This document shows positions 1 to 64,000 of a stretch of 64,000 bases of DNA, piece by piece; the first letter of the stretch is position 1; every line of letters starts with the position of its first letter. The stretch lies in assembly GCA_038087875.1 (NCBI GenBank), contig CM075990.1, forward strand, positions 11,038,001 through 11,102,000, written 5' to 3'. Under the pieces are notes generated by a model. It was not told where the DNA came from and made no database searches. It was given only the letters and a program-made list of their open reading frames with translations. The DNA is from Malacoraja senta (lineage: Eukaryota). The position numbers were made by a program, and so were the translations under genes.

Positions 1-1075
1 TGTTCTCTCCTCCATACTTTGTTCTTGCCATCACTCTGATATAAGTTAATCTTTGTCTCATCTGTCCACAAGACCTTTTTCCAGAACTGCAGTTGCTCTT
101 TTAAGTATTTCTTGGCAAACAGTAATCTGGCCATCCTATTTTTGCAGCTAACCAGTGGTTTGCATCTTGCAGTGTAGCCTCTGTATTTCTGTTCATGAAG
201 TCTTCTGTGGATAATGGTCATTGACAAATCCACACCTGACTCCTGAAGAGTGTTTCTGATCTGTCGGACAGGTGTTTGGGCATGTTTCTTTATTATAGGG
301 AGAATTCTTCTGTCATCAGCTGTGGAGGTCTTCCTTGGCCTGCCAGTCCCTTTGCAATTAGTAAGCTCACCAGTGCTCTCTTTCTTCTTAATGATGTTCA
401 AAACAGTTGATTTTGGTAAGCCTGAGGTTTGGCTGATATCTCTAACCGTTTTATTCTTGTTTCTCATGCTCATAATGGCTTATTTGACTTTCATTGGCAC
501 AACGTTGGTCCTCATGTTGATAAACAGCAATAAAAGTTTCCAAAGGTGATGGAAAGACTGGAGGAAAGACTAGATTCTGAGAGCTCTCTTATACCTGCAT
601 TAAGGAGGCATTTAAACACACCTGAGCAATTACAAACACCTGTGAAGCCATGTGTCCCAAACATTATGGTGCCTTGAAATGGGGGGGACTATGTATAAAC
701 ACAGCTGTAATTTCTACATCGTGATACCAAAATGTATAAAAATGGCATTTAATAAAATCTGACAATGAGCACTTTAACCACATGTGATTTTTTTCTATTA
801 CAAATCTTAAATTGTGTACAGAGGCAAATAAATAAATAACGGGTCTTTGTCCCAAACATTATGGAGGGCACACGCAAAATGCTGGAGCAACTCAGCGGGT
901 GAGGCAGCATTTATGGAGAGAAGGAATTGGCGACTTTTCGGGTCTCGACCCGAAACGCAGCCAAGTCCTGCTCTCCATAGATGCTGCCTTACCCGCTGAG
1001 TTACTCCAGCATTTATGTCCACCTTTGATTTTACCAGCATCTGCAGTTCTTTCTTAAACATTATAGAGGGCACTG
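1..1075 (-). mobile_element. Tc1/mariner transposon, partial copy cut by the window edge; same family as 46063..47673
   Basis: 1..~870 closely matches 46810..47670; minus strand encodes N-terminal Tc1 transposase; TIR ends ...gggcactg at 1075 followed by TA; TIR interrupted by a palindromic repeat at ~872..1060. Confidence 0.9.
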
Positions 1076-2884
1076 TAGCTCTGAATGGTTAAGGACAGGA
1101 GCGCTGAATGGTTAAGGACAGGAGAATTCTTTGCTATTAGGGAATTAGATGTGTTTTACCTCAAGCTGTCCAGGCGGGGGATGGAGGTGTTGAAGGGTTG
1201 CGGGTGACCATTTTGTAAGTGAGCAGTAGAAACAAGAAACTGCAGATGCTGGTTTACCAGAAAAGACACAAAGTGCTCGAGGAACTCAGCACGTCGAGTC
1301 GCTTCCCGAGAGTACGTGGATAGGTGACGTTTCGGATCATGCACCTTGAGAATTTAAGAATTGCCCAAAATATCGTGGGTCTGGAGTCGCAAATAGCTCA
1401 GATTGTCTAAGGACAGGAGAGTTCTATGCTGTTGGTTAACTGGATGTCTTTTTACCATAATCTGGTTGATTCAAGGTCACTTTTTGTGTTGTTCCAAAAT
1501 GACACCCATCTGTGATCTCCAGGAGTGCTACCTGACCCGCTGAGTTACTTCCAGCAGTTTGTGTCTTTTTTTTTGTAAATGAACAGGTTGGAACCAAGAA
1601 ACGGTGGAAGTGGTGCATGGCATCAGATGTGTTGTGCATGAAGGTGGTCAGAGACTGGGTGAGGGGAATAACAATGGAACCAAGAGATGGGGAAGTAGGT
1701 TCTGCAGCATAACATGAATCTGATACAATGGGTCTATCTGTTCATCTGATCGCAGTCATACCCCTTGTTCTACCCACCCTCCTCCACCACTGCAACTTAG
1801 AAATGTTCCCAGTTTGTGGAACATCAAAGCTGATGCTGTCTCCACTGCCAGCCCTACTGAATAATTCCAATATTTTATATTTCTGCATCAGATTTGCAGT
1901 GTCTGCATCCTTTGGTCTTTTGTTCACAGGAATTATAAAAACTTCAGAGGTTACGGAATTTGCAAAAGTAGAATAACATGTTATTGTGTAACGGGCATAA
2001 CTGGAGGGAGTGCAGTCCATTGTCCTTATGCAGCTGTTTAAAATCATTCTCTAATTTGGCCTAAGTATTATATTCTTTCCCCATAATCTCGTATGTAAGC
2101 AAAAACAAGCTCCTGGAGGAACTCCGAGGGTCTGGCAGAATCTGTGGAGGGAAATGGACAGATAACATTTCGGGTCAGGTTCCTTCGCAGTCAGAGTTTC
2201 TCCACCAGCTTATTTATTGATCACTGCTCCAGCACATGCAGTTTCTTGTGCCCCCATCCTCGTACAGCAGTTGTTTTCTGTATGTCTTATAATGTTTTCT
2301 ATAAATTTGCTGCTTTTCGCCATAAACCTTTTATATTAATTCAGTTATTATATATCTGTTCTCTGATTGCTGGTACATTTGTCACAAGAGAAGCTTGGCT
2401 CTTGCTTTTTCAAAATAACGTTGGTCACCTTTGGGTCTCCTAACTTTCTCCCCGAAAGTCGAGAACATTCCCAGCTTTAATACCTCCTCAACCTGAACTG
2501 CCTCATCCTCTGTATTACATTGAACTCTCACTGTAGACTCTCGTAAATCTCTTGAAATCATTGCTGAATATACAATGCCCGGAACTCAGCTGAACTTTCC
2601 TAATCAATGATTTGTAAAGATTTATTAAAAGTTTTGTAATCAATGGCTTGCTTTTGTTTTTCCTCCCTCACTTGCCCTGCCACCTTTATGTCTGGATCTC
2701 TCTGTCTTGAACCCTCTCAAAGTAGACTGCCTTGCCTCTCAACATTGCTTCTCCCAGGGTGCATCAATTCGTACTTACACTGCATCTTTCTTCTGCCTTC
2801 CCACTTCATAAGTCTTGTCTGTCCTTGTATTTTGTTATTAACATTCTGGTCTGCGATGCTCGCAAGCTTTGTCGCCCACAAACT

Positions 2885-3113
2885 TGTTTAGAGATACAAT
2901 GCGGAAACAGGCCCTGCAGCCCACTGAGTCCGCAATGACCAGCGATCCATGCACATTGGGAGGAAACCAACGATCTCAGAGAAACCCATGTGGTCATGGG
3001 GAGAACGTACAAACCCCGTACAGACAGCTCCCGTAGTCGGGATCGAACCCAAGTCTTTGGCGCTGCAAGCGTTGTAAGGGAGCAACTCTACCACTGCGCC
3101 ACTGTGCTGCCCT
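2885..3113 (-). mobile_element. tRNA-derived SINE (HE1/V-SINE-like)
   Basis: Minus strand: tRNA-like head ggcgcagtggtagagttgct...ggttcgatcc, central gttctccccatgaccacatgggtt, tail ccgcattgtatctctaaac; boundaries approximate. Confidence 0.75.
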
Positions 3114-4539
3114 GTTAGGCCATCCAGCAGCTGACACCCAGAGGGTGAAATTGGCTGTGTTAAATGTTCTCCTTTAACCTAAGCCCATATCATTTACTCA
3201 CATCTCTGATGTGGAAGAATGGATGATGTACTTGGCTAGTAGATGTACTCTTTTTATTAATTGCACAGTGTTGAATATAGCATGGTCATGTGCCTTTACT
3301 GTTGTATCAAAATAAAAGATGGGAAGTGACCTAATTGCAGAATCCTATATAATTGAAATAACTTCCCATTCAGAACTCCTTAGAGGGAAACAAATACAAA
3401 TCTGAAAAACCATGTAATGAAAAGAAATATTAAATTACGCTCAACTGTGTCTCCACATTAAAGTGTCCACCTAACACTGAAATGATTTCTGGCTCAGAAT
3501 CGGGTTTGCTTTTAACTTAAGAGCATCAGTACCTGACTGTGTGAACAAAAGGCTGATAGCAAAATCGCATCAAGAGCAAACACTTAGCATTAGCTGATTG
3601 AGATTCCTCTACCATTCAATGGGATTCATGGCAAATTTCTGACCTGTAAACAGCCAGCAATTTTTCCATATTTTTAATACTTTTGATAAAAATAATTTCA
3701 TACGCACACTTCAAAAACTGACATGACATCAATTGCTGTTTGTCGAAGAAACTTCTGCGCACAGAGGGTGGCAGATATTTAAGAATGTTTCCTGATTTCA
3801 CCCCTGAAAGAGCTACTTCTATTCTTTCAACTTAAATTCCTAGTCCAACACTCCAACTGGTGGAAGTAGATTCACTCTGTTTATTTCTTCAATCCCTCTT
3901 AATATCTTAAAAGTATCATCCTTTCTAAATTACTGAGAATGAACCCTCACATGTGTAATCTCCATTTTGCAGTTTAAGTCTTTCAATCTTGTATCATTAC
4001 TGTAAATCTATCTTGCTTGCCTCATGGCCAAAATATCCGCTCATATCATCTCCCTTATCAGGAGCATTGCATGTGGCCATTGTAACATTTCTACTTTGTG
4101 CACAAGCATTGAAAAGAATGGTCAGGGATGTTTCCATTAGGAAAGGAGGGCATTTGATTCACTTTGAGAATACAAAACTGTTTTCTCTGCCTGCACTCTC
4201 CTTGTAGACCTGTGTTTAGTTTGTATCCAACACTGGTCTCATTCTTTCCTTTGAAGTTGCTTTGGTCAGTTTAGAACACTTCCGATGGAGAAAACTTCCA
4301 AGCCCAAATAAAAATTAATTGGTGAGGAACATCGTGGTTGTGTTCTTCCTGTGTTGTAACTAAGGGGAACAAAGTACTTCTCAAAGAATAATGTAGTTTT
4401 TGATTTTATTGTTTGTTTTTCACAAGGGACTTTTATTATAATCCACTCACATCGGCATGGTGGGAATAAATGCGATTGTCTTGCTCAAAGCAGGAGCAGA
4501 AGATCGCTATCCCATCCAACACTCAAACATATGGGGGGT

Positions 4540-4775
4540 ACAGGCGCAGCGGTTGAGTTGCTGCCTTTCAGTGTCAGAGACCTGGGTTAGATCCTGACTA
4601 CAGATGCTGTCTGAAGAGTTTGGACTTTCTCCCTGCGACCTGCGTGTGTTTCCTCCCACGTTCCAAAGACGTACGGGTTTGTAGGTTTATTGGCTTTGGT
4701 GAAATTGTAAATTGCGAACTCGGTGGGTTGAAGGGTCTGTTTTCGCGCTATATCTCTAAACTAAACTAAAACTAA
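4540..4775 (+). mobile_element. tRNA-derived SINE (HE1/V-SINE-like)
   Basis: ggcgcagcggttgagttgctgcc...gggttagatcctgact head; ctctaaactaaactaaa tail. Confidence 0.75.
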
Positions 4776-5299
4776 GTAAGAGTTTATGGAGCAGTTTTTC
4801 CATTAGGCAGAGAGCACTGCGCTTCTGACTTGCGTCACATCCACTCAGTCTGTCAAAACACATTTCTTTCTGCACTCTGACCTTGGCTTGTGTCCAGCTG
4901 TGTCGTTGGTGCAGATTGAGATCTGGCCTGTTATTGAATGTTGATTTAGGCCAGGAAGCACTTCATTTTAATGATTGTTTTCTTAAAAAAAGATGTTAAA
5001 AATGCTTGATTGCTGAAGAGTGATATTTAAGCAGAAGCTTGCTTAAGTTACTTGCATGTAGATTTGTACTGCTGGAACTCAATGCAGATTTTTTTAAATT
5101 TTCTGTTCAATTTATTTTTAACTGTTCAAATAACTTCAGTTCTTTATAATTAATTGATTCTGGCAAAGCTTAGAGACAGCACAAGGAAAACTTACTTTAA
5201 TTGTAACAAAACATAATTGTTAGCAAAGAACGACTTACTTGCAGAGTGGTGTGTCCCTGGTATTAAATTTCAAAGGTTTTGTAGAGGTTATAATGAGTC

Positions 5300-6545
5300 C
5301 TAGTCATACAACACGGAAGTAGGCCTTTTGGCCCAGTTTGTCCTCGCTGACCAAGGGGCCCAATCTACATCAGTCCCACCTGCCTGCATTTGGCCCATAT
5401 CCCTCTAAACCTTTCCTGTCCATATACCTGTTCAACTGCCTTATAAATATCGTTATAGTTTCTGACTCAACTACCTTCTCCGGCCACTCATTCCATACAC
5501 CCACCACCCACTGTGTGAAAAGGTTGCTCCTCAGATATCTGTTAAATCTTTCCCCAGTCACCTTCAACCTATGTCTGGTTCTTGATTCCTTTACTCTGGG
5601 TAAAAGACTCCGTGCATCAACCCTATGTATTCCCCTCAAGATCTTATACACCTCTAGAAGATTACCTTTCATCCGCCTGTGCTCCACCGAATACAGTCTC
5701 AGCCTGCCAAACCTCCCTATAGCTCAGGCCCTGGCAACAAGCTTGTAAATTTTGTAGCTTAACAACATATTTCCTATAACAGGGTGACCCATCCCCAACA
5801 CAGTACTCCAACTGTGGCTTCATCACACATTGTACAGATGCAACATAACATCTTGCTATAGTCAAAACCTTGATTGATGAAGGCCAATGTGCCGAAAGTC
5901 TTCAGACTCACTGGCCTATAGTTGCCCTTCTTAAATAAAGGTACAATATTTTCAGCCGTCCAGTCTTCTGGCAGCTCACCTGTATTTAAAGATGACTTGT
6001 AAATCCCATCCAGGGCACCTGCAATCTCCTCTCTTGCTTCCAACAGTCTCCAAGGATATATCTGAGCATGCACGGGAGATTTGTCTACCTTCATATGCGT
6101 AAGGACATTCAGCACTTCATTGACCATAATGCTGACTGCCCTCAAGACACTTCCATTGACTGCCCCTAAGTCCCCAGTCCCCAAGTACTCATTGAGGACC
6201 TTGCCCATCTCCTGCAGCACCACATACAATAGATTGTGACCATAATACTGATACAGTAGATTGAGCTATTCTCTCGCTGGTTACTCTGCTTCCCCTTTAT
6301 GTACTTATAAAAACTCTTTGGATTATCCTTAATATTATCTGCCGGAGCTACCCCCTGTTCCACGTTTTGCTCTCTTGATTAACTTCATTAGCGTGCTCCT
6401 CAGTTCCCTTAATTCCTCCGGGGATACACTTGATCCTAGCTGCCCACACCTGTCCCAAACCCTTTTCTTGACCAGAGCCTCAGTTTCTCCCGTCATCCAA
6501 GCTTTCTTTTGCCCACCTGCGTGGCCCCTCACTCTTCACCCTTCA
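5300..6545 (-). mobile_element. CR1-type LINE, decayed 3' fragment
   Basis: Minus-strand ORFs with CR1 ORF2 motifs (KVDKSP, PEDW..NIVPLFKKGNYRPVSL, GNLLEVYKILRGIHRV, FTQWVVGVWN). Confidence 0.85.
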
Positions 6546-6621
6546 TTCACTGAGATGCAGGGAAGAGCGAACACCTGAATGAATCGGCACATTAAACACC
6601 CTTGTTGCCCTCCACCAACAG

Positions 6622-6769
6622 ATACAGAAGAAACTTGACAAAGCACTCAACGACCTGTCTTCAAGTGTCCTAACCCTAGAAGAAGGAATGACATACGTCA
6701 CGTCTTTACCGGCACATGGGCTGACGGAGTCTGATCTCCTCACCAAGATTAAAGAATACAGCACAATGG
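6622..6769 (+). CDS. SGPL1: Sphingosine-1-phosphate lyase 1, coding exon (about human exon 5)
   Basis: ag|ATA CAG AAG...ATG G|gtaagt; 148 bp; IQKKLDKALNDLSSSVLTLEEGMTYVTSLPAHGLTESDLLTKIKEYSTM resembles SGPL1. Confidence 0.9.
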
Positions 6770-6863
6770 GTAAGTTAACGTGATTGTTACTTGAAAGGAT
6801 TAAAAAATAATAATTTTTACTCTCTCACCTGAATGAAATAAGATAAGTTTTGTTCCTCGGGAT

Positions 6864-7170
6864 AGTTTTAGTTTTAGAGATACAGCAAGGAAACAGACGC
6901 TTCGGCCGACCGAGTCCGCGCTGACCAGCGAACCCTGTACACTAACACTATCTTGTACATTAGGGACAATTTACAATTTTTACTGAAGGCAAATTAACCT
7001 ACAAACCTGTACGTCTTTAGAGTGTGGGAGGAAACCAGAGCACCCAGGGAAAACCCACGCAGGTCACGGGGAAAACGTACAAACTCTGTACAGACAGCAC
7101 CCATAGTCAGGATCGAACCCGGGTCTCTGGCGCTGCAGGGGAACAACTCTACTGCTGCATCACCACGCCG
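6864..7170 (-). mobile_element. tRNA-derived SINE (HE1/V-SINE-like), near full length
   Basis: tRNA-like head, V-like core and ctctaaaac tail on the minus strand. Confidence 0.8.
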
Positions 7171-7911
7171 AGAGAAATCCATTCTGTTTCTCATGCTGAA
7201 AGCACTATATAATCACAGCTGTTCCTTGTATTCTGCTTCTGAAATTTGGTGGCACTAGCGTTCCATGTGCATATTTTTAGTGCATGTGGCTATGAACCCA
7301 TTTTATTTCACTCCATCATGTATCCAGAGGAAAAAATGTTTGTATTTGTATAACGCCTTTCAATATTCAGATGTGCTGGGGACACAACAGCCAGTGAAGT
7401 ATTTTTGAATTCACAAATGTAATAATGGAAGCATGGCAGCTGCTTATGGGAGTTTGCTGTGCACAAAATGCTAAGATCCAGAATCTGTTTCTTGGGGATA
7501 AATGGGAGCAGGATGCTGGGTAGAACCCCCCCCCCCCCCCCCCCGAGGGTCCATTGAGGTTTTAGTTCAAGGTCTCAGTAATTCCCTGTGGTTATTCCAT
7601 ATTAGCTTCTTGAATAAGGACACCCAGATCCTTCCACGTGGCAATGTTCTATGTCTCTTCTTTTTAACAACAATGCTTTTTTTTTTTAACAACTCTATTG
7701 TGTTCTTCATGCCACTGTGTAACCTCACATTTCCCCACACTTCTATCAGTTTAGCTGATTCATGCAATGTGTTGCTTTGCCTGCATTGACATCTCAGCTT
7801 TGTAGCATGCAGAGTTAATCGATCAGGGTTAAAATCCTGTCACGAGCAACAATACATTAATGTTGAGAGACGTTGGCCTGATCCACTTTCACCATGCTTT
7901 GTCTCTTGCAG

Positions 7912-7991
7912 GGGAAGTATGTTGGGAAAGGGGCCAAGTCTCTGGTACAGTGTACAGTGGCGAAGAACAACTCACAAAACTGATGGTGAAG
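7912..7991 (+). CDS. SGPL1: SGPL1 coding exon (about exon 6)
   Basis: cttgcag|GG GAA GTA...GTG AAG|gtagga; (G)EVCWERGQVSGTVYSGEEQLTKLMVK; phase matches the previous exon. Confidence 0.93.
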
Positions 7992-10974
7992 GTAGGAAAT
8001 GGCTCGATGTATCATAACAAATCGTCAGTACTGATCCTCCTGCCTCCGGTAACACTAATCCCTTCCCTCTGTTTCTGTTCAATGCTGGTATGACACCAGC
8101 CATGTGAGATAGATGAAAACCCCATCCCTGGCCCCAGCGCTATGTGGAAACCTGCTGCCTTGCAACAGATCCTGTAACTTAAGGTTGGCAGCAAGACTTG
8201 GGCATGACCATGCACGACTCGTTTGAGTGCAATAAATGGGAACAGCAGGAGGCTGTTCAATACCCTGCGGTGAACAGTAATCTTTTGCTTCAAGTCCATT
8301 TTTCTGCTCAATCACTATATCCCTCAAGAATGCACAAACAACAGTATAAGAGCAGGAACAGGCCATTCACCCCCTTAGATCTGCTCCTCAGTTGAATATG
8401 TTCACAGCTGATCTGCCCCAGGCTTCATCTCCTCCTCTCCCCCACAGACATCAATTACCCCAATCTTTTAAAAACGCACCCACTCGCTCTCTAAATACCC
8501 CAATGGTCCAACCTCCACTAACTCCTGGACCAGGGAATTGCAGAGATTATGGGAAGATCCTGTACATTTCAGTTTTAATTGACAGCCCCTGATCTCGTAA
8601 CCAGAGCACTTGTTTGAGGTTTCTCCGCATCTTAACATCTACCATGTCATGACTGCTCAGGATTGTGTACTTCAATATAAATACCCATCATTCTTTTAAA
8701 CCAATGAATTTTACTGTTTGTATGCCTCATCGTTACCCCCCCCCCCCCCCTCAGCCCTGAATGAACCATCCTACATTGTCTTGATCAACATCTGCTTTGA
8801 TCTGTCTATTTCACACCTTATGTTCTATTTGTACCCTTCCGTATCTCCTGTTTCCGTATCTCCTGTTTCCCTCTCCCCTGACTCGCAGTCTGAAGAAAGG
8901 TCTCGACCCAAAACGCCACCCATTCCTTCTCTCCAGAGATGCTGCCTGTCCCGCTGAGTTACTCCAGCATTTTGTGTCTATCCGTCCGAAACGAATATAG
9001 ATCTAATTTATTTTGCACTCGTGACTGGACAATCCTCGCACCCTCAGCTGAATGAATATTTTGGGAGCTGCCTCCAATGTCAGTGCATTCTTTCTATACT
9101 AGGGGACTGAAACTCAACACAGCACTCTTGAGTGTGGCTTCACTATTACCACCAGTACAATTGTTGCACTACATCTGTATTTCTAATCTCCATTCCTCTT
9201 GCAATAAAGGCCAGTGTGCTACTTGCCTCTGTAATCACTTGCTGCACCTTGCTTCTCTTACCTGAGAGTTGAGGCTTTGCCAGATCAGAAACTAAGACAC
9301 CATTGATTTCTTGAATACACGCAGTGACCAGGCATTAACAACAGTTTGTGAAGAAATCTCTCCTGATATTGATCTACAAGCTTGATCTGTGATCAGAGGC
9401 AACTTCACATAGTTATAGATTCCACCTGAGTGAAACAAACTCTTGATTCAGAATTTTGCTTCAGTGAGATCCTCTCAGACTTCACTGGAGAAAATTGTTG
9501 TTCACAGTCTCTTACCCTCTGACAGTGTATTCTTCCCTTCTATACATAAAATACCTTCCAAGTCGCAGGTATCAACTTAATAAATATCCACATAGAAGGT
9601 GGAAAATGTGTTTGACGTCCTGCTTGCCAACCATTTGATAGTTCAGGTGTGTTATCACCAAAATCATAAAATGCATTTACGATTTTTTTATTTAAAGGTA
9701 GTAGTCTTTATAATGAAGACAAGTAGGAGGTTAAGACTTTGCCAGCTGCCGTGTACTGAAGGAAAGTTCTAAACAACCTTAATGATCTGGTGAGGGCACG
9801 GTTCCTGGTTAAAGTTCCAGACCATGAGCAAGCACTATTACCTAATTGTTCACTGCTAAAGAGGAACTTAAATTGGCCGTAATCGCATTGTTGCATTTTT
9901 TTGTTTTAGCTGCTTACTCTGGTTTCTTTCCGCTTCTCAAAAACGTGCATGACGGTACGTTAATCTTACTTGTTCCCAGTATCTAGGTAACTTGTGGAAT
10001 CTAGGGGCAGTTAAGGAAAATGTGAGGAAAATAAAAAGTGATTCATTTATCATTTGTGTGAATGGATGGTTCACAGGATCATAAGAGATAGGAGCAGAAT
10101 CAGGCCATTCAATCATGGCTGATCTATCTCTCTCTTCCTAACCCCATTCGCCTTACTTCTCCCCATTACCTCTGACACCCGTACTAATCAAGAAACTATC
10201 TCTGCCTTAAATATATCCACTGACATGGCCTCCACAGCCTTCTGTGGCAAAGAATTTCACAGATTCACCACCCTCTGACTAAAGAAATACCTTCTCATCT
10301 CCTTTAAAATTCTGAGGCTATGACCTCTAGTCCTACACTCTCCCACTAGTGGAAACATCTTCACATTCACTCTATCCAGGCCTTTCACTATGCTGAATGT
10401 TTAAAGTGAGGTCCCCCCTCATTCTTCTAAACTCCAGCGAGTGCAGGCCCAGTGCCGTCTAATGCTCATCATATGTGAGTGGATGGTTGCTGGTCGGCAC
10501 AGTCTGGTGGGCTGAAGAGCATGTCCTTCCATCTCTGACTGCTGACCTGTATGTGGTAAAATCTCTCAGTGCAGCGGTGAATAGGTGTTGGGGCCTTGGA
10601 CTACAGTTTAGATCTGTTGGACCTTAGTGCCTTCTCTGGCTTTGGGATCATCCCGTATTGAAGACTTTAGCTGCAAAGTGACATTTCAATAAAAAAGAAA
10701 ATGATGAGGGACGCTCGACAGGTCTGGCAGCACTTACGGAATGTGAAACAGTGCTAACGTTTCAGATTGGGAAAGTTACGATAGTGGATCTCAGTTTTGT
10801 AAAGGAGATTGTTTCTCTTTTCGCAGATGCCGCCTGACCTGCTGGTGTTTCCCTCGTTTTTGTTTTTTGGTTTCCAGAATCCAGTTTTTAGTTCTGTTCA
10901 GTTTAGTTTATCGAGGTGCAGTGAAAAGCTCATCTTATTCCAATGCATTTCAACCCCACTCCTCTGTTCCCTAG

Positions 10975-11104
10975 GTCTATGGGGACTTTGCTTGGAGCAA
11001 TCCCCTCCACCCGGATATCTTCCCTGGAGTGCGAAAGATGGGAGGCGGAGGTTGTTCGGATGTCTTGCACACTCTTCCAAGGGGGACCTGACTCCTGCGG
11101 AACG
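10975..11104 (+). CDS. SGPL1: SGPL1 coding exon (about exon 7) with an apparent +1 frameshift
   Basis: cctag|GTC TAT GGG...GGA ACG|gtaggt; [22 protein letters not shown], then [21 protein letters not shown] in the +1 frame; 130 bp where both phase-0 ends require 129. Confidence 0.92.
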
Positions 11105-12590
11105 GTAGGTGGAACCAAAGTGTGCAGGGAATGACTCCTTGCCTGAGAAGCATTGGATGTGGAAGAAGGCTTTCAGAGCATTGAGTATAGAAATTGAGGC
11201 ATTATGTGAGAGTTGTACAAGATGTTGGTGAGGCCGCAATTGGAACCTGAAGAATGGTCCTGGTCCAAACCTGAAACGTCACTGATTCATGTTCTCCAGA
11301 AATGCTGCCTGACCTGCAGAGTTACTTTAGCACTTTGTGTCCTTTTGAATAAATCAACATCTGCAGTTCTTTTGTCTCTACAATGGAATACAGTGTTCAG
11401 TTTTGGTCACCCTCCCATTGGAAAGATGCCCATCAAGCTGGAAAGAGTGCAGAGAAATTTTACAAAGGTGTTATCAGGACTCGAGTGAGTTCTAGGGAGA
11501 GGTTGGGCAGGCTAGCACTTTATTGGTTGGAGAACAGGCTACTGTAGGATGATCTTATAGAAGTATATAAAACCATATTGGGGCATAGATAGGATGAATA
11601 TTTTTTTTGTTCGTCCAGGGTTAGGGAATCAAGAACTAGAGGTGAGAGGGTAAGTTTTAATTGGGACCTGAGGGGCAACTGTTTCACAAAGTGGGTGGTA
11701 CATATATGGAACGAGCTGCCAGATGAAGTGGTTGTGGCAGGTGTAAGTAGAATGATTTAAAGACATTTGGACAGATACATGGATGGGAAAGGTTCAGAGG
11801 CAAGTGGGATTAGTTTAGATAGGCACTTGGTCGGCATGGAAAAGTAGGCCAAAGGGTCTGTTTCTTGCTGTAGGAAATGTCTGGGGCATGCTGTTCTTTG
11901 AGCCTGTTTTGCCCCTCACCAAACTGATGATTGTTACCAACAGCTTGGCATGTCGGGAGATGAGGACAGGCTGTGGGTGGTGGCTGGTTGGTTTTGAATA
12001 TAAAGTCACAGAATAACAGGTGGTAGACCTGGTGAACAGCTATGACTAACCAAAGTGCTGATATTTAGCCATAGGGAGCTGGCGGCTATCTGCATTATGC
12101 AGGTCAACTTTGGCACAAGTGACTGCATATTCTGCCACAGGGTAGAGGAGCCTCAGGAGATCAGTCCTTGGAGACCATACATTCTGTGTATTAGCCTTAA
12201 CGTGTAACAAAACAGCCCATTCATTTGAATGGGGTTGCTGATCTTGATTTGAAAAGGTAAACGATTTTGCTCAATTTTCGTCATATAACTTTGTTTTTAT
12301 GTGATTTTCAGTACCTTTTGGTCATTTTCATTTATTTAAATTTATTTTGTCTGATTATCAGAGACTTTTATTAAAGTGCAAAGTATTAAAATGCTTTTGA
12401 CAACAATGAACAATGACAACCATTGAGGCCTATCAGGAGCTGGGATCACTGGATCTGCCATTGTGGGGCCCAGTTGCTGTTTGGGCTTGCTCTTCCTCAC
12501 CTCGTTCCTGCTTGGCATGTACATGTAGGGTGAGTGCGAGTGAGTTTGGTCAGATCGAGCGCAATTGGCCCATTCTCAGAAATAAAGATA

Positions 12591-13395
12591 CAGGTCCATC
12601 ACTGATTTTTCTGGCAACTGATGGTCCAGCACCACCTTCTATCCGGGCAAAATTACGAGAGCGCATTTGAAATCCGTTCCCCCCCCCCCTTCCCACCCCC
12701 AAAAAGTGGCATCAAGGCTGGTTGAGGCGGCCAAACTCAAGGATCTCATCGGGACTTCCATGGCCAGGCTTTCAATCGGTGGGTCAAATTTGCCCCCTGT
12801 GGCCAGTTCTTGGAACTCTGGCCCAGCTGGAGGTAACGGATCCATTCCCATAGATGACTTCTGAGAGTTGGTATGCCCCATTTGCGTGATGCTTACAAAA
12901 ACTATTTGTTTTTCTCTTTTCCCTCTTTCTCTTTCTTCTTCTTTTCTAGGGTCTATTTCTTAACTCTTTTTCTTTTGTTTTTAATTTTGTTCTTATAGGG
13001 TCTTCGTTCTTTCTTGTTGTCACGTTTTCTACACTTTCACCTTTTCCTTCACTTTCTTCTTTCTCTCAATCTCATCCTTTCCCTTTACTAGTGTAAAAAA
13101 CAAACAGAGTACATTAATTGTAAGAAGATATATGTGACGAGAACTAATGTATGTGGTTGTAACGTAATGTACTTCTAATAAATTAAAAAAATAATAATAA
13201 TAAAAAAAAAAAAAAAAAAAAGATAAATTCTGAGCCGACCGTTGGGCGGGTATCTTGTCCCCCCCGGCAACTTAGGTGGACCTTTCCAGTACCGTTCGAC
13301 GACTGTTATTGACCGTGACCTCTGGTGGTCCGGCAAAATGGATAATCTGGCAAAGCTCTGGAACCAAGGATGCCGAAAAATCGGTGGTGGACCTG
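12591..13395. mobile_element. TcMar/Tigger-like non-autonomous DNA transposon with a nested L1 3' fragment
   Basis: TA|caggtccatcactgatttttctggca ... tgccgaaaaatcggtggtggacctg|TA imperfect TIRs. Confidence 0.65.
12895..13221 (+). mobile_element. Short 3' fragment of an L1-family LINE with poly(A)
   Basis: T-rich sequence sharing ttttctagggtctattt and gtacttcta with the L1 3' UTR at 26200..26460; ends in an A-run at ~13202..13221; 5' boundary approximate. Confidence 0.65.
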
Positions 13396-16120
13396 TACCA
13401 ATAATTATGTAACAATTAAAATAGTATGTTTAAAGATAAAATCATAACTGATTCCTGAATTAAAAGTTGCTAAAACCTAAATCCTTTGCAATGACATGTT
13501 TTGAGCTTGAAGAATAGGGCTGGCTTGTTGGGTCTGTCTGCCATTCAGTGACATAATGGTTAATTTAGTCCCCAGTGCCACTTACTAATGATTTCTTCAT
13601 GCCGCTTGATAACCTCGTCCAGTGGAAACCTTTGCACAGACTTGGAGTACCAGTTTCTCTGCTCATCCACCTCCCCCCCAACATCAACAGCCTTTGCAGA
13701 GAATGAGTTGAAGAATTCCACTGCACTTTGAATGGAAAAATTGATCATCTCACTTCTGAATGGCTTGGCAAATATTTACAGTCTCTTTGCATTCACCTCC
13801 TCCATGTCTGAATTTACTTCCTTAATGGCGATGTCTTTCACTGTGAAGGCATCAACCTTTTGTGGTTTGGTCCTCAAACCCCTCGTTCCCACTTTATAAG
13901 ATATGTCTGACACACTTTTTTGACTGCTTTGCGTCATTCACCATATGCTTCCCTTTTTTTGGATCACTTGTGGTTTTCATCTTGTTAGCATTCCTGTGAA
14001 GGTCACGAGGATATTTGCTTCAGTGTTTGTGGTCTATAAACAGAAATTTCTGTTGTTGCGTCAGCAGATAATAACCATAAAAATTTGGATTGCATTTTAG
14101 TCAAAGGAAATCTTTAATCTGGACTACATCTAACTCCAGAACAGAGCTATGCGGTTTGACTCTAAACTGCCCCTTGTTATGGTCAGTTCAAGGGGTTCAG
14201 GAGTGGTTTATGATGGGCTACGAACTTGTGTCTTGCTTAAGATACAGATGTGGAACAATAAAATCAGATTTAAGTTCTGCAAGATACCAAAAATGAACAA
14301 AGTTTTTAAGTGGATTGAAACATTAATGTCAGATGTTAAATTTCAGCCAAGAGTTCTGGCAGGTAATATTCACTCTGGTATTGCACTCAAGTTATGAGAG
14401 TTGAGTCTGTGAACAGACAAACAAGTTCATCAATTATGGCAAAATTTAGATAGCAGTGATAGGAATGCTCGATCTTTAATTAGGGTATAGATCACCGCTC
14501 AAAGGTGATGTTATGCAGATATGTTTACGTTTTATCAAATTCGCTTTGGCTGATAGTTTTATCTTTTAGGAACCAGATGCGTTGATATGATGCAGAAGTC
14601 CAAAGGTTGTTACTCACTGCATATTCTGCTTGTATAAGCACATCCTCCTTGTATTCTGTGGTGAGGGCCTATTTGCAACAGGAGTAGCTAACGTTGTCAC
14701 TGCCCTTTCAATGACATTCCAAGGTGCATCAGCAGCTTAAGCAGCTAAAACTTGCAGCATGTGATACTGGGATTACTGACCAAGGGCTGGCTGGAGAAGT
14801 AGCTTTCAAAGTGAAGTTCACAGAAGGAATTCCAGAACTTAGGATGCCGACAGCTGGCGGAGCTGGAGTATTTACATTTGGGGAACAGCAAGGGAGTGCA
14901 GCGATCTTGGAGTTTATAAGACTCTGTATAGGAGCATGTAAAGCCATTGTTAGAATTGAAAGTTCAAGGAATTGCTCAATTGGGAACCAGTGTAGGTCAA
15001 GCATGTGGGTGGAGGATGAACAGGGTTTTGAGCCAGTTTCATTCATTGTGACAGTTTTTGAAAGACTATTGTTGGACAAGTTGGATGCATTGGTGGCCAA
15101 GTGCATCAACTACAGAACCATTGAATCTGGTTATCAGTGATGTTATAACCAGGTGTTATGTTTTTAATGTTGGCTCAAGGATAAATATTGACTCCAGTAC
15201 ACTTGGAAGAATTCCATATTCTTCATTGAAATAGTGCTGCAACATTTTTTACATTTAGCTGATGGGGGTTGGGGGGAAAGACAGTGCTTCAGTTTAATAT
15301 CCTATTCGATAGACTGATAAGACATAAGAAACCAAGTTGTATTTATATGCTGGTTCTCAATAATTACAATAACAAGGCCTTATTGTTTGTAATTACTAAT
15401 CTGCCAGGAATAGCAGCCATGCTTTATATGTTCCAAGTGATGACTTTGGAATTGACTCGTGCGCATTGACGGTAGTATTTTCCAGCAGTATGTCTTCAAA
15501 TCAGAAATGTGGGTGGCATGTGTCGGGCTATCAACAGAGCAGTTATGGAGAAGCATCCATTTAACTAAGTCATTGCCAGCACAAAGTTACATTCTTGTGA
15601 TGAATATAGAGCTCCATCAGAATATTTTGGAACCAAAGATTTCATCTGCATCATGTTGTTAAAATCCAGAGATTGAATTACAGTCTGTGCATGTAAGTGT
15701 TTGGTCGATGAGCACTTTTTGTCCAGAACATTAAGGATAATTCTACTCTGCTTTAAGATATACCCAATGGAGCTATTGTACCCTTTCAGAGAGTAGCTGG
15801 AACTTCACCTTAACTTATCAAAATAATGACTCAAGTGCACACAGTATTGGCCTTTTTAATTTTTTTGTGCTGAAGTGCCTTTACCAAAACTCTTGACTTC
15901 AAGATGAATGCTGCCACACCTCACTCGTTGCACATGAGAAGCACGAAATGAAAGCAATTCCTTACCATGACTTGTATGAGAATTTTCATTTATTCATCCA
16001 TTTGTTGCAAGACCCGCAATCATTCTCCATCCACAACTGGCCAGGTGAAGTGTGGATGTTTGAAACCGCCTCTGGTGGTTTGATACAGCGAAGTAACTTG
16101 CTCCTTTAAGGGCAAGGTAA

Positions 16121-16423
16121 TGGGCCTGACCCACTGTACGAGCTAATTCAAGAGTTCTCCCGAGTTTCCCCAGATTCGAACTCGGAGAATTACGGTAATA
16201 GGTGGACATTTACGGTGGACATTTTTCAACATGTTAAAAAATCTTCACGAGGCTTCCCGAGCTTACCGCGTTTCCCGAGTAGCTGCCGTTAGCGTTACGA
16301 GCCGCTAAGACGTCCCGAGCCCCGACGTACCAGCTCCGTACATTCTACGTGCTTACCACGAGTTTGATTTTTTTTTAAACTCGGGAGAGCTCTTGAATTA
16401 GCTCATACAGTGCGACAGCCCCT
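16121..16423. mobile_element. PIF/Harbinger-like MITE
   Basis: ~45-bp imperfect TIRs (gggcctgacccactgtacgagctaattcaagag / ctcttgaattagctcatacagtgcgacagcccc) flanked by TAA on both sides; shares internal sequence with 21791..22109. Confidence 0.7.
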
Positions 16424-16961
16424 TAAGAGTCAAACACTTGGGGACTTTGCAACTTATTGACACACAGCTCAAGATAAAAGTGTTCCAGCAGTAGCTTTAA
16501 AGGATGTGTGTGACATTGAGTAGAATTATCCTGTAAAAAAAAAATTAGCCCGCAATCAAACATTGTTATATAAATCATCTGGTAATGTGATTTACTAATA
16601 TCGTGTTGTATTCATGATGACATTGCGAATGTTGTTTAATTATGTTGTCCAGCCAACATTAGGTTGCTTTAATACTTATTTATATATGTCTATGAATTTC
16701 TAGACCAATTTTATTACCATTCACTACAAATTGGTTTAATATCGATTAATAGTTTTTTTTCAAAAAGCCACTTTGGATTACTGGCCTTGGTTGAGCGATT
16801 CTATGTCTCCAGATTTTAGTTACTCTCCGATTTAATGTAGCCGGGTTTCCCAAAGAGATTCTGTTAGCCTCTCTCAGGGATGCATATGCCTGGAATTTAC
16901 TGCACAATTTCCATGGAATATGAGAACATGCAATTACTCTGATCTGCCCTTGCTTGTTTAG

Positions 16962-17050
16962 GTAACGTCTGGTGGAACCGAAAGCATCCTCATGGCTTGC
17001 AAAGCCTACAGGGACCTTGGGCTCGAAAGGGGAGTGAAGTATCCGGAAAT
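16962..17050 (+). CDS. SGPL1: SGPL1 coding exon (about exon 8)
   Basis: tttag|GTA ACG TCT GGT GGA...GAA AT|gtaagt; 89 bp; [29 protein letters not shown], the TSGGTES motif of group II PLP-dependent decarboxylases. Confidence 0.96.
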
Positions 17051-19844
17051 GTAAGTGCTATTCATTTGTACAAAAACAAGAAAAAGGCAGGGTGGTCCTT
17101 CGTTCCTTGCAAATGAATGGTTATTTTACTTTTGATAATATGGACGTATTAGTATTTGATTGAGCACACAATATTTTGTGTTTTAAATCATGACTTGCCT
17201 CTCTCCCCCTTTCCTCTATTGCCGAGCTGTGTTCTCAATCCAATAATATATCTATTCCGTCACATTGATCCCATTCCCCCATTTATTTCCCAACACCCTA
17301 TTATCAAGAGTGTTTTATTGTTATATCTCCCAGATAGAACAATGAAATATTAACTCCTGATTTGCCTGCCTTTGGGATAAAGGATGAAACAGGCTTGTTA
17401 TTGTGTGAGAATATTATATTACAGTGCTCTTCAAACAGCTGTGCTATCCAGGCAAATGTAGTGAAGGAGGAATTGCCTCTCATGCAAGGCGGTATTTGTC
17501 CGAGCAGGCTCACAGGAATCAGCTTCCCACCTGTCAGGTTTACTGTTTGCACTCATTTGCTATCACTTTTTGTGGTACATGTTCTCTGTGTGTGTGAAGG
17601 CATTTTACAATGTTTCTCTGTGATAAGGCACAGAGTCTTCACTTGCTGTATCAACAAAGAGGTCAAGGTCTGGAATGCACTGCCTGAGAGCTGGTGCAAG
17701 TAGCTTTGGTAACAACCCTTCAAAAGGAGCACAATAAAATCCACAAAAAGAACAAACTGTTGGGAGTTTGGTGGAAAAGGGCAGGAGAATGGGATTAATT
17801 GGGCAGCCTGAGGTGACACAAACATGATGGATTAAGTGGCCTCCTGTAGTGTTATTCTATTATATGCTGTGGAGGAGATTATTTGCATATATTTAACAAA
17901 AAAATAACTGCCAACTGCCAATGCAAAACCATCATTGGAAAAGATCTGTTCAGTAGGCATCAATTGTTTATTTGAGTCCCACAAGAGATGGTCTAAATTC
18001 AGCTGGCGCCTGTGGGTTTTAAATAAATTATCACTTTAGTGCTTGTAGTGATGGTACAAAGGGTTTGTGTGTGAAGGTACATAACATGATCTATCTGTCC
18101 TGAAGGAAGTGGCTTTGCCAAGCATATGGCCTATTGATTGAGGGACGAGTATTTCTATTTGCTTGCTGATGCACATAATGTACTGTTGAAAGCAGCTGCC
18201 TGACGCCACATTCTACTTGTTACACAATGTGTTGGACACTTGTAGTGGAGAATGATGCATTGTGGAAATGTATATAATATGCTCAGGCCTATCGTGTGTT
18301 GTTATTTGAGTAACGACTACTCAATTTTGAGCTATAAAAATAAACTTGGTCTTTTCTCGCCTCCAACTCCTCACCCCACCCCTTACTTTCAAGTCTGAAG
18401 AAGCGTCCCGCCTCAAAATGGCACCTATCCCTTTTCTCCAGAGATGCTGAGTTACTCCAGCACTTTGTGTCTATCTTTGATATAAACCAGTACTGCATTT
18501 GTTTCTATATGTCATACATCTCAGAATTGCTGCGACCGACATCACACTTAACACTAACAACAACTTTTTATCTCTGTACTGAATTTAACACATGTGTTCC
18601 TGAGTAGTTCAGAGGAGTGGTGTCCAATATAATTTGACAAAATGCCTCGCAGAGAGATTGGGGGCAGGTGATCTGTAGTTTGTTTGCAAGGATCTTGAGA
18701 TAAGAAGAGGTTGAGAGCTGGGAGAGGTTTATGGAAGCAACTAAAGACACAAGCTGATCGAGAGGATGGATCTGGAGATGTGGTGTGATCTTGGGGGATT
18801 GTATGAAATGAGGTGTTTGGAGAGAGGTGACAATGTTAAAACAGAGTTATTATTCCAACAGGGGCAGTGTAAATCACCACAGTTGTGATTAGGGGTCCTG
18901 GTAGTGGAATTTTGGATGAGCTTGGGTCTATGGAGAATAACGGCACAACTATTGGAGCTATTATGTCGTGGGTTCAATCCTGATTTATGGCATTTTCTGT
19001 ATGGAGTTTTTCTGTTTACACTGTAACCAAATCTGTTTCCTCCCTTGATGAGCTGCCCATCAAGTCTAGTGAGTGGAGAGAGAAGCAGTTAAAACTTCAT
19101 GTCTAGAGCTACTACCTGAACTGCTGAGTATCTCCAGCATTTGCTTTTACTTCAAATCTCCAGCATCTCCAACAAAGACTTGTTTCAACTTAATCCCAAG
19201 TAAACCTCTACCTGTATATTCAGCTTCACATTTTCACTGACCTTATCCGAGTTTAACATCAGTGGGAATGTTTGAAGTATGTTTGTGAAAGTCAGCTGCT
19301 TTGTGTTTTTATGAAGATTTGGCTTCAGATTTAACAGTTCTTGTGAGGTTTCGATGGGCTTGTCTGCAGTACTGATTTCCTGCAGCACTACACCAGATAG
19401 CCTAGACCAATTAGAGCAGCTGAGAACACAGCCTACGACTTTGAAGCTTGTGCCAGATTACAATTTGAGTGAAAGGATTTTTTTTTTCCTCCGTCAACTT
19501 TATGAGCCTCTCGGTCTCAAAGGTATTTGAAACAAAACTTTCATTGATACAGATTGTTGATCACATTGCAGAATTGCGTCAAAGTGCTTCTGGTGCAATG
19601 AATTATTGACAAATGTGAGGCTCAGGAAGCAAAGCAGGCATATTGTGTTGAGTGTTGCAGGGCAGATGCAGTAAGTGGATACTCAACTAACCCTCAGTGC
19701 ATCATTCAGCGGGGCAACATGTAGTTTTAGGGGGAGGGTTCACCCTCCCTCTCCCCTCCACTGTTGGATGCATGAGATCCATGGCAGAATTTTTGGAGTT
19801 ACATTTTTATTCAGAGAGTTAAAGTGGCGGAGAGTAGCTGCCGC

Positions 19845-20130
19845 ACGGGCACAACTGGTAGAGCCGCTGCCTTACAGTGCCAGGGATCCGGGTTCCATCC
19901 TGACCTCGGATGCTGACTAAGTGGAGTTGGCACGTTCTCCCTGTGACTGCATTGATTTCCACCAGGTGCTCCAGTTTCCTCCCCCATCCCAAAGACTTGC
20001 AGGTTTGTAGGCTAATTGGCCCCTGTAAATTGCCCCTAATGTGTAAGGAGCAGATGAGAAAGTAGGATAACAGCGAACTAGTGTGAACAGGTGATGCATG
20101 GACGGAAGAGCCTGTTTCCATGCTGTTTTC
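19845..20130 (+). mobile_element. tRNA-derived SINE (HE1/V-SINE-like)
   Basis: ggtagagccgctgccttacagtgccagggatccgggttccatcctgac head, V-like core, cctgtttccatgctg tail. Confidence 0.7.
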
Positions 20131-21661
20131 AATGATCAAAGTTGAATCTTGGCCTGTGTTTCATGCCTTTCATATATCTGAAAAGCCTGAAGAAGGGTCT
20201 CGACACAACACATCACCTATCCACATTCTCCAGTGATGCTGCCTGACCCGTTGAGTTACTCCAGCATATTTTCTTTCCATATATCTGGAGATGCTGTTTG
20301 TGTAGGGCTTTGATGTCCACAAATTGGCTGTAAGGATTGTCTAAGTAAGAATAGTGAGGGTATTTAGAAAGTTAATATTGCTCCTTTGAAGTGCTTTGGG
20401 AATTGTCGATGGCATGATAAAAAATAACGTCAGCATGGTTTGTGTCGGAAGGAACTGCAGATGCTGGTTTAAACCGAAGATAGATACAAAAAACTGGAGT
20501 AACTCAACGGGTCAGACATCATCTCTGGAGAAAAGGAATAGGACGATACTGATTTGGTGTACTGGGTGGAATTCTTGTTTCTGGTTTAAGTCCTGCCCCA
20601 GTGAATGGAACGCAAGTGTAGGAGCATTGAGGACAGGCTGGGCTGCAGTCTTTCAGATGAGATGTTATACTGAGGCCCTTTCATGGTGTAAACGACTTCA
20701 CAGCACTATTCAGTGAGCGGCAAGCATTGGCCTTCTGGAGATTCTATAGTTAAACTTGGTTAAGGTTGCTGACACACTCTCTGAAACATTTCACCTTTCC
20801 CAATCTAAATTCTTCTATCTTATGTTTCTTATAAAAATGGAAACTACATGAAAAATAATTACCAACTCTCATCTTCCTTCTCTGCAATCTTCATCTCACA
20901 CAATCATAACATTCAAAACATTCGTATTAATTTGTGGTTTCAATTTATTGCAAAACACACTTTTATGTGTGAAATAAATATTAAATATTTGTATCTATGA
21001 TTTTTCCTGCACTATTGATTAATTGGTTGTCTAAGTGCTGGGGTAGATCACTGTGGAAAAGCCATCATGTGAGATCATCAATCAGATTCCAAAAGATAAA
21101 TTATTTTATCTAGACTGGTTAAAATGTTCAGATGAATACCAGGGATACATTTTGAGAAGAAGCAGAGAAAAACACACGCCAGAAAGAAGCAAAAAAAGCT
21201 GTTTGGTTTTGGGTAACATCTCTTGCATGTTTGGTATTTGGTCATCACTCCAGTTGGCGAACAGTGGAACTTTGATGCTACATGTCAGGTACATGGATAG
21301 GACAGGTGCAGAGGGATATGGGTCATAAACAGGCAGGTGGGACTAGTGTAGATGGGACATGTGGGTTGGTGTGGGCAAGTTTGGCCGAAAGGGGCCTGTT
21401 TCCACTCTGTATGGCACCATGTGTTGCTTGCTTCAGCTCCTTGAAGTTGAGGATTATGCAGCTCTGTTTGCACCATTGGCAGTGAAGCAGCTTTGTGAAT
21501 TGACGGGTGTACTTGCTGAAACTTTGCACCTCCCATCATGTGGATATACTAAAGAAGCAGCAACAACACGAGGTATCAGTCACTTCTGTATGAACTGACC
21601 TGAGATTAATTTAAAATGGCCTTGACTAGCATTGAATATGTCTTCTCTTTTTCAAACCTAG

Positions 21662-21770
21662 CGTCGCTCCAATAAGTGCTCATGCTGCTTTCGACAAGGC
21701 TGCCCATTACTTTGGCATGAATATAGTCCATGTTCCATTGGATAAAGAGACAATGCAGGTGGATGTGAAG
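21662..21770 (+). CDS. SGPL1: SGPL1 coding exon (about exon 9)
   Basis: cctag|C GTC GCT...GTG AAG|gtaggt; [36 protein letters not shown]. Confidence 0.96.
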
Positions 21771-21790
21771 GTAGGTGCCTGATAATGTTA

Positions 21791-22109
21791 AGGCCCTGTC
21801 CCACTTTCCCGAGTTACTCATGAATTCTCCCGAGTTTTCCCCTTGATTTGAACTCGGAGAATTACGGTAATAGCCGTTCGTAGGTACTCGGGGCTATTTT
21901 TTAAACTCGTGGACATTTTTCAACATGTTGAAAAAACGTCCCGACTTACCTGATGCCCCGAATTCCTACGGCTGGCATTACGAGCTGCTATGAAACATCT
22001 ACGGACTCCTACGGGCTCGCTACCGACATTACCCGACATTCGCCGAGTTCGAATCAAGGGGAAAACTCGGGAGAGTTCGTGAGTAACTCGGGAAAGTGGG
22101 ACAGGGGCT
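21791..22109. mobile_element. PIF/Harbinger-like MITE
   Basis: ~70-bp TIRs (aggccctgtcccactttcccgagttactc... / ...gagtaactcgggaaagtgggacaggggct) with TTA on both flanks. Confidence 0.8.
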
Positions 22110-22642
22110 TTACTTATTCATGTGATTGCACTTTCATAGCTTCCTCGCTTTTAGAAGTATTGGATTCTTGTTATCTAGACTGTACCACAACAATCACTAC
22201 AGATTATGCAAACATCTACACCTTCTGACCTATCCCTCACACCATCCTTGCCCATATATGTATAAAGTCTTAGGAGAAACATTTAGTTTGATCATGAAGC
22301 TGGTCAACAGTCTGAAGAAGGGTATCGACCTAATATGTCACCAGAGATACTACTTGACTCGCTGAGTTATTCCAGCATTTTGTGTCTATCTTCAGTGTAA
22401 ACCAGCATCTGCAGTTTCTTCCTACAAAATAGTGAGGCTGTCTTGGTCTTAGGCTGTGGTACAAATGAAATGTGCTGCTGCTGTACTGCTGGAGTGTTGC
22501 AATAAACTGTTAATGGATATTAAAATAGAGGCCTAGATTAATGATGCAACAGCATCTTTTTAAATCCTTTTAAATAATTTTTAATGCAGATTAAATCCTG
22601 CAACAGCCATAGAATTTAAATTCAGTTAATTAAATCTGAAAT

Positions 22643-25600
22643 TAAATTTTTAATAAAATTCTGAATATAATTGCAGAATCTAATTATCAAAATGTTATAA
22701 TCGGAGGAGATTTTAATTGTGTTTTAGATCCTTATTTAGATAAATCGATGCAAAAACAAAAAGGTCAGACGAAATCTAAAACCAGTGAACTCTTACACAC
22801 ATATATGGAAAACACAAATATAACAGATGTATGGAGGATTGCAAACCCGACGGGAAGGGATTACTCGTTTTATTCAATGGTGCATAAAACATATTCACGG
22901 ATAGGCTATTTTCTTGTGGATACAAAATTAATTCCGCAATCTCTGAATCCTAAATATCATATTAATGCGATCTCAGATCATTCTCCGTTAACTTTTGTTC
23001 TAAAACTAGAAGGAATGTCTATGAATAAACCGTTCTGGAGGTTTAACTCACAAATTTTAAAAGACCCTCAAGGGAGTATCTATCTAAAAAAACAGATGGA
23101 TCTATTTTTTGAGTTAAATGATACACCAGAGATATTCCCCACGTTATTATGGGAATCCTTCAAAGCATTTATAAGAGGAGTCATTATTTCATTTCAAGCT
23201 TATCAAAATAAAAAGAATAAGAATGAACAAAGACACTTAGAAGATCAAATAAAACAGTTAGATATAGATAATGCTAAAGACCCAACTATGGATAAACATA
23301 ATAAAATACTACTACTGAAATTTCAGTTAAATAAATTACTGTCAGAGAAAGTTATAACATTATTTCAAATCACAAAACAAGAACACTTCGAATTCGGGGA
23401 CAAACCCCACAAACTTCTAGCACGACAACTTAAAAAACGGGAAAAAGAGAATGCAATATTAAAGATTAAATCAGATAGAGGGGAAGTATTAACACTACCC
23501 AAGGATATTAATAAAAGATTTGCTCAATTTTACCAGAATCTATACACATCTAAAACGTCAATAGACAATAATAAAATCTCAGAATTTTTAGATAATTGTA
23601 ATCTACCACAATTAGAACGCAGGGAACAAGAGGAACTGGGAGCACAAATTACTTCTAAGGAGATAGAAGACACAATAAAAACACTAAAAAATGGAAAAAC
23701 ACCAGGACCAGACGGATTCAGTAATGAATTTTATAAATCTTTTTATGATATAGTTACTCCACGATTACAAAAAATGTATACATATGCTTATAAAGAGCAA
23801 AACCTACCTGAAACACTAGCGGAATCAACGATCATATTAATACTTAAAAAAGATAAAAATATAGAAGAACCAGGATCATATAGAGCTATTGCTTTATTAA
23901 ATACGGATCAGAAAATAATAGCAAAAACATTAGCCAATAGATTAAGCATGTTAGTAGACTAATACATGAGGATCAAACAGGATTTATACCTAAGAGACAC
24001 TCATTTAATAATTTGAGACGTTTGCTTAACATAATGCATTCACATAAATCTTATGACCAAGAGTTAGCTATCATCTCACTGGACGCAGAAAAAGCGTTTG
24101 ATCAAGTAGAATGGGACTATATGATCAAAGTATTGCAAAAATTCCAATTGGGAGAAAACTTTATTGCATGGATAAAACTACTATATAACAAACCTACGGC
24201 TAGAATACTAACTAATAATATTATCTTCAAAATTCGAATTATCTAGGGGCAACAGACAAGGATGTTCACTATCACCGCTGTTATTTGCTTTGGTAATCGA
24301 ACCCCTTGCTGAAAAAATAAGAACACACTCGAATATTCACGGTTATAACACAAAATATTCAAACAACAAACTATCCCTATATGCTGATGATGTACTACTG
24401 TACATCACAAAACCACAAATTAGTATACCAAATATATTAAACTTAATTGAGGACTTTGGATCCTTTTCAGGATATAGAATAAATTGGAATAAAAGTGAAA
24501 TTATGTCGATTAAACCAAAAGACTCAACACATCTCAGGAAATTCCCTTTTAAAATAGCTATGGAAAAATTCAAATATTTAGGAATTGAGATTACTAGAAA
24601 TTACCATGATATGTTTAAAGCTAATTATAATCCCCTACTTAAGAAATTAAATAATTTGATTAAATTTTGGAAAACACTTCCGATGTCCTTAATAGGTAGG
24701 ATAAATGCTATAAAAATGATTTTCTTACCACAAATCCTTTACCTATTTCAATCAATACCTATATATCTCCCAAAAAAGTTTTTCAAAAAACTGGACTCAG
24801 ACATTACAAATTTTATATGGGATTACAAATCCCACAGAATACAAAGAACACACCTTAACAAACGAAAAGAGTTGGGGGGTCTAGCGCTCCCTAACTTTAT
24901 GTATTATAACTGGGCAGTAAATATTAAAAATATGATTCACCTGCTGGACAATTCTGCCCAGCAGGTGGACTGGATTATAATGGAAAAAGGGGATTGCTCC
25001 CCGAATAATATAGGAGCGATTATTCTCTCTCCAATAAATTTGAATAATAAAAATTATAATAAAAATCCAATTATATATAGCACTATTAGAACATGGAAGC
25101 AAATAAAACAGAATCTAAAATTAAGAAACCTATCTCTCTTAATACCAATAGTCAATAACCCATCGTTTAAACCTTCAATCATAGATAAATCATTTATACA
25201 ATGGGAAAGAATGGGAATCAAAACGCTCGAAGATTTGTATGAATTAGAAAAATTATTATCATTCCAACAACTACAACTGAAATATAATTTGAAAAATAAT
25301 CAATATTTTAAATATCTACAAATCTGTGACTATTTGAAAACACACACAAAAGATTATTATAATATGCCTTCCGACTTACTAGATGAAGCAATGAAGACAA
25401 AGGCGGAATCAGTTAATTTAATATCATACTTATATAATATCATCTTAAACATAGAAATACCCACAACAGATGGAATCAGAAGAGATTGGGAACAAGATCT
25501 AGGTATAAAAATTTCAAAAGAGAGTTGGGATAATCATTTATTACAGGTGCATAAATGCTCGATCAATGTACGACATACGCTTATCCAATTTAAAACATTA

Positions 25601-26459
25601 CATAGATTATATTATTCAAAAACCAAACTAAATAAAATCTTTCCTAACGTCTCACCAATCTGTGATAAATGTATATGTCAAGAAGCTACCATAGCACATT
25701 CTTTTGTTTTTTGTACAAAAATCCAAAAATTCTGGTTTGAAATATTTGATACTTTTTCAAAATTAATCAAAATAAAACTGGTACCAAAACCAGAATGGAT
25801 TATTTTTGGAATATCGGAAGGTATTCCTGAATTAAACGTGTATCAGAAGAATTTACTCAATTATGGGCTAATAATGGGAAAAAAGCTTATACTTAAATTC
25901 TGGAAAAATGCACCCACACCAACAATAAAAATGTGGACATCAAATATGTTGGAAACATTACATCTGGAAGAGATGAGATTCCTCCTAGTAGGCAAAGTAG
26001 ACCAATTTCAAAAGACGTGGTCTACGTTTTTGGACCTATTACAAGCATGAGGTGCAATAGTAATTTAGAAAAACAAATAAATAAATAAAAGGTATCTGGA
26101 CCTGGTAATGGGAGGTAAAACAAAAACAGACTTGGTTGGTAGTTCCTTCTCTATGAAGTATGTTATAAGAGTTATAATAGAGCGATTGTTCCTTCTTTCT
26201 TTCTCTTTCTTTTCTAGGGTCTATTTTCTAACTTTACTTCCTTCTCTAACTTCTTTTCTAAGGGGCTTTCTTTTCCCAACACTCTTTTGCACTTCACAAC
26301 CTTTGCGCACTTTCTTCACTTTTCTTACTTCTTTCTTTTTCTTTCTTAAAGTTTAAAAAAGTGAAGCGGTACAAAAAATGTATTAATATATACGTGTTGT
26401 ACATTACTGTAATCTACCGTACTTCTATTAAAAAAATTATTTAAAAAAAAAAAAAAAAA
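22643..26459 (+). mobile_element. L1-clade LINE, 5'-truncated, ORF2 broken by two frameshifts
   Basis: Endonuclease motifs IIGGDFNC and SDHSP; RT motifs KTPGPDG, SLDAEKAFD, YADD; C-terminal CDKC..HSFVFC; poly(A) tail; 15-bp TSD aattaaatctgaaat at 22628..22642 and 26460..26474. Confidence 0.95.
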
Positions 26460-28690
26460 AATTAAATCTGAAATAAGCAAAGAACATATTTCAATAATGG
26501 TGATGAAGTACATACAAAAAATCAGCGTTTTGCCTATTGTTTTGTTTATATGCTATACTGCTCTTTTATTTAATAGTTCAGTCCATATGCAACACAGCAA
26601 TATGAATCTGAATTGTACTCTGAAAGGGATTTTACAGCTTGGAACACCTGAATAATTTGTTGTAAAATGCTGCTCCAGTGGTTTCTTAAGAACATAAGAA
26701 GGAGGAACAGAGGATCCTATTCAGCCCCTCGAGTCCGTTCACTGTTCCGTGGGATTACGACTGACCTGACATTACTCAAGTCCTTGATTCTGCCCTTTCC
26801 CCATAACTCTTGATTCTCTAGCTAATTAAAAATGTATTTACTGTGCATTTCAAGCCTGTATGAACTTCACAAGGATAGCCAATCTTTCTTTGTTGCAACT
26901 CAAATGGAAATGGTGAGGCATCCTTATGGTGACTGAGTTCAGGGCTTCTGCTTTTGAGACATTACATATGGTTTATACCACTGGTAAGCATTGCTACATA
27001 TTTACATGTGCACATGTTGAATTGGTATAAGGATGGGTGGTACTGTGATGTCTGAACTGGAAATCCCAGAAAAACCCCCATGCAGGTCACGTGGAGAACA
27101 TACGAATTCTGTACAGACAGCACCCGTAGTCAGGATTGACTCTGGCGCTGTAAGGCAGCAACTCTACTGCTGCGCTGCTGTGCTACAACATAGCTGAGAA
27201 TAAAATACTTTGCTGCTGGTCTTGAGTCACAAGGGCCAGATTGAGTAAAGTGGCAGGTACCTTCCGTTGAGAACATAATTGAATCATTTGGGTTTTGGAG
27301 TCATCGTCTGACAGCAGAGAAACAGGCCTTTTGACATACTTTATCAATGCCGACCATCAAGTGCCCACCTATTTATCAGTACTTAGTTCATACCTTGATG
27401 ATATAAATGCTCGTCTAGAAGGTCCTTAAATGTTACAAGAATCTCTGACTCTACCAGCCCCTCAGGCAGTGTCTTTTAGATTTTAATCAACCACTGCTCT
27501 GAGGCCATGATTTTCAAACACTGTTTGACCAAAGGCATCTTATCGACAAACATGCAGCTTTACGTTCAGCACTAACAGCATTTAACTTTTTAAATTATAA
27601 AAAAATCATATTGTTAGTTGAACAATATATTTAAGCGAAATTGTTTGATGCAGGAAATCCCCCTCAGATCCAGTGCCATGTAATACCCATTGTGGTGAAA
27701 GAATGCCTTGACCAGTCCCAGGGAGCCGTTGGAGTAATATTGTTAGTGAAAATAAATCTCTCACGGAATAAGAGTAAGGACAAACAAACCACACCCCGTT
27801 GGGCAATCTATCTAATTCAGAACACCACTTAAGTTTAAATTGCCTTTCTAATTACTTTCCTAAATTGTGTTCTGCATTCTAAATTGTAATTTCCTGTCTT
27901 ATGTGTTCTACTTGTGCATGACGCTTAACTTTACGAAGCGAGACTACAGATGCCAGGAGATCTGTGAAGTCTGATCTTTGCTGTTAGTGCTATGCAGCCT
28001 CAGCAGATCCAGATGCCCTGTCCACATCGCTCTGACCTTCAAGGCTTTTCTGATAAAACTGCCCACATCTTCATCTGAAAGAACAACGAATATTCCCTTT
28101 ATTGAACACTCATAGAAATAGGTGCAGGAGGAGGCCATTTGGCCCTTCGAGTCTGCATCGCCATTCATTGTGATCATGGCTGATCATCCACAATCAGTAA
28201 CCCGTGCCTGCCCTCTCCCCATATCCCTTGATTCCGCACTCCTTGCAAGAGGCCCCCCGCCCCTTCTAATTATGGCGATAAATGCAATTTTATGGCCATT
28301 AAAATACACTTGCACCCCTTCACCTTTTTTCCCCACCTATCTTCTGAAGCCATTTTTCTTCAGTTCCTGTTGTTCATGTGACCTGATTCACTTAGCTCTC
28401 ACTTTCCCTGACCTTTTGATTTGATGTTGATTCTCATGCTGATGCCTGCCTTGGATTCTTAACATCATAAAATGCTCAGTCTATTCCAAAACTATCAATG
28501 TCAAATACAACCACCTACTCATAAAATACAAAAACCTTGAGGTTGAGAGTCGTTCTCGGGAAGATTTTTTTTCACGCATAGGGTGATTGCAACCTGGAAT
28601 CCACTTCAGATTAAGTGTCACAACCTGAAATGTCAACCATCCACTTCCCTGTCCATAGGTGCCGCCTGATCCACTGAGTTCCTCCAGCAG

Positions 28691-31511
28691 AATATGATAT
28701 AGTTGGGATCACGGAGACATGGCTCCAGGGTGACCAAGGCTGGGAGCTGAACATCCAGGGATATTCAATATTCAGGAGGGATAGACAGAAAGGAAAAGGA
28801 GGCGGGCTAGCGTTGCTGGTTAGAGAGGAGATTAACGCAATAGAAAGGAAGGACATTAGCTTGGAGGATGTGGAATCGATATGGGTAGAGCTGCGAAACA
28901 CTATGGGGCAGAAAACGCTAGTGGGAGTTGTGTATAGGCCACCTAACAGTAGTAGTGGAGTTGGGGATGGCATCAAACGGGAAATTAGAAATGCGTGCAA
29001 CAAAGGTAAAACAATTATAATGGGTGACTTCAATCTACATATACATTGGGAGAATCAAATTGGCAGGGGTGCTGAGGAAGAGGATTTCTTGGAATGTATG
29101 CGGGATAGTTTTCTAAACCAACATGTAGAGGAACCAACGAGAGAGCAGGCTATTCTAGACTGGGTATTGAGTAATGAGGAAGGGTTAGTTAGCAGTCTTG
29201 TTGTGCGTGGCCCCTTGGGCAAGAGTGACCATAATATGGTTGAGTTCTTCATTAGGATGGAGAGTGACATTGTTAATTCAGAAACAAGGGTCCTGAACTT
29301 AAAGAAAGGTGACTTTGAGGGTATGAGATGTGAATTGGCCAAGATAGACTGGCAAATTATTCTTAAAGGGTTGACGGTGGATATGCAATGGAAGGCATTT
29401 AAAAACTGCATGGATGAACTACAACAATTGTTCATCCCAGTTTGGCAAAAGAATAAATCGGGGAAGGTAGTGCATCCGTGGATAACCAGGGAAATCAGGG
29501 ATAGTATCAAAACAAAAGATGAAGCGTACAAATTAGCCAGAAAAAGCAGCCTACCAGAGGACTGGGAGAAATTCAGAGTCCAGCAGAGGAGGACAAAAGG
29601 CTTAATTAGGAAAGGGAAAATAGATTATGAAAGAAAACTGGCAGGGAACATAAAAACTGACTGCAAAAGTTTTTATAGATATGTGAAGAGGAAAAGATTA
29701 GTTAAAACAAATGTAGGTCCCTTGCAGTCAGAAACAGGCGAATTGATCATGGGGAACAAGGACATGGCAGACCAATTGAATAACTACTTTGGTTCTGTCT
29801 TCACTAAGGAAGACATAAATAATCTGCCGGAAATAACAAGGGACCGGGGGTTAAATGAGATGGAGGAACTGAGTGAAATCCAGGTTAGCTGGGAAGTGGT
29901 GTTAGGTAAATTGAATGGATTAAAGGCCGATAAATCCCCAGGGCCAGATAAGTTGCATCCCAGAGTACTTAAGGAAGTAGCTGCAGAAATAGTGGATGCA
30001 TTAGTGATAATTTTTCAAAACTCTTTAGATTCTGGAGTACGTCCTGAGGACTGGAGGGTAGCTAATGTAACCCTACTTTTTAAAAAGGGAGGGAGAGAGA
30101 AAACGGGGAATTACAGACCAGTTAGTCTAACATCGGTGGTGGGGAAAATTCTGGAGTCAGTTATTAAAGATGGGACAGCAGCGCATTTGGAAAGTGGTGA
30201 ATTCATTGGACAAAGTCAGCATGGATTTATGAAAGGTAAATCATGTCTGACGAATCTTATAGAATTTTTCGAGGATGTAACTAGTAGAGTGGATAAGGGA
30301 GAACCAGTGGATGTGTTATATCTGGACTTTCAGAGGCTTTCGACAAGGTCCCACATAAGAGATTAGTATGCAAACTTAAAGCACACGGTATTGGGGGTTC
30401 AGTATTGATGTGGATAGAGAACTGGCTGGCAGACAGGAAGCAAAGAGTAGGAGTAAACGGGTCCTTTTCAGAATGGCAGGCAGTGATTAGTGGGGTACCG
30501 CAAGGCTCAGTGCTGGGACCCCAGCTATTTACAATATATGTTAATGATCTGGATGAGGGAATTGAATGCAACATCTCCAAGTTTGCAGATGACACAAAGC
30601 TGGCGGGCAGTGTTAGCTGTGAGGAGGATGCTAGGAGGCTGCAAGGTGACTTGGATAGGTTGGGTGAGTGGGCAAATGCATGGCAGATGCAGTATAATGT
30701 GGATAAATGTGAGGTTATCCACTTTGGTGGCAAAAACAGGAAAGTAGACTATTATCTGAATGGTGGCCGATTAGGAAAAGGGGAGATGCAACGAGACCTG
30801 GGTGTCATGGTACACCAATCATTGAAAGTAGGCATGCAGGTGCAGCAGGCAGTGAAGAAAGCAAATGGTATGTTAGCATTCATAGCAAAAGGATTTGAGT
30901 ATAAGAGCAGGGAGGTTCTACTGCAGTTGTACAGGGTCTTGGTGAGACCACACCTGGAATATTGCGTACAGTTTTGGTCTCCTAATCTGAGGAAAGACAT
31001 TCTTGCCATAGAGGGAGTACAGAGAAGGTTCACCAGACTGATTCCTGGGATGGCAGGACTTTCATATGAAGAAAGACTGGATAGACTCGGCTTGTACACG
31101 CTAGAATTTAGAAGATTGAGGGGGGATCTTATAGAAACTTACAAAGTTCTTAAGGGGTTGGACAGGCTGGATGCAGGAAGATTATTCCCGATGTTGGGGA
31201 AGTCCAGAACTAGGGGTCACAGTTTAAGGATAAGAGGGAAGTCTTTTAGGACCGAGATGAGAAAATCATTTTTTACACAGAGAGTGGTGAATCTGTGGAA
31301 TTCTCTGCCACAGAAGGTTGTTGAGGCCAGTTCATTGGCTATATTTAGGAGTAAGATGTGGCCCTTGTGGCTAAAGGGATCAGGTGGTATGGAGAGAAGG
31401 CAGGGATGGGTTACTGAGTTGGATGATCAGCCATGATCATATCGAATGGCGGTGCAGGCTCGAAGGGCCGAATGGCCTACTCCTGCACCTATTTTCTATG
31501 TTTCTATGTTT
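28691..31511 (+). mobile_element. CR1-clade LINE, 5'-truncated, with most of ORF2 (endonuclease + RT)
   Basis: ORFs 28813..30366 and 30405..31436 (GDFN, SDH, KSPGPD, YRPVSLTS, GVPQGSVLGP, FADDTK) joined by a frameshift near 30335; ends in ttctatgt repeats. Confidence 0.95.
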
Positions 31512-31744
31512 GTTAAGGACAAGCAATTTGCAGAGGGCAGTGGATCTGTGCAATTCTCTCACGTGGAGGGTTGTGAAGGCTAGATCCTTGCGGTTATTTG
31601 AAGAGGAAGCAGGTAAACTTGAGAAAGATCATGGAATTAATGGCGCAATAGATTTGAAGCTGGGTGTGGAGTAGTCATGATCATATGAATGGCAGGGCAA
31701 GCTAAGGGGCCAACTAAGTGGCTCCTATTTTATTCTATTGTGTA

Positions 31745-32045
31745 AAAGAGCGGTGCAGTGCCACAGCGGTAGAACTGCTACCTCACAGCGCCAGAGTCCC
31801 GGGTTCGATCCTGACTGCGGCTATTGACTTTGTATGTTCTCCCTGTGACCGTGTGGGTTTTCTCTGGGTGCTTCGGTTTCCACCCACATTTCACAGACGG
31901 ACGACAGGTTTGTAGGTTAATTGGCTTCTGTAAATTGTAAGTTGTCCCTGGTGTGTAGGATAGTGCTTGTGTATGGGAGATCGCCGGTCTGCGCAGACTC
32001 TGTCGGCCGAAGGGCCTGTGTCCACGGGGTATCTCTAAAGTCTAA
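31745..32045 (+). mobile_element. tRNA-derived SINE (HE1/V-SINE-like)
   Basis: cagcggtagaactgctacctcacagcgccagagtcccgggttcgatcctgac head; V-like core; tatctctaaagtctaaa tail. Confidence 0.8.
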
Positions 32046-32133
32046 AAAGGAGGCTGGTGGTAATTGGAATATGTTTTTGGAAGTGTCTGGAGGTTTCAAC
32101 TTCAAAGTGACATGAATCTGCTTTTCCTCCCAG

Positions 32134-32232
32134 GCCATGAAAAGAGCCATTTCTCGGAACACCGTCATGCTGGTCTGCTCGGTGCCTCAGTTTCCACATG
32201 GAGTCATGGACCCAGTCGAGGAGATTGCCAAG
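32134..32232 (+). CDS. SGPL1: SGPL1 coding exon (about exon 10)
   Basis: cccag|GCC ATG AAA...GCC AAG|gtgttt; 99 bp; [33 protein letters not shown]. Confidence 0.95.
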
Positions 32233-32656
32233 GTGTTTCCCAATATCCACATTAACAACAGGGTGGTGGGTGCCTGAAATGTGCTGCTGGGGATGGTGGT
32301 GGAGGCAGATACGATAGTGGCATTCAAATGACGTTTAGATAGGCACGTGGGTATGTAGGGGATGGAGGGGTATGGATTATATGAAGGCAGAGACGAATTG
32401 GTTTTTATATCATGTCCAGCAAGGACACTGGGTCACAGTGTGCTGTACTATTCTATGTTCCATGTACTTTTGAAAAACTGAAATGTATAATGCAATGGGG
32501 ATTAATTGTCCAGCTCTTCCATCTAACTAACAGATATGTGGGGCTGAGAAACCATTGTGTGCTGGAGGCTTCTGCCTCTGCATTCATTGTTTAAATGCTG
32601 TTTTGGGATTCCACTAAATGCCTCCAGTTAATGAATTATTTCTCTTGCATCCTCAG

Positions 32657-32803
32657 CTGGCCCGGGATTATGAGATCCCTCTGCACGTGGATGCCTGCCT
32701 GGGGGGCTTTCTTATAGTCTTCATGGAGAAGGCTGGTTATTCACTGCCACCCTTCGATTTCCGTGTTAAGGGAGTGACGAGCATCTCGGCTGACACACAC
32801 AAG
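32657..32803 (+). CDS. SGPL1: SGPL1 coding exon (about exon 11), ending in the PLP-binding lysine
   Basis: ctcag|CTG GCC...CAC AAG|gtaggc; [49 protein letters not shown]. Confidence 0.97.
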
Positions 32804-33759
32804 GTAGGCGAGAGGTGGTGAATGGAGAACAAGATGGTTTATGCATAGACTGGAGAAGAACGGGCCAGATAATTTATTCCTTTGGAGTGTGTATGTATAT
32901 AGTTGTCCAAAATGTATGGACAATCTATGTCCATAAGTGTCCTCAAGAAGATGGCAGTAGCCTCCCTTTTTGGAATGGCTGTGGGCCTTCTGGTGAAGAT
33001 GCTTCCACACCATTGTTTGTTGGGCAGTTACAGACTTTAGACCAACGAAGAAACATGATCTCCTCCAAAGGCTGGACAACGTGTGGCTTAGAGAGGAACC
33101 TGCAGGTAGTGGTGCTCAAATAGCCCAATGTCTCATTAGATGATAGGTGTCTGGGTTTGGAGGTGCTGTCCATTAAGATTTGATGTGTTGCTACAACAGA
33201 TTTTGTAGAAGTTGCCCTCAATGGAAGGAGAGAGTGAGTGCTTATAATGAAGGATGGGGAGGCTTTTGTGAACTAAGGAATTGTTTTTTTTTAGATAAAT
33301 GGAACAAATCTGAACAGAATTGGTGGCTAAGTGTTGGGATTATAAGAGGGCTTCCTAAAACAAAATGATTAACCTTCCAGGAATAAGTAACAGTATGCAT
33401 TAAACCACTGGATTGTTTTTGAAATCCATCCCGTTCACTAGAATCCTTTCAGGCAAGGAACTCTGCCATCTTTCCTCATCTGACTCCAGAACTACATTGG
33501 CATCATTGAGTCCTGACTGACCTCTAACATGACTCAACAAACTGGTCAGTTTGAGAATAAATAGCAATAGGCAATAAAGCCTTCCTTGCCAGTGCCACCA
33601 TGGTGCATGAATGGGTAGATCAGCAATACGGCAGGAATAAATTAAATCTTTTAGCCCTTCGCAAACTTATTAATTGATCAGTTTTGCACAGAAGTTCCAC
33701 CTCTGTGTTCTACATGAATCTCAGTTTTTACATGTTTTCTTTCCCCTCCTCCTCCCCAG

Positions 33760-33998
33760 TACGGATATGCCCCCAAAGGTTCATCAGTTGTACTATACAG
33801 CGACAAGAAATATCGACACTACCAGTTCTTTGTCGCCCCAGACTGGCAGGGAGGTATCTATGCATCACCCACGATCGCAGGGTCGAGACCAGGAGGGATC
33901 ATTGCTGCTTGCTGGGCAACGATGATGTACAAGGGCGAAGATGGTTACGTTAAGGCTACAAAGAAGATAATTGAGACGGCACGACACATTATAGCTCA
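33760..33998 (+). CDS. SGPL1: SGPL1 coding exon (about exon 12)
   Basis: cccag|TAC GGA TAT...GCT CA|gtatgt; 239 bp; [56 protein letters not shown]... Confidence 0.97.
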
Positions 33999-34645
33999 GT
34001 ATGTATATATCTGAAGATCTCTATGTTTGGATAATGATAAGTAGAACTCAATATCTAATCTTTTTTGGGTGGTCATTCAAGTTTTGCAGGTTTTGAGATG
34101 GCCGGCTTCAATTCTGACCTTGGGTAATATCTGTATGGAATGAAGCCATAGACTGGCTTCAATTCTGACCTTGGGTAATAACTGTATGGAATTTGCATGT
34201 TTTTCCTTTGACTGTATGAATCGCCTCTGAATGCTCCAGTTTTTTTCCACGCCCCCAAATGCGTGGGTTTCTAAGTTATTTGGCTGCTGTAAATTGCCAA
34301 AAGTGTGTAGGTGAATGATAGAATCTGGGGTGGGTTGATGAGAATGTAGGGAGAATAAAAAGTGGAATTGATGTATGATTGCTCGCAAGTTAGAGGAGCA
34401 AAATTAAGCCATTCAGCCCATCATGGCTACTGCCACTCAATCATAGCTGATCAATCTTTCCTTCTCAACCCTCTCATTGATTGCTAATTTGGTGGGTTGA
34501 AGGGCCTGTTTCCCTGCTGTATCCCTGTATTTTATCTCTTATTTATTATATATTCTATCAGTATCTCTGACTAGTTCAGATACAGATGTAGCAGGAGATG
34601 CTGTTAAGGGTCATGCCATTTATTGTATATTTACCCATTACTTTC

Positions 34646-34806
34646 TGTAGTGTATTTGGGTGCTTGGAACTGACTCAAAAGAACTCTCAGATACAGGAGT
34701 AAACAGACAAGCTTCTTTATTCTAGGACGCCACCTTGAGTTTCCCCCAGCGCATGCGTCCCCTTGCACAAGACATAACATATGCTAATTATATTACATAC
34801 ATCACA
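34646..34806 (-). repeat. 3' LTR
   Basis: tgtagtgtatt...catacatcaca; 3 mismatches to the other LTR; AATAAA on the minus strand at 34716..34721. Confidence 0.95.
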
Positions 34807-34821
34807 CTGCTCCCCCTTTAA
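34807..34821 (-). promoter_or_regulatory. Polypurine tract of the LTR element
   Basis: Minus strand ttaaagggggagcag directly abuts the 3' LTR; a second copy lies 55 bp further inside. Confidence 0.85.
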
Positions 34822-35068
34822 CTTGGAGGCAGGTAACACCATTTACATTATATACATTACACTGCTCCCCCTTTAGCTTGGAGGCGAATAACACCATTTC
34901 TATTACATTAAATATAATTGATTAACACACTGTTGCAAAATTATATTATTACAGTCATCTTACATTACATCCTCATAACTGTAATAATCGTATCTAAACT
35001 TAGCACTTATAATGGTTCATTCCACTCATCTTCCTTAAACCAAATACATTACCCCTTGCTTTTTGTGT

Positions 35069-35578
35069 TATCCTTTTCCGTTCCCTTCTGTGTAAATTGC
35101 ACACTCTTTCTAATCACTCTAGCTCTACCTGTATCTCTGCCTCTTCCCTTTTTAAATATCCTAATCTAATTCGCAGATTTCTTCCTGTTCTTGATATTCT
35201 GCTAAAGTTAACATTTCCTCTGTTTCTGTTCCTTATTTGTAGGTGGGATCTGACACATGACTGCAGGTTTTTGTTTTTCAGCAGCTTCCTCTGTCGCTCA
35301 ATTTCCTGGCGCTGCGTACTTATCTGCTCTTGTTGTATAATAACATTCTGCAATGCATAACCATTTGTCCATTGCTCAGTGAAGGAAGCTCCATGCTGGA
35401 CTATAGTGAAGTGTCCTAATCGCAATCGATCCTGCATACTTTTATCTCGACCGACAAGCCTCTCTTCTTTAGACTTTTCTATTAACAGCTTTTTGCTCAT
35501 CGTCACACATTTATTTAACCGTTCTTTGTATCGCTTAAGCCTTTTCTGTTGTTCATCTATTTGTCGTCTTAAATCACC
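35069..35578 (-). pseudogene. TLK2: Captured intronless fragment of Tousled-like kinase (TLK2-like) coiled-coil region; kinase domain absent; decayed
   Basis: [73 protein letters not shown]; then, across frameshifts, [58 protein letters not shown] and GYA favour TLK2 over TLK1. Confidence 0.88.
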
Positions 35579-36595
35579 TTTCTGGTTATTCATCAAGAAG
35601 TAGGATCTATATTGTCTTTGCAATACAACAGTTGCTTTGATTTGCGCTCTGTATATTTTTCTTACTACATAAGCACGGTAGTGAGACTGCACTACAACTG
35701 CTGTATAAATCAGTTTGAGGAAGTCTTTCCTATATCGTTTAAGCCTTTTGTATCGTTTAAGCCATTTCTGTTGTGCATCTATTGTATTACCGTAGCCCTC
35801 TTTTGCTTAACCCACTGCCTAACCACCATACTCTTGTAGGCAGCCTGAATGGTAATGGTTGCGTACCTCATTGACTGATATTGCACAAACTGGGAATGCC
35901 CTATTTTGCATGCTTTGTACCATCTCTGGATCGAAATGACTGCTTGTCGAATAGCTCTGTACCGTATCCTTAATCGGTAACCACGGTATGCAGCTTGCAG
36001 AGTGACTACAGCCGCCTTTTGCATCAAGAAATGCTTTCTTGTAATGCACATCCTTATGAATGACTTAATATGGCGTGCTGCCTTGATTTTCTCAACCAAT
36101 TCTCTGGCTTTAATCCTGCGGTAGAAGGCCTGAATACACACCACTGCTTTTCTCAAACTATTATACTGTCTCACTTGGACATCTCTTATCTGGCATGCTC
36201 TGCATCGTTGCTGTACCGCAATGGCAGACCAGCATAGTTTCTTGAAATACTGGCGCTGTTCATGCATCTGATAATAAGTCTGTATGACCTTGGCAGACTT
36301 GTGCATGCACCGCAATTGCTTTTGAACAACCATTCCTCGGTAGGCAGCCTGAAGCAGTACAACGCTTCTGCGTACCTTCATGTACGTTTTGCGATCACTT
36401 TCCATTTGAAGGTGTGCCCTATAATGGGTTTGTACTATTATAGCTGCTAATTTCATTGCCTTGTATTGACGGTATACTCTGTGCCTTCTAAATGCTGCTT
36501 GTATTTCCGTTGCTGCCTTCTGTTTGTTCCGGATCTCTCTCCGAACCTTCATACCACTGAATGCAGCTTGAATAGCTAGGGTTGCCCTTTGGATG
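35579..36595 (-). pseudogene. ASPM: Captured ASPM IQ-repeat (calmodulin-binding) fragment
   Basis: About 13 tandem IQ-like motifs (IQAAFRR, VQTHYRA, LQAAYRG, IQAFYRR, IQRWYKA, VQSHYRA...) with ASPM-like spacing; IQRWYKACKIGHSQFVQYQSMRYATITIQ resembles the distal IQ region of vertebrate ASPM. Confidence 0.82.
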
Positions 36596-36618
36596 GCAAT
36601 TTCCCTTTGCCTTTGACT

Positions 36619-36744
36619 TCTGTCACTTTGCATTTGCCCTTTGTCCCTTTGCACTTGACCTGTGTCCTTTTGCACTTGACCTGTGTCCTTTTGCACTTGA
36701 CCTTGGTCCCTTTGCACTTGACCTGTGTCCCTTTGCACTTGACC
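36619..36744 (-). repeat. 21-bp coding tandem repeat, 6 copies (GQVQ[KR]D[TQK])
   Basis: Plus-strand unit tgtgtccttttgcacttgacc; in frame with ORF 35779..36906. Confidence 0.9.
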
Positions 36745-37207
36745 TTTCTTTTCTTTTTGCTTGGTGCCGTTCCACTTTGTTTCCAAACACAACCTCTTCT
36801 TTTTAACTTGTTTTTTTTTCTCTTGACAGCCCTTCTTCTTTGTTCTTTTCTGTTCTTTTATCCTCGTTGCCTCGTTATCCTTGTGTGTTCTGGTGTAGCA
36901 ATTCACCTAAAACTTAGCTGTACAAAGATTATTCAGCTTGAGGAATTCGACAAAAAAAACTCAGTCTAAAATGTGTAACATTCCGAAGGACGACATCTTG
37001 CCACGTAGACACAACATAGAGATAGCCTTACAAAACTCGCCGACTTGTACAGCTGGTGTTTTAAACTACAGTCCCCGTCATAGAGGGATCTGCAGGCCTC
37101 TCATGTCCAGCTCGCAAACAACTGCGACACAACTCCGTATCTACTGTTTAAACTGTTAAACAATCCTGCTTGTTGCAAAACAGTCCTGCGGGTGAGTATC
37201 GCGAACT

Positions 37208-37225
37208 ATCCCATCCTCGTCACCA
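37208..37225 (-). promoter_or_regulatory. Primer-binding site complementary to the tRNA-Ser(GCU) 3' end
   Basis: Minus strand TGGTGACGAGGATGGGAT, 2 bp from the 5' LTR; plus strand ATCCCATCCTCGTCACCA vs recalled tRNA-Ser-GCT end ATCCCATCCTCGTCGCCA (17/18). Confidence 0.85.
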
Positions 37226-37227
37226 AT

Positions 37228-37388
37228 TGTAGTGTATTTGGGTGCTTGGAACTGACTCTAAAGAACTCTCAGATACAGGAGTAAACAGACAAGCTTCTTT
37301 ATTCTAGGACGCCACCTTGAGTCTCGCCCAGCGCATGCGTCCCCTTGCACAAGACATAACATATGCTAATTATATTACATACATCACA
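37228..37388 (-). repeat. 5' LTR
   Basis: 161 bp, 158/161 identical to 34646..34806, adjacent to the PBS. Confidence 0.95.
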
Positions 37389-37526
37389 CTTTCTACCTCC
37401 CAAAGTGAACACCTTGCACTCGGATTAAGCTTCATCTGCCATTTCACTGCTGATCTATCCTGTTGTTACTTTTACAGCCTTCCTCACTATTCACAACCCC
37501 AGCAATCTTGGTGTCAACTGCAAACG

Positions 37527-37628
37527 TACCAACCCGATTACATTTAGTTCCAAGTCATTTGCATGTATCACAAACTGTTGTTTGTGATGCATGCAAATGA
37601 CTTGGAACTAAATGTAATCGGGTTGGTA
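37527..37628. repeat. Near-perfect inverted repeat (49-bp arms, 4-nt loop)
   Basis: 37527..37575 is the reverse complement of 37580..37628 with one mismatch. Confidence 0.95.
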
Positions 37629-37837
37629 AGTCCCAGCACAGATGCCTGTGGAACTCCACTGGTCACAGACCTCCAGTCTGAATATTGTTCTTCAACCATA
37701 ACCCTCTGTTCTTAATCCATGTTCTTAATCCATGCAACTAAATTACTAATAATCGCATGCATTTTAATCTGGATCAGTTTATCCGACGGGACTTTATCAT
37801 TTAGTAATTAATTTTGTAAACTACTGTTTTAACTTTT

Positions 37838-37901
37838 TGTCCGAGAAACCCCCAACATTGTCCGAGAAACCCCCAACATTTGTCCGAGAAACCCCCAACA
37901 T
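37838..37901. repeat. 21-22-bp tandem repeat, 3 copies
   Basis: tgtccgagaaacccccaacat(t) x3. Confidence 0.9.
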
Positions 37902-40900
37902 GATGACTTAATTTTGGAGATTACAAGAACTGAGATTGTGAATTTTTGCATGAGTTTATTAAATCTGTATTACTTCTCCCTCCATCTGCCTTGCATTTTA
38001 ATGAGGAAGTAGTGAATAATGATGTATGATTCGTGTCTGAGCAAGGGAAACCAAGAGCCCTGTTAGGACAAGGAGGGCAGCTGACAGGCATTTAGACAAA
38101 TGTATGGAAATGGAATAAAATACGTGTTAAAGGGAGAAAATGCTCCATCCCCTATGACAGTCAAAGCGAGGATAGAATTCTTACATGGAGCGTGTTATCT
38201 TCTAAAGATCTGGTAGTGATCTGATCATAAACCCTGCCTCTTACTGTGAGCAAGCACACGTTAGTTTGAGTAGGTGATGCCTGACGTGCTTATGCTTGTC
38301 AACACAATTGGTTTTGGGTGTTGATGAGAAGCAAGGAGGGTGTTGCAATGAATCAGCACTGTTTAGTTTAGTTTTCCGGAAACAGGCCATTCAGCCCACC
38401 AAGTCCGTGCTGACCAGCATACACTAACACTATCCTACATACTGGGGACAATTTTACAATTTTTACTGAAGCCAATTAACCTACAAACCTGTAGGTCTTT
38501 GAATGTGGGAGGAAACCGGAGCACCTGGAGAAAATCCACACAGACACGGGGGGAACGTACCCACTCAATAGACAATGGGTGCAGGAGTAGGCCATTCGGC
38601 CCTTCGAGCCAGCACCGCCATTCAATGTGATCATGGCTGATCATCCCCAATCAGTACCCCGTTCCTGCCTTCTCCCCATATCCTCTGACTCCGCTATCTT
38701 TAAGAGCCCTATCTAGCTCTCTCTTGAAAGTATCCAGAAAACCGGCCTCCACTGCCCTCTGAGGCAGAGAATTCCACACTCACAACTCTCTGTGTGAAAA
38801 AGTGCTTCCTAGTCTCCGTTCTAAATGGCTTACCCTTTACTCTTAAACTGTGGCCCCTGCTCTGTACAGACAGCACAGGAAAGGGTGACGTTTCGGGTCG
38901 AGACCCTTTTTCAATATAAATACCGGAGTTAATCCATTCTATCCTCGCAATCACTTCTGACATTGGGAATGTAGCCAGCACCCACTTGAGCTTGCGACAT
39001 GATTACCCCTGCACAGTTTCTCTTCTGCACAAGTTCTGCACTTCTTCTAAATAGACATCTTTGAGCTTAGTGGCGAGAAGGGAACTGCACAGAGTGCATT
39101 TTATTTAATCATAGTCCTCGAGTGAGATGGATTGAAAAAGCCGACTGTCTAGAGGATAATAAATCCAGTGGCACCCTGTGTACTAAGCTTCAGAAACACT
39201 TTCTGTGACACAATGCAGAAAGGAAAGGAGGCCTGATTCATTCTCAACCTGAGCAGCAGACTGTAAGACATGTTGTTTATCCATGGAACTGGCAGTAATA
39301 ATGTACAAAGGTTTTCCCTTTTTGCTGTAAGTAACGTGCTTTTAAAACTTCAGTGGTCTCACACCGAGTTCTGAGCAGCAAACTCTGTGCCATCCAATTT
39401 AACCGGATGCTTTCAAGATACTTAGATTTTTGTTCCATTGGATATAAATGTGTGCTGCATTATTTGTTCTGTCTGAGACGGTCTCTCGGTGCACTGGCTT
39501 TGGGAATGTTAACAAAGGAGATCACAGCTTGAAATCTGGCACTTTATTATGAAGCCGATGATTCCATTGAATCAGTGGTGTAAGTAATTTTTATTAAAAG
39601 CAATTGCAAGTAAAGGGCAGCAGAGTGGCGCAGTTGCTGCCTCAGCACCAGAGTTCTGAGTTCCATCCTGACCTTGGGTGCTGTCTGTGTGGAGTTTGCA
39701 TATTGGTATAAACCAGCATGTGCAGTTCCTTTCTACACTCTAATGTCGGTATCGTATTTGCTTCCAATCGTGGCAACGCATTCCAGCTCTATGTGTAAAA
39801 AAAACAAAAAACGGAGACTCCTTTGAACTTAAAACCTGTGGCCTTTCTGAAACTCGCATTTGTTAACTCGCCTGTCCTCTGGCTCCATCTTGTGCTTAGT
39901 TTCTGTCTTTGAAGCAAATTGAGATGTATTACAAAACCGACAGATTTGGCCTTAAAGAAAAACCTCAAATATAGTAGTCTGAAGAGTAATGTAAGGGGCA
40001 GGGAACTGCTTGTTATCTTTTAACCTTTTCAGGACAAGGGTGAGATTGCAAAAAATCAAATATGTTTGATTCAAGTCTGGGATCCTGAGTGAAAGCCTAA
40101 AAGATCGAGGGGGTAAAAGGCCTAAAGAGGGTGTCAAAGAGAAAGGGAAGATACGAGACATGGGAATCATCACCAATTTTTTTTTTTCTCCACCTGACCC
40201 CCCCCCCCCCCCCCCCACCCAGATGCTGATCACCGAGTTCCTCATGCAGGTTGACAATAAGTGCTGGGCTAACTCAGTAGGTTAGGTAGCATCTCTGGAG
40301 AACATGGATAGGCAATGCTTCAGGTTGGAACCCTTCTTCAGACTGACCAGCATCTGTCCACCAACATCTGCAGTTCCTTGTTATTACATCGAAGTTTGTT
40401 TGGAGAGAAAGTGCGTGGAAATAGGACTTTCAGCCGGTCGAGTCCACGCCAACTATATTTCTGTGTTATCCCACTTTTGCATCCTACACACGAGGGGCAA
40501 TTTACAGAAGTCAATTAACCTACAACTGACAAAGCTGCACATCTTTGAAATGTGCGAGGAAACCAGAGCACCTGAAGAAAACCAACACGGTCACAGGGTG
40601 AAAGTACAAATTCCACATGCATGGCACCTGTAGTTGGAATTGAACCCGGGTCTCTGGTTTGTGATGCTCCTGCAGGTTGTTTCTTGCTTTAGGTCCAAAT
40701 TTTAATATAACAGCTGTAACTCGTGAATAGTACACTCACCTCTCACTTGGAGGGTGAGCGTCCAAGACCCACTCAAAGATTTGATCCCACAACAACCCAG
40801 GGGAACGATGCCTTTATTCAGGAGCTGCGAGTCATGTGGAGGATCATGCTGAGACTATTGCAGATGAAAGTAAATAACCCTTTTGTCTGCTGGCTAATGA

Positions 40901-41319
40901 TTCCTCAATCAGCACGATGGAAAGATCAGATTATCTGATCATTCTTGCACTATGGACCCCTCTCCCAGTTCAAAAGCCTTTGCCAGTGACTAATACATTT
41001 CAGCTGAATCCCATCCTCTGCTACGTTGAATTCCCATATTTTTTCACCCTGTTCTCTCTTTTTAATACAAATCTTTAGTCCCCAAAGCCATGGAAGATCA
41101 TCTGTGCTTTTACCTCACCATCTCTTGGACACCCCCCCCCCCCCCCTACCCACCCTCTCCCCTTTCATTTTAATGTCTGTATCTCCTTTGATTCTCTGAC
41201 TTCTAATATGGTGCTCAAGGGATTAAATACAGCAATAATCTGCAAAATTCAACAATAATCTGTTCTCCACCCCCATTGCTCCCTCTCATTGCCCTGTATT
41301 ATTATTTCCCTTTTTTTAG

Positions 41320-41466
41320 GTTAAAGAAAATAAAGGAAATCTTCATCTTTGGAAAGCCTGAAGTATCTGTTGTAGCCATTGGCTCGGACACGTTTGATAT
41401 ATTCCGATTATCAAATGCAATGACATCCAAAGGGTGGAACCTCAACACCTTGCAGTTCCCTTCCAG
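41320..41466 (+). CDS. SGPL1: SGPL1 coding exon (about exon 13)
   Basis: ttttag|G TTA AAG...TCC AG|gtatgt; 147 bp; [48 protein letters not shown]. Confidence 0.96.
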
Positions 41467-41729
41467 GTATGTGACTCTCCTCCTGTGCACTCATCCTTCC
41501 TGCTGTGACTCTCTTTCTACATTCTCCATCAGTGTGATGCTCTCTCAGACTCTTATTGATTGGAGAAAGTGTTGCTGCCTAAACCTACACAGTACATTCA
41601 CCCACTGAGTTTCTCCAGCCTTTTTGTCTACCTTCAATTTCTCCAGCATCTGCAGATCTTTCTTAAACAGCACATTTATAAAATCTTTTTTATTTTTATT
41701 TATAAAAGCCTTTGAATTAATTGATTGTA

Positions 41730-42031
41730 AGATACAGCATAGAAACGGGCCCTTCTGTCCACCGAGTTCACATCGACCATCGATCATCTTGTTCACACTA
41801 GGTCAATGTGATCCCGCTTTCATATCCACTCTCTACACAACAGGGACAATTTACAGAGGCCAATTAAACTACAAGCCCTCACATCTTTGGGATGTGGGAG
41901 GAAATCAGAGCACACGGAGGAAACCCATGCATTCACAGGGAGAATTTGCAAACTCCATAGAGACAACACTCAAGGTCAGGATTGAACCTGGTTCTGGTGC
42001 TGTGAGGAAGCAGCTCTACCAGCTGCACCAC
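41730..42031 (-). mobile_element. tRNA-derived SINE (HE1/V-SINE-like)
   Basis: Minus strand gtggtgcagctggtagagctgcttcctcacagcacc..ggttcaatcctgacc head and V-like core. Confidence 0.7.
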
Positions 42032-42822
42032 TATGAGTCCCTTGGTGCTTGCCATGATTATTGGGAATGAAGGTCAGAGCTGGGGGGGGGGGTCAAATGT
42101 ATTCAAAACTCTGAAAGCCCCAGAGTGGGTAAACAATAGGTTTGACGTCTTTATATATGGTATATCTGATCCATTTGCATTCAAAACAAAGCTTTTCACT
42201 GTACCTTGGTGCATGTGAAAATAATAAACCTAAACATAATTCTTTCCCTCCTTTAAATCTTGCGAAACTGGAATAATGTTAATTTTTTTTAAATTCGGAT
42301 CTTTCAAGGAAATAAATTGGACAAACTGATTTTTAGGACACTTAGGCGAACAATGAGATCAGAAATGAATATTGCACTGTGTCAGCCAATGTCCTTTGTT
42401 TGAGTTGATAAAACAAAGTATTGTGTGTTCTCTGGGATGTAAAAATACCCACAACATAATTGTGAAAAAGAGGACTGTTCTTCCTGGCTTCCTCCTAATA
42501 TATCCCTGATCACTGTTGCTAAAACTGGACGATCTGGTCATTATCATACTGATTGTGGAATTTTGCAATTTGGAAATTAACCATATTCCAACAATAATGA
42601 CATTTTAAAAATCTCTTTGCTGGAGATAAAACCTCTTGACCGTGCAAGATGCTGCAGAGATGCAAGTCTTCCCAAAATCTGTAGTTTCCACAATGCGGCC
42701 TGCAGTTATATCACGTCAGTCGAGGAGAGTTTTTACTTGCAGTGCGGTTGTCTGGAAGCCTGAGTAGAACATTGATTGAACAACCACAGTTGTGCTCACA
42801 CTATTTTACTGTTCCTTTGCAG

Positions 42823-42943
42823 CATTCATATATGTGTGACGCTCCTGCACACCAGGAACAGTGTGGCTGACCGGTTTGTGGAGGATGTTCGTCAGAGCGT
42901 GACTGAAATAATGAAAAACCCCGCGGAGAAGACAACTGGGCGG
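42823..42943 (+). CDS. SGPL1: SGPL1 coding exon (about exon 14)
   Basis: ttgcag|C ATT CAT...GGG CGG|gtgagt; 121 bp; IHICVTLLHTRNSVADRFVEDVRQSVTEIMKNPAEKTTGR. Confidence 0.95.
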
Positions 42944-43763
42944 GTGAGTTATGATGGGGTGGGCAAAGATGTCCCTCTTTGTCTCCAAAATGGGTGTAAA
43001 TTCACTTGGTTACAGATTGATGACACGTGAGGAGATGGAGTCTTGTGGGCAATCTCACACATGACCAAAGTTGAGCCATCTTTTAAACTGCTAGGAAATT
43101 AGTTCTCGTCCGGATTGTAGAACTGGGAACAATTGCCAGCAACTCTCAAGCCAAGTGGATTATATGAGAATAAATGCAATGTGGGAGCACTGCGGGATAT
43201 GGAAGTGTTCTTACCGTGAACATTGTCAAACACTGCTGCCTTTGTTCTACGCAGTGGAAGACTGCTTGGGTTCTCTGGGAGAGTGTTTGTTTCTGGGAGA
43301 ATGTTTGTTTATGTGTCCGGACATAGGTAGCAATGTCCTCAGATCAACAGAAGATCTGTTCCCAACTTTTCCCCTTAGTCCCCAATGTTCAGTTTTGTTG
43401 GACAGCTCTTTGGGAAGCATCTTAGGATGTTTGAATGCAATAAAAAATACTTTTCATTTTGCATGCAGTCAATTGGTCATTTTGATTAATCCTGCAGTAT
43501 TTTCTCAGATTGTTTAAAAAATGGACACAAAGTGCTGGAGTAACTCAGTGGGTCAGGCAGCATCTGTGGAGAACATGTTTTCCAGAGATGCTGCTTGAGC
43601 CTATCCATGTTCTCCGGAGATGGTGTCTGGCCCACTGAGTTTCTCCAGCGCTTTGTGGGTTTTTTTTGGAAGTCAGCATCTGCCTTGTGTCTATATCTCA
43701 CATTGATAGATGGGTTTAGGACTCCACCGTGACCTAAAGTGACTCCCTCTCCTTCCTCTGCAG

Positions 43764-43907
43764 GGTGCTATCTACGGGATGGCGCAGTCGATTCCTGATC
43801 GCTCTCTGGTGACAGAAATCTCTCATGGATTCCTGGACTGCCTCTACAGCACTGAACTTCCCAATAACGAGAAAAGCCACATGAACGGAGACTCAACAAA
43901 ACACTGA
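43764..43907 (+). CDS. SGPL1: SGPL1 last coding exon with stop codon
   Basis: ctgcag|GGT GCT ATC TAC GGG ATG...CAC TGA; GAIYGMAQSIPDRSLVTEISHGFLDCLYSTELPNNEKSHMNGDSTKH*. Confidence 0.96.
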   Translation, partial: GAIYGMAQSIPDRSLVTEISHGFLDCLYSTELPNNEKSHMNGDSTKH

Positions 43908-46062
43908 AGAGCACAAATTAACTTTTTAAAAGAGAAAGGAAATCATGGATTGCGTAGCAAGAGAAAGTTTTAGCAGACAGCTGAGGTGTCCAGAACCAAA
44001 TTCTATTCCTTGCTATTTGCAGGCATTTAAAAATCTGGGAATATATAATTGGATAAGGTGGGGTTAATTTTGTTGTTTTGTTTTTTATTTGTTTTTCATT
44101 TGCCACTTCTGAATCCCAAAAAGCCTTGACTTTGTACTTTTTTAAAAATGTTGTATTGAAAATAATTTCTTTGGCCTGTGAACCATGTAATATTCAAATG
44201 CAAAATTGAATTTTTTTGTTTAAAAAAAAAAGAAAGGGAATTCACAGATTTTTTAATGAGAATGTTCAAATGGTCAGAGCACTGGATTCAATTGTCAACT
44301 GATTTGCCAAGGATTTGGAGGGAAGTGGCAATTCACCTTGATGCCTTTCTAAACTTTCTTTCACATGAAATGTCTTGGCAAAATCTTTCTCGAAGGAGCA
44401 AATTGTATGTTTGGTCACTTCTGGTCATTCTTGGTGTAAGCCTGGGGTACTGGGTAGTGCTGAGAATGATGGGGAGGGATGTTGGTACCCGGAGCAGAAG
44501 GAGGGAATGATGAATGTGTGCTGCTCACCTGTAGACAGGTAAAGGCCCATCTGGATGAGGCAGGTTACGACAGAGCAGGTGTGCGGTGCCCTGGATTGGC
44601 AGTCGCTGTTTGGTCCTATTCACATTGCAATTGTATTTGACATTGCAATAGAATCTGACCTTTTGAGGGAACCTTGTGACTTGATGTGAGAATGGCAGGG
44701 GTTAATTACTGAGCTCATCATTCATGATCGTAACCAAGCAGATGGCAAACCAGTGCCTCCAAGTCACTCTTGATGTACATTTACAGCTCACTCTTACTGT
44801 TTGAACGTTCGCTGGTTGCATTTCGCTGGCCCCATTTCATGTTGAGGGTTGCTTTGTCTCGGACATGGCTCCAATGTTTCCACGTAATCCTGGAACGAGC
44901 AACATCGCCTTTACCCTCAACCAACAGACGGTTTAAAACTCTAAATAAGGCAACTGTTATAATTACTGACAGACCGGAGACTGGCTTCTCCGCTGCCTTG
45001 GAAATTGCATTCTTGCACTATTGCTGTGCAATTTTGTAAACTGATTGTTGAAGTCAATCAGATATTCGGACAAGGATGTGATTTTATTTTTTCACAGAAG
45101 TGACACCCGACTTGCTCCTTTGAGACTGCGTGAATTCTTTCTTTCAGTGTCCTCCATTGTTGAAGTTGGTGGTTTTAAATATTTCAGAGTGTGTCATAGA
45201 GTCTGTGTTTCACTTGTGTTGGTGTCAGTGTTTTTGGATACTTCCATTGCTTACTTACTGTGGCAAGGTCTAAGACCGCATCTGACCATCAGTGATGCCT
45301 TGAGATACTGTACTACATATAGCAAGTGCTCAAGCTGTAACTCTACTGTCTCCATGTTGCACACCAGTGCATGCTTTATCAGGGAGCACATGAGTAATAG
45401 TGGCAAGATTTTAACGGTACTTTAGTGCTATCTTTAAAAACAGGCTTGATTTGTACTAATTCTTGAACATAATCAATTTTTCTCCAGGTACACAGCAGTA
45501 CAAATTCCACTCTGTAGCATTTTTATCTTTAACACTATGTTCTGATGCACACTTCCCAAAGTCACCTGCCAGTGAAACTCGTGCCACTTGTTGTCTCCCG
45601 TCCTTCCAAGCTGTTATTCGTGCAGTTAGAGGCCTGAGGCAGGGAACTTGAATATGGAAACTTGAAGGAGCATGACGCTCCACGAAACGACCCCCACCCC
45701 TCCCTGAGTTGAACTGTGAAATGCTGGCAATGTCGGGTTATAAACCAGTGCCCACTGGGCAAAGCACTGGGCAAACCAGTGCCCACTGGGCAAAGCACAT
45801 CTACTCTGCCCCACTCTATTTGCCCACAATGTGAGCTCCACAGGGTCTGAGCAGGCAATGAGGACTAGGCACACCAAGTTCCTGCAGAGGCATCATCCAC
45901 AGCAGTCAATGGAAGGTTCACCACTTGTCCCCATCAATCAGTGGCTCCAGGTAGGCTCATTCTATTGTCACTCTAGTCCCTTGTGAATGGGTTGCATCTT
46001 GTACTTGTCATGTGTTTCTATGGGAACATTTTTGCAATGGTTTCTGATTTTAAAAATATATA

Positions 46063-47673
46063 CATTGCCCTCCATATTGTTTGGGATAAAGACCCATCAT
46101 TTATTCATTTGCCTCTGTTCTCCACAATTTGAGATTTGTAATAGAAAAAAATCACATGGTTAAAGTGCACATTGTCAGATTTTAATAAAGACAATTTTTA
46201 TACATTTTTGTTTCACCATGTTGAAATTACAGCAGTGTTTATACATAGTTCCCCCCCCCCCCCATTTCAGGGCACCATAATGTTTGGGACACAGCAGTGT
46301 AATGTAAATGAAAGTAATCATGTTTAGTGTTTTATTGCATATCCTTTGCATGCAATGACTGCTTGAAGTCTGCGATTGATGGACATCACCAGTTGCTAGG
46401 TGTCTTTAGCTTATGTGTGTTTTGGGGGCTAGTCCCCTTCAGTTTTCCCTTTAGCATATAAAAAGCGTGCTCAGTTGGGTTCAGATCAGGTGGTTGACCT
46501 GGCCACTCAAGAATTTACCATTTTTTTAGCTTTGAAAAACTCCTTTGTTGCTTTCCCAGTATGTTTGGGATCAATTGTCTTGCTGTAGAATGAACCGCCG
46601 GCCAATGAGTTTTGTGGCATTGTTTGAACTTGAGCAGAAAGGATATGTCTATACACTTCAGAATTCATTATGCTACTACCATCAGTAGTTGTATCATCAA
46701 TGAAGATAAGTGAGCCAGTACCTTCAGCAGCCATACATGCCCAGGTCATAACCCCCCCCCCACCACTGTGTCTCACAGATGAGGTGGTATGCTTTGGATC
46801 TTGGGCAGTTCCTTCTCTCCTCCATACTTTGTTCTTGCTATCACTCTGATACAAGTTAATGTCTCATCTGTCCACAAGACCTTTTTCCAGAACTGTGGTT
46901 GCTCTTTCAAGTACTTCTTGGCAAACAGTAACCTGGCCATCCTATTTTTGCAGCTAACCAGTGGTTTGCATCTTGCAGTGCAGCCTCTGTATTTCTGTTC
47001 ATGAAGTCTTCGGCGGACAGTGGCCATTGACAAATCCACTCCTGAAGAGTGTTTCTGATCTGTCGGGCAGGTGTTTGACCATTTTTCTTTATTATAGAGA
47101 ATTATTCTGTCATCAGCTGTAGAGGTCTTCCTTGGCCTGCCAGTCCCTTTGCGATTAGTAAGCTCACCAGTGCTCTCTTTCTTAATGATATTCCAAACAG
47201 TTGATTTTGGTAAGCCTAAGGTTTGGCTGATGTCTCTAACAGTTTTATTATTGTTTCTCAGTCTCGTAATGGCTTCTTTGACTTTCATTGGCACAACTTT
47301 GGTCCTCGTGTTGATAAACAGCAAAACGTTTCCAAAGGTGATGGAAAGACTAGGTGCTGAGAGCTCTCATATACCTGCATTAAGGAGGCATTTAAACATC
47401 CCTGAGCAATTAGAAACACCAGTGAAGCCGTGAGTCCCAAACATTATGGTGCCCTGAAATGGTGGGGGGGGGGGGGGGGGGGACCTATGTATAAACACAG
47501 CTGTAATTTCTACATGGTGAAACCAAAATGTATAAAAATGGTCTTTATTAAAACATGACAATGTGCACTTTAACCACATGTGATTTTGTTTCTATTACAA
47601 ATCTCAAATTGTGGAGTACAGAGGCAAATAAATAAATGATGGGTCTTTGTTCAAAACATTATGGAGGGCACTG
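46063..47673 (-). mobile_element. Near full-length Tc1-family transposon with ~225-bp IR/DR-type TIRs; transposase frameshifted
   Basis: TA then cattgccctccata... at left, ...tatggagggcactg at right; inner repeat cataatgtttgggac; minus strand gives HTH (GLPKSTVWNII, GRPRKT), WTDET, DPKHT, WPGQPPDLNPTEH. Confidence 0.93.
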
Positions 47674-49139
47674 TTGGAGAGCCTTACTGTTGTGCGAAAC
47701 AAACTGTTACCAACATTCCCTAGGTTTAAGCCATATCTAACACGCTCACATTCCAGCCTTTAAGAGTTTGTGAATGCATTCCATTGCCTTGTAGTTTTCC
47801 TGGTGCACACCCAAAGCAGTGTTGTAAGGGCCAGTGTGGCGAATAGATGCAAACTCTGACTGCATGTTGGGTTCCACTCGGGCTGCACAACTGTACTCTG
47901 CAGGGGAATTGAATGTTGAATTCACAAACTGAACCTAACTCTTTTGTCCGTTTCCCCTTGGCTTTGCTCTGCTGCGTGTTTGAAAAGCAGGGAGACAGTC
48001 CATGAAATCTTCTGCACGATGTGAAGAGGCAAGATATACCTCCCTCTCCCTTGCTTCCTGCAAACCTGTCCCCACATTTCAGTCCAGTTAACCAGCAGAT
48101 GCATTGCATGGTGCGTGGCCCCTTTTATATTTGAGTGCTTTTGCGGCACTGGTCTCCATCTAAACCATCTAACAATCCCGCTGAGGAGTCCTTGCCACAA
48201 GGTAACCCAGGATTGCCTATTTTAATTTAATGCCAGTTTGCTTCTAGTCGGAGCAGAGCGAACGTGTGTCTTGGGACATTTGTAGTGACCGGAGGGGGCA
48301 AATGCAGCAGCTAGTTTGTATACAGCTGTGTTAACCCGGCACCTCTATTACTGTCAGAAAATCATCCAAATTAATTTGGTGTAATATGTATTAATGAGTT
48401 TGTAATTGATATTTGGTAATAAACTTAATTTGTTGAAACTATGCGCCCTTTGTCTCTTCTGCCATTTACCTTCTGTTCCCTCTTGTGATGTTACTTTTAC
48501 TCCCCATTCTTTTTCCGCCAAATATCCCTCCTTAAAAACTGTTCGGCAGCAAATAGAGCAAATCAAAAAATTGCTGGAGTAACTCAGTGGGTCAGGCAGT
48601 ATCTGTGGAGGGAATGGATAGATGCCATTTCGGGTCAGGTCCCTACAGTCATGACCTGAAATGTTGCCTATCATGTCCTCCATAGATGCTGCCCGACCTG
48701 CTTAGTTAGGCCAGAACTTTGTGTTTTGCTCAAGATTCCAGCATGTTCAGTTATTTGTGTCTCAACATAAAATTGATCTGTTTCTCCCTCCAAACATGCT
48801 ACCTGACCTAATTATTAACATCAGTTCCAGAGCCTTTAGAAAAAAATACTGCAGTTGCTGGAAAACTGTTGAATTCTTAATACAGCAACCAGCATTTATT
48901 TCTCAGGCCAGCCTTGTGGTTGTATCAACACCAATGTTGGTGAGCTGAACTGATCATGACCTTAATCTATGCTTCATTTCCTTGACTGGAATTTAAACCA
49001 GTTCTTTGTGAACTGGCACGCTGTGAAATAGTTGGGCATGCATGGGAAGCATTGGTCTTGAAATTGCATCGTTTGGGATCAAGCTTCCACTAAATGTTAT
49101 TTATATAACTGTCAAACCAGCTCAGTCAGTCAATGTATG

Positions 49140-50069
49140 TTCATAAGACATCGGAGCGGAATTAGGCCATTCAACCTGTTGAGTCTACTCCACCATACAA
49201 TCATGACTGATCTATCGTTCCCTCTCAACCTCATTCTCCTGCCTTTTCCCTGTAACCTTTGACACCCTTGCTAATCAAAAACCTGTCAATCTCCACTTTA
49301 AAAATACCCACTTTGCCTCCACAGCAGTTTGTGGCAATGAATTCCACAGATTCACCAACCTTTGGCTAAAGAAAATTCTCCAACTGCTTTCTAAAGGTAT
49401 GTCCTTTTATTCTGAGACTGTGCCCTCTGGTCCTAGTGGAAACATCCTCTCCACTCTATCCAGGTCTTTCATTATGTGGTATGTCTCAATGAGATCCTCC
49501 CGCATCCATCTAAAATTCCAGGCCCTGAGCTTATCATACGTCAACCCAATCATTCCCAGGATCATTCTCTTAAACCACCACTGGATCCTCTACAATGTCA
49601 GCACATGCTTCCTCAGATTTGAGGCCAAAACCTCACAATATTTCAAATATGGTCTTGACTAGTGCCCTATAAAGCCTCAGCATTACATCCCTGCTCTTAC
49701 TCCCGATTCAATCTGCAAATTTTCCTTTTGGGAATCCGACACCAGCACTCCCAATTCCCTGTGCACCTCTAATTTCTGAATCCTCTGCCCATTTAGAAAA
49801 TAGTCTACACTTTTATTCCTGCTACCAAAGTGTAGCCGCACACTTTGCTACATTGTATTCCATCTGCCACTTACTTCCCCACTCTCCCAACCTGTCCAAG
49901 TCCTTCTGATGACTCCCTGCTTCCTCTACACCACCTGTCCCTCAATCTGTCTTTGTATCATCCACAAACTTGGCCACAAAGCCATCAATTCCATCATCCA
50001 AATCATTAATATACAACGTGAAGAATAGCGGCCCCAACACCGACCACTGCGAATCGCCACCAGTCACCA
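49140..50069 (-). mobile_element. CR1-type LINE 3' fragment, continuing at ~50700..50850 beyond a Penelope insertion
   Basis: Minus-strand RT remnant (FVDDTK-like) and a CR1 3' tail like 31430..31500. Confidence 0.75.
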
Positions 50070-50670
50070 AAGATAGACACAAAATGCTGGAGTAACTCAG
50101 CGGAACAGGCATCTTTGGAGAGAAGGAATGGGTGACGTGTTGGGTCGAGACCCTTCTTCAGCGAGAGTCGGGGGGGGGGGGGGGGAAGAGAGATAGAGAT
50201 AATGAAGTGTATGGTGTGAACAAGTCATCAAAGGAGGGTGGAGATCATGGAAAATGTAGAATAGATCATTGTTAACTTGGAGAAGTTAACAAACTAAACA
50301 GAAAATATAATCGGGGACAGTCAAAGAACAGGGAAGGGATGGAGAGAAGGAAAGCAAGGATTACTTGGTAGTTAGAGAAGTCAATATTCATACTGCTGGG
50401 GTGTAAGATGCCCAAGCTAAATATGAGGTGCTGTTCCTCTAATTTGCACTGGGCCTCACTCTAACAATGGAGGAGGCCCAGGACAGAAAGGTCAGTGTGG
50501 GAATGGGAGGGGAAGTTAGTGTTTAGCAACCGGGAGATCAGGTAGGTTTAGGCAGACTGAGTGGAGGTGTTCAGCGAAACGATCGCCGAGCCTGCGCTTG
50601 GTCTCACTGATATATAGGAATCCCCACCTGGAACAGCAAATACAGTCGATGAGGTGCAAGTGAACCTCTG
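50070..50670 (-). mobile_element. Penelope-like element fragment: GIY-YIG endonuclease plus 3' repeat
   Basis: CICCSRWGFLYISETKRRLGDRFAEHLHSV..DLPVAKH is a Penelope-type GIY-YIG domain; downstream on the same strand is gctgaagaagggtctcgacccaacacgtcacc and the common palindromic repeat. Confidence 0.85.
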
Positions 50671-50995
50671 CCTCATCTCCCACTCCCTCTCTCAATAGCC
50701 ACCGACAGCCAACCATGAAAAGCACCCTTTATTCCCACTCTCTGCCTTCTGCCATTCAGCCAATCTTCCCTTTAATACCATGGGCTCTCATTTTGTTCAG
50801 CAGCCTCATGTACCTTATCTAATAAAATCCAAGTAAACAACATCCAGTGGGGTTCTTTTGTTTGCTATTCTGCTCCTGCTTTTTAGATTATATTTTGATC
50901 ATTTGCTTCCATAGTGAAATGTTACATCAATTATGCCTCAAAGCTAGAGGTGTTTGCATGACAAGTATGTTACATGAATGAAACAGAGTCATTAT

Positions 50996-51001
50996 TTTAT
51001 T
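50996..51001 (-). terminator. Candidate PCBD1 polyadenylation signal
   Basis: AATAAA on the minus strand ~220 bp after the PCBD1 stop. Confidence 0.55.
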
Positions 51002-51219
51002 GATACAAGGCACATTTCGCTCACAATGCAATAATACTGCCACTTGTAAACCAGTTCTGTTCAGTCAGATTTGAATACAACTTGATTCTATTAATAGATG
51101 ATGGTTTAAAAAAAAACACCAGCCTTTGAAATATGTTGATGGAATGCACATGTAATGAGCTAAACGCCACCTCATACACTGGTTGATTTGGTACGGCCAA
51201 CGGGTGACGTCCTTGGGTA

Positions 51220-51315
51220 TCACTGAGCAACCGTGGCCTCTTCCATGAAGGTCGCCAGTTTAATGTCTCGCTCGGAGAGCCCACCACACTCGTGTGTGCT
51301 CAGAGTTATGTGGAC
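51220..51315 (-). CDS. PCBD1: Pterin-4-alpha-carbinolamine dehydratase (DCoH) exon 4
   Basis: tttgcag|GTC CAC ATA...[37 protein letters not shown]. Confidence 0.95.
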
Positions 51316-52001
51316 CTGCAAAGAAAACAAGGTTCCAGTGATATCTGAAGAAGGGTCTCAACCCAAAACGTAACCTATTCCTTTTCTCCAGAGTTGTTGC
51401 CTGACCCGTTGAGTTCCTGCAACTTTTTGTGCCTGTTTCCAGTGATATGGTTGTCCTCTCTTGTGGTTTTCTGAGTTGACAGATTGTGTTCCAAGACGTG
51501 CAATTTCCATGTATTTCCAGCATTCTTTTTGTTTAATTTAGAGATACAGCATGGAAACAGGCCCTTTGGCCCACCGAGTCTGCGCCGCCCAGCGATCCCT
51601 GTATGCTACCATTATCCTACACACTGGGGACAATTTTACAATCTTTACTAAAGCCAATTAACCTACAAATATTTCAGGAACTCGCAGTTCCAGCACAATC
51701 TTCCCTCATTACCATTTCTTCAGCTATAACTAACGAGCTTTCCCCAACCTCTTTCAGGAGACACCAACATCGTCCGACATCTGATTCTCCTTGTCTGCCC
51801 CAACACAGATTCTTTTCCTTCTCTACAGTTCATCCCATCCCTTTGCTGCATAGAACATGTTTTTTCTTACTTCTCCCAGTTCTGATACAAGGTCAAAATG
51901 AAACGAATGGCTTCTCTTGCCACAGATGCTGCCTGAATTGATGAGTGTTTCCAGCATTTTTATTCATTAAAATGGGTTCTGATCAATGTTGCATTGCTGT
52001 A

Positions 52002-53043
52002 GGTATGTTACAAAACTTACCTTCAGTCGCACTGTAATTCTGCCACTGGCCGTGTGCGCGATTTTGGCGCCTTTAAGGGGGAGCGGGGTTAAAACGCGGG
52101 TTTCTCCTCCCTTGTCCTGGTTAATATTTTGTTGGAGTACAAGCCTTGGCAGACAAATCGTTCCTAGTGGTGATTTGTGTATTTTTTATTTTTATTAAAT
52201 CGTCAATGTCAGCGCTAAAGTAACTTTAAAATCAGCTCCTGAAGCGTCAACGCCGATAACGGGGACGGATTTCACACTGGGACAGGTAAACGAAAGTGGT
52301 TTCTTTAAATGTATAAAAGTGCTTCTTAAGAAGCCTTTAATTCACATTTTTTCATGCGACACGGTGATTTTATTCCCCGAATTAACGGCAGTATTTTTCA
52401 TGCCAATACGGGGTTAAATTCACCGCAAATGAACGTTCCAAAAGATCGCGTTCCAGAAATTCTCACTCACAAGATGAATTAAATGCCCATTAATTTACAG
52501 GTATTAAACATTCAATTCCTTCCATTTGGCCTGTAAATTCATGAAAATGAGATTTTAAAATTATGTTATATTGTGAATTATTGTGTGAATGTTATTTGGA
52601 CACTTAGGCTATTTAAAAATGTTAATCTATTCTTAAGAAATTGATAGATGTTTAGATCTAGTAATTGAATTTAGTAATTAGCTACAATTAGGTAACTAAC
52701 TAATTATGTGCTTTACTTTCATGTCTTCGAAGTAAGATTGTTTCATATTTGTTTCAGAATGCTTCAATCTATAATAACTGAAAATTTCTTTCAGTTATCA
52801 TAATTTTTAAGAAAGTTATGGGCTTTAAGAAAGTTATGTCCTCGATCACAGCTTTTGTGTTAAGTCAATGGAAAAGCAATAGGGAACTAGATGCTAATTT
52901 CTGAGTATGTTAATGGCCATAACTTTTTTAATACTGAAGATATGAAAGTGAATTAAGTGTCAAATTAAACTTATTTTTATGCTTTATCTGATGGGATAAA
53001 TTGCAGACTTTATTTTTAAAATCTCAAAATTTTGTAACATTGC
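52002..53043. mobile_element. Probable non-autonomous DNA transposon in PCBD1 intron 3
   Basis: TA|ggtatgttacaaaa ... ttttgtaacattgc|TA imperfect ~14-bp TIRs; non-coding interior. Confidence 0.45.
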
Positions 53044-53177
53044 TAATTGCTGTCTATGGGAACTTAGCGCATTAATTTGCTCCTGTGTTTCAAACAATAT
53101 TGACCCTTTATTTGAGCAAAGGTAAAGCACTTTTTCATGTCTTTTAAAAATGTGAAAGGTATTCTGGAAATCTCTAC

Positions 53178-53258
53178 CTTGTTATAAACGTTGAACCATT
53201 CTGGGTGGTGATCCATTTTCTCTGCCTGTAAGGCTGCTCTCGTCATGAAACCAAAAGC
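53178..53258 (-). CDS. PCBD1: PCBD1 exon 3
   Basis: aag|GCT TTT GGT...AAC AAG|gtagag; 81 bp; [27 protein letters not shown] with the HHP active-site motif. Confidence 0.97.
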
Positions 53259-53369
53259 CTTTATTTAAAAACAAAACATATAAACATTCAAGTGGATGCT
53301 ATTTGGAAAACCAGAATGTTATAAGCCTGTATTTTACTACTGAGCATTCGACCACCGATAAAATATCAC

Positions 53370-53501
53370 CTGGTTGAAGTTTTTAAAGACAAACTCCTTA
53401 TAAATTGCATCTCTGCCCTCTACCTCAGCCCAGCCCACTGCTTGGAGGTTGGGGAGCAGCTGTTCACGTTGCTCGGGATTCAGTCTATGCGCCTTTCCTG
53501 C
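53370..53501 (-). CDS. PCBD1: PCBD1 exon 2
   Basis: tctag|GCA GGA AAG...AAC CAG|gtgata; 132 bp; [44 protein letters not shown]. Confidence 0.96.
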
Positions 53502-54428
53502 CTAGAAAACATAAATTGGCGATCAGATGCACGAAAGATTGGTTTTAATACAATACCCACCTGCTGTGCTTATGCAGATAAACCCTCAGTATCCTGGCCC
53601 ATTTTTATTGCCAGGTCAACATCATCTAAAGACATTAAGTTGGCCATGTATCTTATTGGCACTTGAAAGAACTTGCAATCACATTCACCTATTTGTACTG
53701 ATTTATTATTGTCATGTAGAGAGATACAGTGAAAAGCTTTGTTTGCGTGGTATTCAGTCAACTCGTACCACACGCGAATACAATCAAACTATACCCAACT
53801 ACAACAGGTTTAAATAGTAAGGATGTCAGGGGTTGTGGGGCGAAGGCATGAGAATGGGATTGAGATGGAAAGATAGATCAGCCATGATTGAATGGAGGAG
53901 TAAAGAAGATGGGCCGAATAACCGAATTCTGCTCCTCAAACTTATGAACAACAGATAGCAAAATCCCAGAGTGCCACAATATATTAGTGTTACATTTACA
54001 GTGTAAGTGTAGATGGAAAAAGTGCAAGGTCCACAATGAGGCAAGTTGGGAGATCGGGACAACATCCCAGTTTATGGAAGGACCGTTCATTTGGCTGATA
54101 AGAGGAAGAAGCTGTTCCTGAATATGGTCACTCTCATTTGCACTAATTTACATATCAAACTAACTTTAATCTCAACTGGGTGGAGTTTCTGGGACGTTCT
54201 GATCTTGTTAAAAGGACTCTATAAATCTCTCTGACCCATTGACATTGTGGCATCTATACTGTATGTAATTGTCAGACTGATTTGATGACAACACAGTTCA
54301 GTTTCAGCAGACCTTCAATCATCAAGTGTGCTGAGTTGGGTAGTCAGTGAGAGTTCAGCAGAAGAGTGTAGATGCATTTCAAGTTGGCTGTGGGGCAATC
54401 ACTGGGCAAGTATACCAAGTTGCAACAT

Positions 54429-54574
54429 GTTTTAAGAAGAAACTGCAGATGCCGGAAAATCGAAGGTAGACAAAAATGCTGGAGAAACTCAGTGGGTGCG
54501 ACAGCATCTACGGAGCATTTTCCTTCGCTCCATAGATGCTGCATCACCCGCTGAGTTTCTCCAGCATTTTTGTC
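54429..54574. mobile_element. Penelope-derived palindromic mini-element with 16-bp flanking direct repeat
   Basis: taccaagttgcaacat at 54413..54428 and 54575..54590; internal inverted arms of ~50 bp. Confidence 0.75.
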
Positions 54575-56486
54575 TACCAAGTTGCAACATTGTATATTCT
54601 ATTCTATTCTGAAGGAATAGGATCAGACACCAAATGACACATTATTCCGATACATTAGATGGACGGTCACAAGATGAGAAATAGATGGAGAGAGATGACA
54701 CATTACAAGTTTAGTGTCGCACCTTTATGTTTTTGTACAAATGTTGCGATTTCTACAGTTAACTTTAGGATTTGAATATATGACAACTCTGCCACCTACA
54801 TTTTGAAAATAAATGACCATGCTTGCTCTCCGTCGAAGGTTTCTCCATAGCCTATCAGAGGATGTTTGTGCCTTTCAGTCTGAAGGGTCTCGACACAAAA
54901 CCTCACCCATTCCTTCTCTCCAGAGAATGCTGCTGCACCCACTGAGTTTCTCCAGCATTTTTGTGTACCTTCGATTTTCCAGCATCTGCGGTTCCTTCTT
55001 AAACACCTTCTCTCCAGAGATGCTTGCATGTCCCGCTGAGTTACTCCAACATTCTCTGTCTTATCTGTCAGAGGATGTTGTTGTTGTGGATAGGGTCAAC
55101 CTGCTGAGTGTTCCCAGCATTTTCTCTGCGTGTTTTTCACTCTTTGATTTGCGTATGGCCACATTGCCCGACCTCTCCCCCCCCACCCCCACCCCCACCA
55201 TCCCATCCCATCCCATCCCATCCGCACAACAAAGCCGCTTAATTCAATTAGTTGTCTGCAACTGCTCCACAATGTTATCTTTGTGCAAAGACTGTAAATG
55301 TTTGCGGCCCAGTTAAAATTTGACTTGGAGTAAATACACGGCCCCACGATCATTGGACTTACCTATCCAAAACTAACAAACCTGATGATGCTCGCATCGG
55401 CCAAATATCACAGCAACCGCTGCGTTATCAGTACATGGCAAACATGTGTGTCCCGACAGAAAGAAAGCCTTTCTTCCCAAAAACCCTTTCTGGCTTAAGT
55501 CCTCCCTCCACCACCTCCAGTTTAAATTCCATTTGGAATATTTTGGAGGACCAAGAAACCAAGAAGAACCAAAAAAGCCAATAAGATTAAGCACGTTTTA
55601 CATGCTCTGCATGCAGACATTATCCTGTACAGATCACCAACCAGGCAGAAATGCACGATAGACACAAAAAGCTGGAGTAACGCAGCGGGTCAGGCAGTAT
55701 CTCTGTTTGTCTGGAGAGAAGGAATAGGTGATGTTTCGGGTCGAGGCCCTTCTTTAGAAAGATCTGAACCTGAAACGTCAGCTATTCCTTTTCACCAGAG
55801 ATGCTGCCTGACCCGCTGAGTTACTCCAGGTTTTTGTGTCAATCGTCGGTTTAAACCAGTATCTGGAGTTCCTTCCAACACATGCAGAAATATAGTCAGG
55901 ATAATAAACCTTTGATCCACCCCCCCCCCCACCCACCACATTCAATCGATGTCAAACTGCATTTTGCAGCTTTGAAATTCACCAAACTGGAATCAATGAA
56001 GGGATAAACCCGACGCTGTCAGATTGATTTCCACAATCAGTTGTCAGTCAGCAGATCTTTAAAGAAGATGGAGAGGAAGGAACTGTAGATGCTGGTTTAT
56101 ACCCAAGATAGACACAACAAGCTGGAGTAACTCCGCGGTTCAGGCAGCATCTCTAGATAAAAGGAATAGGTGACTTTTAGAAGGGTTTCGACCCGAAACT
56201 TCACCTGTTCCTTTTCTCCGGAGATGCTGCCTGACCCGCTGAGTTACTCCAGCTTTTTGTGTCTCACTATAACAAGAAATGTTTAATGTTAATGCATCTT
56301 CAAGGCGGTAGATTCCACATTTAATTGAAATAACTTACTCTGCTTTCTATTCGGGTCTACTTTTGTTTTCCAATGCGCACCGTGATTTTTTGTTTTTGCA
56401 GCTTTGATGTCTGTTGCACGTTTGAAGATGTAAAATCTTAAAACAAAAAAAATCAGACGCAGATTCAAGGTGCGATTAATACTTAC

Positions 56487-56489
56487 CAT
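56487..56489 (-). CDS. PCBD1: PCBD1 exon 1 coding part (ATG only)
   Basis: Minus strand gcaaATG|gtaagt, a consensus donor; phase 0 joins exon 2 to give a 103-aa protein starting MAGKAHRL. Confidence 0.85.
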
Positions 56490-56640
56490 TTGCAATTGCG
56501 GCGAGGGTCCGCCGTTCACGCTGGCCCGGCCCTGAGGATTTCACAGCGAGTCCAGGCTCCGAACCCTGTAGCTGACAGCTGGGCTGGATATCACAAGCAC
56601 GGTCACTAACACAGGACCTGCAGTGTGGCGGCGGGGAAGA
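56490..56640 (-). promoter_or_regulatory. Probable PCBD1 5' UTR / proximal promoter
   Basis: Locally GC- and CpG-rich sequence immediately upstream of the ATG exon. Confidence 0.45.
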
Positions 56641-59600
56641 TCAGTCAGTGTTCATGCACAACAGGTAAAGCAACGCAGTGTGGGTGGGGACGGAGGGAGA
56701 GAGAGAGAGACCGAGAAATGAATGTATGTGTGTATGTGTGTGTGTGTTTAACCAACAAACGGACCATTTAAAAAACAAATGCCCGAACCGTAGGGATTGC
56801 AATTGCACTCACGCCTATTACGATCAAAATGGTTGCATTCTTGTTGTTTGCAAAAGAGAGTTTGCTTGTAAGCAGTATGTAAGGACACCTAAGGCTGGGT
56901 CCTCGCAGGCTGTGGCAGGGCAGGTCTCTATCCAATGACTGCATCACAAGCAAAGGATCACAACATCTACAGTACAAAGTTCCCTGTTCATGTGATGCAC
57001 GCCCCTTTTAATTGAATTCAAGTCTTCGGTACTTATTTCCCCCCCTGCTGAACAATTCTCACTATCCATGCTAAAAGCTTGTGTGCGAAGTATTCTGCTT
57101 TTAAAAAATATATATATTATTGGTGTCGTTTGATTCCAAAATTACATAGATGCTGCTGCACCCGCTGAGTTTCTCCAGCATTTTTGTGTACCTAGGAATT
57201 TAAAACAGTGCCTGTAACTTTCTAGTTGAAATATAAACTTTATTTCTGATAAAGCTATATACAAAGCAATAACAGTGCAATACTCTTTGATTCATTCTTA
57301 GTACCATTGCATTCTGTGTTGCTGCTGTTACACCCCTCTCCCCCTACTCTTATTCATACATAGCTCCATTGCCACTCATGGGTGGTGAGATCCCTTCCCT
57401 TGTTTGAGGGTCTGTCATTGCCGGACTGCCTCTTTGAATGAAATTTGCTGACAGCAAACCTGGTTTTAAAAAATATTAAAAAACTTAAAAATATATATAT
57501 AAAACCACCCTTGTACTCAGTAGGTTTAAATGCAACAGGATGTTTCATAGTGAGAGGGGAGAGTGTTGGATCTGTCTGGAGAGGTGTGTTTGGAGCAGTG
57601 CTTATTTTGTAGTCCAAGGGTGCCTGCACACATATAATGGTTCATGTGATGCTTTTGGCTGGTGTACATCAGTCTAATTTATGCACCACCACAAAAAAAG
57701 CAGGCACGAGCAACTGCAGATGCTGTAATTTTGAGTAAAATACAAAGTGCTGGAGTAACTCAGCGGGCCAGGCAACATCTATGGAGGACATGGATAGGTG
57801 ACTTATCAAGGGTCCCGACCTGAAATGTCACCTATCTATGTCCTCCAGAGATGATGTCAGACCCGTTGATTTACTCTGGCACTTTTGAGTTCATCACAAA
57901 AAAGTATTGTTTTGGGGGAAGCTTTTGAAGAAAAGTGTTAGTGCAAGGATTACATGCAGGATTTCTGGCAGGATTACCTTTCAGAAGATGCTGACTATCT
58001 TCGTGTTTTGCTTGCAGATATTAGAGCAACAGCAAATTCCGTTTTAAAGCGCATTTTAACATTATGAAATGCTCCAGATTCTTGACAAAGCTAACAATTG
58101 ATGCCATGACGTAGAAGGAAATAATAGGGCAATGGCTAAAAGTGTTGTTGAAGGTGTGAGATTTTCTTAAAGGAGGGTTGGTAACGGTGGAAAGAGAGTT
58201 GGTGACATTGAGGCAGGGAATTTCAGAGTCTGGAGTCTTGGCAGATGCAGTCAGGATCAGAATTGTGGAAGGGCATGTGGTCAGAATTGAGGAGATTCTG
58301 ATTTCCCCTTGGTGTGGGGAATTGGGGGCAGGAAGAGGAGGGATGGGGGGGGGGGGGGGAATCCAGGAAGAGGATTGAGAACATGGAGAGATTTGGAAAG
58401 GCAAATATATATTTTTAAACCAAAACGTTTATTCTTAATGAGGCATGAGTGTGGGTGAGGAAAGACAGGGTCAATATGATAGAGGAGACTCTCACTCAGG
58501 ACATAGTCTGTGGAGATAGAATGGCTTTATTTACTGGGAGTGGAATGGGAAAGGATCAGCAGGAGTGTTTTGCAATGGCCTCACCCTGTGGTGGCCAAGA
58601 TGTGGGTTCAATGACGTGGAGTAGGGCAATGTTGCCGGTCAAAATGGACAGTGCTGGAGGTGGCTTAGATTAGTGAATGACTTGTGGCTGATTGCAGACA
58701 AATGCATCTCACATCTTGTTTCACCGAAGCAGTAATAGCTGTTATTCAATAATCAGCAATGTAAATCACTCAGAGTGATCAATAAACAATTGCACTCTTT
58801 CCCATCGTTGTGTTTTAGCAACCCATGCACAAAAGGATTAAAGTTTATAGCTTCCCAGCTGTTATCAGGCATCTGAATCATCCTACCACAACCAGAGAGC
58901 AGTGCTGAACTACTATCTACCTCATTGGAGACCCTGAGACTAAATTTGATCGGACTTTGCTGGTTTTACCTTGCACCAAATGTTATTCCCTTATCATGTA
59001 TCTATACACTGTAAATGGCTCTATTGTAATCATGTTTTGTCTTTCTGCTGACTGGTTAGCACACAACAAAAAGCTTCTCACTGTACCTCAGTACACGTGA
59101 CAATAAACAAAACTAAACTAAAGATAGACAGAAAAAGCTGGAGTAGGCAGGATCGCTATATCTCACATTTCCCTTATCCCTAACCAGTCTGAAGAAAGGT
59201 CTCGACCCGAGACATTACCCATTCCTCTCCAGAGATGCTGCCTGTCCCGCTGAGTTACTCAAGCTTTTTGTGTCTATCTTTGGTTTAAACCAGCATCTGC
59301 AGTTCCTTCCTAAACTAAACTAAATGCAGCCCCTGTATAATTGAGAAAGATCACAAGAGTAATGATGGTGTCTGGTTTTTGCAGTTACCCATACCTGGAT
59401 TAACACTGATCTTTGGTTTGCTGGAACATTACCATCCAGGGGCACGGTTGCTATGGCATTTGTTATTGTAATTATCATCACTGTATATTGTTTATTTTGT
59501 GAGCTTCCTGTAATGTTTGCACACAGCTTTCTATGCCTTGGAGGTGCTTATTAGTACTTACCATCCAGATATTTTTGTTAAATATAATGAGAGCTTCTGC

Positions 59601-60259
59601 CTCCACTACCAGTGCATTTCAGATTTCCTTTGATTCGGGGAAAATTAACTTCCTCAGATTCTTTTTTAAACCTCCAACCTTATCTTAGACCTATGATTGA
59701 GGTTTGAACCTGAGTCTGAAGAAGGGTCCAGACCCAAAACATTACCTGTCCATTCCCTTCAGAGATGCTGCTTGACCTTCTAGGTGACTCCAGCACTCTG
59801 TGCTTTGCTTCAGCCTATGACTTCTGGTTTTAGACGCCTGCGTTTCGGGGGAAAGTTTTTTACTTCCTCAGTTGGGTCACTCCTCTCCCTCCACCCACTC
59901 CCTTCCCCATCATCACCACCTCATAGCCTCCCTAATCTCACCTCATCCCTGAAATTCTCAGTCTCAGGCAATATCTGGTGATAATAATCTGTGGTCTCTT
60001 CAGGGCTGTCATGTTCTCTTAGTGTGGTGACCAGAACTGTGCACTGTACTCCAGCTGTGGCCAAACTATTGGACTTTAGAGATGAATCATCACTCTCCGC
60101 CCACCCCTCTTCCCGTTCAGTACCTTAACCTCCTGTCTATCCTTATCCCTTCCACGGCTACGTTGAAATATACTTTGTTATGGTCACTATCTCCAAAATG
60201 TTTCCCCACTGATACTTGTCTCTGTCCTTCTGAGCAGTATTATAGAGCCATGACTGCAG

Positions 60260-60700
60260 CAGAAAACAGATCCTTCAGTCCTACTTACCCATGCCGATCA
60301 AGATGCCCCATCTACACTAGTCCCACCTGCCCACGTTTGGCCCATATCCATCTAAACCTTTCCCATCCATGAACCTGTCCAAATGTTTTTTTTAAATTTT
60401 GTAATGGTATCTGTCTCAACTACCTCCTCTGGTAGCTCATTCCACATACCCACCATCCTCTGTGCAAGAAAGTTGCCCCTCAGGTTCCTCTTAAATCTTT
60501 CCCCTCTCACCTTTAACCTATGTCCTTTAGTTCTTAAGTCCCCTATTCTGGGTAGAAGACCCTGTGCATTCACCCTCATGATCTTATACACCTCCATAAG
60601 ATCAGCCCTCATCTTCCTGCATTCCAAGGAATAAAGAACTAGCCTGCCCAACCCCTCCCTATAGCTGAGGCCCTCAAGTCCTGCAAACATCCTCATACAC
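60260..60700 (-). mobile_element. CR1-type LINE 3' fragment
   Basis: ORF 60352..60696 (GLSYREGLGRL..YSLE..DLMEVYKIM..QRMVGMWNELPEEVV). Confidence 0.85.
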
Positions 60701-60761
60701 GGTAACCAAAGATACTAGAGGATCTCCTCCTGTATCTTTGACGGTAACGTCCCTTGTGAGG

Positions 60762-61215
60762 GTGGCACGGTGGCGCAGCGGTAGAGTTGCTGCCTTACAT
60801 CACTAGGGATCTGGGTTCAATCCTGACTTTGGGTGCTATCTGTACAGAGTTTGTATGTTCTCCCCATGACCTGCATGGGTTTCCCCCCCACACTCCAAAG
60901 TCATACAGGTTTAGTTTAGCTTAGTTTAAAGATACAGCGCGGAAACAGGCCCTTCGGCCCACCGGGTCCGTGTTGACCAGCGATCCCTGCACATTAACAC
61001 TTTGTTACACCCACTACGGAATTTTTTTTTCACAAGCCAATTTACCTACAAACCTGTACGTCTTTGTAGGGTAATTGGTTGAGGTTTGTAGGCTAATTGG
61101 CTAAATTGTCCCTAGTGTGTGTCGCGTTAGTGTGCGGGGATCGCTGGTTGGCCTGAACTCGGTGGGCCGAAGGGCCAGTTTCCGCATTGTATCTCTAAAA
61201 AAACGAAACTAAATC
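60762..61215 (+). mobile_element. tRNA-derived SINE with a nested antisense SINE tail
   Basis: ggcacggtggcgcagcggtagagttgctgcc head; opposite-orientation tail at ~60910..61065; own tail resumes to tatctctaaaa. Confidence 0.7.
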
Positions 61216-63659
61216 TTCTCTACACTCATTCCACCTTGCGTGGTTTGAGAATTGTAGACAGGGTTGTAGTAATGAGGTACTGATGATGCAGACTGCTGCA
61301 GTGAGAAATTCAAATGCTTTGCATATATTCTGCCACAAGAGGGCAGCATGGTTTCAATTACTCATCGCTAATGCCCTCAGGCTGAAAATTAGCAATTCCT
61401 CCAGCATTAATGTGAAGAGTTCCAAATGTTCCCCATCTTCTGGGAGTGGCAGCTCTTCCTAACCTCACCTCTGAAAAGCTTGGCACCTGTTTGTGTGACC
61501 TCTTATTTTTAATGTTGGCGTACAGGTATCACTCGAAAAAATCGATATTGCTCTCCATTGGAAGCCAAGTGGCTCCTCCGATTTTAGCACCAGCTCAATT
61601 GTCTGGCCTGTTCCCTTTAACCCTTGACATCCCAGAGAACAAAAATCTATCTCTGCTTTGAATGTATTTATTGATTCCAGCTCCTCAAGTTTCTCATCCC
61701 TTGGTGGGAAGAAACACTGGCTCATCTGGCTCAGATTTATAACCCCCATTGTCTTGAAGCCATGCCCCATTCTAACTGAGCCCACAGTGGAAATGTTCAT
61801 ACTTGACCTCGTCAGTGTTTCAGTCAGCTCTCGACTCCAGTCTGTATAAGCTATCCTGTAAGCATTCCACACAACTCCAATCTCTTAAACCCAGGAATCA
61901 ATCTAATGAACTTTGAATTGCTTCTAAAGCAAGTGTGTCCTTTAAAAAAAACAATCCCAGTACATGTAATGCTCAGGGAGTGATCTTGCCAGCACCCTGT
62001 CTGGTAGTAGAAAAACTCCTTCCCTCTGTATCCATCCCTTCTGCACTGATGGTCCATGTTCTATTTGCCTTTCTCATTCCTTGCTCTATGTTCATGCTTT
62101 ATGCTCTGTTCATGCTTCATTTCAAATGCCAGGACCTACAGATACCTCTGCGTAGGAACATACTGTAGTCATTCTTTGTTAAAACAATATTCCCCTTTTC
62201 TATTCTTCTGAATAGATAACCTCACAGTGCTCTGTCTGATTGAACTATAGCTTTGTGTTGGAGCCCTCTGGATATGTGCATTTGCTGACAAATTGCTGTG
62301 CTGCTTATGACATCTTAACGATCTATGTACATAACCTTAAATCTCTTTGGATCTTTGCTGCTCCTAATTTCCACAGCCTTATGTGTACCAGCAACGGAAC
62401 AGTGAAATTCTTGCTGCAGCCTAATAGGTCTGTAAACACAATTCTGGGTTCAATCCTGACTTCGGGTGCTATCTGTACAGAGTTTGTACGTTCTCCCCGT
62501 GACCTGCATGGGTTTTTTCCAGGAGCTCCGGTTTCCTCCCACACTCCAAAGACATACAGGTTTGTAGACTAATTGGCTAAATTGTCCCTAGTGTGTGTAG
62601 CGTTAGTGTGTGGGGATCGCTAGTCACTAACACAAAACAACCTATAATAAATAAAAAATAAAAATAAATGAATAACCCAATATTAGTGCACAGAAAATCT
62701 GAAGCAATCAAGATAATCTGTAGTTGTAGTTTAATTAGTGTTGTGTAGTCTTCAAGAGTTTGATTGTTGTTGGAAAGATGCTATCCTTGAACCTAGAGGT
62801 CACGGTTTTCACTCAATAGAAACATAGAAAATTCGATGCAGGAGTAGGCCATTCGGCCCTTCGAGCCAGCACCACCATTCAATATGATCATGGCTGATCA
62901 TCCTAAATAAGTACCCCGTTCCTGCTTACTCCCCATATCCCATGATTCTGTTAGCCCCAAGAGCTATGTTTAACTCTCTCTTGAAAACCTCCAGTGAATT
63001 GGCCTCCACTGCCTTCTGCTGCAGAGAATTCCACAGATTCACAACTCTCTGGGTGAAAAAGTGTTTCCTCATCCCAGTCCTAAATGGCCTCCCCCTTATT
63101 CTGAAACTGTGATCCTTGGTTCCGAATACCTTCTTCCTTCTTATACCTTCTTCCCAATGGTAGAAGTGAAATGAGAGCATGGCCAGGATGGTGTGGGTCT
63201 TTGATGACTGACATTTGATGATGTGGAATTTTGCCACAGTTTTATCCATTCTATTAATTTCTTGTGCAATTTAAAGCTTCCAGTCCCAATGCTTATGGTG
63301 CTGTCTGTCTTTCTTTGTCTTTAGAAAATGGATGCGTAATTTTCATGCTCACCATCATTTGCAGAAAGCAGATGATGGTTGAGGTTCCAACACAGGTCTT
63401 GTCAGGAAGCCGTTAGCAATGATTATGAGCATCTGCCCGTTATCTCTACTCGGACCTCTCCCACTCCATCAAATTAGACCCTAGCTATATCTCAAACCAT
63501 TCAGTTAGCCAAACAGGCCCTTCAGGACATCATAAACAGACAACATAACATAACAGCTCACATGAGACGCAGAAATTACATATGAAATACAACAATAAAT
63601 TAAAAGACATAAACCATGAGTACAAATAATAGCCACACAATAAAAGCAATCAAAAAGAA

Positions 63660-63835
63660 ATTAAATCAAGTAAATAAAGTCAACATCTTACTGGGTATCA
63701 GAGGCCACGGAGAAGAGATGGGTTTTAAGAAGTGATTTAAAAACAGACAGAGAAGAAGCCTGTTTAATGTGGAGAGGCAGATCATTCCATAATTTGGGTG
63801 CCGACACAGCAAAGGCATGTGATGCTGGAAGAAAC
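63660..63835 (-). mobile_element. L2-type LINE 3' fragment
   Basis: AFAVSAPKLWNDLPLHIKQASSLSVFKSLLKTHLF, typical of the L2 ORF2 C-terminus. Confidence 0.75.
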
Positions 63836-64000
63836 CTGAGCAAACTAACATGATCAAAGGAAGAAGAGTAAACTCTACACAAACAGTGCCCAAGGACAGG
63901 ACTGAACCTGGGTTGCTGCAGCCACGTAAATGAGTAAATTATTTCTTAGTATTTGTTCAATAATTTTAAAGGTGTCAATTTGTATACTTTGCAGTCCTCA

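Follow-up and report, generated by a model that had tools for sequence, protein, structure and literature searches.

The skate Malacoraja senta very probably carries a non-autonomous Ty3/gypsy-type LTR family whose cargo, derived from ASPM and TLK2, was acquired as RNA, spread by a helper and is now decaying neutrally. The window (64,000 nucleotides of one contig) would, with the same high confidence, hold an internally deleted, dead copy of this family.

The window copy is a minus-strand LTR element spanning 34646-37390 (Table 1). Its LTRs, which the initial annotation gave as a 161-bp pair with TG..CA ends, are 163 nt each (98% identical) and trim to 161 nt at those ends. Reading ctttc as a 5-bp TSD also survived comparison with empty sites. 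The element sits within a dispersed repeat, and all six other repeat copies that were fetched join the left and right flanks directly; these empty sites are paralogous copies of the flanking repeat with one CATTC-like pentamer. Another joint, from 34636 to 37496, is seen in each of four sequencing runs aligned to the window, in single contigs, and was set aside because its short sides (21-30 nt) lie in a high-copy repeat. The PPT-like and PBS-like sites claimed earlier were both seen, the latter as a putative PBS. The polypurine tract, AAAGGGGGAG, is conserved across family copies, and five of eleven other copies have a 5′ LTR that begins at the distal PPT and measures 218 nt. The PBS-like site, a TGG-initiated 18-mer beginning 2 nt past the 5′ LTR, is likewise conserved. 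An Rfam search of the whole window returned no match.

Gag and pol are absent from the window copy because it is internally deleted. The larger deletion, 1569 bp (about 1.57 kb), removed the N-terminal Gag part together with leader sequence upstream and some of the 21-bp repeat. The reported lack of gag/pol motifs is accordingly true of this copy, but the family keeps an in-frame Gag N-terminus that this copy has lost. A second loss, of 49 nt at about 35783-35786, truncates a 71-bp insert and breaks the frame, such that the main IQ array is read in a different frame from the last two IQ motifs and TLK2. The peptide first quoted for an in-frame junction of IQ array and TLK2 is exact, but in this copy the main array lies outside that frame.

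Table 1. Features of the window copy, with the host TLK2 exons matched
Feature	Window position	Strand	Evidence
TSD, left copy (ctttc)	34641..34645	.	single pentamer at 6/6 paralogous uninserted copies of flanking repeat
3′ LTR (element orientation)	34646..34808 (TG..CA limits 34646-34806)	-	160/163 identical to 5′ LTR
Polypurine tract (34807-34819) and 55-nt duplication with second PPT-like copy (34862-34874)	34807..34897	-	repeat finding
3′ internal untranslated region	34898..35062	-	unmatched to host TLK2; conserved among copies
TLK2-derived segment covering skate residues about 195-375; five exons of the host gene, introns removed	35063..35577	-	DNA match to contig C10
TLK2 exon match	35577-35474	-	C10:14380653-756
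TLK2 exon match	35475-35338	-	C10:14384054-191
TLK2 exon match	35336-35214	-	C10:14385896-6019
TLK2 exon match	35212-35146	-	C10:14387131-198
TLK2 exon match	35147-35063	-	C10:14388490-573
Last two ASPM-type IQ motifs (DFLKL...FLMNNQKG)	35578..35746	-	Pfam IQ; bird ASPM alignment
Remnant of 71-bp internal insert (second short copy of TLK2 segment start)	35747..35783	-	89% to host exon
Main ASPM-type IQ array	35784..36609	-	Pfam IQ; ASPM-named matches; collinear with bird ASPM 697-935
21-bp tandem repeat (GQVQKDx heptads)	36602..36748	-	copy number varies between copies
Junction of 1569-bp internal deletion relative to copy L025	36746..36752	-	copy-to-copy alignment
Leader, including PBS-like site (37208-37225)	36752..37227	-	40 scored matches at 91-96% among 719 candidates
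5′ LTR (element orientation)	37228..37390 (TG..CA limits 37228-37388)	-	pairwise repeat comparison
TSD, right copy (ctttc)	37389..37393	.	same pentamer as left side; paralogous empty-site comparison

Spliced TLK2 exons and the route of capture

The TLK2 segment matches the host gene at 89-93% DNA identity across five exons. All four intervening introns, of about 3.3, 1.7, 1.1 and 1.3 kb, are precisely absent from the element, the exon-exon joints are exact, and the captured segment therefore came from a TLK2 mRNA, as its earlier description as intronless TLK2 had implied. The segment also matches PDB 5o0y_A (E 4e-48), and wherever a name among the 120 protein matches listed is specific to a paralogue, that name is TLK2. 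A second, less similar paralogue lies on contig C6180. The claimed in-frame fusion holds at the junction itself (35578/35577), but the ORF then runs only to about TLK2 residue 357, with a TGA at 35114-35116 where host TLK2 has CGA, and every copy whose frames were inspected has a frameshift over about 48 codons of its TLK2 part. The kinase domain is absent.

The cargo would have entered as RNA, most likely when reverse transcriptase switched templates between element RNA and co-packaged host mRNAs. A less likely course is read-through transcription and splicing after insertion near or inside the host genes, with template switching confined to the 3′ join. The older subfamily's TLK2 part begins 6 nt inside the host exon, nearer the edge than a random switch would usually fall, but the boundary still misses the exon edge itself, and the candidate places where an ASPM exon end meets GTAA are mutated element copies. 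The later 71-bp insert, moreover, shows microsimilarity typical of template switches: it is flanked by a 12-nt direct repeat, and its switch point has a common GAC(T). The location of the window on contig C14 and of host TLK2 on C10 offers no direct support for read-through capture. Template switching is the probable capture step.

Gag ancestry, amplification and decay

Full copies begin with a Ty3/gypsy-type Gag N-terminus in frame with the 21-bp repeat, the IQ array and TLK2; Gag-N, repeat and IQ share one frame in copies L018, L021, L025 and L005. The element has no pol, so its Ty3/gypsy lineage is judged only through relatives. The Gag-N piece has 729 of these in the library, and a scan of 16 showed RT, RNase H or integrase domains in 8, arranged in gypsy order wherever the set is complete; such kinship points to gypsy-type Gag ancestry for the family. 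The same genome contains related elements with a full gag that match the family in LTR, leader and gag-N (76-82% DNA identity), up to gag residue 86, where the homology ends. None of the three full-gag candidates examined has the matching LTRs of a helper; the closest reaches that same 76-82%.

In the founder, host cargo would have displaced pol entirely and gag for the most part. Its ORF of about 720 codons, in frame across three junctions, would have comprised about 86 Gag N-terminal residues, a linker, the 21-bp repeat, an ASPM IQ array of about 330 residues and spliced TLK2 exons covering residues about 195-357. Since the chimera kept LTRs, PBS, polypurine tract and leader, Gag-Pol from a related autonomous element could have copied and inserted it, and trans-mobilisation by such a helper is probable. 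In this way it would have come to occupy at least about 100 places, duplicating 5 bp of target at each, before its copies entered the present neutral decay.

The copies share a single junction and were inserted independently. A 40-mer across the ASPM/TLK2 junction, searched with up to 3 mismatches, occurs at 101 places on many contigs of the 1.94-Gb genome, against none for a reversed control. Of 40 scored matches to the element, 35 span most of it at 89-94%. Full copies measure 4.3-5.5 kb, and copies diverge from one another by about 6-9%. Perfect 5-bp TSDs, of eight different pentamers, flank nine of eleven complete copies; the other two lack a clear TSD. The mobility first proposed from one locus is borne out by these genome-wide results. 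The 13 extended copies that were mapped (4.3-5.5 kb) have the same gag-N/cargo layout and no space for pol. The family is therefore non-autonomous: its own RT and integrase are absent, yet its insertions are many. An older subfamily of at least 16 copies lacks the 71-bp insert. Copy pairs at C1:24981564/25019734 and C2:146170825/146225002 resemble segmental duplicates.

Substitutions among the copies fit neutral decay. Mismatches fall on codon positions 1, 2 and 3 in the ratio 505:443:459 (p = 0.11), with no third-position excess; the 18 comparisons all used one reference copy, so these counts are not independent. Stops interrupt the IQ part in 23 of 34 scored copies. The suggestion that the chimera acts as a dominant negative or calmodulin sink gained no support, since selection has left no codon-position signature on the decaying copies, and the family probably has no present function. 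It is improbable that at least one copy is a working gene, whether for a Gag-IQ-coiled-coil protein (for example a calmodulin sink or a competitor of TLK2 dimerisation) or for small RNAs that act on ASPM or TLK2. Beyond the long founder ORF, some copies do keep open frames of 400-700 codons, and a RefSeq gene model in Leucoraja, for a 290-residue protein, is built on a family copy and could be a sign of transcription. But all five copies inspected have interrupted ORFs, the TLK2 frameshift recurs in every copy inspected, the third-position excess is missing, and no annotated chimeric IQ+TLK2 protein appears among the 120 matches listed of 8000 scored candidates. In that search, restricted to 256-816 residues, the matches listed are all TLK2 proteins, at 32-44% query coverage. 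No RNA dataset stands among those listed with related sequence. The four runs aligned to the window are short contigs, two of them probably DNA; one run, guessed to be RNA, covers 23 of 30 bins at mostly 90-95% likeness and is uninformative on transcription.

Hardly more probable is the view that the founder ORF aided spread, through Gag-N entry into helper particles and self-association of the TLK2 coiled coil, or that copies feed small-RNA silencing that touches ASPM or TLK2. Either would imply that at least one skate copy is still transcribed, as the RefSeq model hints. Neutral decay of a helper-mobilised family is the preferred reading.

Assignment of the IQ array

Pfam IQ is found at E 2.3e-15 in the ORF at 35779-36906 and at 2e-4 in that at 35114-35806. 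Strict [ILV]Qxxx[RK] cores number 9+2, with degenerate ones besides, so that the original count of about 13 motifs is fair. Derivation of the array from ASPM, also part of the first description, is supported at the protein level. That the motifs came instead from a myosin or another IQ-domain gene is very unlikely. IQ motifs are widespread, the array has weak myosin matches in PDB (E 0.008-0.13), and host ASPM escaped protein, Pfam ASH and pattern searches of the genome; against this, 29 of 54 protein matches bear the name ASPM or abnormal spindle, the best of them at E 1e-150, CH+IQ architecture is typical of the remainder, and a single myosin-type match reaches only E 4.6e-6. In addition, the array aligns collinearly and without gaps over 239 residues (42%) with one specific stretch of bird ASPM, including a 22-residue segment missing from paralogous IQ repeats.

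The searches for a host ASPM locus returned either nothing or the family itself. The CH-domain stretch of bird ASPM had no match in the genome, and neither its C-terminal stretch nor Pfam ASH gave any hit. With the whole bird ASPM as query, all 34 scored matches (512 candidates) are element copies. A 30-nt pattern for uninterrupted ASPM occurs at 26 places, and the four fetched are all copies of the older subfamily; a pattern excluding the TLK2 continuation occurs at seven, of which the two fetched are both mutated element copies. For this last reason a breakpoint at an ASPM exon end ('AAAG/GTAA') was rejected. With the host gene not located, the ASPM part rests on 28-44% protein similarity to other vertebrates.

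An assembly chimera or segmental duplication in place of a transposed element can be practically dismissed: a few copy pairs resemble segmental duplicates, but the junction recurs at 101 places on many contigs, TSDs differ between copies, a paralogous empty site is known for the window insertion, and related sequence is present in sequencing runs of nine organisms.

Relation to known systems

The ASPM-TLK2 family is a new and unusually amplified instance of gene capture by LTR elements, a class of event already known. A literature search found no publication joining ASPM, TLK2 and a retrotransposon; ASPM with Leucoraja yielded only an unrelated review, and the family was absent from the 10 papers listed of 305 on skate LTR retrotransposons and host genes. 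For annotation, at least one copy already stands in RefSeq as an 'ASPM homolog', and about 100 copies can inflate ASPM and TLK2 family counts in cartilaginous-fish genomes. The family also offers a natural test bed for asking whether captured exon sequence draws TE silencing onto parental genes, and how a non-autonomous Gag-fusion element outcompetes its helper.

Acutely transforming retroviruses carry gag-onc fusions, are replication-defective and depend on helpers. The skate element resembles them in joining a Gag N-terminus in frame to captured host coding sequence, in being replication-defective and in its probable need for a helper; unlike them, it lacks env, shows no sign of being infectious and carries no catalytic host domain in intact form. 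Their capture mechanism is cited by Tan et al. 2016 (PMC5131818), whose account describes LTR-mediated retroposition that yields multi-parent chimeric retrocopies and proposes that such loci serve as non-autonomous elements and are retroposed again. Like those retrocopies, the skate family has spliced mRNA pieces in place of internal ORFs, both LTRs and two parents per locus, and an intronless parental segment, the mark used by Tan et al., is present for TLK2 with four exact joints (PMC5131818). The cases set out there are young, single or few-copy, and come from fly, mosquito, zebrafish, chicken and mammals, whereas the skate chimera is old, lies at no fewer than 101 places and has an in-frame Gag N-terminus (PMC5131818). 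What the skate adds is clean exon shuffling by an LTR retrotransposon in a vertebrate, whose shuffled product was then amplified on a large scale. Each of these steps had previously been proposed for animals, mostly on few-copy cases.

The maize element Bs1 is low in copy number, and that of the skate family is far higher. Bs1 is a plant LTR retroelement with fragments of three host genes, reported as transcribed and translated (PMC13317346). The two share a non-autonomous LTR design and a hybrid ORF of several host-gene fragments; the skate family differs in its vertebrate host and its ASPM and TLK2 cargo, known from DNA alone (PMC13317346). Within vertebrates, Chong et al. 2014 (PMC4299795) describe endogenous retroviruses of crocodilians that captured mRNA of nectin3 or KIT-ligand, each a whole host ORF, with six nectin3 insertions and reported purifying selection. 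There, as in the skate, captured host mRNA displaced an element gene and then multiplied in the genome; the skate family, in contrast, is a gypsy-type retrotransposon that carries fragments of two genes, numbers about 100 copies and bears no mark of selection (PMC4299795).

Structure and insertion site of the window copy

The initial annotation described an LTR element with ASPM and TLK2 cargo, and the paired LTRs, flanking duplication, IQ array and TLK2 match all confirm this observation. Its ASPM/TLK junction is also exact in the window sequence. When trimmed to 161 nt, the LTRs start with TG and end with CA. Compared with longer copies, the element carries a 1569-bp deletion that joins 36752 to 36746, and a 49-nt deletion near 35785 splits its reading frame.

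Features of the element and its surroundings in the window
Feature	Position	Strand	Details
LINE-type reverse-transcriptase ORF	24212-26050		AT-rich stretch, GC 0.30-0.33 at 22-26 kb
LINE-type ORF	28678-31436		AP-endonuclease domain and reverse transcriptase
Flanking dispersed repeat	34400-34645, 37394-37520		Both sides of element
Element	34646-37390	minus (coding strand)	LTR pair
Direct repeats (LTRs)	34646-34808, 37228-37390		163 nt each, 98% identical (160/163)
ctttc pentamer	both flanks of element		Read from sequence
55-nt duplication	34788-34897		Yields two polypurine tracts
Polypurine tract AAAGGGGGAG	34807-34819		Directly before 3' LTR, element orientation
Second polypurine tract	34862-34874		Supplied by 55-nt duplication
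Second ORF, 230 codons	35114-35806	minus	Two further IQ motifs, then match to human TLK2 in PDB entry 5o0y (E 4e-48)
IQ-array ORF, 375 codons	35779-36906	minus	Pfam IQ, E 2.3e-15
TGG-initiated 18-mer	37208-37225		Two bases past 5' LTR, element orientation
Near-perfect inverted repeat	37524-37631		52-nt arms, 96% complementary, 4 nt apart; in flanking repeat just downstream
Tandem repeat	37836-37901		22-23-nt unit, three copies
Tc1/mariner-type transposase HTH, 197-codon frame	46773-47366	minus	Pfam HTH_Tnp_Tc3_2, E 9e-14

The dispersed repeat that received the element is very high-copy (225 first-look candidates for 126 nt), and contigs cover it tens to hundreds of times as deeply as they cover the element. 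In all six other copies of this repeat that were fetched, the left flank continues directly into the right flank, with a single CATTC-like pentamer where the window has ctttc-element-ctttc. These uninserted copies serve as a paralogous empty site and uphold the reading of ctttc as a target-site duplication.

A dispersed family with a Gag-headed reading frame

Searched at the DNA level, the 1.94-Gb assembly yielded 1268 first-look candidates; ∼35 of the 40 scored align with 89-94% identity across the greater part of element positions 1-2101. With the leader as the sole query, the best 40 scored of 719 candidates matched at 91-96%. With ≤3 mismatches allowed, there are 101 occurrences of a 40-nt word spanning the ASPM/TLK2 junction (reversed control, 0), which bears out the proposed mobility. 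The shared junction therefore reflects one capture event that was later amplified. Related sequence is also present in sequencing runs of nine organisms, at shares of 0.05-0.48.

Other family copies are 4.3-5.5 kb long and hold ∼1.6 kb, between the leader and the repeat, that the window copy is without. This stretch contains the ORF start MAFQIVGNVPQLDSG...HFSPKP, from which the frame runs through a linker, a (GQVQKDx)n repeat and the IQ array into TLK2. The window copy belongs to this family as a deleted member. A 38-bp tandem repeat lies between leader and gag at 4294-4408 of one fetched locus (L021) and in the equivalent region of other copies; this leader-gag region varies by ∼270-330 bp among copies and is lost from the window copy.

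At E ≤1e-3, the N-terminal piece has 729 relatives in an exhaustive profile-free search. Pfam scans of 16 of them revealed reverse transcriptase, RNase H or integrase domains in 8, in the order protease, RT, RNase H, integrase where the set is full, and several scanned relatives also have an N-terminal PNMA or Retrotrans_gag domain. This company marks the N-terminal piece as Gag. Elements with full gag in the same genome share the LTR, leader and Gag N-terminus with the family at 76-82% DNA and 63-66% protein identity, and homology ends at gag residue 86; these elements are relatives, not the helper. The interpretation in the initial annotation is supported, TLK2 mRNA origin and mobility included, but needs correction: the absence of gag/pol holds for the window copy but not for the family, whose other copies keep the Gag N-terminus fused in frame, and the in-frame joining of the main IQ array to TLK is found in those copies' ORF but not in the split window frame.

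Among 11 complete copies, perfect 5-bp duplications flank four with short LTRs and five with a longer 5' LTR (two are unclear), and these nine comprise eight different pentamers. The longer 5' LTR (∼218 nt, ∼55 nt extra) occurs at L041, L042, L045, L047 and L048, each with a perfect 5-bp duplication of its own. Its start coincides with the distal polypurine tract, which suggests that plus-strand priming in the family took place at either of two sites. Within LTR pairs, 2-8 positions differ (three in the window), which would correspond to roughly 6-25 million years at an assumed neutral rate of about 1e-9 substitutions per site and year.

Origin of the captured segments

TLK2 was every paralogue-specific name among the 120 listed of 1134 protein matches to the TLK segment, and cartilaginous fishes top that list. 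The segment aligns with skate TLK2 residues 195-357. Host TLK2 was located on contig C10 via the kinase domain of skate TLK2, and 40 kb upstream was fetched. Window positions 35577-35063 align to five distinct exons of the host gene at 89-93% identity, and 44 of the 519 columns in the alignment are mismatched. These exons abut exactly at the host intron sites, with introns of ∼3.3, 1.7, 1.1 and 1.3 kb precisely absent; spliced mRNA was therefore the source of the cargo, as the claim of an intronless TLK part anticipated. In the element form that most resembles the host, the 5' boundary of TLK2 falls 6 nt inside a host exon. Three losses set the element apart from host mRNA: 1 nt, then ∼29 nt (with a single T instead), then 1 nt. 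They shift the reading of ∼48 codons, after which the original frame resumes. A CGA of host TLK2 is a TGA in the element and stops the ORF there. The window shares the indels, frameshifted stretch and TGA with each of the four other copies read through this region.

The IQ array has 54 matches among longer proteins (E down to 1e-158), 29 of which, by our count, are named ASPM, abnormal spindle or assembly factor for spindle microtubules. The remainder are mostly unnamed or 'CH domain-containing', with CH+IQ architecture, and one is myosin-type (E 4.6e-6). The best pairwise alignment, to bird ASPM residues 697-935, runs ungapped for 239 residues at 42% identity and includes a 22-residue stretch absent from paralogous IQ repeats; the cargo thus represents one particular part of the ASPM array. 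Protein similarity supports the ASPM identity proposed initially. The host ASPM gene, unlike TLK2, was not found in genome searches with bird ASPM pieces, Pfam ASH and junction patterns, failures best explained by the low sensitivity of distant queries and swamping by element copies.

Most copies carry a 71-bp insert within the IQ array that duplicates the initial 47 nt of the TLK2 segment and adds a slipped 12-nt repeat. It lies between the two copies of a 12-nt direct repeat, and GAC(T) is shared at the switch point. The uninterrupted form occurs at at least 16 places (26 in a pattern search). Four fetched loci (L058-L061) are element copies with a junction nearer to host TLK2 and belong to an older subfamily. 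The insert is therefore a product of the family itself, and template switching on element RNA is its probable origin. The L058-L061 junction reads ..NQK joined to CDLRRQ, closer to the host TLK2 exon than the window junction is.

Decay, annotation and comparable systems

When one natural copy is compared with 18 others, mismatches are distributed over codon positions 1:2:3 as 505:443:459 (p = 0.11), with no third-position excess across these comparisons, which all use a single reference and lack independence. Stops interrupt the IQ part in 23 of 34 scored copies, and none of the five copies with ORFs listed has an uninterrupted ORF. In Leucoraja, the 290-residue RefSeq 'abnormal spindle-like microcephaly-associated protein homolog isoform X1' (XP_055489032.1) consists of the Gag N-terminus (91% identical to the family's), the family's 21-bp repeat and IQ motifs; its name is likely a mis-annotation of an element copy.

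A literature search found no paper joining ASPM, TLK2 and a retrotransposon. Passages of Tan et al. 2016 (PMC5131818) describe LTR-mediated retroposition in animals, including two-parent chimeras and microsimilarity at joins, and suggest that such loci act as non-autonomous elements. Elsewhere, passages present maize Bs1 as the classic multi-gene hybrid ORF within an LTR element (review, PMC13317346) and report nectin3 and KIT-ligand captured by crocodilian ERVs (PMC4299795). As these passages portray it, the family fits this class, from which it is set apart by its cargo pair, in-frame Gag fusion and scale of amplification.

What the first reader, a model, noticed from the sequence alone, without database searches (positions are those of the whole stretch)
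35733..35790. One missing base splits a ~600-codon chimeric ORF, at a TLK2 micro-fragment embedded in the ASPM part
Seen on the minus strand: caatagatgcacaacagaaatggcttaaacgatacaaa is a second copy of the TLK segment caaatagatgaacaacagaaaaggcttaagcgatacaaa (~35525..35563), lacking one A and followed by a tandem duplication of ggcttaaacgata. Restoring that A removes the TAG at 35779 and joins ORF 35779..36906 to ORF 35114..35692 (..[37 protein letters not shown]..). Inference: the order ASPM>TLK2>ASPM>TLK2 records repeated template switches, and frame-preserving junctions hint that the fusion ORF was once translated or selected.
Basis: partly seen in the sequence, partly recalled or inferred. 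Interest (0 to 1): 0.72.

Follow-up and report, generated by a model that had tools for sequence, protein, structure and literature searches.

The report
Skate retrotransposon carrying ASPM-TLK2 chimera
A small jumping gene in a skate genome picked up pieces of two cell-division genes, copied a scrap of one into the other, and spread widely; this copy is broken in several places, so the flagged single-base break is one scar among several, not a lone flaw in a working gene.

Summary
The 37-bp piece is real: 34/37 identical to the element's own TLK2 segment and absent from host ASPM. It lies in a 2.74-kb non-autonomous LTR element (161-bp LTRs with 3 differences, 5-bp target duplication, Mag/Gypsy-like) in a skate. 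The cargo is ASPM IQ repeats plus the TLK2 coiled coil; 20 of 23 listed runs hold part of the stretch.

The piece shares two derived changes with the element's TLK2, so it was copied within the element family, not recaptured from host mRNA. The break is best read as the scar of a 49-base net loss: contigs in two runs hold a longer, in-frame junction, and no single-base form is listed at 8% or more in four runs. The TLK2 part has three more frame breaks and a premature stop; at least one break is shared by about 98-99% of depth in three runs.

An earlier open frame is suggested (a gag-like fusion in Leucoraja, in-frame older junctions, fewer stops than neutral, p about 0.005-0.01 post hoc), but residues drifted about 15% in both parts. 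This is a new family of a known kind (LTR-mediated chimeric retrocopy).

The parts
37389..37393 (-). 5-bp target-site duplication, 5' copy
   Evidence: same 5 bases on both flanks
37228..37388 (-). 5' LTR, 161 bp, TG...CA
   Evidence: 3 differences from the 3' LTR
37208..37225 (-). primer-binding-site-like 18-mer; match to the 3' end of tRNA-Ser(GCT) is recalled, not tested
   Evidence: sequence
36746..37207 (-). 5' internal region without detectable gag homology in this copy
   Evidence: no alignment to the gag-like residues 1-85 of P0001
36602..36745 (-). 21-bp (7-codon) tandem repeat, 6.9 copies, in frame with the ASPM part; also in P0001; its GQVQ word is absent from host ASPM and TLK2
35788..36609 (-). 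captured ASPM IQ-repeat segment a (Amblyraja P0290 residues 2806-3079, 214/274 identical, no stop or gap)
35784..35787 (-). frame break between ASPM a and the TLK2 piece; host ASPM residues 3080-3089 are missing here
35747..35783 (-). TLK2 micro-fragment (host residues 200-211), second copy of 35525-35561
35733..35767 (-). 18-bp tandem duplication at the exit of the micro-fragment
35582..35734 (-). captured ASPM segment b (P0290 residues 3090-3141, 41/52 with the next codon)
35069..35577 (-). captured TLK2 coiled-coil segment (Leucoraja P0024 residues 195-373), with frame breaks near 35277, 35213 (with a 9-codon gap) and 35174, and a TGA at 35116-35114
34788..34908 (-). 55-bp tandem duplication holding the polypurine tract (about 34819-34807) and a copy of the LTR start
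34646..34806 (-). 3' LTR, 161 bp
34641..34645 (-). 5-bp target-site duplication, 3' copy

Best explanation
The flagged spot is a recombination scar inside a non-autonomous Mag/Gypsy-like LTR element of skates. Step 1 (structure shown, mechanism inferred): an LTR element replaced its pol region with a piece of ASPM and a piece of TLK2, joined in frame at a 4-base shared word. Step 2 (inferred, well supported): after the TLK2 cargo had mutated, reverse transcriptase left the template at the start of ASPM b, copied about 16 codons of the element's own TLK2 segment some 200 bases away, and returned, which left a TLK2 scrap flanked by a repeated 4-codon ASPM word; an 18-bp slip was added. This older junction was in frame. 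Step 3 (copies shown, order inferred): a net loss of 49 bases at the 5' end of the scrap produced the window's one-base frame offset, and further small deletions broke the TLK2 tail. The family spread using enzymes of an autonomous partner (inferred). The window copy is most likely a dead passenger, antisense in an SGPL1 intron. An early phase with an open gag-ASPM-TLK2 frame is likely, but I read it as a need for an open frame on the element RNA rather than for host-like protein function.
For: LTRs, TSD, PBS- and PPT-like sites. Cargo nests within skate ASPM (100/99) and is sister to the Leucoraja model P0001 (100/100). Host TLK2 E208 is E in 102 of 102 hits where the motif was found (of 120 examined), but K in both element copies; host M206 (codon ATG; M in 90, A in 12 of the 102) has a second-position G in both. 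Contigs in X1 and X3 (depth about 31 each) bridge the junction with 52 letters where the window has 3, which makes 102 bases (34 codons) instead of 53 between the flanking ASPM codons. Loose ends at 35787 (3 contigs in X3, 9 in X6) read, by eye, as 8-9 of the 10 missing host ASPM residues, and the one at 35783 (X1) as ASPM RKD running into TLK2 LRRQ. The base that host TLK2 has near 35279 is present in only 0.6%, 1.1% and 1.7% of depth in X1, X3 and X6. Element-specific residue changes are about equal in fast ASPM (35/241) and in TLK2 (15/99, where the skates differ at 0/99); the stem branch to the two element copies is 0.17 against 0.05-0.07 for the skate host tips.
Against: The share of copies with the window's short junction is unknown: no listed piece bridges it in the window form (3351 pieces not shown), and the depths of the loose-end contigs are not given, so the in-frame form may be common. 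The 52 letters were not printed whole; 49 of them are inferred from two separate loose ends. Some loose ends at 35787 may be the host ASPM gene. No stop in 424 codons with 56 element-specific changes is unlikely under neutrality (product of three P values 0.005-0.011; boundary chosen after seeing the data), which argues for more constraint than a purely passive history. No host DNA was available, so dN/dS against the parents was not computed. X17 shows the host-like base at 19% of depth, but that run also holds host TLK2 and ASPM contigs.
Confidence: 0.7

Rival explanations
1. Recombination between two sibling elements: a derivative that had lost ASPM b by an in-frame deletion (ASPM a joined straight to TLK2) recombined with a full copy, giving ASPM>TLK2>ASPM>TLK2 in one crossover.
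For:: one X1 contig (depth 24) has micro-fragment letters running straight on into the main TLK2 continuation (joint 35517/35747); single loose ends at 35572 in X1, X3 and X6 put the ASPM word YRKD directly before main TLK2; an X3 joint skips 227 bases (35565/35793, depth 54). The shared derived changes fit this too.
Against: Those contigs may be long-form micro-fragments or main-segment variants laid on the wrong repeat; each rests on one contig, with 21-27 letters on the short side for the joints. It needs an extra intermediate element.
Confidence: 0.2
2. One reading: an intact fusion of about 600 codons, built by repeated switches between host mRNAs, recently broken by a single base and under protein-level selection.
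For: The frames do add up to 597 codons; the older junctions are in frame while chance microhomologies show no frame bias (0.33-0.35); stops are fewer than neutral; P0001 has a gag-like start in frame with the cargo.
Against: No one-base insertion is listed at 35779-35784 at 8% or more in 4 of 4 runs (absence of a row is not proof); ten host codons are missing at the junction; three further frame breaks and a stop in TLK2; about 15% residue drift in a segment invariant among skates; window-private differences are 7 synonymous and 10 nonsynonymous, not significantly different from neutral (p 0.09-0.14; only 38 of 207 differences could be scored).
Confidence: 0.07
3. The break is an assembly or sequencing error in the window.
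For: The window's own reads were not available (best run holds 0.49 of the words), and the offset lies at a short A run.
Against: A single-base error cannot explain the ten missing host codons; other copies differ here by 49 bases, not one.
Confidence: 0.03

Closest known systems
LTR-mediated chimeric retrocopies (Tan et al. 2016, PMC5131818; abstract, 12 passages and the Discussion read; supplements not read)
   Same: Partial host-gene pieces replace the internal ORFs between two LTRs; short shared words at switch points; two parental genes in one element; further rounds of copying as a non-autonomous element; often in frame.
   Different: The passages read describe few insertion sites per retrocopy; here summed depth in three skate runs is in the thousands to tens of thousands against about 25-50 for single contigs (not a copy number). 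Here one switch recopies the element's own already mutated cargo.
Maize Bs1 (as summarised in PMC5131818; original papers not read)
   Same: LTR element carrying pieces of several host genes, with shared switch points among copies.
   Different: Bs1 has three parental genes, 1-5 copies and is reported to give a hybrid protein; this family has two genes, appears far more abundant, and the window copy is broken.
Mag lineage of Ty3/Gypsy elements (PMC3286476; Table 1 and Mag passages read)
   Same: Short LTRs (about 120-300 bp there, 161 here), mostly 5-bp TSD, Ser/Leu primer, tandem repeats in some members; DUF7041-like gag start in P0001.
   Different: No RT or integrase here, so the lineage cannot be placed by phylogeny; the comparison is with mosquito elements.
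Acutely transforming retroviruses with gag-onc fusions, and HERV-K/FAM8A1 capture (gag-onc recalled; FAM8A1 from a passage in PMC5131818)
   Same: Helper-dependent LTR element with host cell-cycle gene pieces in frame behind a gag-like start (in P0001).
   Different: No env and no kinase domain, no sign of infectivity; the cargo is an IQ array and a coiled coil, and it has decayed.

Membership tests
LTR-mediated chimeric retrocopy | Host-gene pieces between two intact LTRs with TSD | tested here: met
LTR-mediated chimeric retrocopy | Internal retrotransposon ORFs replaced rather than interrupted | tested here: met
   Element is 2743 bp; Pfam finds only IQ in four frames scanned; no gag match; a gag-like start survives in P0001
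LTR-mediated chimeric retrocopy | Microsimilarity at switch points | tested here: met
   4-base word at the main ASPM/TLK2 joint (host letters from X17 loose ends, read by eye); 4 of 5 bases at the entry and 2 bases at the exit of the micro-fragment. Words this short were not tested against chance.
LTR-mediated chimeric retrocopy | Cargo is spliced (introns lost) | not testable with these tools
   179 TLK2 codons are colinear without an intron, but no host gene DNA was available; that this region spans several exons is recalled
LTR-mediated chimeric retrocopy | Secondary amplification with shared junctions | tested here: met
   20 of 23 listed runs, 11 studies, 8 organism labels hold part of the stretch (2 of the 20 are small shares); 934-1144 contigs laid in each of three runs; P0001 is a second copy
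LTR-mediated chimeric retrocopy | Transcription from the LTR | tested here: inconclusive
   The only RNA-guessed run laid (X17) is marked 'probably DNA' and mixes in host contigs
Mag lineage (Ty3/Gypsy) | RT/integrase phylogeny | not testable with these tools
   No pol in the element and no genome held
Mag lineage (Ty3/Gypsy) | Short LTRs and 5-bp TSD | tested here: met
   against Table 1 of PMC3286476
Mag lineage (Ty3/Gypsy) | tRNA-Ser or tRNA-Leu primer site | not tested
   PBS-like 18-mer at 37225-37208; the tRNA-Ser match is from recall
Functional chimeric retrogene | Uninterrupted ORF | tested here: not met
   four frame breaks and one premature stop in this copy
Functional chimeric retrogene | Purifying selection on residues | tested here: inconclusive
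   About 15% residue drift in both cargos argues against; the stop deficit argues for an open frame; 7:10 syn:nonsyn not significant; no true dN/dS

The most novel reading that the evidence does not exclude
The family began as, and in some skates may still include, a translated Gag-ASPM(IQ)-TLK2(coiled coil) fusion that the element was selected to keep, for example to bind calmodulin or to pair with host TLK2 and so favour its own copying in dividing germ cells: a retrotransposon analogue of gag-onc capture, with two cell-division genes and amplification across a vertebrate order.
Probability: 0.15. Interest if true: 0.75.

Novelty: new member of a known kind. Interest (0 to 1): 0.38.

Why it matters
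The mechanism is known, but this family keeps a readable series of intermediate junctions across several skate genomes, so the order of template switches, in-frame rearrangements and decay can be timed on a tree of copies. That makes it a test case for whether captured cargo is first held open by selection and whether that selection acts on the RNA or on the protein. It also flags a probable annotation trap: the Leucoraja 'ASPM homolog' XP_055489032.1 looks like a copy of this element. If an intact, translated fusion exists, it would be a vertebrate retrotransposon using host cell-cycle domains.

Tried and rejected
No genome is held for the window, so copies could not be counted or aligned whole. 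A 24-base junction pattern found 0 matches in metagenome contigs and 0 in viral contigs. No RNA holder listed; this is not evidence on expression. Folding of 35500-35800 gave z = -0.57: no special structure that would bring the donor and acceptor sites together. Search for a gag remnant in 36740-37230: best score 42 (2 of 300 and 1 of 40 shuffles reached it), but it aligns the basic linker 87-113 of P0001 and not the gag-like part, so rejected. Frame bias of chance microhomologies: none. The tree could not tell whether the capture came before or after the Amblyraja/Rhinoraja split (74/73; p-AU 0.17 and 0.16). Literature: 0 papers with 3 of ASPM, TLK2, retrotransposon, skate; 0 with 4 of skate, Leucoraja, LTR, retrocopies, ASPM; two searches listed nothing on this family (listings only; the library lacks most subscription papers). 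Earlier findings by place and by sequence: none. Rejected: native ASPM origin of the piece; fresh capture from host TLK2 mRNA; a retrovirus proper (no env or pol in 2.74 kb). A jump to an upstream IQ repeat as the source of the three junction letters was considered, but three bases are too few to test.

Full report
Setting. The flagged bases lie in a 2743-bp element on the minus strand, 34646-37388. It has two 161-bp LTRs that begin TG and end CA and differ at 3 positions (1.9%; 95% interval 0.4-5.3%), and a 5-bp target-site duplication. A primer-site-like 18-mer follows the 5' LTR and a purine tract precedes the 3' LTR. Short LTRs with a 5-bp duplication fit the Mag lineage in Table 1 of PMC3286476 (table and Mag passages read); the tRNA-Ser match is recalled. 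The element landed in a LINE fragment (clear RT similarity on the 5' flank; continuation on the 3' flank seen by eye only), antisense and about 640 bases after an SGPL1 exon. No genome is held.

Cargo. 36609-35788 matches Amblyraja ASPM residues 2806-3079 (214/274, one block) and 35734-35582 matches residues 3090-3141 (41/52). 35577-35069 matches skate TLK2 residues 195-373; the best of 1135 hits are cartilaginous-fish TLK2. In a tree of 15 rows the cargo falls with the two skate ASPMs (100/99) and is sister (100/100) to P0001, a 290-aa Leucoraja model named 'ASPM homolog'. P0001 has the same 7-residue repeat and ASPM start (125/139 identical), preceded by about 90 residues whose nearest Atlas clusters are unnamed (0.96), DUF7041 (0.95) and retrotransposon gag (0.90) (Pfam DUF7041 E = 0.12, below its cut-off). 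P0001 is a predicted model and may be spliced. The window copy has no such start.

The observation. The 37 bases at 35747-35783 match 35525-35561 at 34 positions; the best chance match in the window is 23. An 18-bp tandem duplication follows. The two stop-free frames are offset by one base and total 597 codons. Host ASPM has ten other residues at this place and no fetched long protein (0 of 195) has the TLK2 word, so the piece is not native ASPM.

Where the piece came from. In 102 of 120 TLK hits examined the motif could be located; all 102 have E at the position where both element copies have K, and the host Met codon two residues earlier carries the same second-position change in both copies. 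Two shared derived changes in 12 codons mean that the donor was the element's own TLK2 segment, after it had begun to drift. The four-part order therefore records one two-gene capture plus a later rearrangement within the family, not four visits to host mRNA.

What the break is. Contigs of four runs were laid on 34950-36595 at 85% likeness, with differences listed from 8%. No one-base insertion is listed at 35779-35784; the tool warns that a missing row is not proof. One contig each in X1 and X3 (depth about 31) bridges the site with 52 letters where the window has 3; the X1 piece is 295 bases and covers the micro-fragment, so it is not the host gene. The window has 53 bases between the flanking ASPM codons; that copy has 102, which is 34 codons. 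Loose ends at 35787 (3 contigs in X3, 9 in X6) translate by eye to 8-9 of the 10 missing host residues, and a loose end at 35783 in X1 reads from the ASPM word RKD into TLK2 LRRQ. The longer junction is thus continuous ASPM up to about residue 3093, TLK2 196-211, the slip, and ASPM again from 3090: an in-frame insert with a repeated four-codon word, as a double template switch would leave. What share of copies has each form is not known, because 3351 pieces and 215 loose ends were not shown. Single contigs that join ASPM or micro-type letters straight to main TLK2 (joints 35517/35747 and 35565/35793; loose ends at 35572) keep the sibling-recombination rival open.

Is the frame otherwise intact? 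No. A frameshift-aware alignment to host TLK2, read with X at the breaks, shows breaks near 35277, 35213 (with nine codons missing) and 35174, and a TGA at 35116-35114. The three breaks cancel, which is why one 230-codon frame appears; about 44 TLK2 codons in it are read in the wrong frame. The host-like base near 35279 is in 26/4300, 44/3983 and 148/8557 of depth in X1, X3 and X6 (26/134 in X17, which also holds host contigs), so this break predates most of the amplification; low-depth contigs in X3 and X6 also keep extra letters near 35217.

Was it ever selected? For: the main joint, the longer junction, the 18-bp slip, the 21-bp repeat and the gag-like fusion of P0001 are all in frame, while chance 4-6-base words shared by the two cargos show no frame bias (0.33-0.35). 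In 424 codons with 56 element-specific residue changes there is no stop; neutral simulation gives products of 0.011 and 0.005, with the caveat that the boundary was set at the first TLK2 break, after which one stop and three breaks occur in about 80 codons. Against: counted over all nine length-changing events, five in frame is not far from chance, and the case rests on the inferred order; residue drift is 35/241 in ASPM a, 6/44 in ASPM b and 15/99 in a TLK2 stretch where the skates do not differ; of 38 scorable differences (40 shown of 207; 2 in the broken tail dropped) the 17 private to the window are 7 synonymous and 10 not (p 0.09-0.14). The pattern fits an early need for an open frame without host-like protein constraint, then loss of that need. 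True dN/dS could not be computed.

Spread. 20 of 23 listed runs, 11 studies and 8 organism labels hold part of the stretch, none more than 0.49 of its words. Summed depth is in the thousands to tens of thousands in three runs, against about 25-50 for many single contigs, which suggests hundreds of copies, although the tool states that this is no copy number. Expression is untested.

Comparison. PMC5131818 (abstract, 12 passages and Discussion read; supplements not read, and they may hold closer cases) describes LTR-mediated retrocopies with microsimilarity at switch points, multi-gene chimeras and secondary retroposition, and summarises maize Bs1. This element meets the structural tests of that kind; splicing, transcription and Mag membership by RT could not be shown; as a functional retrogene it fails the open-frame test. 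Searches found no paper on this family. Two unchecked notes of this scan report similar amplified elements with RBM25 or EDC4 cargo in other genomes, one of them ray-like; they are leads only.

Verdict. Observation partly confirmed; interpretation partly supported; new member of a known kind; interest 0.38. The bold reading, a selected Gag-ASPM-TLK2 fusion protein, is not excluded (probability about 0.15).

Noticed in passing
P0001 (XP_055489032.1, Leucoraja erinacea): Annotated as an ASPM homolog, but looks like another copy of this element with a gag-like start in frame; its best single match in host ASPM is an upstream super-repeat (P0290 2583-2682).
   Followed up: partly
window 33766-33999 (+) and about 41300-41480 (+): Exons of sphingosine-1-phosphate lyase (first one matched to PDB at E 3e-37; second judged by eye); the element lies antisense between them.
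   Followed up: partly
window 37524-37631: 52-bp arms, 96% complementary, 4 bases apart, inside the LINE fragment upstream of the element: a fold-back duplication.
   Followed up: no
window 34788-34908: The polypurine tract and the first bases of the 3' LTR are duplicated in tandem (55-bp unit, 87% alike), which gives two possible plus-strand priming sites.
   Followed up: no
window 22646-26050 (+): A+T-rich LINE with endonuclease, RT and zf-RVT matches, nearly whole but split over three frames.
   Followed up: no
window 28678-31436 (+): LINE (CR1-like by recall) with endonuclease and RT split over two long frames.
   Followed up: no
window 46507-47433 and 247-549: Tc1/mariner-type transposase remnants (Pfam match for 46776-47366; the copy at 247-549 judged by similar translation).
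   Followed up: no
window 37836-37901: Three tandem copies of a 21-22-bp unit, 95% alike.
   Followed up: no
window 34489-34513 and 38378-38402: 25-bp inverted pair, probably ends of two SINE copies in opposite orientation around the element.
   Followed up: no
P0002-P0004 (Etheostoma spectabile): Three short 'ASPM homolog' models of 254-605 aa in one fish; probably a fragmented annotation, not checked for LTR context.
   Followed up: no
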